From a bacterium (GTDB lineage: Bacteria; Patescibacteriota; Minisyncoccia; UBA6257; Colwellbacteraceae), in NCBI GenBank assembly GCA_029548485.1, contig JAKPNH010000006.1, forward strand, positions 13,937-77,936: a stretch of 64,000 nucleotides of DNA, given 5' to 3'. The notes beneath the pieces are model-generated. The model was not told the DNA's origin. It was given only the letters and a program-made list of their open reading frames with translations, and made no database searches. Below, in pieces: positions 1-64,000 of this stretch. A program made the position numbers and the translations under genes. How positions within the stretch are numbered: position 1 is the stretch's first letter; every line of letters begins with the position of its first letter.

Positions 1-1
1 C

Positions 2-1198
2 GAAGAAGAAATCGCCGCCGAAAAATCCGAAGTCGACCACCTTAAGGAAAACATTAAAAAAGAGCTCGTCAAATTGAGCGGCCTCACTCCCCAGGAAGCC
101 AAAGAAAAGCTTATCAAGGAAGTGGAAGACCAGCATCGGATCGAGCTCAAGGATCTGCTGCAGAAATTCGAAAAAGAAAAACGCGACGAGGTCGAGAAAA
201 GAAGTCTGGAGGTGATCACCACTTCCATCCAGCGCTACGCCCGGTCGCACGTATCCGACATCACCACCACTTCCTACACCCTTCCGAACGAAGATTTGAA
301 GGGTAAGATCATCGGCCGCGAAGGCCGGAACATCAGGACGCTCGAGAGGCTGACCGGCGTCGAGCTTATCATCGACGAAGCGCCGGACACTATCATCATT
401 TCTTCCTTTGATCCGATGCGGCGCGAAATCTGCCGCATGGCTTTGGAGAAACTGATCAAGGACGGACGCATCCAGCCGGCGAAGATCGAAGAAAAAGTCG
501 AAGAAGCGAGGCTCGAGCTCGACAAGAGGATGTACGAAATCGGCGAAGCCGCCGCTTACGAAGCCGGCGTCGTCGATTTGCCGAAAGAGATCATCCAGCT
601 TTTGGGCAGATTGAATTTCCGGACGAGCTTCGGACAGAACGTGCTTTCCCATTCGATCGAGGTGGCGGCCATCGCCGGAATGATCGCCGAAGAATTGGGA
701 ATCAACGCCGACGTTACGAGAAAAGCGGCTTTGCTCCACGACATCGGCAAGGCGATCGACCACGAAGTCGCCGGCAACCACGTCGAACTCGGCATCAAGA
801 TCCTGAAAAAATACAGCGTCGACGACCGAGTGGTCACGGCCATGCAATCCCATCACGAGGATTATCCGTTTTCTTCGCCGGAATCGTTCATCGTGGCCAC
901 GGCCGACATCGTTTCGGCGGCGAGACCGGGGGCGAGAAGGGGAACTCTCGAAAACTACCTCAAGAGACTGGAGGATCTGGAAAAGATCGCCTCAACCTTC
1001 GAAGGAGTGAAGAATTCTTACGCCATTTCCGCCGGCCGGGAGCTCCGGGTCTTTGTCGTGCCGGAGAAAATCGACGATTTCGGGGCTTTACAACTCGCCA
1101 AGAATATTGCGGCGAAAATCGAAGCCGAGCTTAAATATCCGGGCGACATCAAGGTGAATATCATCAGGGAAGTCAGGGCCGTGGAATACGCGAGATAG
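2..1198 (+). CDS. rny: Ribonuclease Y (5' end lies before the window)
   Basis: KH motif KGKIIGREGRNIR and HD domain (LLHDIGK, SAARPGARR); frame is open back to the window start. Confidence 0.95.
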   Translation, partial: EEEIAAEKSEVDHLKENIKKELVKLSGLTPQEAKEKLIKEVEDQHRIELKDLLQKFEKEKRDEVEKRSLEVITTSIQRYARSHVSDITTTSYTLPNEDLKGKIIGREGRNIRTLERLTGVELIIDEAPDTIIISSFDPMRREICRMALEKLIKDGRIQPAKIEEKVEEARLELDKRMYEIGEAAAYEAGVVDLPKEIIQLLGRLNFRTSFGQNVLSHSIEVAAIAGMIAEELGINADVTRKAALLHDIGKAIDHEVAGNHVELGIKILKKYSVDDRVVTAMQSHHEDYPFSSPESFIVATADIVSAARPGARRGTLENYLKRLEDLEKIASTFEGVKNSYAISAGRELRVFVVPEKIDDFGALQLAKNIAAKIEAELKYPGDIKVNIIREVRAVEYAR

Positions 1199-1284
1199 CT
1201 TTGCGCTTGGCTTTTTGCCCCTGGTTTGCTATTATTGGCTTAATAAATCGGAAAAGGTCGATTGATAAAAAGCCCAACTTATTC

Positions 1285-1560
1285 ATGAAAAAATCAGGAC
1301 TTGTCGAGGCAGTGATGAAAGCCGCCAACATCGATACGAAAAAACAGGCCGAGATGGCGGTTGAAGCTGTATTCGATACCATTGTGAAGACCATGAGCCG
1401 TGGCGAAGAAGTGGCTATCACCGGATTTGGCACTTTCAGAGTCGCCAAACGCGCAGCGCGAATGGGAATAAATCCGAAAACCGGAGAAAAGATCCATATC
1501 GCGGCCTCGGTCAAACCGAAATTCCGCGCCGGCAAAATGCTGAAAGAAGCCGTTTTGTAA
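1285..1560 (+). CDS. hup: HU family DNA-binding protein
   Basis: GFGTF...RMGINPKTGEKI...PKFRAGK; start moved to ATG 1285 (91 aa). Confidence 0.93.
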   Translation: MKKSGLVEAVMKAANIDTKKQAEMAVEAVFDTIVKTMSRGEEVAITGFGTFRVAKRAARMGINPKTGEKIHIAASVKPKFRAGKMLKEAVL

Positions 1561-1595
1561 ACGCTTCCACACTTATTCCGAAAAAATCCTCCGGG

Positions 1596-2474
1596 CTACT
1601 GGAGGATTTTTTTGACGCTTTGGCTGATTTGCAAAAAAACGTCGTAGCTCGATTTCAGATTGGTGAGGCTGGCTTCAGCCAGTTCCTTGGGATTCACCAC
1701 TTTCGGCGTCGGCTCTTCGTTGACGGCTGTGGCCGTATTTTCAGATGGCGCAGTCGTTATCTCCGTCGTTGTCAAAGGAGCGCTTTCTTCCGTCAAAGCT
1801 TCGGTTTCGAAATCTTTGAGTATATGCTCTTTGGCGTCGGCTCCGAGGCTTATCGCGTCATTGATGTATTTTTTGGCTTTCTGCATATTGGCATCGAAAT
1901 ACCCGGGACTGACGAAAGCTCCCCGTTCGAGTTTTTTCAAGTCGGAATCGATTTTCTGCCAGCGGGTTTCGGCCGTGGCGATCAGGCCGTCGATCTGGTT
2001 CAAAAGGATGAAATTGGTAATGCGTTCGATCTTTTTATTGTAGTTCTCGTCCCGATAATCCTTGATTTTCTGGGCTAAGGCTTTTATTTCGTCCATGCTC
2101 GCGAGCTTGTCGACGATTCCGGCCTGTTCTCCGTAAAAGGCTTTGGCCGATTCCAGATATTCGAGCGAAGATTTTTGGAAAGCCGAAACGCGCTCGTCCT
2201 TGGTTTTTAGGGCCTTGAACGAAGTCTCCAGGCCCGAGATTTCTTTCAAAGAAAGGGACAGGGCGTCTTTGACCACCTGTTTCCTGGCTTCCAATTCTTT
2301 GGCCAGGCGTTCGACGTCGCTCATCGATTTGTCGTCTTTCACCTCGATCAGCTGATTGACGCTCGTCGTCAGGTTTTCGGCGTTCGCCTTGGTTTCGGCT
2401 CCCAAAACCGGCTTCGGGAAGAACGCGATGAGAGAAACGAGGCCGGCGGCGATTATAAAGTTCGTTTTTTTCAT
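1596..2474 (-). CDS. Secreted helical/coiled-coil hypothetical protein
   Basis: Signal-peptide-like N-terminus; last gene of the ECF sigma operon. Confidence 0.75.
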   Translation of the reverse strand: MKKTNFIIAAGLVSLIAFFPKPVLGAETKANAENLTTSVNQLIEVKDDKSMSDVERLAKELEARKQVVKDALSLSLKEISGLETSFKALKTKDERVSAFQKSSLEYLESAKAFYGEQAGIVDKLASMDEIKALAQKIKDYRDENYNKKIERITNFILLNQIDGLIATAETRWQKIDSDLKKLERGAFVSPGYFDANMQKAKKYINDAISLGADAKEHILKDFETEALTEESAPLTTTEITTAPSENTATAVNEEPTPKVVNPKELAEASLTNLKSSYDVFLQISQSVKKILQ

Positions 2475-2475
2475 T

Positions 2476-2934
2476 TTAGAAAATCACTTGGTCCAAGAGA
2501 ATGTCGACGTCGCCGGTGCCGGAATCGATTTTCAGGCTTTCGGCTTCTTTCATCAAAAGGTTTTGGTTCAAATGGGACGGGCCTTCGGCCGCGGCTTCGG
2601 AAAGGGCCATCGAAGTTTTCGAAGCGAGCTCCGAATGGTAATTGATTTCGGCCAAAGTGATGTTGATTTGATCTTGGGATAAGGCGGTTTCTTCTTCGAA
2701 TTTTTCCAGGTTGGCGATGGAATAGGAAGAAACAGCCGCGTTTTGGGCCATGAATACCACGAGCATGGCGGTCAGGGCAAGCGAAAGGCTCAAACCGAGG
2801 TTCCTCCAGAGGTCGATTTTGATTGCGGGTTTGGCGGATGCCGAAGCGAGCAGATCTTCCCGGCACATCAAAGCGAAGCCTTTGTCGGGCTGTATTTTTC
2901 TAAAATTCTTCAATTGGGATTCTATCTGTTCCAT
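2476..2934 (-). CDS. Single-TM protein, putative anti-sigma factor
   Basis: One central TM segment; directly downstream of the ECF sigma gene. Confidence 0.6.
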   Translation of the reverse strand: MEQIESQLKNFRKIQPDKGFALMCREDLLASASAKPAIKIDLWRNLGLSLSLALTAMLVVFMAQNAAVSSYSIANLEKFEEETALSQDQINITLAEINYHSELASKTSMALSEAAAEGPSHLNQNLLMKEAESLKIDSGTGDVDILLDQVIF

Positions 2935-2937
2935 TGC

Positions 2938-3477
2938 TTATTTTTCTTCGGCCATCAGCTTTTTCAGTTTTTGGATGGCTCGGTGCTGGATCAATTTGAC
3001 GGCTCCTTCGCTTTTGTCGACGGCGGCCGCGGTTTCTTTGATGGAAAGTTCGTCCACGAACCTCATGATGACGACTGTCTGCTCCGTGTCTTTGAGTTCT
3101 CTCATGGCCCGAGCGAGTTTTTCCGTTTCCCGGGAAATATCGAGATCGGCTTCCGGGTCGATTCCTTCTGCGGGGAAAACACGGCAGTCTTCGAGGGAAA
3201 CATTCGGCCGCAAGCGGCGATAATAATCAACGGTGAGGTTTCTGGCTATGCGATAAAGCCAGCTCGAAAAAGGGTAGCCCCGGTCGTCGTAGTTTCGGAT
3301 GTTTCTCCAGGCTTGTAAAAAAACTTGGTGGGTAAGGTCTTCGGCCTCCTCACGATGGCCTGTTTTCAGCAGGACGAAACGATATATCTTCGGCAAGTAT
3401 TCGTCGTACAGCAGGCCAAAAGCCTCGGCCTCCCCACCTTTTGCACGGATAATTAAATTTCGCTCGTCCTCTAACAT
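2938..3477 (-). CDS. ECF (sigma-70 group 4) RNA polymerase sigma factor
   Basis: AEDLTHQVFLQAW, FSSWLYRIARN, region 4 HTH (ETAAAVDKSEGAVKLIQHRA). Confidence 0.95.
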   Translation of the reverse strand: MLEDERNLIIRAKGGEAEAFGLLYDEYLPKIYRFVLLKTGHREEAEDLTHQVFLQAWRNIRNYDDRGYPFSSWLYRIARNLTVDYYRRLRPNVSLEDCRVFPAEGIDPEADLDISRETEKLARAMRELKDTEQTVVIMRFVDELSIKETAAAVDKSEGAVKLIQHRAIQKLKKLMAEEK

Positions 3478-3479
3478 AG

Positions 3480-3507
3480 AAAACGTTTAGACCCGTAAAG
3501 AGTTACA
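3480..3507 (-). promoter_or_regulatory. Putative ECF-type autoregulatory promoter
   Basis: TGTAAC-N16-CGT on the minus strand, ending just before the sigma ATG. Confidence 0.55.
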
Positions 3508-3754
3508 GGGTTTCCCGGAGCTCTTCAAGGGGGTTGAGTTCCGCTTCCAAGCCGCTTAGGGATTCCAAATCAAGGTCCGGCGTTGTCGGTTCTTCGACGG
3601 CCGAAAGCCCTTCGTTCGCGTTTCCGATGCGACTGGCCTGCTCGGTTTCCTGGTTTTCCGGGGCCGCGGCCGTTTGCGTATGGAGCGAATCGTAAAGATA
3701 GAACATTCCCATGAATACGGCCAAGATGACGATAATGCCCCAAGAGTTTTTCAT
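3503..3754 (-). CDS. Small membrane-anchored hypothetical protein
   Basis: N-terminal TM helix, acidic tail. Confidence 0.7.
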   Translation of the reverse strand: MKNSWGIIVILAVFMGMFYLYDSLHTQTAAAPENQETEQASRIGNANEGLSAVEEPTTPDLDLESLSGLEAELNPLEELRETL

Positions 3755-3857
3755 GGTTTGATCTTAACAGATTTTCGGCTCCGGAGGAAGATGCCTGCGA
3801 TCGGCGCGCTTTAAATAGTTTCTTTTTGGAAACCGGTTTTTTCGATATACTTAAACC

Positions 3858-4847
3858 ATGTTCGACGTGATCGCCATCGGTTCGGCCGTATACGACGGTT
3901 TTATGGAAGTGGATTTGAAAGAGATCAAGGATAAAAACACCGCTTCCGGGAAATCGTTGAGATTGCCTCTCGGCGAAAAAATATCCGGGAAGAGCGTTTC
4001 TTTCGAAATCGGCGGCAACGCCGTAAACGCCGCCGTCACTTTCAGCCGGCAGGGCTATCGCGCGGGAATCTGCGCGAGAATCGGCCGGGATATCCGGGGA
4101 GAAGAAATCCGCCGCCGATTGATTGAAGAAAAAATAAAATTCGATTTTATGGAAATAGATCCCCGGCTTCGAACCAGTTTTTCGGCCATCTTCCTTTCCC
4201 GAGGGGAACGGACGATCATTAATTTTCCGGGAAGCGGCAACGATTTGTCGCTCGCCGGGATTTTGGAAGCCAAACCCAGAACCAAATGGTTCTACGTGTC
4301 TTTGCCCGGAGATTCTTATAAGGCGCTGCCGGGCATCGTCTCTTTGGCGAAAGAACAGTCGGCTAAAATCGCTTTCAATCCGACAGCGCGCCATATCCAA
4401 AACTCCAAGCAAGCCATTCTAAAGCTTTTGCCGAAGATCGATTTTTTGGTTTTGAACGAAACCGAAGCCTCGATGCTGACCGGCATCGATTTCAAGGATC
4501 CGGAGAAGGCTTTTAAAAAACTCGACAAAGCTATGCCCGGGATCCTGGCAGTCACTTACGGCACCAAGGGCGCGGCTGTTTCCGACGGACGCTTCGTCTA
4601 CCGGACGGGAATTTTCAAAAACAAAAAGACCGTTGACCGCACCGGCGCCGGAGACGCTTTCGGGTCGGGTTTTATTTCCGGCCTGATGAGGGGAGACATC
4701 GAACTCGCCATCAGACTGGGGCTCGCGAACGCCGCTTCGGTCGTCGAAGCGGTCGGGGCGAACAAAAACAGCCTTACCAGAGGGGATTTCGAAAAATCCA
4801 GCCGTTGGTCAGAGGTCTCGATAAAAACAAAAAAGATCAATCCATAA
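3858..4847 (+). CDS. PfkB/ribokinase family carbohydrate kinase
   Basis: GGNAVNAA and DRTGAGDAFGSG signatures. Confidence 0.93.
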   Translation: MFDVIAIGSAVYDGFMEVDLKEIKDKNTASGKSLRLPLGEKISGKSVSFEIGGNAVNAAVTFSRQGYRAGICARIGRDIRGEEIRRRLIEEKIKFDFMEIDPRLRTSFSAIFLSRGERTIINFPGSGNDLSLAGILEAKPRTKWFYVSLPGDSYKALPGIVSLAKEQSAKIAFNPTARHIQNSKQAILKLLPKIDFLVLNETEASMLTGIDFKDPEKAFKKLDKAMPGILAVTYGTKGAAVSDGRFVYRTGIFKNKKTVDRTGAGDAFGSGFISGLMRGDIELAIRLGLANAASVVEAVGANKNSLTRGDFEKSSRWSEVSIKTKKINP

Positions 4848-4852
4848 GCATC

Positions 4853-6100
4853 ATGTCCGCTTCGGAAAAAATCGGTCAGATATTGCGAACCCCGGCCGCT
4901 GTTCTCGAAAAAGCCGACCAGGCCTTGGTCGCGGTTTCCGGTAAAACCGACGTTCTCGATAAAATCGTCGAAGAAAACGAAAAAACGATCAGAACCAGAC
5001 TCGATGACCTGGGTCTCGGAAGGAACGTCTACGCGAGCGAGGTCTACGACAGCCTTATCAGCCGCATCGAATCCGACGACAACAAGCTTTTCGAGGCTTT
5101 GGGAAGCCCTTCGTTCAAGTCGTCCGGCGATTGGCAAAAAGTACTGGACGCGGCGAAGCGGGCGGCCGGATCGCCCAGGGGATTTTTCATCAAAGAAGAA
5201 AAAGCCAAAGAATTTATTTTGAGCGAGCCGCCGCTAAACATAATGGGCCTCCTCGGCTACGATTCGGCTTCGGAGATGCTGGCCAAAGAGAATCTTTTCG
5301 AGGTTTTCGCCGCCTTGCGTTTCGTGGAGGGGAACGAATGGCTGAACAATGTTTTCTTCAGACAATACGAGTCTCTTGTCGCTTCGGATCTTGAAGAGCG
5401 TCCGGTGGAGGCGATCGCCTTGTCCGACCGCTGGCTTAAGGCGAGCGAGGGGTTCATCAAGAAGAAATACCACAACATCAGCCACTTGAAAGAACTGGGC
5501 GTGATCTTCAGCCTGCCGCTGCATCTCGTGATTTCCGGAGAGCTTTTGAGGAATTTCAGCTTGATCCTTCATTACTTCAACGAAGTCGATTTTTATTCGG
5601 ATATTTTCAGGGGCTACAAAGACGACGCTGATTTCGCGAAAAAGATAATCGTTCTCCTGAAGGGAGAAAGCGACGAACCGCGTCCGGCTTTCGACGGCCG
5701 GAATTGGCTTATTTTGCCGCGTTATCTCGCCAAAGACGACGAGAACGACCCGAGGCTTTTCGCTCCCCACGTGAACCCCGAGGCTTTTCATTGGAAGAAA
5801 GCCGAAAGAATGCTTTCCTTGATGGGGAAAAACGTCTGGAACATAGATTTTTCTTTTTGGGACGAGCTGAATTGGGTCGGCGACATGTTCCGCGACAATT
5901 CCCAAGGAGAAAAGCTCGTCAGTTTCAATTTGGTGGATACGGTCATGTCTCTCGTCAAGGAAAAGGAAATGATAAAGTACCTTTACCACCACCAGGAAGC
6001 GCTTTGGAACAGGATCATCATCGAGCATCTGGGCGAGGCTTCGGTCGAAGAAGCCGCAAGAAGCAATCTGGTTTACGGGTGGTTCGACATTGCCAAATGA
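4853..6100 (+). CDS. Hypothetical protein between PfkB kinase and fba
   Basis: 415-aa ORF with host-like codons; ATGA overlap with fba. Confidence 0.8.
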   Translation: MSASEKIGQILRTPAAVLEKADQALVAVSGKTDVLDKIVEENEKTIRTRLDDLGLGRNVYASEVYDSLISRIESDDNKLFEALGSPSFKSSGDWQKVLDAAKRAAGSPRGFFIKEEKAKEFILSEPPLNIMGLLGYDSASEMLAKENLFEVFAALRFVEGNEWLNNVFFRQYESLVASDLEERPVEAIALSDRWLKASEGFIKKKYHNISHLKELGVIFSLPLHLVISGELLRNFSLILHYFNEVDFYSDIFRGYKDDADFAKKIIVLLKGESDEPRPAFDGRNWLILPRYLAKDDENDPRLFAPHVNPEAFHWKKAERMLSLMGKNVWNIDFSFWDELNWVGDMFRDNSQGEKLVSFNLVDTVMSLVKEKEMIKYLYHHQEALWNRIIIEHLGEASVEEAARSNLVYGWFDIAK

Positions 6101-6996
6101 AAAAACTGATCGAATACATCGCTGAAGCGGAAAAAGGAGGTTATGCTCTGGGGCATTTTAATTTTTCCGATCTGGCGACCCTGAAAGGAATCGTTTCCGG
6201 TTTCGAAAAAGCGCAAAAAGAGATTTCCGGAGAAATCGCTTTGATCGTCGGGCTTTCCGGGGGCGAGAGGGATTTTATCGGATCGAGACAAGCCGTGAGT
6301 CTTGTTAAAAGCTATCGCGAGGCGGGTCTTCCGGTATTTTTGAACGCGGACCACACTAAGTCGTTGGAAAAGGCGATCGAAGCGGCCAAGGACGGATTCG
6401 ACGCCGTGCTTTTCGACGCCGGACGCGAGCCGATCGAAAAAAACATCGAACGCACCAAAGAAGCGGTCGCGGCCATCAGGGAAATCGATCAGGGGATCGT
6501 CACCGAGGGCGAACTCGGATTCTTGGGCGAAGGCTCGCGGATTTTCTCCGAAATCCCCGAAGCCGCGGATTGGTCTCCGGAAAAAATGACGACCCCCGAA
6601 GAGGCGATGAGGTTTGTCGAAGAAACCGGAGTGGATCTCGTGGCCCCGGCCGTCGGCAACATCCACGGTTTGATCGCGGAAAAAGGAGGAGTCTTCGAGA
6701 ATCCCGAACTCGATTTGGATCGGATCGGAAGAATCAAGGAAGCGGTTGTCGCGGCCATGGTTCTCCACGGTGGCTCCGGAATCAAAGACGAGGAGTTGAA
6801 AGCCGCGGTTTCCCGGGGCATGGTTGTCGTCCACATAAGTTCCGAGCTTCGGCTCGCTTGGAGAAAAGGATTGGAAAAGAGTTTTGCCGGAGATCCGGGA
6901 GAAATCGCGCCCTACAAGCTTTTGCGGCCGTCAACGGAAGCGATCGCGGATATGGTTTTCCAAAAGTTGAAATTACTGAACTCTGTGTTATACTGA
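6097..6996 (+). CDS. fba: Class II fructose-bisphosphate aldolase
   Basis: FLNADH, EGELG, VGNIHG, VLHGGSG; ATG 6097 overlaps the upstream stop. Confidence 0.92.
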   Translation: MKKLIEYIAEAEKGGYALGHFNFSDLATLKGIVSGFEKAQKEISGEIALIVGLSGGERDFIGSRQAVSLVKSYREAGLPVFLNADHTKSLEKAIEAAKDGFDAVLFDAGREPIEKNIERTKEAVAAIREIDQGIVTEGELGFLGEGSRIFSEIPEAADWSPEKMTTPEEAMRFVEETGVDLVAPAVGNIHGLIAEKGGVFENPELDLDRIGRIKEAVVAAMVLHGGSGIKDEELKAAVSRGMVVVHISSELRLAWRKGLEKSFAGDPGEIAPYKLLRPSTEAIADMVFQKLKLLNSVLY

Positions 6997-7011
6997 ACCG
7001 CGTAAAATAAT

Positions 7012-7665
7012 ATGGCTATTTTGTTGAAAGCAGAAAAAAGAGACATTTTCGGGAAAAAGACCGAAGCTTTGCGCCAAGCCGGAAAAGTGCCGGCCGAGCT
7101 TTACGGCCACGACACCGATAATCTGCATTTGGCGGTTTCGGCCAAAGATCTTCGTAAGGTTTTCCAGGAAGCCGGCGGAAACGTCGTCGTCGATTTGGAA
7201 ATCGAAGGCGCGAAACATCCGGTTTTGATCCACGACACCTCCGTCGATCCGATTAGCGACGAATTTAAGAGCGTGGATTTCTATAAGGTAAGAATGGACG
7301 AAGAGATCGTTTCTTCCGTGCCTTTGGAATTCGTGGGTGTCGCTCCGGCGGTGAAAGACCTGGGCGGCATTTTGGTGAAAGCGATGGACGAGGTGGAAGT
7401 CGAAGCTTTGCCCGCCAATCTGCCCAAAGCCCTCGAAATCGACGTCTCGGGGCTTGTCGAGCTCGGTCAGAGCCTGTTCGTGAAAGATATTCCCGCGAAG
7501 GGAGACTTTAAGATCGTCGTTGACCCGGAGACCGTGATCGCCACGATTTCCGAACCGAAAGAAGAAGTCGAAGTCGCTCCGGCGACTGTCGAGTCCGTGG
7601 TTGTCGAAACCGAAGAAAAGAAAGCCGCGCGGGAATCCGAACAAGCGGCCGAGGCTGAGGAATAA
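7012..7665 (+). CDS. rplY: 50S ribosomal protein bL25 (Ctc type)
   Basis: LRQAGKVPAELYG, VDFYKV, C-terminal beta domain and acidic tail. Confidence 0.95.
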   Translation: MAILLKAEKRDIFGKKTEALRQAGKVPAELYGHDTDNLHLAVSAKDLRKVFQEAGGNVVVDLEIEGAKHPVLIHDTSVDPISDEFKSVDFYKVRMDEEIVSSVPLEFVGVAPAVKDLGGILVKAMDEVEVEALPANLPKALEIDVSGLVELGQSLFVKDIPAKGDFKIVVDPETVIATISEPKEEVEVAPATVESVVVETEEKKAARESEQAAEAEE

Positions 7666-7689
7666 TCCGAAATCTGCTAAAATTATCTC

Positions 7690-9102
7690 ATGAGACTTAA
7701 ACCGAAAGTCTTGGTTGACGTTAAGTGCAAAATAAACGCTTTTTCCGGTTTAAAGCCGATTCTTAATTTGTCTTTTAGGCCGGTTTTGAGGAGCGTTCCC
7801 GACATTTTGAAAAAAACCGCCATTTTCGGCGTTCTTCTCGGAGTTTTGATGTTTAACCTGGCGTCGGCTCCGACCGCCGAATTCACGGCCGCCGCCGTGA
7901 GCTCGGTCGAGGAGCGGGCGGCTTTGCAGGCCGAACTCGACGCCCTTGAAAGTCAGATCACCGAATACGAGAAAACCATTTCCGCTTATCAGGCCCAAGG
8001 TAAGACTTTGACGAGCGAGATCAACAAGCTTGTCGCCAAGGTCAACCAGCTGAATTTGCAGATCAAGTCGGTCAATCTCCAAATCAAGAAATTGGACGAC
8101 GACATCGTCGTTACCACCAATAGGATCGCCGAGACGTCGGAAGAGATCAAGAGTAGTCAGCAGGTGATCGCCGTCGCTCTTCAGAAAATCGCCATGAGCG
8201 AGGACCATAGCGTTCTCGAAATCCTACTCCAGAATCCCCAGCTTTCCGATTTTTTCACGAACATCAACAACCTGATGGATATGGAAGACAGCCTGCGTTT
8301 GGCGGTGAGGCAACTGAACGCCTTGAAACAGGATTACGTCGACCAGAACGAACAGCTTAAAATCGCGAAAAGCGACGCCGCCGAACTGAAACAATATCAG
8401 GAATCCCAAAGAAGCTCCTTGGAATCCTTGAAGACGGAAAAAGACAGCCTTCTCGAAGAAACCAAGGGAAAGGAAAGCGTTTATCAACAAATACTCACGG
8501 AAAAGAAAAAGACCGCGGCCCAGATCAGAAGCCGGATATTCGAGCTTTTGGGCGGAGGCGAATTGACTTTTGAGAAAGCTTACGAGTTGGCTTCGGCCGC
8601 GGAAAAAGCCACCGGAGTCAGGGCGGCCCTGATTTTGGCGGTTCTCGACCGGGAATCGGCTCTCGGTCGTAATACGGGCCGATGCAATTACAAAACCGCC
8701 ATGCATCCGACCCGGGACATTCCGGCATTTCTCAAGATCACGAGCGAATTGAATCTTGACCCGAACAGCACCCTGGTTTCTTGTCCGATTGTCGCCGACG
8801 GCGCTTACGGCGGTGCCATCGGTCCGGCACAGTTTTTGCCGTCGACCTGGATGCTCTATAAAACGCGGCTCGCGGCCCTCGTCGGCGTGGCCGTTCCCAA
8901 CCCTTGGAACAACAGCCACGCTTTCTTCGCCACGGCGCTTTATCTGAAAGACGCCGGAGCGGCCTCCAACGAAAAAATGGCGGCGGCCAAATACTATTGC
9001 GGTTCCAACTGGTCGAGATACGTCTGCACTAATGTTTACGCCGCCGCAGTCCTGAAAAAAGCGGCCGAATTCCAAGACGACATCGACGTTTTAAACAGCT
9101 GA
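7690..9102 (+). CDS. Coiled-coil peptidoglycan hydrolase with C-terminal lytic transglycosylase (SLT/MltB-like) domain
   Basis: Long coiled coil, then RES...GGAIGPAQFLPSTW; exact start uncertain. Confidence 0.85.
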   Translation: MRLKPKVLVDVKCKINAFSGLKPILNLSFRPVLRSVPDILKKTAIFGVLLGVLMFNLASAPTAEFTAAAVSSVEERAALQAELDALESQITEYEKTISAYQAQGKTLTSEINKLVAKVNQLNLQIKSVNLQIKKLDDDIVVTTNRIAETSEEIKSSQQVIAVALQKIAMSEDHSVLEILLQNPQLSDFFTNINNLMDMEDSLRLAVRQLNALKQDYVDQNEQLKIAKSDAAELKQYQESQRSSLESLKTEKDSLLEETKGKESVYQQILTEKKKTAAQIRSRIFELLGGGELTFEKAYELASAAEKATGVRAALILAVLDRESALGRNTGRCNYKTAMHPTRDIPAFLKITSELNLDPNSTLVSCPIVADGAYGGAIGPAQFLPSTWMLYKTRLAALVGVAVPNPWNNSHAFFATALYLKDAGAASNEKMAAAKYYCGSNWSRYVCTNVYAAAVLKKAAEFQDDIDVLNS

Positions 9103-9111
9103 TTTTCCTTT

Positions 9112-9141
9112 TAATAATCCCGCCGAAGAGGCGGGATTATT
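9112..9141. terminator. Bidirectional intrinsic terminator
   Basis: AATAATCCCGCC-GAAGA-GGCGGGATTATT between convergent units. Confidence 0.7.
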
Positions 9142-9145
9142 GATG

Positions 9146-9217
9146 AGCGAGAAACGGGAATCGAACCCGCGTATCCTGCTTGGAAGGCAGGCGCACTAGC
9201 CACTGTGCTATTCTCGC
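9146..9217 (-). tRNA. tRNA-Gly(TCC)
   Basis: Cloverleaf, CCTGC-CTTCCAA-GCAGG anticodon arm; no encoded CCA. Confidence 0.93.
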
Positions 9218-9224
9218 CTTCGGC

Positions 9225-9404
9225 TCAATAGGGAGGCGCGGTCGGGCCTTTGACCGTCGGCTGGCCGTTCGGACCGAACGTCTGCTGCGGCGTCGGGGTT
9301 TCCGGAAGTTCGGACTCGGCCATCCGCCATTTATAATAAGCGGTAAAAACCAAGATCGCAACGGCCGCGATAAGCAGAATGACTGAAGCTTTTTTGGAAT
9401 TCAT
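9225..9404 (-). CDS. 59-aa single-TM protein (not in ORF track)
   Basis: MNSKKASVILLIAAVAILVFTAYYKWRMAESELPETPTPQQTFGPNGQPTVKGPTAPPY. Confidence 0.65.
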   Translation of the reverse strand: MNSKKASVILLIAAVAILVFTAYYKWRMAESELPETPTPQQTFGPNGQPTVKGPTAPPY

Positions 9405-9490
9405 ATATCTATTTTAAAACAACGGATGTTTTTTAGAAATATGCGTCAGTTAAAGAACTAGCCCACATAAGTGGGCTAGAATCGTTTGCG

Positions 9491-9898
9491 TTATTGGGTT
9501 AGGCGTTCAATGAAATGAGCGATGTTCTTTTGTTCAAGCATGATTCCTCTCGAGAGCAACATTCCTCCGCCAATGAATGCCGGAAAGGCGGCAATTCCTA
9601 AGCCGATGATTAGCGCGTTGGAAGTGCTATGAAGAAAGGGCGAATATCCGACGAGCCGTTCGATCGCTCCGACCGAATCACGGAAGAAGGCTACGATCCC
9701 TCCTGACCCGATGTGGAAAAGCGTGATTCCGCCGGCAATGAAAAGCACAGCTCCTGACCATATCAGGTTAGAAGCCGAGTTGAAGAAGCCGACGGCCCTT
9801 TCGATTCGCTCTTTGTCCTTTTCGTCCGGACGCATTTCGCGTTGGACGACAGACAAAAAGTCCTTGCTCCAGTAATCTCTAGAATCCACCTTCCTCAC
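9491..9898 (-). CDS. Orphan two-TM membrane protein
   Basis: Two hydrophobic segments; own TTGACA promoter upstream. Confidence 0.65.
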   Translation of the reverse strand: MRKVDSRDYWSKDFLSVVQREMRPDEKDKERIERAVGFFNSASNLIWSGAVLFIAGGITLFHIGSGGIVAFFRDSVGAIERLVGYSPFLHSTSNALIIGLGIAAFPAFIGGGMLLSRGIMLEQKNIAHFIERLTQ

Positions 9899-9953
9899 CC
9901 CTCAAAGACCTTATTAGTTATATTTAATATAACAATTTAGAGAGATTGTCAAA

Positions 9954-10403
9954 TCAAACCTCCTTGACGATCTCGATAATCTCAAACGGATGGGCCTTCA
10001 AGTAATGACCTTCTTTGCTGAATTTGATTTTCTCTTTTAACGGAACCGGAAGCATTTCCGGAATTTGGTTGATTACCTTGTCCGGAGCGAGAATATAAAC
10101 ACCATCGATGTTGGAGGCTTTCAAATTTTTATCAAAAACTTCGCCGAAGTTTTTGGCGAACTCTTTGGCGGCGATTTTTTGGTAATCGTTGTCGTATGAC
10201 AATCCTCCTCTGACGCCGGTTCCCGGAACGGCCTTCAGATAGATATTCTTTTCGTTTTCGTATTTCACTTTGTCGAATTCGAATCCGGCCGCTTTGTTTA
10301 TTTCTCCGGCCGAAGCCAGGTAGAAATCGGCTTCGAAAACACCGGCGACGATGATCAAAGCGTTTTCTTTGTTGAATTGGGGAAGCTTCGAGGATATTTT
10401 CAT
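9954..10403 (-). CDS. Host-attachment / baeRF-like (eRF1 domain-2-like) protein
   Basis: Pattern resemblance only: hydrophobic N-terminal strands, Gly-rich loop, 'VYILAP' strand. Confidence 0.5.
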   Translation of the reverse strand: MKISSKLPQFNKENALIIVAGVFEADFYLASAGEINKAAGFEFDKVKYENEKNIYLKAVPGTGVRGGLSYDNDYQKIAAKEFAKNFGEVFDKNLKASNIDGVYILAPDKVINQIPEMLPVPLKEKIKFSKEGHYLKAHPFEIIEIVKEV

Positions 10404-10477
10404 ATGCTTTTATTATACATTCTTGGATAAAAAATAGGACGAGGTTGCCGTTAGGCTGCTCGTCCCGAAGACCTAGG

Positions 10478-10741
10478 CTAAAGAGAAAGAGCGTGGACGC
10501 CGTGGCGATAATTATCCGTAGCCAGGCGGATTTCATTGGCCGCCTTAGGGCAGTCGCGACTGGCCCTTTTCAGTGCTTCGACGATTGCCTCTTCGTCCAT
10601 CTGGCAGACCTCCTTAACGCTAACCGCCCTTTGCAAGGCATTAAGCGCCAATTGGAACTGCCGGCTGCGGGAGAGATGGGGATATCTGACGCCAATATCC
10701 TTTAGCTTTTTCAGCAGGGTTTCCTCTTTAACGTTTATCAA
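10478..10741 (-). CDS. Orphan hypothetical protein (87 aa)
   Basis: TTG start follows AAAGGAGG SD and a TTGCAA/TATTAT promoter. Confidence 0.6.
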   Translation of the reverse strand: MINVKEETLLKKLKDIGVRYPHLSRSRQFQLALNALQRAVSVKEVCQMDEEAIVEALKRASRDCPKAANEIRLATDNYRHGVHALSL

Positions 10742-10841
10742 GGCTTTTCCCTCCTTTCTCCTTGAACGCATAATATCCAATATGCGTTGTTTTGCAAGTC
10801 GCGTTCTCCCAGGCTTCAAGAAGCCTTGCTATAATGTTTAT

Positions 10842-11144
10842 ATGAAAGGTTTCATTAATTTTATCAGGGAGCAGAAGGTAGTGGGGCTCGCGGTCGGGTT
10901 TATCCTCGGCGGCGCCGTTTCAAAGGTCGTTTCCTCGTTGGTATCGGATATTATCAATCCTATTTTATCCGTGATTTTGGGAGCGGCGGACGATCTAAAA
11001 AATGCGATCTTGCAGATCGGCCCGGTTCGAATACTCTACGGCAATTTCTTGAGTGCCCTTATCGACTTCACGGTGGTCGCCGCGGTTGTCTATTTCGGGG
11101 TGAATATGATCGGCATAAACAAGCTTGACAAGAAAAAAGAATGA
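10842..11144 (+). CDS. mscL: Large-conductance mechanosensitive channel
   Basis: MKGFINFIRE..VVGLAVGFILGGA..VSSLVSDIINP..YGNFLSALIDF. Confidence 0.93.
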   Translation: MKGFINFIREQKVVGLAVGFILGGAVSKVVSSLVSDIINPILSVILGAADDLKNAILQIGPVRILYGNFLSALIDFTVVAAVVYFGVNMIGINKLDKKKE

Positions 11145-11152
11145 TATTCTTT

Positions 11153-11184
11153 AAAAACAGCCTCGATTCGCGGGGCTGTTTTTT
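11153..11184. terminator. Bidirectional intrinsic terminator
   Basis: AAAAACAGCCTCG-ATTCG-CGGGGCTGTTTTT. Confidence 0.75.
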
Positions 11185-11192
11185 AATCTCGT

Positions 11193-11726
11193 TTACTTTA
11201 AGAACCTGAAGGACGAAACGATATTCTCCGCCGTCTCCGCGTAATCTGTGCCATAGACGGCGATGAACAGATATTCGGTCGGACTTTTTTCTATATAGTA
11301 TCCCGGTCCGTCCGGGCCGTCGCCTCCGGAATGGTCGATTTTCAATACCTGGAGTCCGTTGATTTCGGTCGCGACAAGATTGCCGCTCGGACGCATGTCT
11401 CCGTCTTCGGCGAGGCTATCCCTAATGAAAGATATGAGGTTGTTGTCTGCTGGCTTGGCGTTGAGCCCGGAGATTTCGATAACTACCCGATCGGCTTCCA
11501 TCTGATCTCCTTCGGGATAATTGGAAAGAAGGAGATCGGACTCGTCGATCGGATCCACAGGCCCCCAGGAAGAAGGGTATTTAATGGAATACCCTTGAGA
11601 AACATTTTCGTATCTGGACCAGCCAGCCGTGGGATCCAGCGACCTCCTTACGACCATTATCATGAAAACAACGACCACAACGACCAATAGAATTAAAAGC
11701 AATATATTAATGGTTCTTTGGTTCAT
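11193..11726 (-). CDS. Membrane-anchored PsbP/Mog1-like surface protein
   Basis: N-terminal TM, W..YEN...GYSIKYPSSW, terminal IVSSFRF. Confidence 0.65.
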   Translation of the reverse strand: MNQRTINILLLILLVVVVVVFMIMVVRRSLDPTAGWSRYENVSQGYSIKYPSSWGPVDPIDESDLLLSNYPEGDQMEADRVVIEISGLNAKPADNNLISFIRDSLAEDGDMRPSGNLVATEINGLQVLKIDHSGGDGPDGPGYYIEKSPTEYLFIAVYGTDYAETAENIVSSFRFLK

Positions 11727-11810
11727 AAGATCATTATACAATTTTCTTTTATCTTATTCCTTGTTTTCTTCAGAAAAGATCAAAAATCCCGTTAAAACGG
11801 GATTATCTAG

Positions 11811-11882
11811 TGCCCCCGGGAGGAATCGAACCCCCATTACGAGATCCGCAATCTCGCGTCCTATCCGTTGAACGACAAGGGC
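11811..11882 (-). tRNA. tRNA-Arg(GCG)
   Basis: CGAGA-TTGCGGA-TCTCG anticodon arm. Confidence 0.92.
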
Positions 11883-11978
11883 AATGTTTAAAGATTAGGC
11901 GTTTTAAAGCCAAAAATCAACGAGTTCTATCCTCGCGTTGCGGCATTTTCCGAATTCCGATATTCTTGTTTATATATC

Positions 11979-12692
11979 ATGGCCAAGAACTACAAAAAGG
12001 ATTTTTCCTATTCATACGCCGTCGGCGTTTTTCCGGTAATCGAGCTTTTAAGAAATAAGCCTGATAAAGCCACTAAGGTCTATATCCATCCGAAAGGCGA
12101 GAGGAACACCGGCATAAAAGAAATAGTGGACATTTGCGGAAAAGCGGACATTCCGATCGAGAAAAACGGCCGCTTTATCGAAAAAGTCTCTTCAAGCGAG
12201 AATGTTTACGCGGCCGCTGTTTTCAATAAATACGAGAGCCGATTAAATCCGGACGTGAACCATGTGATCCTGGTGAATCCGAGCGATCCGGGAAACCTGG
12301 GAACGATCTGCCGGACCATGATCGGATTCGGCTTCTCCGATCTCGGGATCATCAAGCCCGGAGCCGATATTTTCGATCCGAAAACGATCCGGGCGTCCAT
12401 GGGCGCGATCTTCCAGCTGAATTTCCGATATTTTTCTTCATTCGAGGAGTATCAAAAGAACTTCAAGCAGAACGTATATGTTTTCATGACCGACGCTAAA
12501 GAAACTTTGGGCAGGTTCTCTTTCAAAAAACCCTATGTTTTCGTGTTCGGAAACGAGGGAGGAGGACTCGATCCAAAGTTCAAAAAAATAGGCGACAGCA
12601 TAAAAATCCCGCAAAGCGGCAAAGTGGATTCTTTGAATCTTTCGGCGGCCGTGGCCGTGAGCCTCTACGAAGCAGGGAAGCCGAATCTTTAG
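11979..12692 (+). CDS. TrmH/SpoU family RNA methyltransferase
   Basis: DPGNLGTICRT, VFGNEGGG, IPQSGKVDSLNLSAA. Confidence 0.93.
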   Translation: MAKNYKKDFSYSYAVGVFPVIELLRNKPDKATKVYIHPKGERNTGIKEIVDICGKADIPIEKNGRFIEKVSSSENVYAAAVFNKYESRLNPDVNHVILVNPSDPGNLGTICRTMIGFGFSDLGIIKPGADIFDPKTIRASMGAIFQLNFRYFSSFEEYQKNFKQNVYVFMTDAKETLGRFSFKKPYVFVFGNEGGGLDPKFKKIGDSIKIPQSGKVDSLNLSAAVAVSLYEAGKPNL

Positions 12693-13183
12693 AGGGGCCT
12701 AAGCGGATTGTTCCGCAAGATATCTTCCACTTCTTCGAATCCTTCGGGAAAAGCGAAGTTATATCTCGCCGGCAAAGCAAAAACGTAATTTTGGTTCCGG
12801 CCGAGCTCCATCGGAGGGATCGGCGCCGCGGAAACAAAAAGATCGTCCGCCATCACCTTGGTCCATTGATCGATGGTGAAAACCATGATCGGAATATCTT
12901 GTCTCGGTTTTTCTTCGGTCCAATGCGGATGCCTGATGAAAATAAGCGGACCCTCTTCGGAAAAGATATCTCCCGTTTCTCCGGGGATATGCCCTTGCCA
13001 AACGGATTCGACGATCGTGTATCCTTGCCAGCTTAACGGTAGGTCAAAAGAGAATCCATGTTGGCTGTTTTGATATTCAAGAGAAGTCGTCGGCTGATCG
13101 ACTTTGTTTTTTAAAACGTAATAGCTCGCGAGGCCGATCGCGGCGATCAAAATGAGGATCAAAAGGACATTTTTGTTTTTCAT
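12689..13183 (-). CDS. Membrane-anchored hypothetical protein
   Basis: N-terminal TM, YQNSQHGFSFDLPLSW. Confidence 0.7.
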   Translation of the reverse strand: MKNKNVLLILILIAAIGLASYYVLKNKVDQPTTSLEYQNSQHGFSFDLPLSWQGYTIVESVWQGHIPGETGDIFSEEGPLIFIRHPHWTEEKPRQDIPIMVFTIDQWTKVMADDLFVSAAPIPPMELGRNQNYVFALPARYNFAFPEGFEEVEDILRNNPLRPL

Positions 13184-14154
13184 ATGCCAATTTTATCTCC
13201 GAAAGGTCGGATCTCCAAATCCACGAAATCGACCAGATAGCCGTCTACTTCGTCTTTTTTCTTGTACTCGAAAACCGGCCGGCTGTCTTTGAAAATAACG
13301 ATTCTGTCTTTTTCCGCCACAAGACTGTCTCCGAGAGACAGATTTTGTTTTACCCGGTTTTCTACAAAGGTAAACGGCGGCACAGTTCCAGTATATTTCA
13401 AGATTCCATTTTCCACTTTTCCGTCGAAGGCGATCCAGTCGAAAGTATTAAAAATCAAGAAAGGCCTTTGTAAGGCATTCTTAAAGAAATCGAACAACTC
13501 GGGAATATTCTCCTTCATCCATTTGGCTACCAGGCGTCCGATTTCGACGCTTTTTTCGCAATCATAGCGGCAAGGAAGATGGGTGATGAAAGAGACATTC
13601 AACAAATTTATTTCTTTTTCTTCATTGCCTGCGGCCATAAGGAATTTTAGATGATTGCTTTCGCTGTTTTTTCTCCAATACTCATCAGCGTTTTTAAAAT
13701 CTTCGGGAGTGTCGAGCCTGGTCGGGAAATTCAGAAGGTTATTGATGACAAACGGAGCAGATTGATTCGGAGGAAAAATATCGAATATCAGTTGGCGTCC
13801 GCGGATATAAGGGGCTTGGGTCACTCTTTTAACATGTCTTTTGACGCAGCATTCGGGATACCCGAGAAACTTTCCGAGTTCGTAGTTATTCGAGACGTTC
13901 TCGGCTGCCTGCTCCGCCAGACGTCGATCTCGAGAAATCAAGGCGATTTCTTTTCGTTCTCCTAAAATATTTTTATTTGTTTTGACGATATGCGCTTCCG
14001 GAAAAACGGAACGAAAATTCTCGATTTCGGCTTCCTTGTAAGCCGCGTAAATTACCGGTTTTATACCGATGATGAAACTTATCAGTTCGGAGATGTAAAT
14101 ATCAGAAGTATATTCGGCGCCGAAATAGGAGGCGATAATGTCCCGGTAGTTCAT
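13180..14154 (-). CDS. DUF483-like Cys/His-rich protein
   Basis: LGYPECCV and HLPCRYDC motifs; start uncertain (14154 or 14229). Confidence 0.6.
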   Translation of the reverse strand: MNYRDIIASYFGAEYTSDIYISELISFIIGIKPVIYAAYKEAEIENFRSVFPEAHIVKTNKNILGERKEIALISRDRRLAEQAAENVSNNYELGKFLGYPECCVKRHVKRVTQAPYIRGRQLIFDIFPPNQSAPFVINNLLNFPTRLDTPEDFKNADEYWRKNSESNHLKFLMAAGNEEKEINLLNVSFITHLPCRYDCEKSVEIGRLVAKWMKENIPELFDFFKNALQRPFLIFNTFDWIAFDGKVENGILKYTGTVPPFTFVENRVKQNLSLGDSLVAEKDRIVIFKDSRPVFEYKKKDEVDGYLVDFVDLEIRPFGDKIGI

Positions 14155-14294
14155 AGGTTTATCGTGTCGCTGCCACATTCGTTTTGTGGCTTGCGGTATT
14201 TTTCTTCGACAAAATCCCTGCTTTTCCAACGATATCCATTAAGTAAGACATAATCTACATAGATAAATTACACGAGAAAGCCTTTTTCGACAAC

Positions 14295-14328
14295 AAAAAA
14301 GCCCATACGATATCATCATCGTATGGCC
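14295..14328 (-). terminator. Intrinsic terminator
   Basis: CCATACGAT...ATCGTATGG stem followed by a U-tract on the minus strand. Confidence 0.65.
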
Positions 14329-14567
14329 GCAGCCCGCTTTATCGGGCCAAGATTTCGGCCGCCAGCCTTTCTATCAAACAAAAGTTCTGTCCAGCCTTCC
14401 GGGATATAGTCTCCGGAGGCGATAAGCCGTTCGTATTCGTCGATCCATCCCTCGACGTTTTAGTCTCCTTTGATTTCGACGGAGACACCTGACTCGGCGT
14501 GGATAATACGGATTTTATTGTAGGGTAAATCGGGTGACGCGGCAATGAGTCCGAATCTCGGTTTCAT
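14316..14567 (-). pseudogene. Small ORF interrupted by an in-frame TAA
   Basis: MKPRF...EIKGD*NVEGWIDEYERLIASGDYIPEGW...; frame continues past TAA at 14460-14462. Confidence 0.4.
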
Positions 14568-14616
14568 GGTATGATTACAATAATTGTTGAAGAACAAATA
14601 AGGTAAGAATCATTTC

Positions 14617-15039
14617 ATGCAACCCTGGATTATTTATTCTTTGCTGTCGGCGATTTTCGCGGCTTTGGTTGCGATTTTGGGAAAGATCGGAGTCCAAAAT
14701 ATCGACAGCACCTTGGCCACAACGGTCCGCGCCTTTATTATGGCCGGATTTTTGTTTTTGACTGTCTGGTTTTCGGGAAAATTGCCGTTATTGGGCACCA
14801 TTCAAAGCGGCCCCTTATTGTTTATTGTGCTGTCGGGCATCGCCGGCGCCGTATCCTGGCTATTTTATTTTCTGGCCCTCAAACAAGGAACAGCCACCGG
14901 CGTGGCTGCTTTAGATCGATTGAGCATCGTCTTTGTGTTGATTTTTTCATTATTGTTTTTGGGCCAAAAGCTCACTTGGAAAGCGGGCATCGGAGCGATT
15001 CTCATGGTTTTCGGCGCGATTTTGATGACCCTTCAGTGA
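14617..15039 (+). CDS. EamA/DMT family transporter
   Basis: Five TM segments, SAIFAALVAILGKIG, SWLFYFLAL. Confidence 0.9.
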   Translation: MQPWIIYSLLSAIFAALVAILGKIGVQNIDSTLATTVRAFIMAGFLFLTVWFSGKLPLLGTIQSGPLLFIVLSGIAGAVSWLFYFLALKQGTATGVAALDRLSIVFVLIFSLLFLGQKLTWKAGIGAILMVFGAILMTLQ

Positions 15040-15102
15040 GAAATCCGTATTTATCCTTCGAAGCCATCGGGATTCCGACCGTGAATTATTAAAACAAAGA
15101 AT

Positions 15103-15750
15103 ATGATTGTTCAGATCTACGAAATAAACAGCCCCGAATTGGCTAAAGAAGTTTCGGAAATAGGGGTGGATCACATCGGCGTATTGGTCGGGAGCGGAAA
15201 ATATCCGAGAGAAATACCGATCGAAGAGGCGAAAGAAATCTTTTCCGCGGTTTCCGGCAACTCGAGGGGAGTCGCCTTGACCCTATCCGACAACCTCGAG
15301 GAGATATTTAAAATCGTCGACGAATTAAACCCTGACATTTTGCACGTGGGCGCAGACGAGGAGGCGCTGCCGTTAAGTAAGGTGGGGCTAATTCGCGAGG
15401 GGTATCCGGCGCTTAAAATAATGAGAGCCGTCGCAGTCAGCGGAAAAGAAAGCATCGCTATCGCTAAGAGTTACGAGAAAATCGCGGATTATCTGCTTCT
15501 AGACACTTATAAATCCCAATTGGGAGCGACCGGCCAAGTTCACGACTGGAACATAAGCAAGGATATCGTCGAGGCCGTGAAAATACCCGTTATTTTGGCC
15601 GGAGGGTTGGGCCCTGATAATGTCGCCGAAGCCATTCAGAAGGTTAATCCGGCGGGAGTGGACTCGAAAACAAAGACGGACAAAGCCGGCAGCGACGAAA
15701 AAGACATAGGAAAAATAAAAGAATTCGTCGCCATCGCTAAATCTTCTTGA
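15103..15750 (+). CDS. trpF: Phosphoribosylanthranilate isomerase (TrpF)-like TIM barrel
   Basis: LLLDT...GATGQVHDW, ILAGGLGPDNV, PAGVDS; N-terminal KICG motif altered. Confidence 0.75.
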   Translation: MIVQIYEINSPELAKEVSEIGVDHIGVLVGSGKYPREIPIEEAKEIFSAVSGNSRGVALTLSDNLEEIFKIVDELNPDILHVGADEEALPLSKVGLIREGYPALKIMRAVAVSGKESIAIAKSYEKIADYLLLDTYKSQLGATGQVHDWNISKDIVEAVKIPVILAGGLGPDNVAEAIQKVNPAGVDSKTKTDKAGSDEKDIGKIKEFVAIAKSS

Positions 15751-15798
15751 ATGAAGATCCGATAAGTCGCGCGAGTCACCGGTTTTGGGCGCGAAACT

Positions 15799-15888
15799 TG
15801 GCGGAGAGGCAGGGATTCGAACCCTGGAAGCCCTTGCGAGCTTAACACGTTAGCACCGTGTCCCATTAGACCGCTCTGGCACCTCTCC
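15799..15888 (-). tRNA. tRNA-Ser(GCT)
   Basis: Long variable arm, G73, encoded CCA. Confidence 0.92.
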
Positions 15889-15966
15889 TTGAACGCAAAA
15901 GCAAAACGCGATTTTGCTTTATTTTCGCTTGTTTTTATACCATTTTTCTGCTAATTTTACAAAGCG

Positions 15967-17385
15967 ATGCCGGAAAATAAAGAAAATTTGGAAAAGCGTT
16001 CTCCCGTAGTCGTGGTCTTGGGACACGTCGACCACGGCAAAACCACGCTTCTGGACTGGATCCGCAAAACCAAGACCGCCGAAAAAGAAGCCGGCGGCAT
16101 TACCCAATCGATCGGCGCCTATGAAATCATCCATAACGGCGAAAGAATCACTTTTTTGGACACCCCGGGACATGAAGCTTTCAAGGCGATGCGGCTTCGG
16201 GGCGCGACCGTGGCCGATATGGCTATTTTGGTCGTGGCTGCCGACGAAGGGCTGAAGCCCCAGACCGAGGAATCGATCAGGATTTTGAAAGAAACGGAAA
16301 CGCCTTACGTCATCGCTTTCACCAAAACCGACCTTCCGACCGCCAATATCGAAAAGATACAAAATGATCTGGCGGCCAAAGAGGTTTTGCTCGAGGGCCG
16401 GGGTGGAGACGTGAGTTGGCAGGCGGTTTCCGGCAAGACCGGCGAAGGCGTGAATGAACTTTTGGACTTGGTATTACTCCTGGCCGAGTTTTTGGATTTG
16501 ACTTTCGATCCCGGGATCGAAACCCGAGGGTTTGTTATCGAGTGCCGCAAAGATCCGAGGCAGGGAAATATCGCAACGCTCATCGTCAAAGACGGCCTTT
16601 TGGAACCGGGAATCGCCATCAAAACCCTGACAGCCGACGGAAAAATAAAAATACTGCAAGATTATGCCGGCCGGCCGGCGGAAAGCCTCAGGCCTTCGAG
16701 TCCGGCTTTGGTGATTGGTTTCAACAACCTTCCGCAGATCGGCGAAGAGTTTATTGTCGGGGACGGAAAGCTGACAGCTCCGATCGTTGAAGGAATCAAA
16801 GCGGCGGAAAAAGAAAAACAGGAATTGAGGCCGGCGGTGCTCAAGGCCGACGTGGCCGGATCGCTCGAGGTCTTGAAAGATATTTTCAGCGATAAGGTGA
16901 ATATTCTTGAGGCTTCGGCCGGGGAAATCACCGACGGCGATATCAAAACCGCCATTTCCGGGAAGGCTTTCATCATCGCCTTCAGGACGAAAATGAACCG
17001 TTTGGCCGAAGGATACGCCAAGAATCAGCAGGTGAGGATTCTTAGCTCGGAAATCATTTACGATCTGATCGAGCAGGTCGACGATTATCTGAACACTTTC
17101 AAAGAAGAGGAGGCGAGCGGCAAGCTGAAAGTCCTGAAAATCTTCGGCAAAAGCGGCAGCGAACAAACTGTCGGCGGAGAAGTCGTCGAAGGCGCGATCC
17201 AGAACAACCGTCGCATCACTATTTACAGGAACAATATCGAATTGGGCGAAGGCCGGATCATCAATCTTCAGGAAAACAAAGTCGATGTCCAGGAAGTGAA
17301 AGCCGGCAGTCAAGGCGGGCTTCTCGTCGAGTCGTCGATCATCATCAAACCCGGAGATGAAATTTCGCAAAGAGCGGTTAAATAG
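15967..17385 (+). CDS. infB: Translation initiation factor IF-2 (no N-terminal domain)
   Basis: [27 protein letters not shown]. Confidence 0.96.
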
Positions 17386-17686
17386 CGTCCTTCGGGACGA
17401 ACTCTCGAAAACAATCCAGAAAGAAATCGAATTTCCAGCCGGGGTTTTGGCGACGATCACCGAAGTCGACACCGCGCCCGACTTTAGCGAAGCCAAAGTC
17501 GGCGTGGCCGTTCTCCCTTCGAACAGATCAGTCGAAGTTCTGAAGATATTGAACGGACAAGCCAGCCATTTTTACAGCTTTGTTTTCAAGAAACTCAAGA
17601 TTTACAGCGTTCCGAAAATAAAGTTTGTTTACGACCCCGGCTCGGAAAACGCCGCCAGGGTTGAGGAAATCTCTTTAAAACAATAG
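17357..17686 (+). CDS. rbfA: Ribosome-binding factor A
   Basis: RKERLNS..TITEVD..D.SEAKV..VPKIKFVYD; follows infB. Confidence 0.9.
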   Translation: MKFRKERLNSVLRDELSKTIQKEIEFPAGVLATITEVDTAPDFSEAKVGVAVLPSNRSVEVLKILNGQASHFYSFVFKKLKIYSVPKIKFVYDPGSENAARVEEISLKQ

Positions 17687-17701
17687 AATAAAATCAGTTT
17701 C

Positions 17702-17776
<75 letters not shown>

Positions 17777-17777
17777 G

Positions 17778-17863
17778 GCCCAGGTGGCGGAATGGTATAC
17801 GCGAAGGACTTAAAATCCTTTGTTCGCAAGGACTTGTGGGTTCGAGTCCCACCCTGGGCACCA
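17778..17863 (+). tRNA. tRNA-Leu(TAA)
   Basis: AAGGA-CTTAAAA-TCCTT, variable arm, encoded CCA. Confidence 0.95.
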
Positions 17864-18115
17864 GTAAGAATTTGCAAGTATTTTGGCGTCGCCTCGCTCG
17901 GCGACTAAATTATAGGGAACCTTGGGCGAAAAAATCAGTTGGCGGTTTTGCCGCCTTTTTTATAAGAAAAATGATTGATTTTATTATATTTATCTTACAT
18001 AAATTCTGTCCACCAACCCGCTGATTGACTAGGGGCGGGTTTATGTTATAGAGAAAGTGACCCAAGCGGTCGGCAGCCGGCGGACTTTGAAAACTTAATG
18101 AAAGGAGGGTCGAAA

Positions 18116-18478
18116 ATGGATTTTCTCGAAGATCTGCGTTCAAGAGCCCTGAAGGAGGGAGTCGATGCGATTGTTGTCAGAAACGTCGTTGAGCGATTAG
18201 AAAAAAGCGACGTCGGCGGTCGCTTGAAATTCCTGGTGGCTATCAACAGTCACGGACCTCCTCTCATCGAATATGCCATCGGCGTTATGAATTTTCGTCG
18301 CGGCATAGTCTCGAGTAAGGAGATCGCTAAGAGAATGGAAGAAATGATGGAGCGCGGCTTCAGAGAGGATCTTCTCAAGAATCTGAATAGGGAGATCACT
18401 TTGGCCACTGCTTCTCCTAGTTCCTCCAAGAGTCACCTTCGGTCGCCCCGAGGAGTCCCTAGATCCAGAGGAGGGTAG
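18116..18478 (+). CDS. Orphan hypothetical protein
   Basis: AAAGGAGG SD at 18101-18108; TTGACT/TATAGA promoter; downstream hairpin. Confidence 0.65.
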   Translation: MDFLEDLRSRALKEGVDAIVVRNVVERLEKSDVGGRLKFLVAINSHGPPLIEYAIGVMNFRRGIVSSKEIAKRMEEMMERGFREDLLKNLNREITLATASPSSSKSHLRSPRGVPRSRGG

Positions 18479-18573
18479 TCATGGAAGAACCACATCCGCA
18501 ACAAAATTCTTAAAAGGCTCTTTTCGCCAATGGCGGGAAGAGCCTTGTTATCTCCAGAGTTTATATACAAATA

Positions 18574-18954
18574 TTATTCCTCGGGTTTTATTTTCAGTTT
18601 TTTGACCCGGCCGCGGTTGAGCTTCGGCAGTCTGATTTTCAGGATGCCGTTTTTGAAATCCGCCCGGGCTTTGTCCGGATCGATTTCCTGGGGAAGGATG
18701 ACCGATCTCGAAAACCTTCCCCAATAGCATTCCTGATGGAGATAGTCTTCGTCGGCGATCACTTCTTCTTTCCGGCGTTCGCCTTTGATGGTGACGGATT
18801 CGTTCGTGATGTCGATGTCGAGATCTTCGGGTTCGACGCCGGCGATGGTCGATTCGACGAAAATATCATCGGGCGTCTGATAAACGTCGATGGTGAGCTG
18901 CCCTTCGCTTTCTTCGGCGATCTTCGCTAAATCGAAATTATTTTCTTCGTTCAT
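18574..18954 (-). CDS. Hsp20/alpha-crystallin small heat-shock protein
   Basis: IDVYQT, GRFSRSVILP, ADFKNGILKIRLPK. Confidence 0.95.
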   Translation of the reverse strand: MNEENNFDLAKIAEESEGQLTIDVYQTPDDIFVESTIAGVEPEDLDIDITNESVTIKGERRKEEVIADEDYLHQECYWGRFSRSVILPQEIDPDKARADFKNGILKIRLPKLNRGRVKKLKIKPEE

Positions 18955-19610
18955 GTGGTTTCTCTAAGCTTATCAAAATAGCCGAACAATAAAAAGGCCA
19001 GGACGACCAGAAAGATCGTCGGCATAAGCGCCGGCCCGGATTTGAGTATCATTTCGTTGAATCCGGCGTGTATCAGAATGGCTCCGGCGACGCCCCAGAC
19101 GATTTTTTTGCGCGACCAGAAATACCCCAGGAATCCCGAAGCGATGGCGTGCATCAGGGTGGCTCCGATGAACCGGAGCAGGGCCAGATTGACGAGTTCG
19201 TTCATGTTCATCGCGGCCGAAAGGAAAAAGAGCAAGTTTTCCATGGTGGCGAATCCGAGGCTAGCGGTGATCATGTAGATCATGCGGTCGATGAGTTCGT
19301 CGAAAAACCGCGATTTGCGGATGAATATCCAGATCACGCCAAACTTGATCGATTCCTCGATCAGGCTATTGACGACGAGCGAAATCCGCGAGTAATCCGC
19401 GATTCCCCAGGCCGGCGAGTTCATGGCGAAGATCTGTTCGCAGGCTATGGCCACCCAGGCCGAAGCGAGGCCGAGAACAAAGGTGGCGAAAAGCAGGCTT
19501 TTCGGTTCCGGGTGTTCGTCGTCTTCCAAAAGAAAGAAGGAAAGCCAAACGATTCCGAGAATAAGGCCGATGCCTCCGGAAATCAAAAGTTTGAGAAAAG
19601 TCAGTTCCAT
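18951..19610 (-). CDS. prsW: PrsW family intramembrane protease
   Basis: IEESIK, LGFATMEN, MHA, IHAGFN motifs. Confidence 0.9.
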   Translation of the reverse strand: MELTFLKLLISGGIGLILGIVWLSFFLLEDDEHPEPKSLLFATFVLGLASAWVAIACEQIFAMNSPAWGIADYSRISLVVNSLIEESIKFGVIWIFIRKSRFFDELIDRMIYMITASLGFATMENLLFFLSAAMNMNELVNLALLRFIGATLMHAIASGFLGYFWSRKKIVWGVAGAILIHAGFNEMILKSGPALMPTIFLVVLAFLLFGYFDKLRETT

Positions 19611-21709
19611 GATTCCGCCATCAAGCAGGTTTGTTTTTTGCCCGGAAGGGATTGATAGATTTCTTCGGTCGTGAAAGGCATGAACGGATGGAGCATTTTG
19701 ACGAGTTCCCGGAGAAGGCGGAGAAGGGTTTCTCCGGCCGCGGCCTTGTCCGCCGCGTCTTCGTTGTCCTTCAGCCTCGGTTTGGATTCTTCGATTATTT
19801 TGTCGGCGAAAACGTGCCAGAAATAGTGGTAGAGCTTGTTCGACGCTTCGTGGAGCCGGAAATTCTCGATGTCGCGCTCAATCTCTTTTTTAAAGATCTT
19901 CAATTCCCTCAAGTTGTCCAGATCTTTCCTGGAAAACCGGGGTTTGATTTTAGAGTCGGATCCGGCGTAGGCGAGGACGAATTTGGCCGCGTTCCTGATC
20001 TTGGTCGCGAAGTTGCGGTAGGCCCGAATTTTGTCTTCGGAAACGACCGGATCGAGCCCCGGGGTGTTGCCGACGATAAGAGCCATTCTCACGGCGTCGG
20101 CTCCGTAGATTTCGGCCACGCCCAAAGGATCGATGACGTTGCCTTTGGACTTCGACATTTTCTGGCGGTCTTTGTCGCGGACCATTCCGTGGAAATAAAC
20201 GTTCCGGAACGGAGCTTTCTTGGTCCGCCAGAGCCCCAGCATGATCATGCGGCTCACCCAGAAGAAAACGAGGTCGTATCCGGTTTCCATGAGGTCGGTC
20301 GGGTAATAGGTTTTGAAGTCGCGGGACTTGGGGAATCCCAAGGCAAGGAAAGGCCATTGCCCGGAAGAAAACCAGGTATCCAGAACGTCGGGATCTTGTT
20401 CGAGGATCGAGCCGTCGCATTTTGAACAGCGATCCGGGGTTTTTTCAGAGACGACGGCTTCTCCACATTTGGCGCAGAACCAGGCGGGGATTCTGATGCC
20501 CCAGACGATCTGCCTCGAAATGTTCCAGTCGTGGATATTCTCGAGCCAGTGGATGTAGATCTTTTCGAAATGTTCGGTGACGAATTTTATTTTCCCCGAT
20601 CTCACCGCCTCCAATCCTTTTTCGGCAAGAGGCTTCATTTTGACATACCACTGGGGCATGATCATGGGTTCGATCAAACTGCCGCATTTGTAGCAGGTGG
20701 CGACGCTGTGGCGGTAATCCTCTTCGATCTTTTCGAGACGGCCGGCTTTTTCGAGGTCAACGGCCACGGCCGCTCTCGCTTCGGCGGCTTTCATTCCTTT
20801 GTAGGGTCCGGCGAATTCGTTCATTTTTCCGTAGCGATCGATGACGGATTTCACGGGAAGATCGTGCTTCAGCCCGGTTTCGAAATCGGTCATGTCGTGC
20901 GCCGGCGTCACTTTGACGACGCCGGTCCCGAAATCCGGATCGACCGATTCGTCGGCCACGACCGGCAGTTTGATTTTGCCGAGCAGGCCGTCGAATTCGA
21001 TATCCTGGCCGATGTAACTCTTATAGCGATCGTCTTTGGGATTGACTGCCAGCCCTGTGTCTCCGAAAATCGTCTCCGGCCGCGCCGTGGCGACGCTAAG
21101 CGGGCCGTATTTTATGTAATAGAGCGGATCGGCGCGCTCGACGTATTTCACTTCCAGTTCCGAAAAAGCGGTCTGGTGCTTAGGGCACCAGTTTACCAGC
21201 CGGCTGCCGCGGTAGATCAATCCTTGTTTGTGGAGTTCGACGAAAGACTTTTGCGTTTCCCGGATGATGTCCTCGTCGAGGGTGAATTTTTTACGGGACC
21301 AGTCGCAAGAAGCGCCGAGCTTGCGAAGCTGGTTTTCCATGGTTTTCCTGTTTTCTTGGGTGAAGGCGTACATTTCCCGCCAAAGCTCTTCGCGGGGAAT
21401 CTCGAAGCGGTTCCTTCCTTCTTTCTCCAGTTTTTTCTCGAAAACCACCTGGGTTTCGAATCCGGCGTGGTCCGCGCCCGGAACCCAGAGGGCTTTACGG
21501 CCCATCAGGCGGTAAAAACGGATAAAAGCGTCTTCGATGGCGATGCCCAGGGCGTGACCGAGGTGCAGGGCGCCGTTCGCGTTCGGCGGCGGCATGATAA
21601 TCGTGTAAGGCTTGCGGTTTTTCCGGGGAAGGTTATCCGGGTTGAAATACCCGGATCTTTCCCAAAGTTCGTAGATTTCGTCCTCTTTCAGGGGTTTGAG
21701 CTCGATCAT
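19601..21709 (-). CDS. valS: Valine--tRNA ligase (short form)
   Basis: PPPNANGALHLGH, WNISRQIVWG, DVLDTWFSS, KMSKS. Confidence 0.96.
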   Translation of the reverse strand: MIELKPLKEDEIYELWERSGYFNPDNLPRKNRKPYTIIMPPPNANGALHLGHALGIAIEDAFIRFYRLMGRKALWVPGADHAGFETQVVFEKKLEKEGRNRFEIPREELWREMYAFTQENRKTMENQLRKLGASCDWSRKKFTLDEDIIRETQKSFVELHKQGLIYRGSRLVNWCPKHQTAFSELEVKYVERADPLYYIKYGPLSVATARPETIFGDTGLAVNPKDDRYKSYIGQDIEFDGLLGKIKLPVVADESVDPDFGTGVVKVTPAHDMTDFETGLKHDLPVKSVIDRYGKMNEFAGPYKGMKAAEARAAVAVDLEKAGRLEKIEEDYRHSVATCYKCGSLIEPMIMPQWYVKMKPLAEKGLEAVRSGKIKFVTEHFEKIYIHWLENIHDWNISRQIVWGIRIPAWFCAKCGEAVVSEKTPDRCSKCDGSILEQDPDVLDTWFSSGQWPFLALGFPKSRDFKTYYPTDLMETGYDLVFFWVSRMIMLGLWRTKKAPFRNVYFHGMVRDKDRQKMSKSKGNVIDPLGVAEIYGADAVRMALIVGNTPGLDPVVSEDKIRAYRNFATKIRNAAKFVLAYAGSDSKIKPRFSRKDLDNLRELKIFKKEIERDIENFRLHEASNKLYHYFWHVFADKIIEESKPRLKDNEDAADKAAAGETLLRLLRELVKMLHPFMPFTTEEIYQSLPGKKQTCLMAESWN

Positions 21710-21719
21710 ATACGTTCAA

Positions 21720-22778
21720 TTATAATCCGAGATTGGGTTGGGCTTCAATTTTGAGTCGTTTTTTGTTTAAAAAATTGACATAGCCGGCGACGGCAATCAT
21801 GGCGGCGTTGTCCGTGTTCCATTTCTTGCCTGCCGAAAGAAAAGCGATGCCGAGTTTCTTGGCTTCTTTTTTCAACGAATTCCTCAAAAGGCTGTTGGCG
21901 GCCACGCCTCCGGAAACGCCGATGGATTTTGTTTGGAATTCTCTGGCCGCCCTAGTGGTTTTGTAAACCAGGGAATCGACTAGGGCTTGTTGGAAGCTCG
22001 CGGCCACATCGTCTGTGTTTTCCAGCTTTATTCCGTTTTGGCTATAGTTCTTGTTGAATTCTTTCCAATCTGCCTTAAAGCTTTGTTTGATATGGTAGAG
22101 CAGGCTGGTTTTCAGTCCCGAGAAACTGAAATCGTAATTTTTTTCGTAAATCATCGGCCGCGGAAAAGCAACGGCTTCGGAATTTCCTTTTTTGGCGGCT
22201 TTTTCTATTTCCGGTCCGCCGGGATAGGGAAGCCGGAGCAGCCTTGCGGCTTTGTCAAAGGCTTCGCCCGCGGCGTCGTCCCTGGTTTCTCCGAGCTTCT
22301 TGTATTTAACTAGGCTCTGGAGGATAAGGAGGATGGTGTGGCCGCCGCTCACAACCAAAGACGCGGACGGAAAAACATCTTCGAGACTTTCTTTTCTTTC
22401 GAGAAGAAAGCTGTAAAGATGGCCTTGCAGGTGACTCGCTCCGATCAAAGGCTTTTTCCAGCGCTTGGCCAAACCCTTGGCGAATTCGATGCCGGTCCAT
22501 AAGGCCGGCTCGAGTCCCGGGCCGACGGTGACGACCACGGCGTCGGTTATGTCTTTGAGGGATTCGCCTCCGATCTTCTCGAAAATCAACGGCAGGTTCT
22601 TTAAATGTTCCCGCTTGGCCAGGTTCGGCACCACGCCTCCGAATCGCCGATGGAGCGGTATCTGCGAAGCGACGACGCTTTCCAGAACTTTGAAGCGCGG
22701 ATTTTCCAAATCTCCCGAGCATTCTACGAGCGCCAGGGCTGTTTCGTCGCAGCTTGTTTCGATGGCTAATAATCTCAT
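21720..22778 (-). CDS. tsaD: tRNA N6-threonylcarbamoyltransferase
   Basis: IETSCDET, GGVVP, VSGGHT, DDAAGEAFDK, TDNAAMIA. Confidence 0.96.
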   Translation of the reverse strand: MRLLAIETSCDETALALVECSGDLENPRFKVLESVVASQIPLHRRFGGVVPNLAKREHLKNLPLIFEKIGGESLKDITDAVVVTVGPGLEPALWTGIEFAKGLAKRWKKPLIGASHLQGHLYSFLLERKESLEDVFPSASLVVSGGHTILLILQSLVKYKKLGETRDDAAGEAFDKAARLLRLPYPGGPEIEKAAKKGNSEAVAFPRPMIYEKNYDFSFSGLKTSLLYHIKQSFKADWKEFNKNYSQNGIKLENTDDVAASFQQALVDSLVYKTTRAAREFQTKSIGVSGGVAANSLLRNSLKKEAKKLGIAFLSAGKKWNTDNAAMIAVAGYVNFLNKKRLKIEAQPNLGL

Positions 22779-22801
22779 GCCTTTCAATATATAATATAGT
22801 C

Positions 22802-23443
22802 ATGAACAAAGAAGCAATAATCGTAGCGGTGGTGGTGCTGTATTCTTTCATCCTCGCGGGGATCGTCTGGGGAATAATGCCTCCGATGATGGCAAGCCAT
22901 TGGAATATCGCGGGCGAAGTCGACGGATTCGCGCCGAGGCCTTTGGCTTTGCTTACGATGCCGGTTATCGGCCTCGTTCTTACTGGATTGTTCTGGCTTT
23001 TGCCGCGACTCGATCCTTTCAAAGAGAACATCGCCAAGTTCGGAGACGTTTACAAAAGAACCGTCGTCGCGATTTTCGCTTTTCTTTTCTACGTCTACAT
23101 CTTGACCATAGCCTGGAATCTCGGCTATTCCTTCAGCCTGCCGAAATTTCTAGTTCCGGCTTTCGCGATCCTTTTCTTCATACTCGGCCAAGCCTTGAGA
23201 AAAACGAAAAGGAATTGGGTAATGGGGATAAGGACGCCCTGGACTCTCTCGAGCGACCGGGTGTGGAAAAAGACCCACGATGCCGCCTCGAAAATTTTCA
23301 CTTGGCTCGGAGCCCTGGCTCTCGTTAGTTTGTTTTTCCGGCCGGAAACCGTTTTCGCGGTGGTTATCATTGGATCATTGGCCGCGGCCCTATATCTTTT
23401 CGCTTATTCTTATCTCGAGTTCCGGAAAGAAAATCGGGAATAA
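22802..23443 (+). CDS. DUF1648/SdpI family membrane (immunity) protein
   Basis: HWNIAGEVDG, NWVMGIRTPWTL..VW.KTH. Confidence 0.88.
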   Translation: MNKEAIIVAVVVLYSFILAGIVWGIMPPMMASHWNIAGEVDGFAPRPLALLTMPVIGLVLTGLFWLLPRLDPFKENIAKFGDVYKRTVVAIFAFLFYVYILTIAWNLGYSFSLPKFLVPAFAILFFILGQALRKTKRNWVMGIRTPWTLSSDRVWKKTHDAASKIFTWLGALALVSLFFRPETVFAVVIIGSLAAALYLFAYSYLEFRKENRE

Positions 23444-23500
23444 CTTCGTCGCCTCGTAATCTCGTAGGCGCGCCGGCCGGAGCGTGCTAAAATATCCAAT

Positions 23501-23716
23501 ATGGACATGGACGTAAAGCCGGGGAAATACAAACATTTCAAAGGATTCGACGTCGAGGTCATCGGTTGTGGCAAGCACACCGAAACTCTGGAGGAATTCG
23601 TGATTTATCGCGATCATCTTTGCGGCGATCTCTGGATCAGGCCGAAAGCGATGTTCACGGATATCGTGGAACGGAACGGAGAAACAAAACCGAGGTTCAG
23701 ATATTTGGACAATTAG
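23501..23716 (+). CDS. DUF1653 family protein
   Basis: GKYKHFKG, HTETLE..VIY, LWIRP..MF, PRF. Confidence 0.88.
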   Translation: MDMDVKPGKYKHFKGFDVEVIGCGKHTETLEEFVIYRDHLCGDLWIRPKAMFTDIVERNGETKPRFRYLDN

Positions 23717-23807
23717 GCGTCATGCGGAGAATAACGACTGCGGTTGCTTAAACCGCGGCCGTTAAGTTATAAGTAGGGGAAGAAGATCTTTAAGAGGAGG
23801 GATTCCG

Positions 23808-24170
23808 ATGTCCTGGCGGATTGCTTTCGCGATTTGCAAGAGAAGGATTTCCGCGATATTCAAAAAGTCCGCCGGAATATTTAGGCGGAAGCCCGACATC
23901 GTCATGATAGGCAGACTGCCCAACGCTATGAGAGAAAGCGCTTGGAATGAGCTGTTCGGAGGATTGAAAAGCGGAATTTGGATTCAAGAGCCCGGAATCC
24001 GGATGGAGTTAGAGGCGGAGCTCTTTCCCAAACTGCAATTTAAAGCGATGGTTGTTTTCTCGCGAAGACAGCCTAAAGCGAAGATGGAAGAGATCTGCCG
24101 TTTGTATGTTGAGGAGATCAAGGAGCTAGAACCGAGATTTATCGAGCAGCAGCCGTTTCTATGGCTTTAA
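23808..24170 (+). CDS. Orphan hypothetical protein
   Basis: GAGGAGG SD; downstream hairpin. Confidence 0.6.
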   Translation: MSWRIAFAICKRRISAIFKKSAGIFRRKPDIVMIGRLPNAMRESAWNELFGGLKSGIWIQEPGIRMELEAELFPKLQFKAMVVFSRRQPKAKMEEICRLYVEEIKELEPRFIEQQPFLWL

Positions 24171-24208
24171 AGACCCCGTCGTAAGGCGGGGATTTGTTTA
24201 ATCATCTC

Positions 24209-24237
24209 TTGACAAGACAACATAATTATGTTATAAT
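24209..24237 (+). promoter_or_regulatory. Consensus sigma-70 promoter
   Basis: TTGACA-N17-TATAAT with a TGn extension. Confidence 0.8.
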
Positions 24238-24304
24238 TATAATATAAGATTAGTTCTTCGATAGGGTCCGCGACCCTTGAAACGCGGAGAAAGAAGGAAG
24301 AAAG

Positions 24305-24670
24305 GTGGATAAGACGACCGGTTGGAAAGTAGTAGCGGTATTGAGCGCCATTCTGCTCATTCTCGTCATTCTTGTATCGATATTGCCTTACAAGAATGAG
24401 ATCAAGCGACTAAGGACAGAGCTAGATGAGTCTCAAGCAAAGATCGTCGCACTTGAGACGGAGCTTGACGAATCCCATGAGCTTATCTCGCGGGCCGAGG
24501 AAACTCACATCTGGGGTCAAGCTCTGCAGAAGGAGCTTGTCCATAGAGTGCGACAGTTCCAAGATCTCTCTCTTTTGTTAGGGGAAGAAGGAATCACAAT
24601 TATCGAGGGAATCGGCGGGACTCTTGTTGTGAAAACTTCCAATAACACAATAGAGATTCCGTCTCATTAG
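24305..24670 (+). CDS. Orphan membrane-anchored coiled-coil protein
   Basis: N-terminal TM, repeated L.TELDES heptads. Confidence 0.7.
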   Translation: MDKTTGWKVVAVLSAILLILVILVSILPYKNEIKRLRTELDESQAKIVALETELDESHELISRAEETHIWGQALQKELVHRVRQFQDLSLLLGEEGITIIEGIGGTLVVKTSNNTIEIPSH

Positions 24671-24872
24671 AGGAAAAGGTCCGGCTAGAACCTGAAATCT
24701 AGCCTTTATCTTTAAATTCAGGATATTGATCGTGGATTTAAACAATAAAGAATTCAGAGCCCCTCTTATAAAGAGGGGCTTTCCGATATCGTCAACGTGA
24801 ATTGACAATCTTTACCGTTGTTTTAGGTTGGAATCATACGAGAACCTTGAAAATTTGAAGGAGGCGAGATCG

Positions 24873-25187
24873 ATGCAGCCGGCAAAAACGATACGAATAG
24901 AAGTCAAGCTTTGGGTGCTGATCGTTGCTGCGGCAACCATTCTCGCGTGTATCGCGTATTTCGTTATGGAGAACGATCACCAGGCAGAAGAAATAGATTG
25001 GTGGCGGAAGGCGGCCCTGTCCCGGAGGACGATCCTCATAGACGAAGACACCGTTCCCGGATCCGGGATCGTCTATTTCGAAGGCGGAGACAAAGCCCTG
25101 GTGTTTTCCAAAAGAACCGGCGATTCGTTTTTTATCGACTTCGAATTGCGCCGGCTAGATAACGGAAAGATCGTCGATACAAGATAA
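24873..25187 (+). CDS. Orphan single-TM protein
   Basis: AAGGAGG SD before ATG 24873. Confidence 0.65.
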   Translation: MQPAKTIRIEVKLWVLIVAAATILACIAYFVMENDHQAEEIDWWRKAALSRRTILIDEDTVPGSGIVYFEGGDKALVFSKRTGDSFFIDFELRRLDNGKIVDTR

Positions 25188-25216
25188 GGACCTTTTTAAG
25201 GCCCTTATTTTCTTTG

Positions 25217-25288
25217 TGCTCCCGGGAGGAATCGAACCCCCAACAGCTGGTTCGAAGCCAGCCGTGATATCCGTTTCACCACAGGAGC
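25217..25288 (-). tRNA. tRNA-Arg(TCG)
   Basis: GCTGG-CTTCGAA-CCAGC. Confidence 0.92.
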
Positions 25289-25328
25289 GTCATCCAATTC
25301 TAACAACAGGATTACCGATTTAATAGTG

Positions 25329-25401
25329 TCCCCCCACTAGGACTCGAACCTAGGACCTTCTCCTTAAGAGGGAGCAGCTCTACCAACTGAGCTATGGGGG
25401 G
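25329..25401 (-). tRNA. tRNA-Lys(CTT)
   Basis: Loop CTCTTAA, A73; acceptor stem CCCCCCA/TGGGGGG. Confidence 0.88.
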
Positions 25402-25503
25402 ATATGAAAAATATAATCCGTTTTTTTGTTTTTTTCAATCGTCTTTACATTAAAATCCGACCGTGATATGACCTTACCAAGATTCTAGAAAGGAGGACGG
25501 CGA

Positions 25504-25737
25504 ATGTCTGAAAATCTCCTTCGCGGAATCAAGAAGATCGTAAAAACTATCGGTCTTTGGGGTCGTTTGCCGGAAACGCCGCTTGTCATCGGGCCCATGG
25601 CTTTAATGGATCCGTTCGGCCGGCCATTTTATGAGCAAGCGATCGGTGAAGGCATGAGGCTGCGTTCCGATCTTTCCGCTCGCGGGGAATATATCCCTTT
25701 CGGGGATTTATTCCCTCCGAAACGCGAGAAAAAATAG
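25504..25737 (+). CDS. Orphan small protein
   Basis: AAAGGAGG SD; TTTACA-N17-TATGAC promoter; terminator at about 25762-25788. Confidence 0.6.
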   Translation: MSENLLRGIKKIVKTIGLWGRLPETPLVIGPMALMDPFGRPFYEQAIGEGMRLRSDLSARGEYIPFGDLFPPKREKK

Positions 25738-25823
25738 TTATGAAGCGCAGGCTCGCCCGTCAAGCCGCTCGAAAGAGCGGCTTTGTTTTATGTTTTGCCC
25801 GGCGGGGCTTATCATTAAAGCAA

Positions 25824-28004
25824 ATGAATTCGGTTTCCCTCAAAACTCCGCTTTCGGCCGTCAAAGGCATCGGGCCGAAGTTCCTCGATAAACTCGAAAA
25901 AATCGATATCAAAACCGCCGGAGACCTTTTATGGCATTTTCCGGTGCGGTACGACGACTGGAGCCATGTCACCGACGTCAAAGATCTGCGTCCGGGCGAA
26001 TACGCGGTCATCCGCGCCGAAGTTAAAAAAATCGGCTTCCGCAAAAGCTGGATCCAAAAGCTCGCCATTGTCGAGGCGGTTCTCGAAGACGAGTCGGGAA
26101 GCGTTCGGACGATCTGGTTCGGCCAGCCGTTCATCAAAAAAGTTCTTGGCGAAGGAAAGCAGGCTTTTTTCTCCGGAAAGGTCCTCGCCGGAAAAAAGGG
26201 AATCTTCCTTTCCAACCCCGCTTACGAAACCGTTTCCGACGAAGAAAATATCGACGAGCTTTTTCCGAAGCGTGAACTTCTCGCCATTTATCCGGAAACA
26301 AAAGGCCTTACTTCCAAAGGCATCAGGTTCGTGATCAATAAAGTCTTACCGAACCTCGAAAGAATTCCGGATTTCATTCCGGGAGAGATCCTGAAAAAAA
26401 ACGGTTTTCCGGAAATAAACCAAGCTTTGCGGGACGTCCATATTCCCAAAAGCTCGGCCGAGGCGAACGCCGCCAAAGAACGTTTCGCTTTCGAGGAGCT
26501 GTTTTTGCTCCAGCTTGGCCACCTGCTCGAGAAAAAAAGGCTGGCGAGAACCAAGGCGCCGTCGATCGAATTCAATCTCGATTTCGTGAAGTGGGCGTTG
26601 GGAGAGCTTCCTTACGGTCTGACCTTTTCCCAAAAAAGGAGCCTTTACGAAGTTTTGAAGGATATCGAACGCCACCAGCCGATGAATCGTTTGCTCCAGG
26701 GAGACGTCGGTTCCGGGAAAACGGTCATCGCTTTGATCGCCGCCATGGAAACGGCGGAGAGCGGGTATCAGGCGGTTTTCATGGCGCCGACGGAGATCCT
26801 GGCCAGTCAGCATTATCAGACTTTCAAGAAGCTTTTCTCCGATTTCGGACACCCGATCGGGCTCATGACCGCCAAATCGAAGCTGGCCTTTTACGGCGAC
26901 AACTTGGAATCGGAAATGAAGAAAAAAGACTTGCTTCAGGAAGTGGAAAACGGAAGGATCAAAATATTGATCGGCACTCACGCCTTGATCGCCAAATCCT
27001 CCGGAGAAAACAAAGCTAGATTCAACAATTTGGGGCTGATCGTCGTCGACGAGCAGCACCGTTTCGGCGTCCGCCAGAGGGCCGAGCTTGTCCAAAATCA
27101 GGCGCGGAAATCTCCCGGCCTCACCCCGCACTTTTTGAGCATGTCGGCGACGCCCATTCCTCGCACTTTGGCGATCACCATTTTCGGGGATTTGGATCTG
27201 TCGACGATCGACGAACTGCCCCAGGGCAGAAAACCGATAATCACCAAAGTGGTCGATCCCCTGAACCGGGACAAAGCCTACGCTTTCATCCGGGGCGAGA
27301 TCAGGAAAGGGCGCCAGGCTTTTGTCGTCTGCCCGCGGATAGAATCCCGCGAAGACGATTACGAATACGATTTTTCCGAAGACGGGAAAACAGACGCCCG
27401 GAAATCCGGATGGTCTGAGACGAAGACCGTCAAAAAAGAATACGAAAGACTTTCCAAGAAAGTTTTCCCCGATCTCAAGGTGGCCATGATCCACGGGAAA
27501 ATGAAAGCCGAAGAAAAACAAAAAACGATGGAAGATTTTAAAACGAGGAAATCGGACATTTTGGTTTCCACGTCGGTCATCGAGGTCGGCGTGGACATCC
27601 CGAACGCCACGATCATGATGATCGAGGGCGCGGAAAGATTCGGCTTGGCCCAGCTCTACCAATTCCGGGGAAGGGTCGGCCGCGGTGAACACCAGTCTTT
27701 CTGTGTTCTTTTCACGGAGTCCTCTAACGAAACGACCCGCCAAAGGCTGAAAGCCCTGCTTGAAGCCAAAAACGGATTCGAATTGGCGGAAAAAGACTTG
27801 GAGATCAGGGGCCCGGGCGCTTTGCTCGGCTCGGAGCAGACCGGGCTTCCGGATACGACCATGAGGGCTCTGCGGAATCCCGCGATGATCAAGCTCGGCC
27901 GGCAATCGGCGGAAGAGATCATCGTGAAAGACCCGACTTTGAGATCTTACCCGGCGCTCAAAGAGCGTTTGGAAAAATTCAAAGAAAACATCCATTTGGA
28001 ATGA
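25824..28004 (+). CDS. recG: ATP-dependent DNA helicase RecG
   Basis: RLLQGDVGSGKT, DEQHRFG, SATPIPRT, QFRGRVGRG. Confidence 0.96.
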   Translation: MNSVSLKTPLSAVKGIGPKFLDKLEKIDIKTAGDLLWHFPVRYDDWSHVTDVKDLRPGEYAVIRAEVKKIGFRKSWIQKLAIVEAVLEDESGSVRTIWFGQPFIKKVLGEGKQAFFSGKVLAGKKGIFLSNPAYETVSDEENIDELFPKRELLAIYPETKGLTSKGIRFVINKVLPNLERIPDFIPGEILKKNGFPEINQALRDVHIPKSSAEANAAKERFAFEELFLLQLGHLLEKKRLARTKAPSIEFNLDFVKWALGELPYGLTFSQKRSLYEVLKDIERHQPMNRLLQGDVGSGKTVIALIAAMETAESGYQAVFMAPTEILASQHYQTFKKLFSDFGHPIGLMTAKSKLAFYGDNLESEMKKKDLLQEVENGRIKILIGTHALIAKSSGENKARFNNLGLIVVDEQHRFGVRQRAELVQNQARKSPGLTPHFLSMSATPIPRTLAITIFGDLDLSTIDELPQGRKPIITKVVDPLNRDKAYAFIRGEIRKGRQAFVVCPRIESREDDYEYDFSEDGKTDARKSGWSETKTVKKEYERLSKKVFPDLKVAMIHGKMKAEEKQKTMEDFKTRKSDILVSTSVIEVGVDIPNATIMMIEGAERFGLAQLYQFRGRVGRGEHQSFCVLFTESSNETTRQRLKALLEAKNGFELAEKDLEIRGPGALLGSEQTGLPDTTMRALRNPAMIKLGRQSAEEIIVKDPTLRSYPALKERLEKFKENIHLE

Positions 28005-28049
28005 CGGATTTATTGCCAACCATCGTTTTTTTTGGCAGTATGAAATCAC

Positions 28050-28122
28050 GCTCCTATCGTCTAGTGGCCTAGGACATCAGGTTTTCATCCTGGAAACCCG
28101 GGTTCGATTCCCGGTGGGAGCG
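28050..28122 (+). tRNA. tRNA-Glu(TTC)
   Basis: TCAGG-TTTTCAT-CCTGG. Confidence 0.93.
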
Positions 28123-28181
28123 CTCTCTTAAAGAAACTCGTTTTTTATCGTCCTCGTCGGGAATAGGGTATTATTAATAAT

Positions 28182-29642
28182 ATGAATATACCGGTGGAAG
28201 TCAGCGCCATCATCGAAAGGCTCGAAAAATCCGGATTCAAGGCTTATGTCGTCGGCGGTTCGGTCCGCGATTTTCTGCTCGGCAAAAAACCGAAAGACTG
28301 GGACGTGGCGACTGACGCCGCGCCCGAAGAGACCCAGGAAATATTCAAGGACAGCGTTTACGAAAACGCTTTCGGCACCGTCGGCGTCAAAACCGGATCC
28401 GAAGATCCGGATTTGAAAGTCGTCGAAGCGACCACTTTCCGGATAGAGGGGAAATATTCGGACAAAAGGCATCCGGACAAAGTCAGATTCGCCAAAACCA
28501 TCGAGGAAGATCTCTCGCGCCGCGATTTCACCATTAATGCCATGGCCATGTCCGCGGTCAAAGGCAAGGCGGACGACATCATCGATCCTTTCGAGGGGCA
28601 AACCGATCTGAAAAAGAAAATCATTCGGACCGTGGGCGATCCGGACAAGCGTTTCGAGGAAGACGCATTGCGTCTGATGCGGGCCGTCAGGTTTTCCGCT
28701 GAGCTCGGCTTCGAAATCGAAGAAAAGACCTTCTCCGCCATTAAAAAGAATGCTGATCTGTTGAAATCGGTTTCGGAAGAGAGGATCCGCGACGAATTCG
28801 AGAAAATCATCATGTCCGAACGAGCGGCCGATGGCGTGGAGCTGCTAGAGGCGGCCGGCCTTCTCGAATATATTCTTCCGGAGCTGAGGGAGGGCATCGG
28901 CGTCGGACAAAACAAGCACCACATCTATTCCATCTGGGAGCATTCAATAAAGGCGCTCGATTACGCCGCCAAGAAAAATTATTCTTTGGAGGTTCGGCTG
29001 GCGGCCTTGCTCCACGACATCGGCAAGCCGGACACCAAAAAAGGCGACGGACCGGATTCGACTTTTTACAATCACGAAATGGTCGGCGCGAAAATCGCCA
29101 AAAAGATCATGGAGCGGCTGAAATTCTCGAAAAAAACCGGCGACAAAGTGGTCCATCTGGTGCGGCACCATCTTTTTTATTATAACGTCGACGAAGTGAC
29201 TCCGGCCGGAGTGAGGAGGTTTATCGCCCGCGTCGGCGAAGAGCACATCGACGATCTTTTAAAGCTCCGCGAAGCCGACCGCATCGGTTCGGGAGTGCCC
29301 AAGGCGGTGCCTTACAAGACGAGGCATCTGCTTTTCATGATCGACAAGGTGAAGCGGGATCCGATTTCTCCGAAGATGATCAAATTGAACGGAAGCGATC
29401 TGATGGACTTGCTTGAGATCGAACCCGGGCCGCGGATCGGATGGATCTTGAATGTGCTTTTGGAAGAAGTTTTGGATGATCCGGAATTGAACGTCGAATC
29501 GAAACTCGAAAAGCGCGCCCGAGAATTGAACGATCTGTCCGACAAGGAGCTTGCGGCCATGGCCGACAAAGCCAAAGAAACCAAGCAGGAATTCGAAGAG
29601 GGAATCGAAACGGAAATGAAGAAAAAACACTACGTCAAATAA
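28182..29642 (+). CDS. cca: CCA-adding tRNA nucleotidyltransferase with HD domain
   Basis: VGGSVRD, DWDVAT, RRDFTINA, EDALR, LLHDIGK; most tRNAs here lack an encoded CCA. Confidence 0.9.
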   Translation: MNIPVEVSAIIERLEKSGFKAYVVGGSVRDFLLGKKPKDWDVATDAAPEETQEIFKDSVYENAFGTVGVKTGSEDPDLKVVEATTFRIEGKYSDKRHPDKVRFAKTIEEDLSRRDFTINAMAMSAVKGKADDIIDPFEGQTDLKKKIIRTVGDPDKRFEEDALRLMRAVRFSAELGFEIEEKTFSAIKKNADLLKSVSEERIRDEFEKIIMSERAADGVELLEAAGLLEYILPELREGIGVGQNKHHIYSIWEHSIKALDYAAKKNYSLEVRLAALLHDIGKPDTKKGDGPDSTFYNHEMVGAKIAKKIMERLKFSKKTGDKVVHLVRHHLFYYNVDEVTPAGVRRFIARVGEEHIDDLLKLREADRIGSGVPKAVPYKTRHLLFMIDKVKRDPISPKMIKLNGSDLMDLLEIEPGPRIGWILNVLLEEVLDDPELNVESKLEKRARELNDLSDKELAAMADKAKETKQEFEEGIETEMKKKHYVK

Positions 29643-30073
29643 TGAAGATCCGCGTCAAAAGATTCGACAAAAGCCTGTTGCTTCCGGAATACAAAACGGC
29701 CGGCGCCGGAGCTTTTGACCTCACGAGCCGCGAACGCGTGGAGATAGATCCCGGAGAGATCGGCTATGTCCCTTTGAACGTCGCGATAGAAACACCCGAA
29801 GGGTTCGTCACTCTTCTTGTCGCGAGAAGCTCGCTCCACAAAAAGGGATTGTGGCTCGCGAACGGATTGGGCGTCATCGATTCGGATTTTTGCGGGGACG
29901 AAGACGAATTGAAGGCGGTTTGTTTCAACTTCACGGATAAACCGATCGCGGTCGAAAAAGGCGACCGTGTTTGCCAGGCGGTCGTTTTGAAGCGCGAAAA
30001 AGCCGAATGGGAAGAAATCGATCGCATGGAGAAGAAAACCAGGGGAGGATTCGGGACTACCGGCGAAAAGTAG
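29642..30073 (+). CDS. dut: dUTP diphosphatase
   Basis: AGAFDL, RSS, GVIDSDF, GDRVCQ, RGGFGTTG. Confidence 0.94.
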   Translation: MKIRVKRFDKSLLLPEYKTAGAGAFDLTSRERVEIDPGEIGYVPLNVAIETPEGFVTLLVARSSLHKKGLWLANGLGVIDSDFCGDEDELKAVCFNFTDKPIAVEKGDRVCQAVVLKREKAEWEEIDRMEKKTRGGFGTTGEK

Positions 30074-30110
30074 ACGAAAAGCGCTTTTTGCGATTAAATA
30101 GGATAGTCGA

Positions 30111-30181
30111 CGGGCTGTAGTATACCGGTAGTACGTGCGCTTCGGGTGCGTAAAGACCGAGTTCGATTCTCGGCAGCCCGA
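30111..30181 (+). tRNA. tRNA-Pro(CGG)
   Basis: TGCGC-TTCGGGT-GCGTA. Confidence 0.92.
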
Positions 30182-30257
30182 CAATAAATGATCTGGGACG
30201 CGGTTCATCCACAATTTCTTTTCGACAAGGCAAGAATGGAATATAATAATAAGCACT

Positions 30258-31178
30258 ATGCCAAGGAAGCCTAAAAAAGAAGACAAAAAAGAAGGCGGAT
30301 TGAATGTCCGCGTAATCAAAGGCGAGTCCGAAGACGAAAAGATCGAAGAACCGGCTGTTTCCGCCGAGGAAACGGTCCTGTTCCTCAAAAAACACGCTGT
30401 CAGCGCTTGCCCCGAACCGGAAACGAACGATAAGCCGGAGGATGGCTATGAAGATTGGGAAGACGACGAGCCAGGGAGCCGCAAGAAGAGAAAGCTGTCG
30501 ATAATGTTGAGGACCGTCGTTTTCCTTTTGATGGTCGCGGCCGTATGGTTCGGATTGAAACTGGCGAACAAAAGCGGATACAGCGCCTGCCTTTCGGACA
30601 ACGGAGTTAACGCCGGGAATTGCGGCGTCGCTTTGCAAAAACTGGAAGACGATTTGGTCATCGATAAAACGAGGCTGGCCGACGCCGGAAGCATCATCGC
30701 CGGACTCCAGAAATACAGCGTCGAAAAAAGAGCTTTGCCGGAAAACCTGTCCGGGCTTTTGTCCGGCGGATACATTCCCAAGGCTTACAGCGATCCCGAA
30801 TTCGACAAACCATATTTTTATAAGAAACAGAACAATACTTCTTACAGCTTTTGCGTTTATCTTTCTTCCGGAGCCTGGGGCGTGAATCCCGCCGGGTGTC
30901 CGAGCAAGGAAAGCTATTTGAGCGGAATCTCCGAAGAAGAGACGACGCCGACGCCGGAGACGAGGACCGTCACCGTCCAGGAAACGTCTATCGGCTGGCT
31001 GAACGTGCGGCAATCTCCGACTACGGATTCGACGATCATCACCAAGGCTTACGCCGGAGAACAATACCGGGTGCTCGAGGAAAAAGGAGATTGGCTCCGC
31101 ATTCCGCTTAAATCTTCGGTTCTCATAAACGGCGAACAGGTGATCGAGGGCTGGGTTTACAAGAGCTACGTCAAATAG
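30258..31178 (+). CDS. Membrane protein with pilin/GspG-like globular domain and C-terminal bacterial SH3 domain
   Basis: TM helix; LQKY..LPENLSGL..DP..Y.Y; WLNVRQSP..GDWLRI..EGWV. Confidence 0.7.
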   Translation: MPRKPKKEDKKEGGLNVRVIKGESEDEKIEEPAVSAEETVLFLKKHAVSACPEPETNDKPEDGYEDWEDDEPGSRKKRKLSIMLRTVVFLLMVAAVWFGLKLANKSGYSACLSDNGVNAGNCGVALQKLEDDLVIDKTRLADAGSIIAGLQKYSVEKRALPENLSGLLSGGYIPKAYSDPEFDKPYFYKKQNNTSYSFCVYLSSGAWGVNPAGCPSKESYLSGISEEETTPTPETRTVTVQETSIGWLNVRQSPTTDSTIITKAYAGEQYRVLEEKGDWLRIPLKSSVLINGEQVIEGWVYKSYVK

Positions 31179-31208
31179 AGCCGAATTTGTGTTATAATTC
31201 GTGAAAGG

Positions 31209-31583
31209 TTGAAAGCCGTCGCCGCGGACGACGCATGGGGTTCTTTATCTTTGTCCGCAGAGGCGGAAAAATATAAAAAAATGTCATTTATCGCCCTAAT
31301 CCATTTAACGGGATCTGTTCTCGGAGCGGTGATGGCTGTTTTCAATTATCGACAGAGCCGTACTTTGATCGGATCTTTTTTCCCAAAATACTACCAACTG
31401 ACAGTTCTGGCTTCGACTTTACTGGCCATCGGTTTCGCCGGAAAGTGTTTTGTTTTAGACAAGCCCGGAAGCGTCGCTGATGGCTTGGTGCAGTTTATCC
31501 TTTTGGCCGCCGCCGGCGTTTATGCTTCGGCGATCATCGTCTGGCCGAAAGAAGCCAATAGATATTTGAGCTGTAAGCTTTAA
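31209..31583 (+). CDS. Small membrane protein
   Basis: Three hydrophobic segments; start uncertain. Confidence 0.6.
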   Translation: MKAVAADDAWGSLSLSAEAEKYKKMSFIALIHLTGSVLGAVMAVFNYRQSRTLIGSFFPKYYQLTVLASTLLAIGFAGKCFVLDKPGSVADGLVQFILLAAAGVYASAIIVWPKEANRYLSCKL

Positions 31584-31648
31584 ACGCATCCTCGGAGCGC
31601 TTTATCGGAGCCTTGGTAAAAGGCGCGTTTTCGCCTAAACTTAAGCTT

Positions 31649-32653
31649 ATGAAGATTTCTTTTTTCGAGATCGAAGATTGGGAAGCGGAATATCTGAAAT
31701 CCAAGCTTCCCGGACACGAGCTTTTTTTCTCTCCGAAACGGATCGATAAAAACAATCTCGCGGAGGCCGGGGATTTCGACGCCGTTTCGGTTTTCACCGG
31801 CTCCAAAATCGACCAGCCGGTTATAGAGGCTCTGCCGAACTTGAAATTTATCGCCACCCGGACCACGGGATTCGACCATATCGATCTTGTCGCCACCGCG
31901 GGGAAAAACATCGTCGTCAGTAATGTCCCTTCATACGGGGAAAATACGGTCGCCGAGCACGCCTTCGCGCTTCTGCTTTCCATTTCGAGGAAGATTTTCC
32001 AGTCCTTCGACCGCATCAAGGAAACCGGATCGTTCAATCAGGAAGGGCTCCAAGGATTTGATCTGAAAGGCAAGGTTATCGGCGTTATCGGTGTCGGCCG
32101 CATCGGAGAATACGCGATCCGCATCGCCAAGGGGTTCGGAATGGAGGTTATCGCTTACGACGCTTTCCCCAAAGCCGGTTTGGAGGCGGAACTAGGGTTC
32201 AAATACGTGACTTTCGAGGAACTTTTGAAGAATTCGGACGTGATCACCTTGCATGTGCCGCTTTTGCCGGAGACGACGCATATGATCAACAAAGAAACTT
32301 TGAAGCTCGTTAAGAAAGACTGCGTTTTGATCAATACCGCGAGGGGAGCGGTCGTCGATACGACCGCCTTGATCGAAGCTTTGCATGAAGGCCGGCTCGG
32401 CGGCGCCGGGCTCGATGTCTTGGAAGAAGAAGTGCCGACCCAGGACGAAAGGCAGTTTTTGCTTTACGGACGTCCGGAAGAGCACGATTTGAAAAAAATC
32501 CTGGAGAACCACGTTTTGATCGACATGGAAAACGTCGTCATCACGCCGCACAACGCCTTCAACACCAAAGAGGCGCTCAAGAGGATTCTCGATACGACCG
32601 CGGATAATATCGAAAAATTCGTCGCCGGAGCCCCGCAGAATCTGGTGAAATAA
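31649..32653 (+). CDS. D-isomer 2-hydroxyacid (D-lactate-like) dehydrogenase
   Basis: GFDHID, GVGRIG, LINTARG, TPHNAF. Confidence 0.93.
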   Translation: MKISFFEIEDWEAEYLKSKLPGHELFFSPKRIDKNNLAEAGDFDAVSVFTGSKIDQPVIEALPNLKFIATRTTGFDHIDLVATAGKNIVVSNVPSYGENTVAEHAFALLLSISRKIFQSFDRIKETGSFNQEGLQGFDLKGKVIGVIGVGRIGEYAIRIAKGFGMEVIAYDAFPKAGLEAELGFKYVTFEELLKNSDVITLHVPLLPETTHMINKETLKLVKKDCVLINTARGAVVDTTALIEALHEGRLGGAGLDVLEEEVPTQDERQFLLYGRPEEHDLKKILENHVLIDMENVVITPHNAFNTKEALKRILDTTADNIEKFVAGAPQNLVK

Positions 32654-32660
32654 TTCGGCC

Positions 32661-33227
32661 ATGGATTACAAGGAGGCGGGGATAAAACTCCTTCGGGAGA
32701 ACATCAAAAACGAGAATCTCGTCAAGCACAATCTGGCGGCCGGAGCTTTGATGAAGAGCCTCGCGGATTATTTCGGTGAGTCCGACCAAAAAGATCTTTG
32801 GGAGCTTGCCGGATTGCTCCACGATATCGATTGGGAGAAAACGAGCGAGCGGCCGGAAGAGCACGGTAAAGTCGGTGAAGCGATTATCCGCGAAGCCGGA
32901 TTGCCGGAAGAAGTCGCCTTGGCCGTCCGCCGGCACAATTTCATGTCCGGAGTGGAAGCGCCGGAAACTTTGATGGAAAAAGCGCTTTACTATTGCGAAG
33001 AGATTACCGGCCTCGTGGTCGCCGCCGCTTTGGTCTTGCCGAGCAGAAAACTCATGGACGTCACTCCGGAAACGGTTCTGAAAAGATTCAAGGAAAAGGC
33101 TTTCGCCCGCGGCGTGAACCGGGAATTGCTGCTCGAGGCGCCGAAGCACCTTGAAATCACTTTGGAGAAAATGGCAGAATTGGCCGTGCGGTCGATGCAG
33201 AATATCCACGAAGAATTGGGATTGTAG
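32661..33227 (+). CDS. HDIG/HD-domain phosphohydrolase
   Basis: GLLHDIDWE, EEHG, KRFKEKAFARGVNRE. Confidence 0.88.
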   Translation: MDYKEAGIKLLRENIKNENLVKHNLAAGALMKSLADYFGESDQKDLWELAGLLHDIDWEKTSERPEEHGKVGEAIIREAGLPEEVALAVRRHNFMSGVEAPETLMEKALYYCEEITGLVVAAALVLPSRKLMDVTPETVLKRFKEKAFARGVNRELLLEAPKHLEITLEKMAELAVRSMQNIHEELGL

Positions 33228-33229
33228 CC

Positions 33230-33436
33230 ATGGGAATATTCGATCAGATGAAGGCGGCGCAGGAAATGATGAAAAACATGTCTCCGGACGATTTGCGGAA
33301 CATGATGAAACAGGCCGAAGACAGCAAGAAGATGCTCGAAGAAATGGTGAAGAAGGCGGTTGAAGAGGAAATTGTGAAGAGGGATTTGATTTCCCGGAGC
33401 GAAGCCGAAAAACTCCTCCGGGGTTTTGAAAAATAG
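33230..33436 (+). CDS. Small helical hypothetical protein
   Basis: Met-rich 68-aa ORF, co-oriented with the upstream operon. Confidence 0.7.
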   Translation: MGIFDQMKAAQEMMKNMSPDDLRNMMKQAEDSKKMLEEMVKKAVEEEIVKRDLISRSEAEKLLRGFEK

Positions 33437-33467
33437 CTTGAGGACTGCTAATCTGAATTGGCAGTTC

Positions 33468-33538
33468 GGGCCTATGGTCTAGTGGCAGAACACGGCATTC
33501 GCATTGCCGGGACGGCGGTTCGATTCCGCCTAGGTCCA
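33468..33538 (+). tRNA. tRNA-Ala(CGC)
   Basis: G3:U70; CGGCA-TTCGCAT-TGCCG. Confidence 0.93.
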
Positions 33539-33669
33539 CAGAATATTTTTTCGCGGCCGATGTTTTTATTGATAAATGATTCGGCTTCGTTCTTGACATT
33601 CACTCAAGAATATGTTCTCTTAAGAGAGTTTTAGAGAGCTCTTTTAAATCCGGAAAGGAGTGAAACTTC

Positions 33670-34323
33670 TTGAGTTTGGACTGGTGGATTGTCGTAACCG
33701 GACTTTTGTTTTGGTTACTCATCTCGCGGCTCAGCAGGCATCAGCCGGAACGCGCCGTAGAATGGCTGTCGGCCATTCTAACGAAAAGTCCTCACGATGG
33801 CGGGCCTTGGCTTTCGAGGCGTATCGGCCCCCTGGAATGGCAAGATTGGTGGCGAAGCATTGGGAAAATGGCACGGATTATCCGCGTCAAGTGTATCCCG
33901 GACAACGACGTGTTGTTGATCGGGGCTTTTCAGGCCACGGACAATGCCGCCGAAGTCGATATCTACCAGGAAGTATTCCGACATCGCCTGGGTCGCCCGG
34001 TCTTTCTTCCTCGCGTTTTCCGACGGGGACTGGAGACTACGGTTCAGGTCGATATAGCTTTCGGCGTCGCGTTACAAGAAGGAAAAGGAATCGTTTTCCT
34101 CGCGACCTGGCTGCATTACTTGAGGGTACTATGGATTATCCGTCGTCACCCGGATTCGAGAACAGTTCCATGGGAACTCTATGGAGCTTTCGGCATTCCA
34201 AGGCCGAAAGAAGCTATCACCGACGTCTTTCTGACGGTCGGATATCCGGTTCTTGACTTACTCGGTCTAAAACAATGGTTTGTAGACTTGACCGATGTTC
34301 GTCGAGCCCAGGGAAAGCACTAG
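33670..34323 (+). CDS. Orphan membrane-anchored protein, possibly divergent YdcF/DUF218
   Basis: AAAGGAG SD then TTG; ET..Q and IVFLATWLHYLRV. Confidence 0.55.
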   Translation: MSLDWWIVVTGLLFWLLISRLSRHQPERAVEWLSAILTKSPHDGGPWLSRRIGPLEWQDWWRSIGKMARIIRVKCIPDNDVLLIGAFQATDNAAEVDIYQEVFRHRLGRPVFLPRVFRRGLETTVQVDIAFGVALQEGKGIVFLATWLHYLRVLWIIRRHPDSRTVPWELYGAFGIPRPKEAITDVFLTVGYPVLDLLGLKQWFVDLTDVRRAQGKH

Positions 34324-34408
34324 CCGTCGAAGAATAAGGCCCCGATCGGTATATTACCGAAAGGGGCTTTTTTGTTTCCAGTCTTTGTTTTTGTGCTAAA
34401 GTATTCTT

Positions 34409-35434
34409 ATGAATCTGGTCGAAATAACGTCGGAAAAAGAATTCGATCCGCTGGCCGTGAATCAAGGCGCGCCTTTTACTCAGAGCTGGTTTTACGGGGA
34501 TTGGCGGGCCGAAGAGAAAAGGGAAGTGAGGCGTTTTTTGATCGAAGACGGAGGCGAAGCTGCGGGCAGCATCCAGGCGATCCGTTATCCGCTTACTTTC
34601 AACAAAAGCTACATATATATACCTTACGGTCCGGTATTGAAGAATAACCTGACGGAAAAAACCGCTTCTTTTTTAAAAAAATCCCTGAAAGAAGTTTTCA
34701 ACGACGGAAAAACGGTTTTTATCCGTTTGGATTTCTGGCCGGCGATAAAAGACCGTTTGGAAAAAACCGCCGGAAAGTTTTTTACAAAATCTCCCAGAAG
34801 CTCTTATCGCGGGTCGAATTTCCAGCCGCGGGCCGAACGGGTGATCGACCTGAAGCAGCCGGAAAACGAAATCTTTCTCGCTATGGAACCGAAGGCGAGG
34901 TACAACGCCAGGCTGGCCTTGAAAAAAGGCGTAATCGTCAAAACCATTACCAAGAATTTTCTGGATTATTTCGAGGATTTTTATTCTTTGATGACGGAAA
35001 CCGCCAGCCGGGACGGCTTCAGCCTTCATCCCCGGAGCTATTACGAAGAAATCTTCAACAGCTTAGAAAAGCGTAAGAATGCTTTTTTGGCCCTGGCGTT
35101 TTACGGAGACACGCTCCTCGTGGCGAACCTCGTCGTTCTTTACGGAGAAACCGCTTTTTTTCTTTTTGGGTCTTCTTCGTCCGAACACCGCGAGCTGATG
35201 CCTTCTTATCTCTGCCAGTGGCAAAGCATGAGAAAGGCGAAAGAGTTCGGGTTTTCCTATTACAGCTTCGGCGGAATAAGCCATAAAGGATTGAACAGAA
35301 GCTGGGAAGGGATCTCCGTTTATAAAAAGAAGTTCGGCGGGTTTATCAAGGAATACTCTCCTTTTTACGATCTGGCCATCCAGCCGTTTTGGTATTATCT
35401 TTATATCCTGAAGAAAGTTTTTTCCGGCCGATAA
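34409..35434 (+). CDS. FemABX family peptidoglycan bridge aminoacyltransferase
   Basis: FTQSW..G, YIPYGP, RYNARLA.KKGV, YKKKFGG. Confidence 0.9.
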   Translation: MNLVEITSEKEFDPLAVNQGAPFTQSWFYGDWRAEEKREVRRFLIEDGGEAAGSIQAIRYPLTFNKSYIYIPYGPVLKNNLTEKTASFLKKSLKEVFNDGKTVFIRLDFWPAIKDRLEKTAGKFFTKSPRSSYRGSNFQPRAERVIDLKQPENEIFLAMEPKARYNARLALKKGVIVKTITKNFLDYFEDFYSLMTETASRDGFSLHPRSYYEEIFNSLEKRKNAFLALAFYGDTLLVANLVVLYGETAFFLFGSSSSEHRELMPSYLCQWQSMRKAKEFGFSYYSFGGISHKGLNRSWEGISVYKKKFGGFIKEYSPFYDLAIQPFWYYLYILKKVFSGR

Positions 35435-35437
35435 ACC

Positions 35438-36748
35438 ATGAAATCTTTTTTGAGAAAACTCACGCCGCAGCCGATACTCAAGGCTTATCATTATTCGATG
35501 GCCAAACTCGGCGCTTTGGTTTACGGATTTCCGTCGAGGAAAATGCTCATTATCGGCATCACCGGCACCAAGGGAAAAACTTCGACCGCCAATTTCATCT
35601 GGAGCCTCCTCAATTTTTCAGGCTGGAAGACCGGAATCGTCAGCACGGCCAATATCAGGATCGGAGACGAGGAATATCCGAACGCCTACCATATGACCAT
35701 GCCGGGAAGATTCGAGATCCAGAAGTGGCTGAAAAAAATGCTCGACGCCGGCTGCCGGGCGGCGATTGTCGAGACCACCTCCGAAGGGATCAACCAGTAT
35801 CGGCACAAGGGCATCGAATACGATTTTCTGGTTTTCACCAATTTGACTCCGGAACATTTGCCTTCGCACGGCGGCAGCTTCGAAAAATACAAGGAAACCA
35901 AGGGCAGAATTTTCGCCGATCTTGAGAAAACCAGGAGAAAAACCCTCCAGGGCAGAGCCATTAAAAAAATCTTTGTCGTCAATGGCGACAGCGAACACAA
36001 AGATTATTTTTTGGGTTTTAAGGCGGACAAAAAAATCACTTTCGGAATCAGGGAAAAAGCGGATTACCGGGCGGAAAACATCAAGACTTTGAACGAAGAA
36101 ACGAGCTTCGATCTCGGATCCGATCATTACGCCGTTTCCATCCCGGGAAATTTCAACGTCTATAACGCCTTGCCCGGAATTATTATCGCCAAAGGACTCG
36201 GCATTCCGGCCGCGGACATAGCCGCCGGATTGAAACGGCTGAAAACCATTCCCGGCCGGATGGAAAAGATCGACGAAGGCCAGGATTTCGCGGTTTTCGT
36301 CGATTACGCCCATGAGAAAGAAAGCCTGACCGCGGTTTTGGAAACGGCCGAATCCATGTCCCCGAACCGCATCATTATTCTCCTCGGAGCCGAAGGCGGG
36401 GGCCGGGACAAATCCAAACGGCCGGTGATGGGAAAGTTGGCCGGAGAAAAAGCGGATTATGTGATCATCTCGAACGTCGACCCTTACGAGGACGAGCCCG
36501 GACCGATCATCGAAGATATCGCCAAGGCGGCCGAAGAAGCGGGTAAGACCAAAGATAAGAATCTTTTCCTGATCGAAGACCGCCGGACGGGCATCCGGAA
36601 GGCGCTTTCTCTTGCGGAAAAAGGAGATGTGGTTTTGATCACCGGCAAAGGAGCGGAACAGTCGATCATCATCGGCGGCAAAAAACGCTCCTGGGACGAC
36701 AGAAAGGTCGTCAGAGAAGAATTGAAAAAGATTTTAAATAAAAATTAA
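35438..36748 (+). CDS. murE: UDP-MurNAc-tripeptide synthetase
   Basis: ITGTKGKTST, FTNLTPEHL, PGRME, VDYAH, GGGRD. Confidence 0.9.
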   Translation: MKSFLRKLTPQPILKAYHYSMAKLGALVYGFPSRKMLIIGITGTKGKTSTANFIWSLLNFSGWKTGIVSTANIRIGDEEYPNAYHMTMPGRFEIQKWLKKMLDAGCRAAIVETTSEGINQYRHKGIEYDFLVFTNLTPEHLPSHGGSFEKYKETKGRIFADLEKTRRKTLQGRAIKKIFVVNGDSEHKDYFLGFKADKKITFGIREKADYRAENIKTLNEETSFDLGSDHYAVSIPGNFNVYNALPGIIIAKGLGIPAADIAAGLKRLKTIPGRMEKIDEGQDFAVFVDYAHEKESLTAVLETAESMSPNRIIILLGAEGGGRDKSKRPVMGKLAGEKADYVIISNVDPYEDEPGPIIEDIAKAAEEAGKTKDKNLFLIEDRRTGIRKALSLAEKGDVVLITGKGAEQSIIIGGKKRSWDDRKVVREELKKILNKN

Positions 36749-36750
36749 AC

Positions 36751-37857
36751 ATGAATAAAATCAAAAAAATATTGTTCGTTATTCTGCTCATAGGAATTTT
36801 TTGGTGGATTCTTTACGACTGGAGCGATTGGAAAATAGAAATGAACCAGGAACAGGTTTTGTCGGACGAGAAAAATTATTCGGAACCGATCGGCGGAGAG
36901 ACAGCAAGTCCGGCTATCGACCCTCGGACCCTTGTCTGGAAAAAAGCTTCTTCAAACGCTCCCTGGGCGCCGAGGGATTCGCAGGGAGGGATCGTCTTTG
37001 ACGGGAAAATGTGGATCTTCGGAGGGCTTCGCGGATTTCCCGAAGCCGAAAACAATTACGGCGTGGCGTCGCACTTCAACGACATCTGGAGTTCGGAAGA
37101 CGGCGTAAACTGGACTCTCGAAAAAGAACACGCCGCCTGGTCTCCGCGAAGATCGATGTCCGTCGAATATTTCAAAGGCAAGCTTTGGATGTTCGGCGGT
37201 TGGAGCACGACCACCGGATACCGCACCGGCGTCTGGGTCTCGGATGACGCCATCAATTGGAAACAGGTTCTGAAAGACGCGCCTTGGGGCGGACGCGAAG
37301 GCCAGACCTCGGCCGTGTTCCAGGGGAAGCTCTGGATGTTCGGCGGATTGAGTTTCGGCGCCAGGCTCGGGGACCAGAATCTCAAAAACGACGTGTGGAA
37401 TTCCGAAGACGGCATCCATTGGAACCTGGTGAACGAGAATGCCGGATGGGCTCCGCGCTACGATCAGGGCGCAACGGTCTTCCAAGACAAGCTCTGGGTG
37501 GCCGGAGGCGTGAGCCACGGCGAGGCCATGAACGATGTCTGGAGTTCGAGCGACGGAATAAACTGGGTTTTGGAAAACGGGAACGCTCCCTGGGAGAAAA
37601 GGCACGGCGTGCCTTTGGTGAATTACAAGAATCGCTTGTGGATTGTAAGCGGCTGGGGAAGCGTGAACGATAAGGGAACGCAAGACGCCTGGTACTCGGA
37701 AAACGGGAAAGATTGGCAAAAAGCCGGAGATTTGGAATGGCCCGGCCGGGAAGACCACGAGGTGATGGTTTTCCAAGACAAGCTTTGGGTGATGGCGGGC
37801 ATGGGGCCTTTCTGGGTTTGGAACAGCGATGTCTGGTATTCGGACTTCGGAAGATAG
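36751..37857 (+). CDS. Membrane-anchored kelch-like beta-propeller protein
   Basis: About six repeats of APW..R...VF..KLW..GG...NDVW.S.DG..W. Confidence 0.85.
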   Translation: MNKIKKILFVILLIGIFWWILYDWSDWKIEMNQEQVLSDEKNYSEPIGGETASPAIDPRTLVWKKASSNAPWAPRDSQGGIVFDGKMWIFGGLRGFPEAENNYGVASHFNDIWSSEDGVNWTLEKEHAAWSPRRSMSVEYFKGKLWMFGGWSTTTGYRTGVWVSDDAINWKQVLKDAPWGGREGQTSAVFQGKLWMFGGLSFGARLGDQNLKNDVWNSEDGIHWNLVNENAGWAPRYDQGATVFQDKLWVAGGVSHGEAMNDVWSSSDGINWVLENGNAPWEKRHGVPLVNYKNRLWIVSGWGSVNDKGTQDAWYSENGKDWQKAGDLEWPGREDHEVMVFQDKLWVMAGMGPFWVWNSDVWYSDFGR

Positions 37858-37877
37858 CATTCGGCTATAATGAATGT

Positions 37878-38420
37878 ATGCCCCGGATAGAATGCGAGAT
37901 ACGCAGTTTTATCGACAAACCGAAATACGAAGAGCTGATCCAAAGGCTTAAAAAAGAAGCGGAGTTTTTGGGCGAGCGGGACGAGGTCACTTATTACCTC
38001 GACGTGCCGCAAGACTTGCGGATCCAGCGGAACGACGATTACGCCAAGATTTGGCTTAAAAAGGGTAAGCTTCACGACGAGGCGAGAGAGGAAATCGAGA
38101 TCCGTTTTTTCAAAGACGATTTCGGGAAAATGGAGAATATGTTGTCCGTCATCGGCATCAATCCGGAAATAAAATGGTTCCGCAAACGGAACGAGTTCTC
38201 ATGGAAGGGAATCCGCGTTTTCGTCGATCATACCAAAGGATACGGATACATTTTGGAATTCGAGCGGATCGTCTCTCCCGAAAAGCAGGAAGCCGCGATT
38301 TCGGATTTGAGAAACAAAATGGCCGAACTCGGCGTGGAAGAGACGCCGAAAGAGGTTTTCGACAAGGCGTTCCGGGATTACAAGGAGTCCTGGCCTTCGC
38401 TTGTGGAGAAAGAACAATAG
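37878..38420 (+). CDS. CYTH domain protein
   Basis: IECEIR, LRIQR, REEIE, GYILEFE. Confidence 0.85.
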   Translation: MPRIECEIRSFIDKPKYEELIQRLKKEAEFLGERDEVTYYLDVPQDLRIQRNDDYAKIWLKKGKLHDEAREEIEIRFFKDDFGKMENMLSVIGINPEIKWFRKRNEFSWKGIRVFVDHTKGYGYILEFERIVSPEKQEAAISDLRNKMAELGVEETPKEVFDKAFRDYKESWPSLVEKEQ

Positions 38421-38497
38421 TCCGGACGGACGTTCTTTGATATACTGAATGAGTACACAGCAAAGGTCGATTCACTTTAAATTAAAGACAAATATAA

Positions 38498-39184
38498 ATG
38501 ACTGTTTTAAATTGGTTGGAGCCATTCGGATGGGCGATCCAGAGATTCTGGTATGAATATCTGTCGCAGCCGTTTATGACTTTGCTCGGTGCGGCGGTCC
38601 TGTTCATCATCGGACTTTTCATCGCGCGCCTTATCGAAAGGTTGGTCGCCCAGGCGGTCAGAGCCTTGAGAATAGATTCGCTTTTGAAGAAAGCCGGAAT
38701 CGAGCCGTATCTCGATCGGGCGAACATCAAACTCGACAGCGGAAAGTTCTTCGGAAAGCTCATCTATTGGTTCATCGTCGGCGCTTTGCTTTTGGTGATC
38801 GCCGACAAGTTCGGCCTTCCGGTGGTGTCGCAATTCATCAGCACCATTTTGAGCCAGGCGACCAGTTTCGTCGGCGCCATCGTCATATTGGTGCTCGCGG
38901 TCATCGTGGCGAATTTCGTCCGGAGCGTCATCCGGGCGGCGGCCATGGGCGCGAAAATGCAGTCGGCGAAACTCATCAGCGTTTTGAGCTGGTGGATCAT
39001 CGTCTACTTCGGCTTGGAGAACGCCTTGAGCAAATTGGGCATCGATATCAGCTTGCTCAAGAATCTGATCTACATTCTCGGAGTGGGACTGAGCTTCGCG
39101 GTCGCCATCGCTTTCGGCATGGCCGGCAAGGATTACGCCAATTCTTTGATCGAGAAATGGCGGGATCAGGTGGACAGGGATTAA
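38498..39184 (+). CDS. TM-helix repeat (MscS-associated type) membrane protein
   Basis: Repeated TM units; AVAIAFGMAGKDYA. Confidence 0.8.
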   Translation: MTVLNWLEPFGWAIQRFWYEYLSQPFMTLLGAAVLFIIGLFIARLIERLVAQAVRALRIDSLLKKAGIEPYLDRANIKLDSGKFFGKLIYWFIVGALLLVIADKFGLPVVSQFISTILSQATSFVGAIVILVLAVIVANFVRSVIRAAAMGAKMQSAKLISVLSWWIIVYFGLENALSKLGIDISLLKNLIYILGVGLSFAVAIAFGMAGKDYANSLIEKWRDQVDRD

Positions 39185-39265
39185 TCCCCGAAAAAGCTTG
39201 ATTTTGAAGGAAAACAGCCCCGCAAGCGCGGGGCTGTTCCTGTTCTCGGCGGGCCAGGCCGGGGG

Positions 39266-39295
39266 TTGACACGGCCAAAGGCCTGCCTGTATAAT
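39266..39295 (+). promoter_or_regulatory. Promoter of the 23S-5S unit
   Basis: TTGACA-N18-TATAAT after the upstream gene's terminator. Confidence 0.8.
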
Positions 39296-39304
39296 TCCTC
39301 TCAG

Positions 39305-39343
39305 ATGATGATGCGAAAGATTCACATAAAACGCGGCTCATGA
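39305..39343 (+). CDS. Leader peptide uORF MMMRKIHIKRGS
   Basis: Triple ATG 9 nt after TATAAT; stop lies in the arm of a hairpin competing with the terminator. Confidence 0.55.
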   Translation: MMMRKIHIKRGS

Positions 39344-39367
39344 AGTCTTAGTTTTGGTGACTGAATG

Positions 39368-39388
39368 AACCGCGAAAGCGGTTTTTTT
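39368..39388 (+). terminator. Intrinsic terminator inside the rRNA leader (attenuator)
   Basis: AACCGC-GAAA-GCGG followed by seven T. Confidence 0.75.
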
Positions 39389-40061
39389 GTTGAGACGACC
39401 GGTATTTCAAAAAATGAATATAATTTGCGCCGACAAACACGGCGCAAAGCAGGAGTCCGCAAGTTCAAACTGGCGGACTTAATTGGCATTTAAATGACCG
39501 GTTTATTTTTTTAAGGGCGCATGGAGGATGCCTTGACACAAAGTGACGATGAAGGACGCGGCGTAGCGGCGATACGCCTCGGGGAGGCGCGTAGCAGCCT
39601 TCGATCCGGGGATTTCCGAATGGGGAAACCCAATCCCGCAATCCGGGATTGATTCCGCACGTAAGTTGCGGAATAGTCGACCCGCTGAAGTGAAACATCT
39701 TAGTAAGCGGAGGAATAAAGAACAATTGTTATTCCCTTAGTAGCGGCGAGTGAAAAGGGAAGAGCCCAAACTTGTTTGAAGTTTACGGCGCAAGCCGGAA
39801 ACGGAAAGCGAGGGTAGTAAGATAGAGACATTCTATTTATGAAGCCGCTCGATGAGAAATCGGAGAGCGACTTTATAAATAGAGGAAAGTTACAAAATGG
39901 TTCGTTAGCCGAATGGACTGGAAAGTCCGGCCAAAGGGAGTGAAAGCCTCGTAGGCGAAAACGAATCATCTTTCTTGTTTTTAATCTTGAGTACTTCGAT
40001 GACAGGAAGCTTCGAAGGAATCATCCCGAACTATCGGGAAAGGCTAAATACACTTTGTGAT

Positions 40062-40098
<37 letters not shown>

Positions 40099-42075
40099 CA
40101 GCCCGGTGAGGGCGGTGAAATAGAACTGAAACCATGTGCTTACAAGGACTCGGAGCCCCGCTTCGGCGGGGTGACGTGGTGCCTATTGAAGAATGAGCCA
40201 ACGACTTTATATTGACTGCTCGGTTAATCCCGCTTTGCGGGAGCAGCCACAGGGAAACCTAGTGTTAAAAGCGCGAACGTCCGCAAGGACAAGGTAGTCA
40301 ATATAAGACCCGAAGCCAAGCGAGCTTACCTTGGTCAGGATGAACTTCCGCGAAAGCGGGAGGGAGGTCCGCACCAGTTGATTGTGCAAAATCTTTGGAT
40401 GAACTGAGGTAAGTAGTGAAAAGCTAATCGAGCTTGGTAATAGCTGGTTCTCTCCGAAATAGTTTTAGGACTAGCGCCAAGAACCGCTTTAGCGGGGGTA
40501 GAGCTACTGGTTTGGTGGTAAAGGGCGAAAGCTCGGCCACCGAGTCAAACTCCGAATACCGCTTTAGAAAAACTTGGTAGTCAGACTGCGGAGGCTAAGC
40601 CCCGTGGTCGAAAGGGAAACAGCCCTGACCGTCATCTAAGGTCCCCAAATTCTTGCTAAGTGTTAAAGGCAGTGCCATGCCATCGACAGATAGGAGGTTG
40701 GCTCAGAGGTAGCCATCCTTTAAAGAGTGTGTAACAACTCACTATTCGAATCCCGCTTTGCGGGAGTGGCGTGACGCGCCGAAAATGTACCGGGGCTAAG
40801 CAAGATACCGAAGATACGGATGTTTCGCGCAAGCGAAGCATGGTAGGAGAGCATTTGGAGCGCGCCGAAGGTCGACCCGCGAGAGCGACTGGAGTGCTCT
40901 GAAGAGAGAATGTTGGCATGAGTAACCCACTTAACCGGTGGGAAACCGGTTCCCCGAAAATCCTAGGTTTCCGTGGCAATGGCAATCATCCACGGGTTAG
41001 GCGGCCCTAAGGCAATGGCGAAAGCCGCAGCCGATGGACTGTTGGTTAATATTCCAACCCTTCCATTTCTTTCGACGGGAGGACGAAGCGCAGTAGGCCA
41101 GGCATCTCAATGGTTTGGTGTCCGTGGTCTAAGGATGGCATTCTGGCAAATCCAGGTGCCTGTCTTTGATGGCGAATCCAAGGACAGCGGCGAATCAAAG
41201 CATTTACTTTGGTGAGTTGGTTGAGCGCGTTTCCGCGAAAAATCTCTAAGGTTAAAGGAATGGAATCCGTACCGGAAACCGACACAGGTGGATAGGGCGA
41301 GTAGCCCAAGGGGTACGAGTGATTTCTCTTTAAGGAACTCGGCAAACAAGCGACCGTAAGTTAGCGATATGGTCTTCCCGCCGCAAGGCGGGACGCAGCG
41401 AAAGTCTCTCTGGCGACTGTTTACTAAAAACACAGCTTCCTGCGAACTCGTAAGAGGATGTATAGGAGGTGACGCCTGACCGATGCGAGAAGGTTAACGG
41501 CGGGGGTGAATTCGGAGCAATCCGGATTTGCTCGCTGCCCGAAGCCCTCGTCAATGTCCGCGGTAACTATAACCGTGTTAAAGTAGCGCAATTCCTTTTC
41601 AGGTAAGTTCTGAAGCGCATGAATGGCGTAACGATCAGAGAACTGTCTCAAAGAGAAGCTCGGTGAAAATGCGATTCCCGTGAAGACGCGGGATACCTGC
41701 AGCTAGACAAGAAGACCCCGGGAGCTTTACTGCAACTTGGTATTGGCTTTAGGGTTTGGATGCGTAGCGTAGTGGTGAGGCTTTGAAGTCTTGTTTTCGG
41801 ATGAGACGGAGCCGACGATGAAACAGCCATCTTTCAAACTTTAAACTCTAACCTTAAGGGCAAAAACCTTAGGGAACAGTGCCTGGCGGGCAGTTTTTCT
41901 GGGGCGGAATCCTCCCAAAGAGTAACGGAGGAGTTTATTAAGGTCAGCTTGGCTCGGATGGAAATCGAGCCTGAAGTGTAAAGGCATAAGCTGGCTTAAC
42001 TGCGAGACCCACAAGTCGAGCAGATGCGAAAGCAGAACTTAGTGACCCGACGAATCTTTATAGAAAGGTCGGAGA

Positions 42076-42109
<34 letters not shown>

Positions 42110-42245
42110 GGTGTTGTCCGAGAGTCCCTATCGACGACAACGCTCGGCACCTCGATGTCGGCCCACCCTAGCGCGGGGCTGGAGAAGGTCCCAAGCGTGT
42201 GGCTGTTCGCCACTTAAAAGGGTACGCGAGCTGGGTTTAAACCGT

Positions 42246-42502
42246 CAGTTTGGCGGCTTTCCCGAGCAATCGGGATTGAAAAAGCTTACTCATATCGGTG
42301 AAGTCCTAAACTTATAATTGCGATATAACCTGTCAATATTTAGGATAATACCGAGGGAAGTTTGCTTTATTGAAATAAAGCATAACCCCGTAGAGACTTG
42401 TTCCTGAGGGAACGGATGGAAGAAATCTTCCATAAGACGTAGGCCTCCATTGAAAAATGGATGATGGTATAGTCCACACATTTGGTAACAGATGATTCAA
42501 TG
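42246..42502 (+). ncRNA. Group I intron at 23S position 2593 (E. coli numbering), no ORF
   Basis: Exons ACCGT|CGTGAGACAG, terminal G, core TATCGGTGAA / AATACCGAG / GAGACT / ATAGTC. Confidence 0.9.
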
Positions 42503-42565
42503 CGTGAGACAGGTTGGTTTTTATCTGCTGCAGGCGTGAAGTGTTTGAGGGAAGTCGACCCTAGT

Positions 42566-42969
42566 GGGCGCGAAAGCGCCTTGCTACTTTGCGGAGTAAT
42601 CCGTAATGACAATGTGGCTTATAACGGTGAAGCCTTCCTTGTTTCTGAAACCAAAATGGATTGTTCCAAAGCATCGGTCCGCTTCGGAACATGTTAATTG
42701 CTTGAGGACCAGAAATAAAAAGGTAATACCGTGGGAAGTCGACCCAAAAACATTGATTTAGCTCATATCGCCGGATTTTTGATGGCGATGGCGTTTTATC
42801 AATTATTGGGTTTGACCCCGTAACGACTTGATCGAAGAGATCGGACTTATATGGATCCAAAGCCTTAAAGGCGGGTCTACATAGGTAATATGCCGCCACC
42901 CCACTATTTCTTTATAGGAATAAGGGTGAAGATATAGTCTACGCTCCTAGAAATAGGGGAATGTACGTG
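42566..42969 (+). ncRNA. Group I intron after U2656 in the sarcin-ricin loop
   Basis: Exons CCTAGT|ACGAGAGGACC, terminal G, core AACGGTGAA / AATACCGTG / ACGACT / ATAGTC. Confidence 0.88.
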
Positions 42970-43048
42970 ACGAGAGGACCGGGTTGAACGAACCTCTGGT
43001 CTATCGGCTTTGCCACCAGGCGAATCGCCGAGTAGCTATGTTCGGAAG

Positions 43049-43081
<33 letters not shown>

Positions 43082-43261
43082 CATCCCAAGATTAGACACT
43101 AGACCCCCGGAAGACTACCGGGTTGATAGGCTCAAGGTGTAAGACAGGCAACTGTTTCAGCCGAAGAGTACTAATAGGTCGTTTATAGACCGGTCATTTA
43201 AGCGCCAATTATATTTAATTCATACTATTGAAATTAGGAACGAAAACGATTAGTATTATCC

Positions 43262-43371
43262 TGCTCGGTGATTAATCGCATGGTGCACCACCCGATCCCA
43301 TTCCGAACTCGGAAGTGAAAGCCGTGCGGGTCGATGATAGTCCTTTGGGCGAAAGTAGATTTTGCCGGGCA
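43262..43371 (+). rRNA. rrf: 5S rRNA
   Basis: CACCCGATCCCATTCCGAACTCGGAAGTGAAA; terminal stem TGCTCGG/CCGGGCA. Confidence 0.95.
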
Positions 43372-43377
43372 TTTGTC

Positions 43378-43411
43378 AAAAGGCCTCCGCCAAACCGGGG
43401 GCCTTTTGTTT
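43378..43411 (+). terminator. rRNA unit terminator
   Basis: AAAAGGCCTCC...GGGGGCCTTTTGT. Confidence 0.75.
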
Positions 43412-43544
43412 CTCTTTCCGCTTTTGATTAATATTTACCTAAATGCAAAGATTGACCAAACAAATCGTCTACGGGTTGTTTTTCCTGGCCTTGATCGGGG
43501 CCCTAGCCGCGGCCCTGCGATTTTTGGCGAGCCGATAACGCACC

Positions 43545-44615
43545 ATGGGATTCCTGAAAAAACTTGATTGGCAGTTGAACCTGAGCGTCGGCCTGCTTTT
43601 GCTTTTTGGTATCTTGACGCTCGCTTCGAGCACCGAAGTCTTGATTTGGCGCCAAACGCTTTGGATTCTGGTCGGCGCGGCCATCATCTTTTCCGTTTCT
43701 TTCATCAACCTCAAGAGGCTGATGAGCTACCGGTGGGTGGTGATCGTCATCTATCTGGTGAGCGTCGGCCTTTTGATTCTCACCTTATTGATCGGCAGCG
43801 AAGCGGGCGGAAACAAAAGCTGGATCAACATCGGAAGTTTCAAATTCCAGGCTTCGGAATTCGCGAAGATCGGACTGATCGTCATCCTTTCGAAGTTTTT
43901 CAGCCGCAGCCACATCGGCATCAAAAGATTCGGCGTGATCTTCACTTCTTTCGTCTATCTCCTGGTGCCGGTTTTCCTGATTCTGCTTCAACCGGATCTG
44001 GGAACGGCCCTTATTTTCGGAAGCATCTGGGCGGGATTCCTTTTGGTCTCCGGGCTGCCGATGAAATACGTAGCCGTGGCTTTGCCGATCCTCCTTTTCT
44101 GCGGGCTGATCATCTGGAATTTCGGGCTCCAGGGCTATCAAAGGAACCGCATCATCGGCCTTTTGAAGCCGGATGCAGATCCGCTGGGAGTGAATTACAA
44201 CGCCATCCAGTCGAAAATCGCCATCGGCTCCGCCGGCTGGTTCGGCAAGGGATTTAGCCAGGGAGCCCAGGTGAGGCTCGGATTCTTGCCGGCGGCGCAG
44301 ACCGACTTTGTCTACGCGGCTTTTACCGAAGAATGGGGTTTTGTCGGCGCCATGGTTCTGGTTATCGTTTTCCTTTGGATGATATGGCGGATCCTCCAGA
44401 TCGGAATGAAAAGCCACGGGAATTTCGACAAATTCATCTGCATCGGAAGCGCTTTGCTTTTCATTTTCCAGTTCGCCATCAACGTCGGCTCCACCCTCGG
44501 TTTTCTGCCGGTCATCGGCGTCGGGCTGCCTTTCGTGAGCTACGGCGGCTCGAGCCTGTTGACCTCGTTTATTTTGATCGGTATCATTCAAAACATTGCC
44601 GCGACCACGATTTAA
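43545..44615 (+). CDS. rodA: SEDS family protein RodA/FtsW
   Basis: FQASEFAK, QPDLGT, QSKIAIGSAG, TDF..EEWG, LPFVSYGGSS. Confidence 0.9.
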   Translation: MGFLKKLDWQLNLSVGLLLLFGILTLASSTEVLIWRQTLWILVGAAIIFSVSFINLKRLMSYRWVVIVIYLVSVGLLILTLLIGSEAGGNKSWINIGSFKFQASEFAKIGLIVILSKFFSRSHIGIKRFGVIFTSFVYLLVPVFLILLQPDLGTALIFGSIWAGFLLVSGLPMKYVAVALPILLFCGLIIWNFGLQGYQRNRIIGLLKPDADPLGVNYNAIQSKIAIGSAGWFGKGFSQGAQVRLGFLPAAQTDFVYAAFTEEWGFVGAMVLVIVFLWMIWRILQIGMKSHGNFDKFICIGSALLFIFQFAINVGSTLGFLPVIGVGLPFVSYGGSSLLTSFILIGIIQNIAATTI

Positions 44616-45357
44616 AACGATAGCGATTGTATTCGTAGCCTTGGCCGCGATTTTTTATGGACGGCGCTGGCTTTTTCCGAAAACTTGGCCGAAAACCACG
44701 ATCACCATTCCCGAGGGCTACACCGTTGCCCAGATCGACGAGACCTTAACCGTGGCCGGAGTTTTGAACGGCGGCAAGCTCGCCAATCTGAAGCCCGCGG
44801 ATTTCGACTATCCTTTCCTGGAGCAGGCGACCGGAGACAGCCTGGAAGGATTCCTTTTTCCGGACACTTACGAGTTTTTCCTGAATTCGCCTTCGTGGGT
44901 GGTGGCGGGAAAAATGCTCGACAATTTCGCTTCCAAAGCCGCTCCGATTCTCGATCCGGAGACCGCTTACGAAACCGTGATCATCGCCTCGATGATCGAG
45001 AAAGAAGTGCCTGACCAAGGGAAAGACCGCGAGCTTGTTGCCGGCATCCTGGAGAGCCGGCTTCGGATCGGAATGCCCTTGAACGTTGACGCCGCGGTTT
45101 GCTACGCCGAAAGCCCGTTCGGCTGCGCCGGGGTCGAAGATATTGATTTCGAGATTGATTCGCGCTACAATACCTACAAATATCGGGGATTGCCTCCGGG
45201 TCCGATCTCCAACCCGGGGCTGTCGGCAATCGAGGCGGCCCTGAATCCGCAAGACTCCGACTATCTTTATTACCTTTCCCGTCCCGGCACCAAAGAGACA
45301 ATATTTTCGAAGACACTTGACGAACACACCAAAAATATTGTTAAATATCTAAAATAA
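44596..45357 (+). CDS. mltG: Endolytic transglycosylase MltG
   Basis: TIPEG, LEGFLFPDTY, ASMIEKE, YNTY..GLPPGPISNPG. Confidence 0.92.
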   Translation: MPRPRFKTIAIVFVALAAIFYGRRWLFPKTWPKTTITIPEGYTVAQIDETLTVAGVLNGGKLANLKPADFDYPFLEQATGDSLEGFLFPDTYEFFLNSPSWVVAGKMLDNFASKAAPILDPETAYETVIIASMIEKEVPDQGKDRELVAGILESRLRIGMPLNVDAAVCYAESPFGCAGVEDIDFEIDSRYNTYKYRGLPPGPISNPGLSAIEAALNPQDSDYLYYLSRPGTKETIFSKTLDEHTKNIVKYLK

Positions 45358-45395
45358 ATCGAGACGAAGCCGATTTTTTAAAGGCGGTTTTTTAT

Positions 45396-48300
45396 ATGTC
45401 GTCAGCAAAAACCAAAAACTTTTCATCCCATCCGAGTTCGTTCGTGAAGGAACCGGACCTGATCGCCGTCCAAATCGATTCCTTCGAGTGGTTCAAGAAA
45501 ACCGGATTGCGGAACCTCTTCGACGAAATCTCTCCCATCCGCGACCATTCCGCAAAGGAAATGGAGCTTTATTTTCGCGATTATTATTTTGACGAACCGA
45601 AGTTTTCGACCGACGAATGCCGCGAGCGGGCTTTGACTTACGAAGCTCCGCTCCGTGTCAATATGGAATTAATCCATCTCGTATCCGGCCGGAAAGAGAC
45701 CCAAAAAGTCTATTTCGGAGATTTTCCGATCATGACCGAGAAAGGGACCTTCATCATCAACGGTGTGGAGAGGGTGGTCATTTCCCAGCTCGTCAGATCG
45801 CCCGGAGTTTATTTCATTTCCGATTCCTGGAGGGGCCGGAAGCTTTTCGGCGCCAAAATCATTCCGAACCGCGGCGCCTGGATAGAATTCGAAACCGATT
45901 CGAACGGCGTCATCGACGTCAAGATAGACCGCCACCGCAAAATGCCGGCCACGTCTTTCCTCCGCATCTTCGGATTGGAAACCGAAGAAGAGATCAGGGC
46001 CGCTTTTCCGAACGACAACGGCCCGGTTAAACATATAGAAAGTACTTTAAAGAAAGATCCGGCGAAAACCGCTTCCGAAAGCTATCTCGAACTTTACAAG
46101 AGGCTTCGCCCCGGAGATCTTGCCACCGCCGAAAACGCCAAGAACCTGATCGACGCCATGTTCGTGCGTTCCGACCGCTACGACCTTTCTGAAATAGGCC
46201 GCTTCAAAGTGAATCAGCGTTTGGAAGCGAACGATTCCAAAGATAAACTGCTTTCAAAAAAAGACATCGTGCGGATAATGGCGGAGATCATCAGGCTGAA
46301 CAACGATCCGCACGCCAAAGACGACGATATCGACCATCTGGGAAACCGCCGGCTCCGTTCGGTCGGAGAACTTTTGGAAGCGCGGATGCGCTTGGGATTC
46401 GGAAGGATCAGGAGGATCGTCCAAGACAGGATGTCGACGATCTCGGGAGAAGAGCGGCAGGCGCTCACTCCGATCCAGCTCGTGAACACCAGACCATTGA
46501 TCGGCGTGGTCCGCGATTTCTTCGCCACTTCTTCCATGTCGCAGTTCATGGATCAGGTTAATCCTTTGACCGAGCTCGAACACAAAAGAAGGATTTCGGC
46601 TTTGGGGCCGGGCGGACTGACCAAAGAACGCGCCGGATTCGAGGTAAGGGACGTCCATCCTTCGCACTACGGGCGGCTTTGCCCGATCCAGACTCCGGAA
46701 GGGCAGAACATCGGACTCATCAATCATCTGGCAAACTATACCCGCGTCAACAAATACGGATTTTTGGAAGCGCCTTACGTCAAAATGGAAAAAGGAAAGA
46801 TCACCGGCGAAATCGTCTGGTTCGACGCGATCGAAGAGGAAAAGCACAAGATCGTCCACGCCGGAGAAAAACTGACCGAAGACAACAAGCTGGCGGACAA
46901 GATCGTCGAAGTCCGTTTCCAAGGAAAGCCGATGAACGTTCAGCGCGACGACGTCGAATACATGGACGTGTCGCCTTCGGAGATCCTTTCGATCGGAGCC
47001 TCTTTGATCCCGTTTTTGGAAAACGACGACGCCAAGAGGGCTTTGATGGGATCGAACATGCAGAAGCAGGCCGTGCCTTCGATCAGGCCGGAGTCGCCCT
47101 ATGTCGGCACCGGCGTCGAGAAAACCGCCGCTTACAATTCCGGGCAGGTGATCGTGGCCGACGAAGCGGGCGAAGTGACCTATGTCGACGGATCGAAAAT
47201 CATCATTGAAGACGCAGACCATCACAAACGGATTTATCCGGTCGAAAAGTTCCGGATGACGAACCAATACATCGCTTTTTCCCACAAGCCGATCGTCAAA
47301 ATCGGCGACAAAGTCAAAAAAGGAGAAGTCATCGCCGACGGCACGGCCATCAAGGACGGCGTCCTGGCCTTGGGGCAGAACTTACTCGTGGCTTTCGTGT
47401 CCTGGGAGGGAGCGAATTTCGAGGACGCCATCATCCTTTCGGAAAGGGTGGCCCAGATGGACCGCTACACTTCCATCAATATCGAAGATTTTGTCTGCGA
47501 TGTCCGCGACACGAAATTGGGGCCTGAGATCACCACTCCGGACATCCCGAACGTTTCCGAGGAAAAACTGAAGAATTTGGACGAAGAAGGAATCATCAGG
47601 ATCGGCGCCGAAGTGACGGCCGGAGACATCCTGGTCGGCAAGATTTCCCCGAAGGGCGAATCCGAATTGACTTCGGAAGAAAGGCTGCTTCGGGCGATCT
47701 TCGGAGAAAAAGCGAGGGACGTCAAAGATTCTTCTTTGGAAGTGCCGCACGGAAAAGGCGGCCGCGTGGTCGGAGTGAAGATTTTCGACCGCGAAAAAGG
47801 AGACAAACTTGAAGCCGGAGTCATCAGGAGGATCCAGATCCAGGTGGCTTCGCTTAGAAACATCCAGGCCGGAGACAAAATGGCCGGCCGGCACGGAAAC
47901 AAGGGCGTCATTTCGCAGATCAGGCCGATCGAGGATATGCCTTACCTCGAAGACGGCACGCCGGTCGACATTATTCTGAATCCATTGGGAGTCGTTTCCC
48001 GCATGAACCTCGGCCAGATTTTGGAAACGCATTTGGGCTGGGCCGCGGAAAAGTTGGGATACCGGGCGACCACTCCGGCTTTGTCCGGCGCCACCGAAAA
48101 AGAAATCCGGGAAGAATTGAAGGCGGCCGGGCTCCCCGAGACCGGACAGGTGACGGTCTACGACGGACGCACGGGCGAGGATTTCAGCCGGCCGGTGACC
48201 GTCGGCAGGATTTACATGATGAAACTGAATCATTTGGTTTTGGACAAGGTGCACATGCGTTCCATCGGTCCTTATTCTTTGATCACCCAGCAGCCTTTGG

Positions 48301-48593
48301 GAGGCCGCGCCCAGTTCGGCGGACAGCGTTTCGGAGAAATGGAGGTCTGGGCTTTGGAAGGCCACGGAGCGGCCCACACCCTCCAGGAAATGCTTACCAT
48401 CAAATCCGACGACGTCATGGGTCGGTCCGCGGCTTACGAATCGATCGTGAGGGGCGAAAAGATCAAAAAACCCAACATTCCGGCGACTTTCAACGTGATG
48501 GTGAACGAATTGAAAGCTTTGAACCTGAACGTCGAACTCATGGGAGCCGTCGAAGAAAAAGAAAAACCGGCCGAAGAAACGAAGGAAAACTAA
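45396..48593 (+). CDS. rpoB: RNA polymerase beta subunit
   Basis: INGVERV, GDKMAGRHGNKG, GGQRFGEME. Confidence 0.98.
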   Translation: MSSAKTKNFSSHPSSFVKEPDLIAVQIDSFEWFKKTGLRNLFDEISPIRDHSAKEMELYFRDYYFDEPKFSTDECRERALTYEAPLRVNMELIHLVSGRKETQKVYFGDFPIMTEKGTFIINGVERVVISQLVRSPGVYFISDSWRGRKLFGAKIIPNRGAWIEFETDSNGVIDVKIDRHRKMPATSFLRIFGLETEEEIRAAFPNDNGPVKHIESTLKKDPAKTASESYLELYKRLRPGDLATAENAKNLIDAMFVRSDRYDLSEIGRFKVNQRLEANDSKDKLLSKKDIVRIMAEIIRLNNDPHAKDDDIDHLGNRRLRSVGELLEARMRLGFGRIRRIVQDRMSTISGEERQALTPIQLVNTRPLIGVVRDFFATSSMSQFMDQVNPLTELEHKRRISALGPGGLTKERAGFEVRDVHPSHYGRLCPIQTPEGQNIGLINHLANYTRVNKYGFLEAPYVKMEKGKITGEIVWFDAIEEEKHKIVHAGEKLTEDNKLADKIVEVRFQGKPMNVQRDDVEYMDVSPSEILSIGASLIPFLENDDAKRALMGSNMQKQAVPSIRPESPYVGTGVEKTAAYNSGQVIVADEAGEVTYVDGSKIIIEDADHHKRIYPVEKFRMTNQYIAFSHKPIVKIGDKVKKGEVIADGTAIKDGVLALGQNLLVAFVSWEGANFEDAIILSERVAQMDRYTSINIEDFVCDVRDTKLGPEITTPDIPNVSEEKLKNLDEEGIIRIGAEVTAGDILVGKISPKGESELTSEERLLRAIFGEKARDVKDSSLEVPHGKGGRVVGVKIFDREKGDKLEAGVIRRIQIQVASLRNIQAGDKMAGRHGNKGVISQIRPIEDMPYLEDGTPVDIILNPLGVVSRMNLGQILETHLGWAAEKLGYRATTPALSGATEKEIREELKAAGLPETGQVTVYDGRTGEDFSRPVTVGRIYMMKLNHLVLDKVHMRSIGPYSLITQQPLGGRAQFGGQRFGEMEVWALEGHGAAHTLQEMLTIKSDDVMGRSAAYESIVRGEKIKKPNIPATFNVMVNELKALNLNVELMGAVEEKEKPAEETKEN

Positions 48594-48596
48594 AAA

Positions 48597-51500
48597 ATGG
48601 ACGACTTCAAATCTTTAAAACTGAAAATCGCCTCTCCGGAAGAAGTGCTCAAATGGTCTTACGGCGAGGTCACCAAGCCGGAAACCATCAATTACCGGAC
48701 GCAGCGTCCGGAAAAAGACGGGCTTTTTTCCGAACGGATTTTCGGACCGACCAAGGATTACGAATGCTATTGCGGCAAATACAAGAAGATCCGTTACAAA
48801 GGAGTGGTTTGCGACAAGTGCGGCGTCGAAGTGACGCGTTCTTCGGTGAGGAGAGAGAGAATGGGCCACATCAAGCTGGCGGCGCCGGTCGCCCACATCT
48901 GGTTTTTGAGAAGCGTTCCGTCGAGGATCGGTCTGGCTTTGGACGCGCCGGTCGCCAAGCTCGAGAAAGTCATCTATTACGCCGCCTACATCATCACTTC
49001 GGTCGACGAAGAAGCGAGAAAAGCGGCCATCGAAGAAGTCGACCGGGAATTCAAATCGAGGAAAAAGCTCGAAGAGATCGACGAGCTCGGAATGGCCGCC
49101 GAAGTCGCCAAGCAGACTTTGAAGGAACTGCGCCCGGGAACGATCCTTTCCGAGGCGGAATTCTACAATCTTTCCCGCAGATTCGGGAATGTTTTCCAGG
49201 CGAGAGCCGGGGCCGAAGGCGTGCGCAAGGTTTTGGAGGACCTCGACGCGGAAAAGGAAATCAAGGTTGTCGAGAAAGAATTGGAAAAAACCGACGACAC
49301 GAGCCGCAGGCAAAGGTTGGCGAGGAGATTGAAGTTCTTCATCGCCATGAAGAGGAACGCCATCAGACCGGAATGGATGGTCATGACCGAGCTTCCGGTT
49401 TTGCCGCCGGACCTCCGGCCGATGGTCGCTTTGGACGGAGGCCGCTACGCCACCTCGGATTTGAACGACCTTTATCGCCGCGTCATCAACCGCAACAACC
49501 GCTTGAAAAAGCTTTTGGAGCTCAAGGCTCCGGAAATAATCGTCGTTAACGAAAAACGCATGCTCCAGGAGGCGGTCGACGCCTTAATCGACAACACCGC
49601 CCGCATGGGCCGGGCCCAGCTTTCGGCGAGACGCCGGCCGCTTCGGTCCTTGGCCGACATGCTCAAGGGAAAACAGGGCAGGTTCAGACAGAACTTGCTC
49701 GGAAAGCGCGTCGACTATTCGGGCCGATCGGTCATCGTCGTCGGGCCAAACCTCAAATACGACGAATGCGGTCTGCCGAAAAAAATGGCTTTGGAGCTTT
49801 TCAGGCCGTTCGTCATTTCCAAAATCATCGAAAGGGGTCTGGCGTACAATATCAAAAACGCCAACCGTCTGATCGAATCCGCTCCGACGGAAATATGGGA
49901 GATCCTCGAAGAAGTCATCAAAAACCGCTACGTGCTTTTGAACCGCGCCCCGACTTTGCATAGGCTCGGCATCCAGGCTTTCAAGCCGATTTTGATCGAA
50001 GACCTGGCCATTCAAATTCCGCCGTTAGTCTGTTCGGGATTCAACGCCGATTTCGACGGCGACCAGATGGCCGTGCATCTTCCTTTGACCGACGAAGCCC
50101 AGAAGGAAAGCGAGTTTCTGATGCTTTCGAGCCGCAATATTTTGAAACCGGCTTCGGGCGACCCCATTCCCGGTCCCTGGAACGACATTGTCTTGGGAGT
50201 TTTCTATCTGACCGAAGCCGATCCCGAAGCCAAAGGCAGCGGCAAAGTCTTCGGCAGCAAGGAAGAGGCGGTCTTGGCTTACGATAGCGACGTTGTCGAT
50301 CTTCGGGCCGTGATCAAAATCAACAAGGAATTGGAAACCACTTGCGGCCGGATTATTTTCAACCGCGCCCTGCCCGAAGAAATCGGCTACGTTAACGATC
50401 CCATAAACAAGAAAACGATGAACCAGCTTTTCGCGAGGATCCTGAACGAATGCGGACTCGAGAAAGGCAAAACGGCGCTCGACGCCATCCAGGAACTCGG
50501 ATTCGAATACGCCACCAAATCGGGAATCACCTGGGGCATGTCCGACCTGGTGGTGCCCGAAGAAAAGAAGGGAATCATCGAGGCGGCGAACGCCAGAGTA
50601 GCGACGATCGACGAACAATACGAAAGCGGACTTTTGACCGAAAGCGAAAGAAAATCCCGCGTCATCGAAATCTGGGACAACGTCAAAACCGAAATAGAAA
50701 AAGTGGCCAAGGCGGCTTTGCCCAAATCGAGCCCGGTCTCGACCATCATCGCTTCCGGCGCGAGAGGCAGCTGGGAGCAGGTGAACCAGATGATGGGCAT
50801 GAGGGGGCTTGTCAAAAATCCGCAGGGAGAGATCATCGATCTGCCCGTCACTTCCTGTTACAAAGAGGGATTCTCGCCGCTCGAATATTTCATTTCCGTC
50901 CACGGAAACAGGAAAGGATTGGTGGATACCGCTTTGAAAACAGCCGAAGCCGGATACCTCACCCGCCGCATGATCGACGTCAGCCAAAGCCTGGTGATCA
51001 AAGAAGAGGATTGCCACACCAAGGAAGGAATCGAAATTAGGCGCGCCGAAGGACTTGAGTTCGGACACAAGTTTTCCGACAGGCTTTTTTCGCGCACCAG
51101 CTTGGAAGAAATAAAATCCAAAGGCAAGATTATCGTCAAAGCGAACGAGATCATCGCGATCGAAGCGGCCAAAGCGATCGAAGCCGATCCGGCGATCGAG
51201 GTCGTCAAAGTCCGGTCTCCGATGACCTGTAAAACCCTCTACGGCATTTGCGCCAAATGCTACGGATACGATCTGGGGCACAACGAACCGATCAATCTCG
51301 GCGAAGCGGTCGGCGTCATCGCCGCCCAGTCGATCGGCGAGCCGGGAACCCAGCTCACCCTTCGGACCACCCATTCCGGCGGCGTCGCCCGCGCGGACAT
51401 CACTTCGGGACTGCCGAGGATCGAGGAGCTTTTCGAAGTGCGCGTTCCGAAGGGCAAGGCTTTGCTTTCCGAATACGACGGCGTTGTCGACAAAATAGAG

Positions 51501-52184
51501 GACAAAGGTAATCTGCGTTCGGTTTTCGTCAAAGTGAACAAGAAAGCCGGCGCCAAGAAAGACAAAATCGTCGAATACCAGATGCCGAGAAATACCTTGT
51601 TGCTTATCGAATCCGGACAGGTGGTCTCGAAAGGAGACGCCCTTTCCGAAGGCAGCATCGATTTGAAAGAACTTTACGTTTATAAAGGCAAAGAAGAGGT
51701 CTATCGTTATTTGATCCGCGAAGCCCAGAAAATTTACGTTTCCGAAGGAGCGGCCATCAACAACAAGCACTTGGAAGTGGTTTTGAGGCAGATGTTCTCC
51801 AGAGTGCGCATTTCCGACCCGGGTCAGAGCCAATTCGTCATCGGGGAGGTGATCGACAAGTCGAGATTCTTCGAGGTGAACCGCGATTTGAAGAAAGCCG
51901 GGAAAGAACCGGCGCGAGCCGAGGAATTGCTTTTGGGTATCGATAAGGTGGCGCTGTCGGCTGAGGGATTCTTGTCCGCCGCTTCGTTCCAGGAAACGGC
52001 GAGAGTTTTGGTTTCGGCCGCTTCCGAAGGCAAGGAAGATCCGCTCGTCGGCCTCAAAGAGAACGTCATCATCGGCCGATTGCTGCCGATAGGCACGAGC
52101 TTCAGGGGCGAATTCGAGAATATCGAAGAAAAAGAAGAACCGACCGCTCCGAATGCGGAAAGCGAGCCGGTTTCGGGAGAGTAA
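48597..52184 (+). CDS. rpoC: RNA polymerase beta' subunit
   Basis: NADFDGD, Zn ribbon, QSIGEPGTQLT. Confidence 0.98.
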   Translation: MDDFKSLKLKIASPEEVLKWSYGEVTKPETINYRTQRPEKDGLFSERIFGPTKDYECYCGKYKKIRYKGVVCDKCGVEVTRSSVRRERMGHIKLAAPVAHIWFLRSVPSRIGLALDAPVAKLEKVIYYAAYIITSVDEEARKAAIEEVDREFKSRKKLEEIDELGMAAEVAKQTLKELRPGTILSEAEFYNLSRRFGNVFQARAGAEGVRKVLEDLDAEKEIKVVEKELEKTDDTSRRQRLARRLKFFIAMKRNAIRPEWMVMTELPVLPPDLRPMVALDGGRYATSDLNDLYRRVINRNNRLKKLLELKAPEIIVVNEKRMLQEAVDALIDNTARMGRAQLSARRRPLRSLADMLKGKQGRFRQNLLGKRVDYSGRSVIVVGPNLKYDECGLPKKMALELFRPFVISKIIERGLAYNIKNANRLIESAPTEIWEILEEVIKNRYVLLNRAPTLHRLGIQAFKPILIEDLAIQIPPLVCSGFNADFDGDQMAVHLPLTDEAQKESEFLMLSSRNILKPASGDPIPGPWNDIVLGVFYLTEADPEAKGSGKVFGSKEEAVLAYDSDVVDLRAVIKINKELETTCGRIIFNRALPEEIGYVNDPINKKTMNQLFARILNECGLEKGKTALDAIQELGFEYATKSGITWGMSDLVVPEEKKGIIEAANARVATIDEQYESGLLTESERKSRVIEIWDNVKTEIEKVAKAALPKSSPVSTIIASGARGSWEQVNQMMGMRGLVKNPQGEIIDLPVTSCYKEGFSPLEYFISVHGNRKGLVDTALKTAEAGYLTRRMIDVSQSLVIKEEDCHTKEGIEIRRAEGLEFGHKFSDRLFSRTSLEEIKSKGKIIVKANEIIAIEAAKAIEADPAIEVVKVRSPMTCKTLYGICAKCYGYDLGHNEPINLGEAVGVIAAQSIGEPGTQLTLRTTHSGGVARADITSGLPRIEELFEVRVPKGKALLSEYDGVVDKIEDKGNLRSVFVKVNKKAGAKKDKIVEYQMPRNTLLLIESGQVVSKGDALSEGSIDLKELYVYKGKEEVYRYLIREAQKIYVSEGAAINNKHLEVVLRQMFSRVRISDPGQSQFVIGEVIDKSRFFEVNRDLKKAGKEPARAEELLLGIDKVALSAEGFLSAASFQETARVLVSAASEGKEDPLVGLKENVIIGRLLPIGTSFRGEFENIEEKEEPTAPNAESEPVSGE

Positions 52185-52219
52185 ATTGACAATACCGGAG
52201 CCGATAAGTTAGGCTATCA

Positions 52220-52645
52220 ATGTTTCCGATGGATACCGAAGAAAAGAGAAAATACGAAATAGCGCTTTTGACGAGAGACGAGCAAACCGCCCTGAAGGCG
52301 GCTGATTTGCTTTCCGGCGAAGGCGCGGAAATCATCGTCGGCCCCAGGCCCGGCCTCATCAAATTGGCTTACAAGATCGACAAGGAAGAATCGGCTTTTT
52401 TCTCTTTCATCGATTTCGAATCGCTGCCCGAGAAGATCGCTTCTTTGGAAAAAGCGCTCAAGCTCGACAAATCGATCTTGAGGTTCTTGATCGTCACTCC
52501 GCCTCCGGCCAAGGCGGTGGCGAAATCGTTCGGCAAAAAACCAACGGCCGATTCCGCTCCCAAACCGGAGGCGGCCGACGACACCGTCAAAGAGTCGCTG
52601 AGCAACGAGGCTCTGGAACAAAAACTCGAAGAAATTTTGTCTTAA
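52220..52645 (+). CDS. rpsF: 30S ribosomal protein bS6
   Basis: KYEI, KLAYKI, ILRFLIV; first gene of rpsF-ssb-rpsR. Confidence 0.88.
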   Translation: MFPMDTEEKRKYEIALLTRDEQTALKAADLLSGEGAEIIVGPRPGLIKLAYKIDKEESAFFSFIDFESLPEKIASLEKALKLDKSILRFLIVTPPPAKAVAKSFGKKPTADSAPKPEAADDTVKESLSNEALEQKLEEILS

Positions 52646-53094
52646 TGAACCTCAATAAAGTTTTTTTGATAGGCAGGCTGACGATCGATCCGGAGATCAG
52701 GACTATTCCTTCCGGAGACAAAGTGACTTCTTTCGGCGTCGCCACCAATCGGACCTGGACCGACAAATCCGGAAACCGGAAAGAGGCGACGGAATTCCAC
52801 AACGTGGTTCTTTGGGGCAGGCAGGCGGAAATCGTCAGCCAGTTCCTGAAGAAGGGAAGCGTCATTTTCGTCGAAGGCCGGCTGCAGACGAGGAGCTGGC
52901 AGGGCAAGGACGGAGTTTCCCGGAGGACGACCGAAATCATCGGCGAAAGGGTCCAGCTGGGACCCCGGGCCGGAAACCAAGGATCGTCGGAAGAAACTCC
53001 CGAGGCGGCCCCGGAAGCGGTCGAAAAACCCGAAGAAATGCCGGTGATCGATTTAGACGAAGAAGGCATCAAACCGGAAGACTTACCATTTTAA
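52645..53094 (+). CDS. ssb: Single-stranded DNA-binding protein
   Basis: LNKVFLIGRL, VEGRLQTRSW, C-terminal DLPF. Confidence 0.96.
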   Translation: MNLNKVFLIGRLTIDPEIRTIPSGDKVTSFGVATNRTWTDKSGNRKEATEFHNVVLWGRQAEIVSQFLKKGSVIFVEGRLQTRSWQGKDGVSRRTTEIIGERVQLGPRAGNQGSSEETPEAAPEAVEKPEEMPVIDLDEEGIKPEDLPF

Positions 53095-53106
53095 CTTTTT
53101 AACACC

Positions 53107-53310
53107 ATGGAAAGGCAATGTTTTTTTTGTTCCCAGAATATGACCGACGTCGATTATAAAGACGTCGAGCTTTTGAGAAGGTTTGTCTCGGGCCAGGCGA
53201 AAATCATCGATCCGAAACATACCGGAACCTGCGCCAAGCACCAGAGGATTTTGGCGCAAGCCGTGAAAAGAGCGAGATTCATGGGCCTTTTGCCCTTTGT
53301 CAGGCAATAA
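53107..53310 (+). CDS. rpsR: 30S ribosomal protein bS18
   Basis: CFFC, DYKDV, KHQR..AVKRAR..GLLPF. Confidence 0.96.
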   Translation: MERQCFFCSQNMTDVDYKDVELLRRFVSGQAKIIDPKHTGTCAKHQRILAQAVKRARFMGLLPFVRQ

Positions 53311-53855
53311 TGTTCGCTTTCGACAAACCGGTTTTCAACTGGCTCTACGGGCTCGCCGGACGCTTTTGGCTTTTGGATTACGCCGTGGTTTTTTCGGCCA
53401 AGTGGCTTATTTGGCTCGCGCTCGGAGTTTTCGCGATCGCGGTTTGGCGTTCGCAAAGCTTGAGAACCCGGGCTTATTTCTTTTCCTTGGCCGCTTTGGG
53501 AGCGATCCTCTCGAGAGGAATCCTCGCCGAGATCATCCGCTACGCGAGATACAATCCGCGGCCGTTCGAAGAATTGGGAATCGATCCGCTTTTCGAGCAA
53601 TACGCCACGGCCAGTTTTCCTTCGGGACACGTCGCTTTTCTTTTCCCGATAGCGCTCGCGGCCTGGAAGTACAATAAAAAATTGGGTATTTGGATTATCG
53701 CGGCCACGGTCCTCATGGGCCTTTCGAGGGTAATCGCCGGAGTCCATTGGCTGACCGATATCGCCGCCGGATTTCTGGTCGGCGCCATCGGATTTTTCGT
53801 TGCCCAAGCGCTTTTACCCCGTCTTGAAAAGAAGGCAGAAGAGAAGCTATCATAG
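53310..53855 (+). CDS. PAP2 family phosphatase (undecaprenyl-PP phosphatase-like)
   Basis: RP, SFPSGH, SRV.AGVHW..D. Confidence 0.92.
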   Translation: MFAFDKPVFNWLYGLAGRFWLLDYAVVFSAKWLIWLALGVFAIAVWRSQSLRTRAYFFSLAALGAILSRGILAEIIRYARYNPRPFEELGIDPLFEQYATASFPSGHVAFLFPIALAAWKYNKKLGIWIIAATVLMGLSRVIAGVHWLTDIAAGFLVGAIGFFVAQALLPRLEKKAEEKLS

Positions 53856-53886
53856 ATAAGGCCGAAGAAAAACATTAAATAAAAAA

Positions 53887-54582
53887 ATGAACGAGAAAAC
53901 AAAGATATTCTTGGTTCCGGGAGCGATTGTTGTCGCGGGAATCATCATCGCCGTTGCTGTTCTTTATTCCGGAGGAGCAATCGACATGAAAAGCCAAACG
54001 GCCCAGGTAGGAGAAGGGTTTGCGGCCTTGAAAAGCCTGAAAGCGGTAAACAGCGAGGACCACATTTTGGGGAACGCTTCTGCCAAGGTTAAAATCGTCA
54101 CTTTTTCCGACATGGATTGTCCGTATTGCCAGCGGTTCAACGCGACCATCAAGGAAATCCTTGATGTTTACGGAGATAAGATCGCCGTGGTCTACCGGCA
54201 TTTTCCTTTGACCATGCTTCATCCAAACGCGGAAAAAGAAGCCGAGGCGACCGAATGCGCGGCCAAGCTCGGAGGCAACGGAGGATTCTGGAATTACTTC
54301 GATGAATATGAGGCGGAGATCGTGGCCGGAAAAGCTTTCAGCGAAGATCTGCTTCTTGATGTTGCCGCATCGGTTGGACTCGACAGGGGAAGCTTCACGG
54401 CTTGCCTTCAAAGCGACGAACCGGGAAAACTCGTGAAAGAGGACGCGGATAACGCCGAGGAAATCGGCATCACCGGAACGCCTTTCAGCGTCATTCTTTC
54501 GAACAACAAGCCCGTGGACACGATCGAAGGCGCTTATCCGATCGAAGCCGTCAAAGAGAAACTGGATCAGTATATAAAGTAA
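53887..54582 (+). CDS. DsbA family thiol-disulfide oxidoreductase
   Basis: CPYC, RHFPL, GTP cis-Pro loop. Confidence 0.92.
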   Translation: MNEKTKIFLVPGAIVVAGIIIAVAVLYSGGAIDMKSQTAQVGEGFAALKSLKAVNSEDHILGNASAKVKIVTFSDMDCPYCQRFNATIKEILDVYGDKIAVVYRHFPLTMLHPNAEKEAEATECAAKLGGNGGFWNYFDEYEAEIVAGKAFSEDLLLDVAASVGLDRGSFTACLQSDEPGKLVKEDADNAEEIGITGTPFSVILSNNKPVDTIEGAYPIEAVKEKLDQYIK

Positions 54583-54644
54583 ATCGGATAAAGATAAAAA
54601 ACTCCGCCCGACAAAGGCGGAGTTTTTACATTAAGTAGTTTATG

Positions 54645-54727
54645 TGCCCAGGGGGAGAGTTGAACTCCCACGTCCTTGCGAACAAAGGTTTTTGAGACCT
54701 TCGCGTATACCATTCCGCCACCTGGGC
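54645..54727 (-). tRNA. tRNA-Leu(CAA)
   Basis: AAGGT-CTCAAAA-ACCTT, variable arm. Confidence 0.92.
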
Positions 54728-54806
54728 AAAAACTTCAATAAAAATAACAAGATTTCCGCTTCAAGTCAAAATGGCCGCGGCCGTAAAAATATCGTAAAAT
54801 AAAGAT

Positions 54807-55610
54807 ATGGCGCGCGTGATCGCGATTTGCAACCAAAAAGGCGGAGTCGGCAAGACGACGACCGCCGTCAACCTGGGTTCGTATCTGGCCGCCTTCGGAC
54901 GTAAGGTTTTGCTTATCGATTTCGATCCGCAGGCGAACGCGAGTTCGGCTTTAGGATATTCTGCGAACGACGGCGGAACCATTTACCAAGGGCTGATCGG
55001 AGAAGCGGAGCCGCAAAGACTCATCCGGCCGACAATGATTCTGAATTGCCATTTCATTCCTTCGGCCAGCCATTTGTCCGGCGCCCTGGTGGAATTCGTG
55101 AATCTGCCGGAACGGGAATATTTTTTGAAGAAATTCATCGACAAGGTAAGGAACGCTTACGATTATATATTGATCGACCTTCCGCCGACCTTGAGCCTAC
55201 TCATGCTGAACGGCTTGCTCGCTTCGGGCGAGGTGATCATCCCGGTCCAGGCGGAATATTACGGGCTCGAGGGATTGAGCCAGCTTCTTTCGACGCTCGA
55301 TCTCGTGAGGTCGAATTTGAATCACGATCTCAAAGTGGCGGGAGCTTTGATTACCATGTATGATAAATGGGAACATCTTTCCCAGGAAGTGGCCAAAAAC
55401 ATCAGGCGGAATTTCCCGTATTACGTTTTCGGGGTGGAGATACCGCGGTCGGTGAGTTTGGCCGAGGCGCCGAGCTTCGGCAAGCCGATACTGCTTTACG
55501 CGCCGTATTCCCAGGGGGCTTTGGCTTACCGCAGGTTCGCCTCCGAAGTGATGCAGCAGGAAAATCCGGCCGCAACCGAAACGGGAGAACAAACCGAAAA
55601 CAATACGTGA
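54807..55610 (+). CDS. parA: ParA/Soj ATPase
   Basis: NQKGGVGKTTT, DFDPQANA. Confidence 0.95.
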   Translation: MARVIAICNQKGGVGKTTTAVNLGSYLAAFGRKVLLIDFDPQANASSALGYSANDGGTIYQGLIGEAEPQRLIRPTMILNCHFIPSASHLSGALVEFVNLPEREYFLKKFIDKVRNAYDYILIDLPPTLSLLMLNGLLASGEVIIPVQAEYYGLEGLSQLLSTLDLVRSNLNHDLKVAGALITMYDKWEHLSQEVAKNIRRNFPYYVFGVEIPRSVSLAEAPSFGKPILLYAPYSQGALAYRRFASEVMQQENPAATETGEQTENNT

Positions 55611-55611
55611 A

Positions 55612-56814
55612 ATGTTGGGTAAAGGACTTGAATCTTTGATCCCGCCGAAAGCGGGAAACGGGCAAGAAAACAACGGAAACGCGGTTCCGGTTTTTCCGGT
55701 GCAGTCGAATCCGGCGCCGGCCTTTATGAATCCGAACAGTCACGTCGATCCGTTCGCTTCGAGCGCCGACGCCGACCCGATGTCCGCGGCGAGAAACGTG
55801 GCCCCGGAAGCGTTTACGGCAAGCCCGGCTGTTTTGCCGATAAACAATCCGGTTCCGGAACCGATGACGCCGCGGCCCGAAAGCCCCGAACCTGTTTTCT
55901 CCGCCGGAAGCCAGGCGATGATCCCGGAAATAAAAACTTCGCCGATCTTGCGAGAAATAAAAAGTCCGGTTTACGACGATGATCCGGCCGAGAAAAAATC
56001 CGAAGCGGTTTTCCAAATCGAAGTCGAGAAAATCGTCCCGAACCCCGAGCAGCCGAGGAGGCATTTCGACGAAGAATCTTTGAGGGAGCTCGCGAGTTCC
56101 ATCAGGGAATTCGGGATCATCCAGCCGCTCATCGTTTCCAAAGTTTCCGAAGAAACAGAAAGCGGCACCGAAGTCCATTACGAGCTCATCGCCGGAGAAA
56201 GACGGCTGATGGCCGCCAAAATGGTGGGGCTCCGGACCGTTCCGGCGATCGTCAAACACGTTTCCGTGGGCCGGGAAAAACTGGAATTGGCCATAATCGA
56301 GAACATCCAGCGATCGGATTTAAATCCGATCGAGGAAGCGCGGGCTTACGCCAGGCTCCAGGACGAATTCCGGATGACCCAGCGGGAAATCGCCAGCCGT
56401 CTAGGCAAGAGCCGCGAGACCGTGGCGAACGCCATGAGGCTTTTGAATCTGCCTTCGGAAATTCAGACGGCTTTGGAAACCGGACAGTTGAACGAAAGTC
56501 AGGGGCGGCTGCTGCTCCAGATAGGCGACATCAAGCGCCAGATGGAAATATTTTATTCCATCCTGACGGACAAGCCGAGCGTCCGCGCTTTGAAGCAGCG
56601 CATCCGGGAAGAAGTGGCTCCCAAATCGGAAGCCCGTTCGATCGACCCGACGCTCGAGGCCATCAAAAACAGGCTCGAAGAGATCCTGGGAACCAAGGTG
56701 GATATCAGGACCGAAGGCGATAAAGGAAAAATCACCATCAATTTTTATTCGTCCGAAGAGCTGTCGTCTTTGATCGACAAGCTCGTCAGACAAAACGATA
56801 GTCGATCTCTTTAA
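55612..56814 (+). CDS. parB: ParB/Spo0J
   Basis: LGKGLESLI, NPEQPR, AGERR, IENIQRSDL, HTH. Confidence 0.95.
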   Translation: MLGKGLESLIPPKAGNGQENNGNAVPVFPVQSNPAPAFMNPNSHVDPFASSADADPMSAARNVAPEAFTASPAVLPINNPVPEPMTPRPESPEPVFSAGSQAMIPEIKTSPILREIKSPVYDDDPAEKKSEAVFQIEVEKIVPNPEQPRRHFDEESLRELASSIREFGIIQPLIVSKVSEETESGTEVHYELIAGERRLMAAKMVGLRTVPAIVKHVSVGREKLELAIIENIQRSDLNPIEEARAYARLQDEFRMTQREIASRLGKSRETVANAMRLLNLPSEIQTALETGQLNESQGRLLLQIGDIKRQMEIFYSILTDKPSVRALKQRIREEVAPKSEARSIDPTLEAIKNRLEEILGTKVDIRTEGDKGKITINFYSSEELSSLIDKLVRQNDSRSL

Positions 56815-58471
56815 TCCCTTTAAGGGATTTGATTTTGACGATAAGCTGGGAGATTTTCCGGCGGTCGGAAGAGTCGCATCTTATTTTGACCGTCTGGAAT
56901 CCGCTGCCGGTCGGGTTGGCCGAGAGGTTGACCAGGCTTAAATGGTTGCGGCCGACGACGTTCGACAAGTCTTTGATCAAATCCGGCCGAGCTTGGGCGA
57001 CGATGTGAAGCTCCGTCTGTTTCGGCTCGAAAAGCGGCCCTTTGTCTTTGAGGGCTTTTTTGATGCGGCTCACGGCCGACGAGGTTTTGACGAATTCGAG
57101 CCAGGAAATCGAGGGCTTTTTCCCTTTATGGACGACGATCTCCACGATGTCGCTCGATCGGAGTTCGTGGTTCAAAGGTACTATCTTGCCGTTAACTTTG
57201 GCGCCGACGCACTGGTTTCCGAGATCGGTGTGGATCTGGTAGGCGAAATCGATCGGGGTGGCTCCGGCCGGCAAGTCGACCACCTGGCCTTTGGGCGTGA
57301 TCGCGAAAATGCGGTCTTTGAAAAAATCCATTTTAAGGGCGTCGATGAAATCCGCGGAATCGGTTTCTTCTTCCTGCCAGGCGCGGAGCCGCTCCACCCA
57401 GGAGATATCCTGGTTCTTGGCGAAGGAGACGCGTTTTTTACCTCCGGATTTCGCTTCTTCGTAAGCCCAGTGGGCGGCCACGCCGTTTTCCGCCTCTTCG
57501 TGCATCTCCATGGTCCTGATCTGGAACTCGACTATTTTCTGTCCGACGCAGAAGACGACGGTGTGCAAACTCCGGTAGCCGTTCGGCTTGGGCATAGCGA
57601 TATAATCTTTGATCCGTCCGGGTAAGGGCGGCCAAAGCTTGTGGACGACGCCGAGCGCGGCGTAGCAATCCTGAATGTTCTCGACGATGATGCGGAAAGC
57701 GACCAGATCGTGGATCTTGTCGATATCCATGTCGTACCGCAGGAGTTTTTTATAGAGGCTCGAATACCGCTTGGCCCGGAAATCGACTTTGAGCGGTTTG
57801 ATGTTCGCGAGCGTCAGTTCCTTGATAACGATCGGTTTGATCCTTTTCAGGTATTTTTCCCGTTCGGCATATCGGGTTTTCATGTTGGAGATTAGCCATT
57901 TGTATTCCTCCGGATAGAGATAAGGGAAGGCGAGGTCTTCGAGTTCTCCGGCGAGCCTTTGCATGCCGAGCCGGTAGGCAAGCGAGGAATATATTTCGTA
58001 GGTTTCGAGGCTGATCCTTTTTTGCTTGTCCGAAGGAAGGGATCTCAAAGTCTGCATGTTGTGCAGCCTGTCGGCGAGCTTCACGAAAATCACCCGGAGA
58101 TCTTTCGAGGTGGCGAGTATCAGTTTTTTGATGTTGTCTTTCTGCTTCTCGTCTCCGCGGTATTTGATGCGTCCGAGCTTGGTCGTGCCGTCGACCAAGT
58201 TCGCAATTTGAGGCCCGAAATTCTTGTCGATTTCCTCCAGGCGGCAGCCGGTGTCTTCGACGACGTCGTGCAAAAGCCCGGCGGCAATGGTCGTTTCGTC
58301 GAGATTCCAATCCGCCAGGTTCTGGGCGGTCTTGAGGCAGTGATTGATATAAGGCTCTCCCGAAGCCCTTTTTTGGTTTTTGTGGCAAGATTCCGCGAAA
58401 AAATAAGCCCGGGAAACAAGGGAGGCCCGGTTTTCCAAGGCTTCTTTTTTGACGTCTCTTCTAGTCTCCAT
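56786..58471 (-). CDS. rel: RelA/SpoT homolog (HD-SYNTH-TGS-ACT)
   Basis: RASGEPY..H, LLHDVVED, KPNGYRSLHT, EFQIRT, TGS. Confidence 0.93.
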   Translation of the reverse strand: METRRDVKKEALENRASLVSRAYFFAESCHKNQKRASGEPYINHCLKTAQNLADWNLDETTIAAGLLHDVVEDTGCRLEEIDKNFGPQIANLVDGTTKLGRIKYRGDEKQKDNIKKLILATSKDLRVIFVKLADRLHNMQTLRSLPSDKQKRISLETYEIYSSLAYRLGMQRLAGELEDLAFPYLYPEEYKWLISNMKTRYAEREKYLKRIKPIVIKELTLANIKPLKVDFRAKRYSSLYKKLLRYDMDIDKIHDLVAFRIIVENIQDCYAALGVVHKLWPPLPGRIKDYIAMPKPNGYRSLHTVVFCVGQKIVEFQIRTMEMHEEAENGVAAHWAYEEAKSGGKKRVSFAKNQDISWVERLRAWQEEETDSADFIDALKMDFFKDRIFAITPKGQVVDLPAGATPIDFAYQIHTDLGNQCVGAKVNGKIVPLNHELRSSDIVEIVVHKGKKPSISWLEFVKTSSAVSRIKKALKDKGPLFEPKQTELHIVAQARPDLIKDLSNVVGRNHLSLVNLSANPTGSGFQTVKIRCDSSDRRKISQLIVKIKSLKGIKEIDYRFV

Positions 58472-58622
58472 GGGCTTATATTAAGCTTCCCAAGCTTTAT
58501 TTGTCCATTTTTTCCGAATGTCTTTGACAAATCAGCCAATTTATGTTGTAATAATATACAGTATCTTTGACAAAAACCCGGACATGAAGGCCGGGAATAC
58601 GGATTTCAAGGAGGAAGAAGAC

Positions 58623-59396
58623 GTGTTGGCGAAAGAAGACCTTAGTGTTTTGTTAGACGGCCTCGATGAAGGAATCGTCCTTATCGATGGCCGAGGTAGA
58701 GTCTTTTTTATGAACGACTCTGCGATCAGTATAGCTTCCGGTGATTTCTCCGGGCGGTCCTATCGGGAGATTTTCTCCGAATGGACGTCGGCATCTGGGA
58801 GCAAACAAGGCACGATGTACGAAGTCCCGCCCTTTATGTTTTCTCCGGGCGGGAGATTGGTTAGTATCCGATGCGATAAGAGGCCGGACGATTATTATCG
58901 TTTGCTTCTTACCTCCGAGGATCATACCTGTAAAGACGCCTTGACCGGCGTTTTCAACAGGCGGTTTCTCCAAACCGAAGTGGAATGGCTGGAAGCGCTC
59001 CGTAATCGACAACGCAAGCACAAAGATCCGAGAGATCCGGTGTTTGAAGTTGGTATTGTCTTCGGAGACATCGACGGTTTGAAAAAAGCCAACGATGTCG
59101 AAGGATACGCCGCCGGCGACGCCTTGATCCGGGAAATCGCCGATGTCTTCAAAAAGACGTTGCGCGAAAGCGATCTTGTCTTCCGCTACGGCGGGGACGA
59201 GTTCGTCTTGATCCTTCCCAACCAGACCAAAGGAGAAACGGAAATAGTTCTCCAGCGTCTTCAAACGGCGGCTGAGGGTCTGCCGCTTTCCCTCGGGGTT
59301 TTCTTCGTCGGTAAAGAGATGTTTATCAACGAAGGAATCCAAAGGGCGGCCGAAGAAATGAAAAAGACCAAGGCCGCCAGAAAATCAGTTCTTTAA
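58623..59396 (+). CDS. PAS-GGDEF diguanylate cyclase
   Basis: DALTGVFNRR, DIDGLK..ND..G...GD, RESD I-site, RYGGDEF; GTG after AAGGAGG. Confidence 0.88.
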   Translation: MLAKEDLSVLLDGLDEGIVLIDGRGRVFFMNDSAISIASGDFSGRSYREIFSEWTSASGSKQGTMYEVPPFMFSPGGRLVSIRCDKRPDDYYRLLLTSEDHTCKDALTGVFNRRFLQTEVEWLEALRNRQRKHKDPRDPVFEVGIVFGDIDGLKKANDVEGYAAGDALIREIADVFKKTLRESDLVFRYGGDEFVLILPNQTKGETEIVLQRLQTAAEGLPLSLGVFFVGKEMFINEGIQRAAEEMKKTKAARKSVL

Positions 59397-59433
59397 GCAA
59401 CAAGCGCCGCGACGAAAGCCGCGGCGTTTTTAT

Positions 59434-61401
59434 TTATTCTTCCGTTTTCGGTTTGGTCCAGGAAGCGAATTTACAATCCGGATAACGGCTGCATCCGTAA
59501 AAGAATCTTCCTTTTTTGGTGCGGCGGCGGACCACATTGCCTTCTTTGCATTCGGGACATTTTATTTCCAGACCCTCCTTATTTTTGACAGAATCCGACC
59601 CGGGGATCTTTTTGGTGCTTTTGCATTCGGGATATCCGGAGCAGGCGAGGAATTTTCCGAAACGGCCGTATTTGACGACCATCGGACGTCCGCATTTTTC
59701 GCAGATTTCGTCGGTCGTTTCCGTTGGCTTTTGCTTTTCCACGGATTCGTATTTTTCCTCGAGAGTCTTGGAAAAAGGATCGTAAAAATTCTTGACCACT
59801 TTTTGCCATGAGGTTTTTCCTTCGGCGATCTCGTCGAGGTCGTTTTCCATTTTGGCGGTGAAATCGATATCGACGATCTGGGGGAAATGCTCGGTGAGCA
59901 CGGAGTTCACCAGTTCGCCGATCTCCGTCGGCTCGAACCGGCGGTCGGGGTTTTTCGTCACGTAGTTCCTTTCCTGGATGACCGAAATGATCGGCGCATA
60001 GGTCGACGGCCGGCCGATGCCCGCTTCTTCCAAAGTCTTGATCAAACTCGCTTCGTTGTATCGGGCCGGCGGTTCGGTGAAGTGCTCCGCAGATTTGGCT
60101 TCGACGAGGTCGAGCTTCTCGTTTTCTTTTACTTTCGGCAATTCTTTTTCGGTGAACTGGCTCGGCCAGATTTTCAGAAAACCGTCGAATTTCAAAACGC
60201 TGCCGTTTGAAGCGAGAAGATAGGAATTGTTTTTCGATTTGGCTTCGATGTCGATCCGGCCCTGGTTCCAGATGGCCGCCGGCATCTGGGAAGCGATGAA
60301 TCTCCTCCAGATCAATTCGTAGAGTTTTTGTTCGCGGCCTTCGACCTTGATCTGGTCGGGCGCAAGCAGGGGATTGGTCGGCCTCACGGCTTCGTGCGCT
60401 TCCTGGGCCATTCTCGATTTGGTTTTGAAAAATCGCGGCGCGTCTTTGGCGTATTCCTCGCCCAGGTTGGCGCGGAGCCATTTGGCGGCCGCAGCCACCG
60501 AATATGCGGAAAGATTCACCGAATCGGTCCGCATGTAAGTGATGTGGCCGTTTTCGTAAAGGGATTGGGCGAGCATCATCGTCTGTTTGGCCGAAAGCCG
60601 CATTCTTTTAGAGGCTTCCTGCTGGAGCGTGCTTGTGGTAAAAGGCGGAAGCGGAGAGCGTTTCAAGGTTTTTTCCTCGATTTTTTCCACGTGGAAATCT
60701 GACTTCTCGAGGTCGGAAACGATTTTTTCGGATTCGGCCTTGGCTTTTATCCCGGGAGCGAGTATCGGCTCTCCGTTTACCTTCACGAGGTTCGCGGAAA
60801 AATTCGGATTGCCTTTGAAGATAGCTTCGATCGTATAGTAGGCTTCGGACTTGAAAGCCCTTATTTCTTTTTCCCGTTCGACGATCAGTCGGACGGCCAC
60901 CGATTGCACCCGGCCGGCGGAAAGACGGCTCATCACTTTTTTCCAAAGAAACGGCGAAAGTTTGTAGCCGACCAGCCGGTCGAGGACGCGCCTGGCTTGC
61001 TGGCTGTTCACCAGATTCATGTCGATGACGCGCGGCTGCTTGAGCGCCTCTTTGATGGCTTCGTCGGTGATCTCGTGGAAAACGATCCTTTCGGTTTTTT
61101 GCGAGTCAAGTCCGAGCGCGGTCGCGAGATGCCAGGCGATGGCTTCTCCTTCGCGGTCCTCGTCGGTCGCGAGAATGACGCTATCGGTTTTGCCGGAGAG
61201 TTTTTTTAATTCATTGACTCGCTTCCGATTCTTGGTAGGAATGACGTATTGCGGTTCGAAATCGCGTTCGAGATCGATGCCGAGTTTGCTTTTGGGCAAA
61301 TCGCGGATATGGCCGAAAGAAGACTCCACTTTGTATTTGGAGCCCAGGAATTTTCCGATGGTTTTCGCCTTGGTCGGCGATTCGACTATTACCAGGTTCA
61401 T
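59434..61401 (-). CDS. topA: DNA topoisomerase I
   Basis: VESPTK, ATDEDREGE, SAGRVQS, ITYMRTDS, Zn ribbons. Confidence 0.97.
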   Translation of the reverse strand: MNLVIVESPTKAKTIGKFLGSKYKVESSFGHIRDLPKSKLGIDLERDFEPQYVIPTKNRKRVNELKKLSGKTDSVILATDEDREGEAIAWHLATALGLDSQKTERIVFHEITDEAIKEALKQPRVIDMNLVNSQQARRVLDRLVGYKLSPFLWKKVMSRLSAGRVQSVAVRLIVEREKEIRAFKSEAYYTIEAIFKGNPNFSANLVKVNGEPILAPGIKAKAESEKIVSDLEKSDFHVEKIEEKTLKRSPLPPFTTSTLQQEASKRMRLSAKQTMMLAQSLYENGHITYMRTDSVNLSAYSVAAAAKWLRANLGEEYAKDAPRFFKTKSRMAQEAHEAVRPTNPLLAPDQIKVEGREQKLYELIWRRFIASQMPAAIWNQGRIDIEAKSKNNSYLLASNGSVLKFDGFLKIWPSQFTEKELPKVKENEKLDLVEAKSAEHFTEPPARYNEASLIKTLEEAGIGRPSTYAPIISVIQERNYVTKNPDRRFEPTEIGELVNSVLTEHFPQIVDIDFTAKMENDLDEIAEGKTSWQKVVKNFYDPFSKTLEEKYESVEKQKPTETTDEICEKCGRPMVVKYGRFGKFLACSGYPECKSTKKIPGSDSVKNKEGLEIKCPECKEGNVVRRRTKKGRFFYGCSRYPDCKFASWTKPKTEE

Positions 61402-61445
61402 TGAAGTATTCTATTATTGTAAGCCATAGGCGCTTTCCGAAGAAA

Positions 61446-62261
61446 TCATCGATTCAAAATATAACCTTCGTCCGATTCCCGGATGATCTTTTTAAGGACG
61501 AGTCCGGCAATTACGGGGAGCGCTTTTGACGGCTCAAGTTTAGTGATTTCCATGATCTTGTCAATTTTGGCGCTGCAGCCGCTATACCGGATGGCTTCGA
61601 TGATCGCTTTTTCCAAATCCATTGTTTCTTCTCGGTTGCAACCGGGAATTTCGATACCCAGATCTTCCAAGATGTCTTTGGCCGAAGTGACGAGCCTCGC
61701 TCCGTCGCGGATCAGCCTATGCGATCCCGCGTAATTAGGGTGGCTTACGGGACCGGGGACGACAAAGACCTCCCGGCCTTGTTCGGCCGCGAAATTGGCG
61801 GTCGAGAGGCTGCCGGATCTCGTCGGCGCTTCAACGACAACAATGGCTTCGCAAAGCCCGCTGATGATCCGATTCCTTCTCAAAAAATTATCTTTGTATC
61901 CCGGGGTGGTTTCGGGATATTCGGAGACGATGGCGCCGCCGCCGGCGATGATCCTCTCCGCCAGCCGTTCGTTTTGCTTGGGATAGATATTGTCGATGCC
62001 CGTTCCCAAAACGGCGATGGTTTTGCCTCCGTATTCGAGGCAGCCTTCGTGGCTCGCCGTGTCGATGCCCATGGCGAGGCCGCTGACGACCGTGATATCC
62101 GTCCTGGCTAGTTCGGCGGCGATGGTTCTCGCGATCAGCCGGCCTTCGGACGTCGATCTTCTCGTGCCGACAACGGCGATCTTAAAATCATCGGAAAGAT
62201 TTCCTTTAACGAACAATTCGGACGGAGGATCGGGGATGTTTTGCAATAGTTTCGGAATCAC
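61446..62261 (-). CDS. dprA: DNA-processing protein DprA
   Basis: VVGTR, VSGLAMGID, RNRIISGL, EQGREVF. Confidence 0.95.
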   Translation of the reverse strand: MIPKLLQNIPDPPSELFVKGNLSDDFKIAVVGTRRSTSEGRLIARTIAAELARTDITVVSGLAMGIDTASHEGCLEYGGKTIAVLGTGIDNIYPKQNERLAERIIAGGGAIVSEYPETTPGYKDNFLRRNRIISGLCEAIVVVEAPTRSGSLSTANFAAEQGREVFVVPGPVSHPNYAGSHRLIRDGARLVTSAKDILEDLGIEIPGCNREETMDLEKAIIEAIRYSGCSAKIDKIMEITKLEPSKALPVIAGLVLKKIIRESDEGYILNR

Positions 62262-62287
62262 TTTGGTTTATTATATAATAGTACGAG

Positions 62288-62815
62288 ATGCTTAAGGATT
62301 TCAGGGTAAAAATGGCCGTCGTCATCGGCGTCACTTTGATCGCCGGCGCCGGCCTGACATTCGCGGTTTTCCAACTGAGAAAGAGCATCGCCGCTTCGAG
62401 TTCGGAAATCAAGCTCATGAGGGTGGACTTTTTATCGCGTTCAAGGGCGATCACATCTTTGGCCGAGCTCAAGGAAGACGCGGAAGAGGCGCGCGTTTAC
62501 ACCGATGTCCTGAATTTCAGCCTTCCGACCAAGGAGGACCTCCCTGAATTCAACGCCGATGTCTTTGAACTGGAAAGGAGGCACAATCTGCCGACCAGTT
62601 TCAAATTCAGCGGCAGCGAAATAGCTCCGACTTCGGGGACGCCCGGAGAAATCGCCTTCGAACTCAATCTGACCGGGACGTACGACGATATCGTCAATTT
62701 TCTGAAAGACCTCGAAGATTCTTCTTATGTCACCGATATCAGGAATTTCGATCTGGTCGGCGGAGCCGAAAACCAATACCGGGCCATTATCCAGGGAGTG
62801 GTCTTTTTCCATTAA
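62288..62815 (+). CDS. PilO-like type IV pilus assembly protein
   Basis: TM + coiled coil, LPT, GTYDDIVNFLKDLE. Confidence 0.7.
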   Translation: MLKDFRVKMAVVIGVTLIAGAGLTFAVFQLRKSIAASSSEIKLMRVDFLSRSRAITSLAELKEDAEEARVYTDVLNFSLPTKEDLPEFNADVFELERRHNLPTSFKFSGSEIAPTSGTPGEIAFELNLTGTYDDIVNFLKDLEDSSYVTDIRNFDLVGGAENQYRAIIQGVVFFH

Positions 62816-62821
62816 AACAGC

Positions 62822-63031
62822 ATGCCCAAGCTTTCCCAAAGCCAAAAAGAAGTCATATTGATCGCGGTCAACGTGATGCTGCTCGTCGTTTTGCTGCTCG
62901 GCGCCTTCTGGGGCATCGGCATTCTCGGCGGACTGCTTGTCCAGGCTTTCGAGGCGCCGACCATGGTCGGCGGTACGGGCATTTTCTTCAATTTCGAGGG
63001 CTACCAAGCCTTAAATTTACAAACCAGGTAA
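62822..63031 (+). CDS. Small membrane protein
   Basis: Long hydrophobic stretch; co-oriented with the PilO-like gene. Confidence 0.65.
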   Translation: MPKLSQSQKEVILIAVNVMLLVVLLLGAFWGIGILGGLLVQAFEAPTMVGGTGIFFNFEGYQALNLQTR

Positions 63032-63057
63032 AAGATAGTAGTATATTTTTACCGGTC

Positions 63058-63129
63058 GGGCGCATAGTTCAGTGGTAGAACGCTGTCCTGATAAGACAGA
63101 GGTCCTAAGTCCGATTCTTAGTGCGCCCA
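63058..63129 (+). tRNA. tRNA-Ile(GAT)
   Basis: CTGTC-CTGATAA-GACAG; T-loop TCCGATT. Confidence 0.92.
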
Positions 63130-63151
63130 CAGTTTCACTTCGTGAAACGCC

Positions 63152-63225
63152 GGGCGGTTAGCTCAGTTGGTTAGAGCGTCACATTGACATTGTGAAGGTC
63201 ACTGGTTCGAGTCCAGTATCGCCCA
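63152..63225 (+). tRNA. tRNA-Val(GAC)
   Basis: TCACA-TTGACAT-TGTGA. Confidence 0.94.
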
Positions 63226-63240
63226 CACCAAACTCGCGCC

Positions 63241-63936
63241 ATGAAGCAGGATATCCCGGTGGTTTACGAAGACAGAGATCTTTTGGCGGTCGTAAAACCC
63301 GCCGGGATTTTGATGCATCGGACCGCGGCCAAGGAAAAAGAAGAGACGCTGGCCGATTGGATCTTGGAGAATCGTCCGAAGATAAAAAACGTCGGCGACG
63401 ATCCCCGAGTCCGTCCGGGAATAGTCCACCGGCTCGACAAAGACACCTCGGGCATAATCTTGATCGCCAAAAATCAGAATACCTTCGAATATCTGAAGAG
63501 TCTTTTCCAAGCCGGCGAGGTCCAAAAAACTTATCTCGCCCTCGTTTACGGGAATATCGAACCGCAGGAAGGTGCGATCGACAAGCCGATCGGCCTGAAG
63601 TCCGGATCTGTGAAGCGCACGATCCACGGCGGGAAAATGGCAAAACAAGCGATCACCGAATACAAGGTTCTTAAAAACTACGACGGATTCTCTTTGATCG
63701 AAGCGAGGCCGAGAACCGGACGGACGCACCAGATCAGGGTTCATCTCGCTTCGATCAATCACCCGATCGTGGCTGACGCTTTATACGCCGGAAAGAAAGC
63801 CAAGAAAGATTCTTTGGGCCTTTCGCGGCAATTCCTGCACGCTTCGTCGATCGAATTTGTCGGACCGGACAAAACCCGTTTCCGGTTCGAAGCCAAGATG
63901 CCGGATGATTTGACAAGAGCCTTGAAATCCATTTAA
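63241..63936 (+). CDS. RluA family pseudouridine synthase
   Basis: KPAG, HRLDKDTSG, TGRTHQIRVH, FLHA. Confidence 0.94.
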   Translation: MKQDIPVVYEDRDLLAVVKPAGILMHRTAAKEKEETLADWILENRPKIKNVGDDPRVRPGIVHRLDKDTSGIILIAKNQNTFEYLKSLFQAGEVQKTYLALVYGNIEPQEGAIDKPIGLKSGSVKRTIHGGKMAKQAITEYKVLKNYDGFSLIEARPRTGRTHQIRVHLASINHPIVADALYAGKKAKKDSLGLSRQFLHASSIEFVGPDKTRFRFEAKMPDDLTRALKSI

Positions 63937-64000
63937 ATAGTTCCGTGATTAACGAGGAATACAAAGGAAAAATAAAGACCGGAGCCAGAGTCAAGGTCTG

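Follow-up and report, generated by a model that had tools for sequence, protein, structure and literature searches.

A single rrn promoter is thought to hold the 16S, 23S and 5S rRNAs in step, and a 23S gene that stands apart from the 16S gene raises the question of what matches their output. The genome studied here, a 541 kb assembly of 97% completeness from the ultra-small Patescibacteriota, has one 23S-5S unit and one 16S gene, the latter on a separate contig (G000:C8:4501-6011). The 23S-5S unit lies in the window, by which we mean the whole analysed stretch of 64,000 nucleotides; positions refer to it unless a contig is named. Patescibacteria are described as exclusively unlinked in the available text of Brewer et al. 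(10.1101/705046), where unlinking is called seemingly disadvantageous, drift or tolerance of imbalance is offered as an account, and no mechanism is given. The leader ahead of this 23S gene suggests one, and its parts are as follows.

39266..39295, + strand: sigma-70-type promoter TTGACA-N18-TATAAT, matching 12/12; an equivalent promoter is present in relatives
39305..39343, + strand: upstream open reading frame (uORF) of 12 codons, MMMRKIHIKRGS*, with TGA at 39341-39343; frame conserved in 66/77 elements
39332..39341, + strand: arm A, the 5' strand of the antiterminator, core GCGG at 39333-39336; core GCGG or GTGG in 74/75
39344..39362, + strand: inner antiterminator stem AGTC/GACT enclosing the U-tract (TTTT at 39352-39355), a predicted fold
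39365..39374, + strand: arm B, the strand shared between the pairings with A and with C, core CCGC at 39370-39373
39368..39388, + strand: intrinsic terminator AACCGC-GAAA-GCGG-T7, arm C at 39378-39381; hairpin alone -10.2 kcal/mol
39402..39415, + strand: boxA-like site, weak at 4.1 bits, 3' of the terminator
39480..39506, + strand: 5' strand of the 23S processing stem, pairing with ~43185-43211; duplex -36.6 kcal/mol
39501..42561, + strand: 23S rRNA gene, unlinked from 16S (Rfam RF02541)
43264..43370, + strand: 5S rRNA gene (Rfam), with a terminator 3' of it at 43377-43408

The promoter, uORF and terminator positions given in the preliminary description hold on recheck, as does the pairing of CGCGGCTCAT (39332-39341) with ATGAACCGCG (39365-39374) at 9 of 10 positions. 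The promoter is the only 12/12 match within 36000-44000 and one of three in the genome. The uORF ATG at 39305 lies 9 nt past the -10 box and opens a run of three tandem ATGs, any of which could be the start. Arm A overlaps the final uORF codons and the stop, and the U-tract at 39352-39355 is a candidate pause site for the polymerase. The site at 39402..39415 is a candidate boxA; a NusB gene is encoded in the genome. The stem at 39480..39506 would be a substrate for RNase III. Attenuation as first proposed presupposes that the 23S gene has no promoter of its own further downstream, and a sequence scan between the terminator at 39388 and the 23S gene finds none at this locus, with such a promoter in 1/77 relatives.

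Three DNA runs, each from a different study, yield contigs with no listed differences across 39262-39393, yet with flanks that vary, and thus the leader is not an assembly artefact; another genome (G002) is identical in sequence across the uORF, the arms and the terminator. Contigs of X15, one of six RNA runs with small shares, yield pieces inside the 23S only, which count neither as support for nor as absence of a leader RNA. The leader has no Rfam match at the gathering score, and the window yields rRNA and tRNA families only. Around the leader, the gene upstream of the promoter (38498-39184) carries a mechanosensitive-channel transmembrane helix (PF05552) and is closed by its own hairpin ahead of the leader promoter. 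Towards the other end of the unit, a long insertion with ORF-like stretches, possibly an intron, occupies 42280-42900 near the 3' end of the 23S, and in the ~700 nt gap between 23S and 5S the 23S-like sequence picks up again, up to ~43185.

Is such a leader a feature of this genome or of a lineage? The order-level set comprises 109 23S loci, 60 of them hand-picked for family spread among the matches listed, and 30 16S loci; duplicate loci and one lacking a 5' end were dropped from the 23S set. With a detector that is blind to the ORF (promoter, arm A as GCGG, arm B as CCGC, arm C as GCGG and a T-run), the full architecture is found ahead of 79/109 23S genes and 0/30 16S genes, and a looser terminator test gives 99/109 versus 4/30. 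The preliminary description had spoken of rRNA synthesis in general and had suggested a comparison of 16S and 23S leaders; the element belongs to the 23S-5S side only. The positives reduce to 77 distinct elements from 20 families. In a phylum-wide sample, a rule of core plus ORF is matched by 28/68 23S leaders and by none of 78 control windows. A second scan of genome contigs with a pattern that omits the ATG gave 103 hits, 80 of which were fetched; 32 of these 80 precede a 23S gene (24 of the 32 being new), and an in-frame ATG is present in 29/31 distinct elements among them. Lineages represented among these hits include Colwellbacteria, Liptonbacteria, Yanofskybacteria, Wildermuthbacteria, Kuenenbacteria and Kerfeldbacteria. 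A looser motif rule that matches 8/30 16S loci was dismissed, as the cores it picks up are in every case 5' of the promoter of the 16S gene.

The element is retained where the 16S gene sits 1.4-4.7 kb upstream (L282, L294, L299). Unlinked 23S genes of family f9 are without it (6/6), as are those of a few other lineages; the f9 leaders L091, L098, L099, L102 and L116 are short, AT-rich and terminator-free, a natural loss. In the class of genome G419, where part of the 23S starts are extrapolated, promoter plus core plus ORF is absent from the 23S loci whether they are linked (19), near-linked (3), unlinked (6) or unclear (2), and from 30 16S loci too. Because family f9 and all six unlinked genomes of that class lack the element, a lack of it in linked operons cannot be separated from an effect of lineage. 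Two linked operons of the same class (L374 and L365, family f148) have a promoter and a hairpin-T run within the pre-23S spacer, which may be another type of attenuator. On the 16S side, leader L123 (G052) has an ATG 9 nt past the -10 box and an ORF of four codons, together with a terminator and a long helix in competition, possibly a switch of different sequence. Leaders L121 and L135 share a hairpin that ends in GGCAGGTGTATT and leads into a run of pyrimidines, weakly resembling a terminator. Two loci 4.7 kb apart on one contig (L171 and L199) carry identical copies of promoter, uORF and attenuator; one copy precedes the 23S gene and the other a Y1_Tnp (PF01797) ORF flanked by short repeats, which looks like insertion into, or duplication of, a 23S leader.

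The uORF is under selection for frame and spacing, as judged from comparison of the sequences, and its peptide is not conserved. An ATG stands ahead of arm A in 74/77 elements and is missing from 3/77. In 66 of the 77 distinct elements the frame set by the first ATG stays open as far as arm A and has its stop 0-30 nt beyond the point where the arm begins, a test that the other two frames (+1 and +2) pass in 6 and 13 of 77; shuffled sequences pass 7.9±2.8 times (maximum 17 in 1000 shuffles), or 36±4 times (maximum 51) when the ATG is kept. Where a stop triplet lies 5 nt into arm A, the ATG is in frame with it in 30/32 elements. Distances from ATG to arm peak at 22, 25, 28 and 31 nt, and 53/74 share one phase. 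Amino-acid and codon tallies reveal no conserved sensor codon or residue among the uORFs (K 15%, I 12%, L 10%, T 9%, N 9%). What is kept of the short uORF that the preliminary description foresaw is its length, its frame and an ending encoded by the arm (SG*, RG* or CG*); the RKIHIK-like peptide is not. In a few families the ORF ends well before arm A (f16, passing the frame test in 0/3; f6, 0/1; f7, 0/1).

The leaderless start proposed for this uORF could apply across its order, where the ATG lies 6-18 nt past the -10 box in 69/77 elements (for comparison, an ATG is near the -10 box in 6/29 16S promoters, with a slightly narrower window, and in 12/58 promoters genome-wide), and it is not general in the phylum, where 16/24 elements with a promoter have the ATG 30-113 nt past the -10 box and are thus often leadered. 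Leaderless 70S initiation is therefore not essential to the element. Since the 3' end of the 16S gene (G000:C8 ~5990-6011) is without the anti-Shine-Dalgarno CCTCC, the missing Shine-Dalgarno at the uORF says nothing.

The antiterminator and the terminator are mutually exclusive, share one strand and covary across the 23S leaders. The cores are GCGG/CCGC/GCGG in 56/75 elements and GTGG/CCGC/GCGG in 14/75, and two elements alter all three arms jointly, to GGGG/CCCC/GGGG and GTGG/CCAC/GTGG. Next to the cores, the base after core A is complementary to the base before core B in 57/75 (36±3.5 by permutation), as C-G, A-T or G-C pairs. The inner stems vary in sequence, yet each strand is bound more tightly by its own partner (-9.6 kcal/mol) than by partners taken from other elements (-5.7 kcal/mol, n=66). 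These are anchored counts; a MAFFT alignment of 46 of 60 candidate leaders (A2) gave 34.8% paired, no better than shuffles, a count that is uninformative because arm B is not aligned in register, and no conserved sequence past the arms and the U-tract. The U-tract itself is frequent, with TTTT between A and B in 51/77 elements (20±3.5 when shuffled), its median start 19 nt past arm A; the remaining 26/77 have a run of at most three T. The best boxA-like site is 3' of the terminator in 72/77, a region that makes up 64% of the length scanned.

Folding of this leader alone yields a modest statistic (z -2.07; 7/200 shuffles fold as well), and the case thus rests on conservation. Its minimum free energy structure when naked is the antiterminator, at -22.2 kcal/mol versus -20.7 with the terminator forced, as the preliminary description would have it; across the elements, the antiterminator of the naked RNA prevails at equilibrium in no more than 34/74 (median P(term) 0.56), so that the ON state relies on A:B forming first. 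When the transcript is truncated ahead of arm C, B is predicted to be sequestered in 68/74. A ribosome was modelled with a footprint that reaches P-site+15. Placed at the stop, it is predicted to let the terminator form in 69/74, the polarity originally proposed, in which translation favours termination. The masking of arm A by a ribosome at the stop codon is borne out in the model, and the flip would come sooner than had been supposed, since the modelled ribosome already covers arm A from codon 5-7 in 59/74, whereas a ribosome on the AUG falls short. The stop lies 24-37 nt before B in 67/74 elements and at least 24 nt before it in 74/74. The later the stop, the longer the A-B stem tends to be (rho 0.61, n=67, six with a stop before the arm being dropped), a trend that keeps the stop-to-B distance near 30 nt; a ribosome plus a polymerase have a footprint of ~30 nt. 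The stop thus seems, on this modelling, to be placed so as to keep the ribosome off the 5' arm of the terminator.

In this leader, the modelled outcome is P(term) 0.90-0.99 with the ribosome on the first ATG and 0.09-0.90 with it on the third. The leader can build a protector hairpin of its own, and the modelled outcome therefore depends on which ATG is used. A protector hairpin between uORF and A-B interval, an idea that arose from this fold and a few relatives, would, if conserved, invert the logic for untranslated RNA. It was rejected as a conserved feature: own partners pair at -7.27 and others at -7.09 kcal/mol (p 0.97, n=66), in a test whose positive control gives p 2e-9.

By a modest balance of probability, we read the leader as a ribosome-mediated attenuator without sensor codons that gauges the supply of 50S or 70S and cuts 23S-5S output back to the level of the unlinked 16S. 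Support for the switch itself is good, and its purpose is what we infer. The polymerase would begin at the strong promoter and probably pause at the U-tract. An elongating ribosome past codon 5-7 would cover arm A, leave B to pair with C, and stop transcription after ~85 nt. Should none arrive in time, A and B would pair first, no terminator would form, boxA would be passed and 23S-5S made. An initiation complex on the AUG would stop short of arm A, and a 30S awaiting a 50S would score as 'no ribosome'. The distance from AUG to arm A, just past the initiation complex, suggests that the leader asks whether the 50S has joined. A shortage of 50S (or vacant 70S) would then turn the unit on and an abundance would turn it off, so that 23S-5S, overproduced and then trimmed by that supply, would match the separate 16S. 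Four features fit such an overproduce-and-trim device: the absence of sensor codons, the placement ahead of 23S alone, the AUG-to-arm distance and the somewhat stronger 23S promoter, which is nearer to consensus than the 16S promoter in 13/20 genomes and further in 4 (p 0.049, like all p-values here overstated by kinship among the genomes). Because leaderless mRNAs can initiate on 70S, the near-leaderless starts of this order, a trait not common phylum-wide, could sharpen the sensing of 50S or 70S. A sensor of total ribosomes would err when 30S is limiting, and the purpose proposed here thus requires slow 50S joining or vacant 70S.

The same switch could instead serve general feedback of free ribosomes on rRNA synthesis, while a different mechanism would control 16S in parallel. 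All of the anatomical evidence applies equally to that reading, as do the near-leaderless starts of the order, given that leaderless mRNAs can initiate on 70S according to the available part of PMC8459731, and terminator-like hairpins are present in a few 16S leaders (4/30; see also L123 above). We nevertheless hold it to be unlikely: none of the 30 16S leaders of the same order carries the element, as would suit a balancing of the subunits better than a feedback that covers every rRNA, and 11 linked-operon leaders of another class are without it. Moreover, many elements are leadered, and leaders of a few nucleotides reduce leaderless initiation (PMC8459731, same part). Global control could be exerted by RelA/SpoT, whose domain is present in a 564-aa frame (window ~57449-57778, - strand). 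For the same reason an attenuator that replaces ppGpp is ruled out. Improbable to a greater degree is a sensor of translation stress, in which a stall in codons 1-4 (by antibiotic or uncharged tRNA) would free arm A and induce 23S-5S. The geometry permits it, with the flip at codon 5-7, and described uORF sensors act through stalling, as far as the available text of PMC12121999 goes; the uORFs, however, have no residue or codon in common. Under the stringent response, starvation is not expected to raise rRNA output, and extra rRNA on starvation would oppose it. The 23S-only placement would also go unexplained unless the drugs hit the 50S, in which case this reading merges with subunit balancing.

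Two further readings dispense with the ribosome count or with the ribosome itself. In an element without ribosome switching, whether it acts as a constant damper, as a small RNA or as a switch that binds a protein or a ligand, the ORF would be incidental, as the elements lacking an ATG and the ORFs of f16, f6 and f7 that end before arm A might suggest. We regard this as very improbable, because the elements differ in sequence and yet keep the frame, the triplet spacing and the distance from stop to B, and the leader has neither an Rfam match nor anything conserved in alignment A2 beyond arms and U-tract. Still more doubtful is a nucleotide sensor that resembles pyrBI but has the opposite sign, in which low UTP would lengthen the pause at the U-tract and let the ribosome catch up, with termination as the result. 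The enrichment of TTTT and its position past arm A are in its favour; against it, about a third of the elements have at most three T (the 26 noted above), the U-tract may serve only to time coupling, and the reading gives no reason for the asymmetry between 16S and 23S.

Compared with known systems, the leader would work like a leader-peptide attenuator, one that departs from the amino-acid family on two tested traits and from pyrBI in polarity. Transcription attenuators with leader peptides include trp, his, leu and pheST, with which it shares a short uORF overlapping an antiterminator arm, a shared strand, an intrinsic terminator, and full translation favouring termination. Unlike in these, the target is a non-coding rRNA and sensor codons are absent; the trp/his type also has a 1:2 protector hairpin, which is not conserved here, and an untranslated leader should thus read through rather than super-attenuate. 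In coupling attenuators of the pyrBI/pyrE type, the distance between ribosome and polymerase sets the outcome. A sequence-independent leader ORF, a U-rich pause and a decision by that distance would be common to both, but the sign is opposite, since the ribosome here stays at least 24 nt from the 5' arm of the terminator and would block the antiterminator. Feedback on rrn in E. coli acts through ppGpp and the initiating NTP at the promoter. There too, excess ribosomes reduce rRNA synthesis, indirectly, at initiation and for three rRNAs, whereas the control proposed here would be direct, in cis, post-initiation and confined to 23S-5S. Leaders of the vmlR type are antibiotic-sensing uORF leaders. 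Like that of toiL, so far as the available text of PMC12121999 describes it, the present uORF would read ribosome performance and control a ribosome-related gene; those leaders, however, control protein genes via stall motifs, and no stall motif is conserved here. The rplJL leader of B. subtilis likewise balances a ribosome component via terminator and antiterminator, but there, in the available part of PMC4538822, the leader is that of an mRNA and is bound by an r-protein complex in its free form, whereas here the translating ribosome would set rRNA output. A literature search over titles and the beginnings of abstracts, with most subscription papers outside its scope, returned no description of a leader-peptide attenuator on rRNA.

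The preliminary interpretation as a whole is partly supported: the uORF and the mutually exclusive folds are conserved, and the target of the proposed feedback is narrowed to 23S-5S. The leader of ~125 nt is a concrete candidate mechanism for matching unlinked rRNA genes. It would also place a translated ORF within a pre-rRNA, overlooked by annotation pipelines, and would be a case of the ribosome directly gating rRNA transcription. The chances seem about even that much of Patescibacteria balances its ribosomal subunits by such a cis assay in the pre-23S leader, making 23S-5S only if the 50S has not joined. If true, the ribosome would directly autoregulate its own rRNA, and the equimolar output of unlinked rRNA genes would have an explanation.
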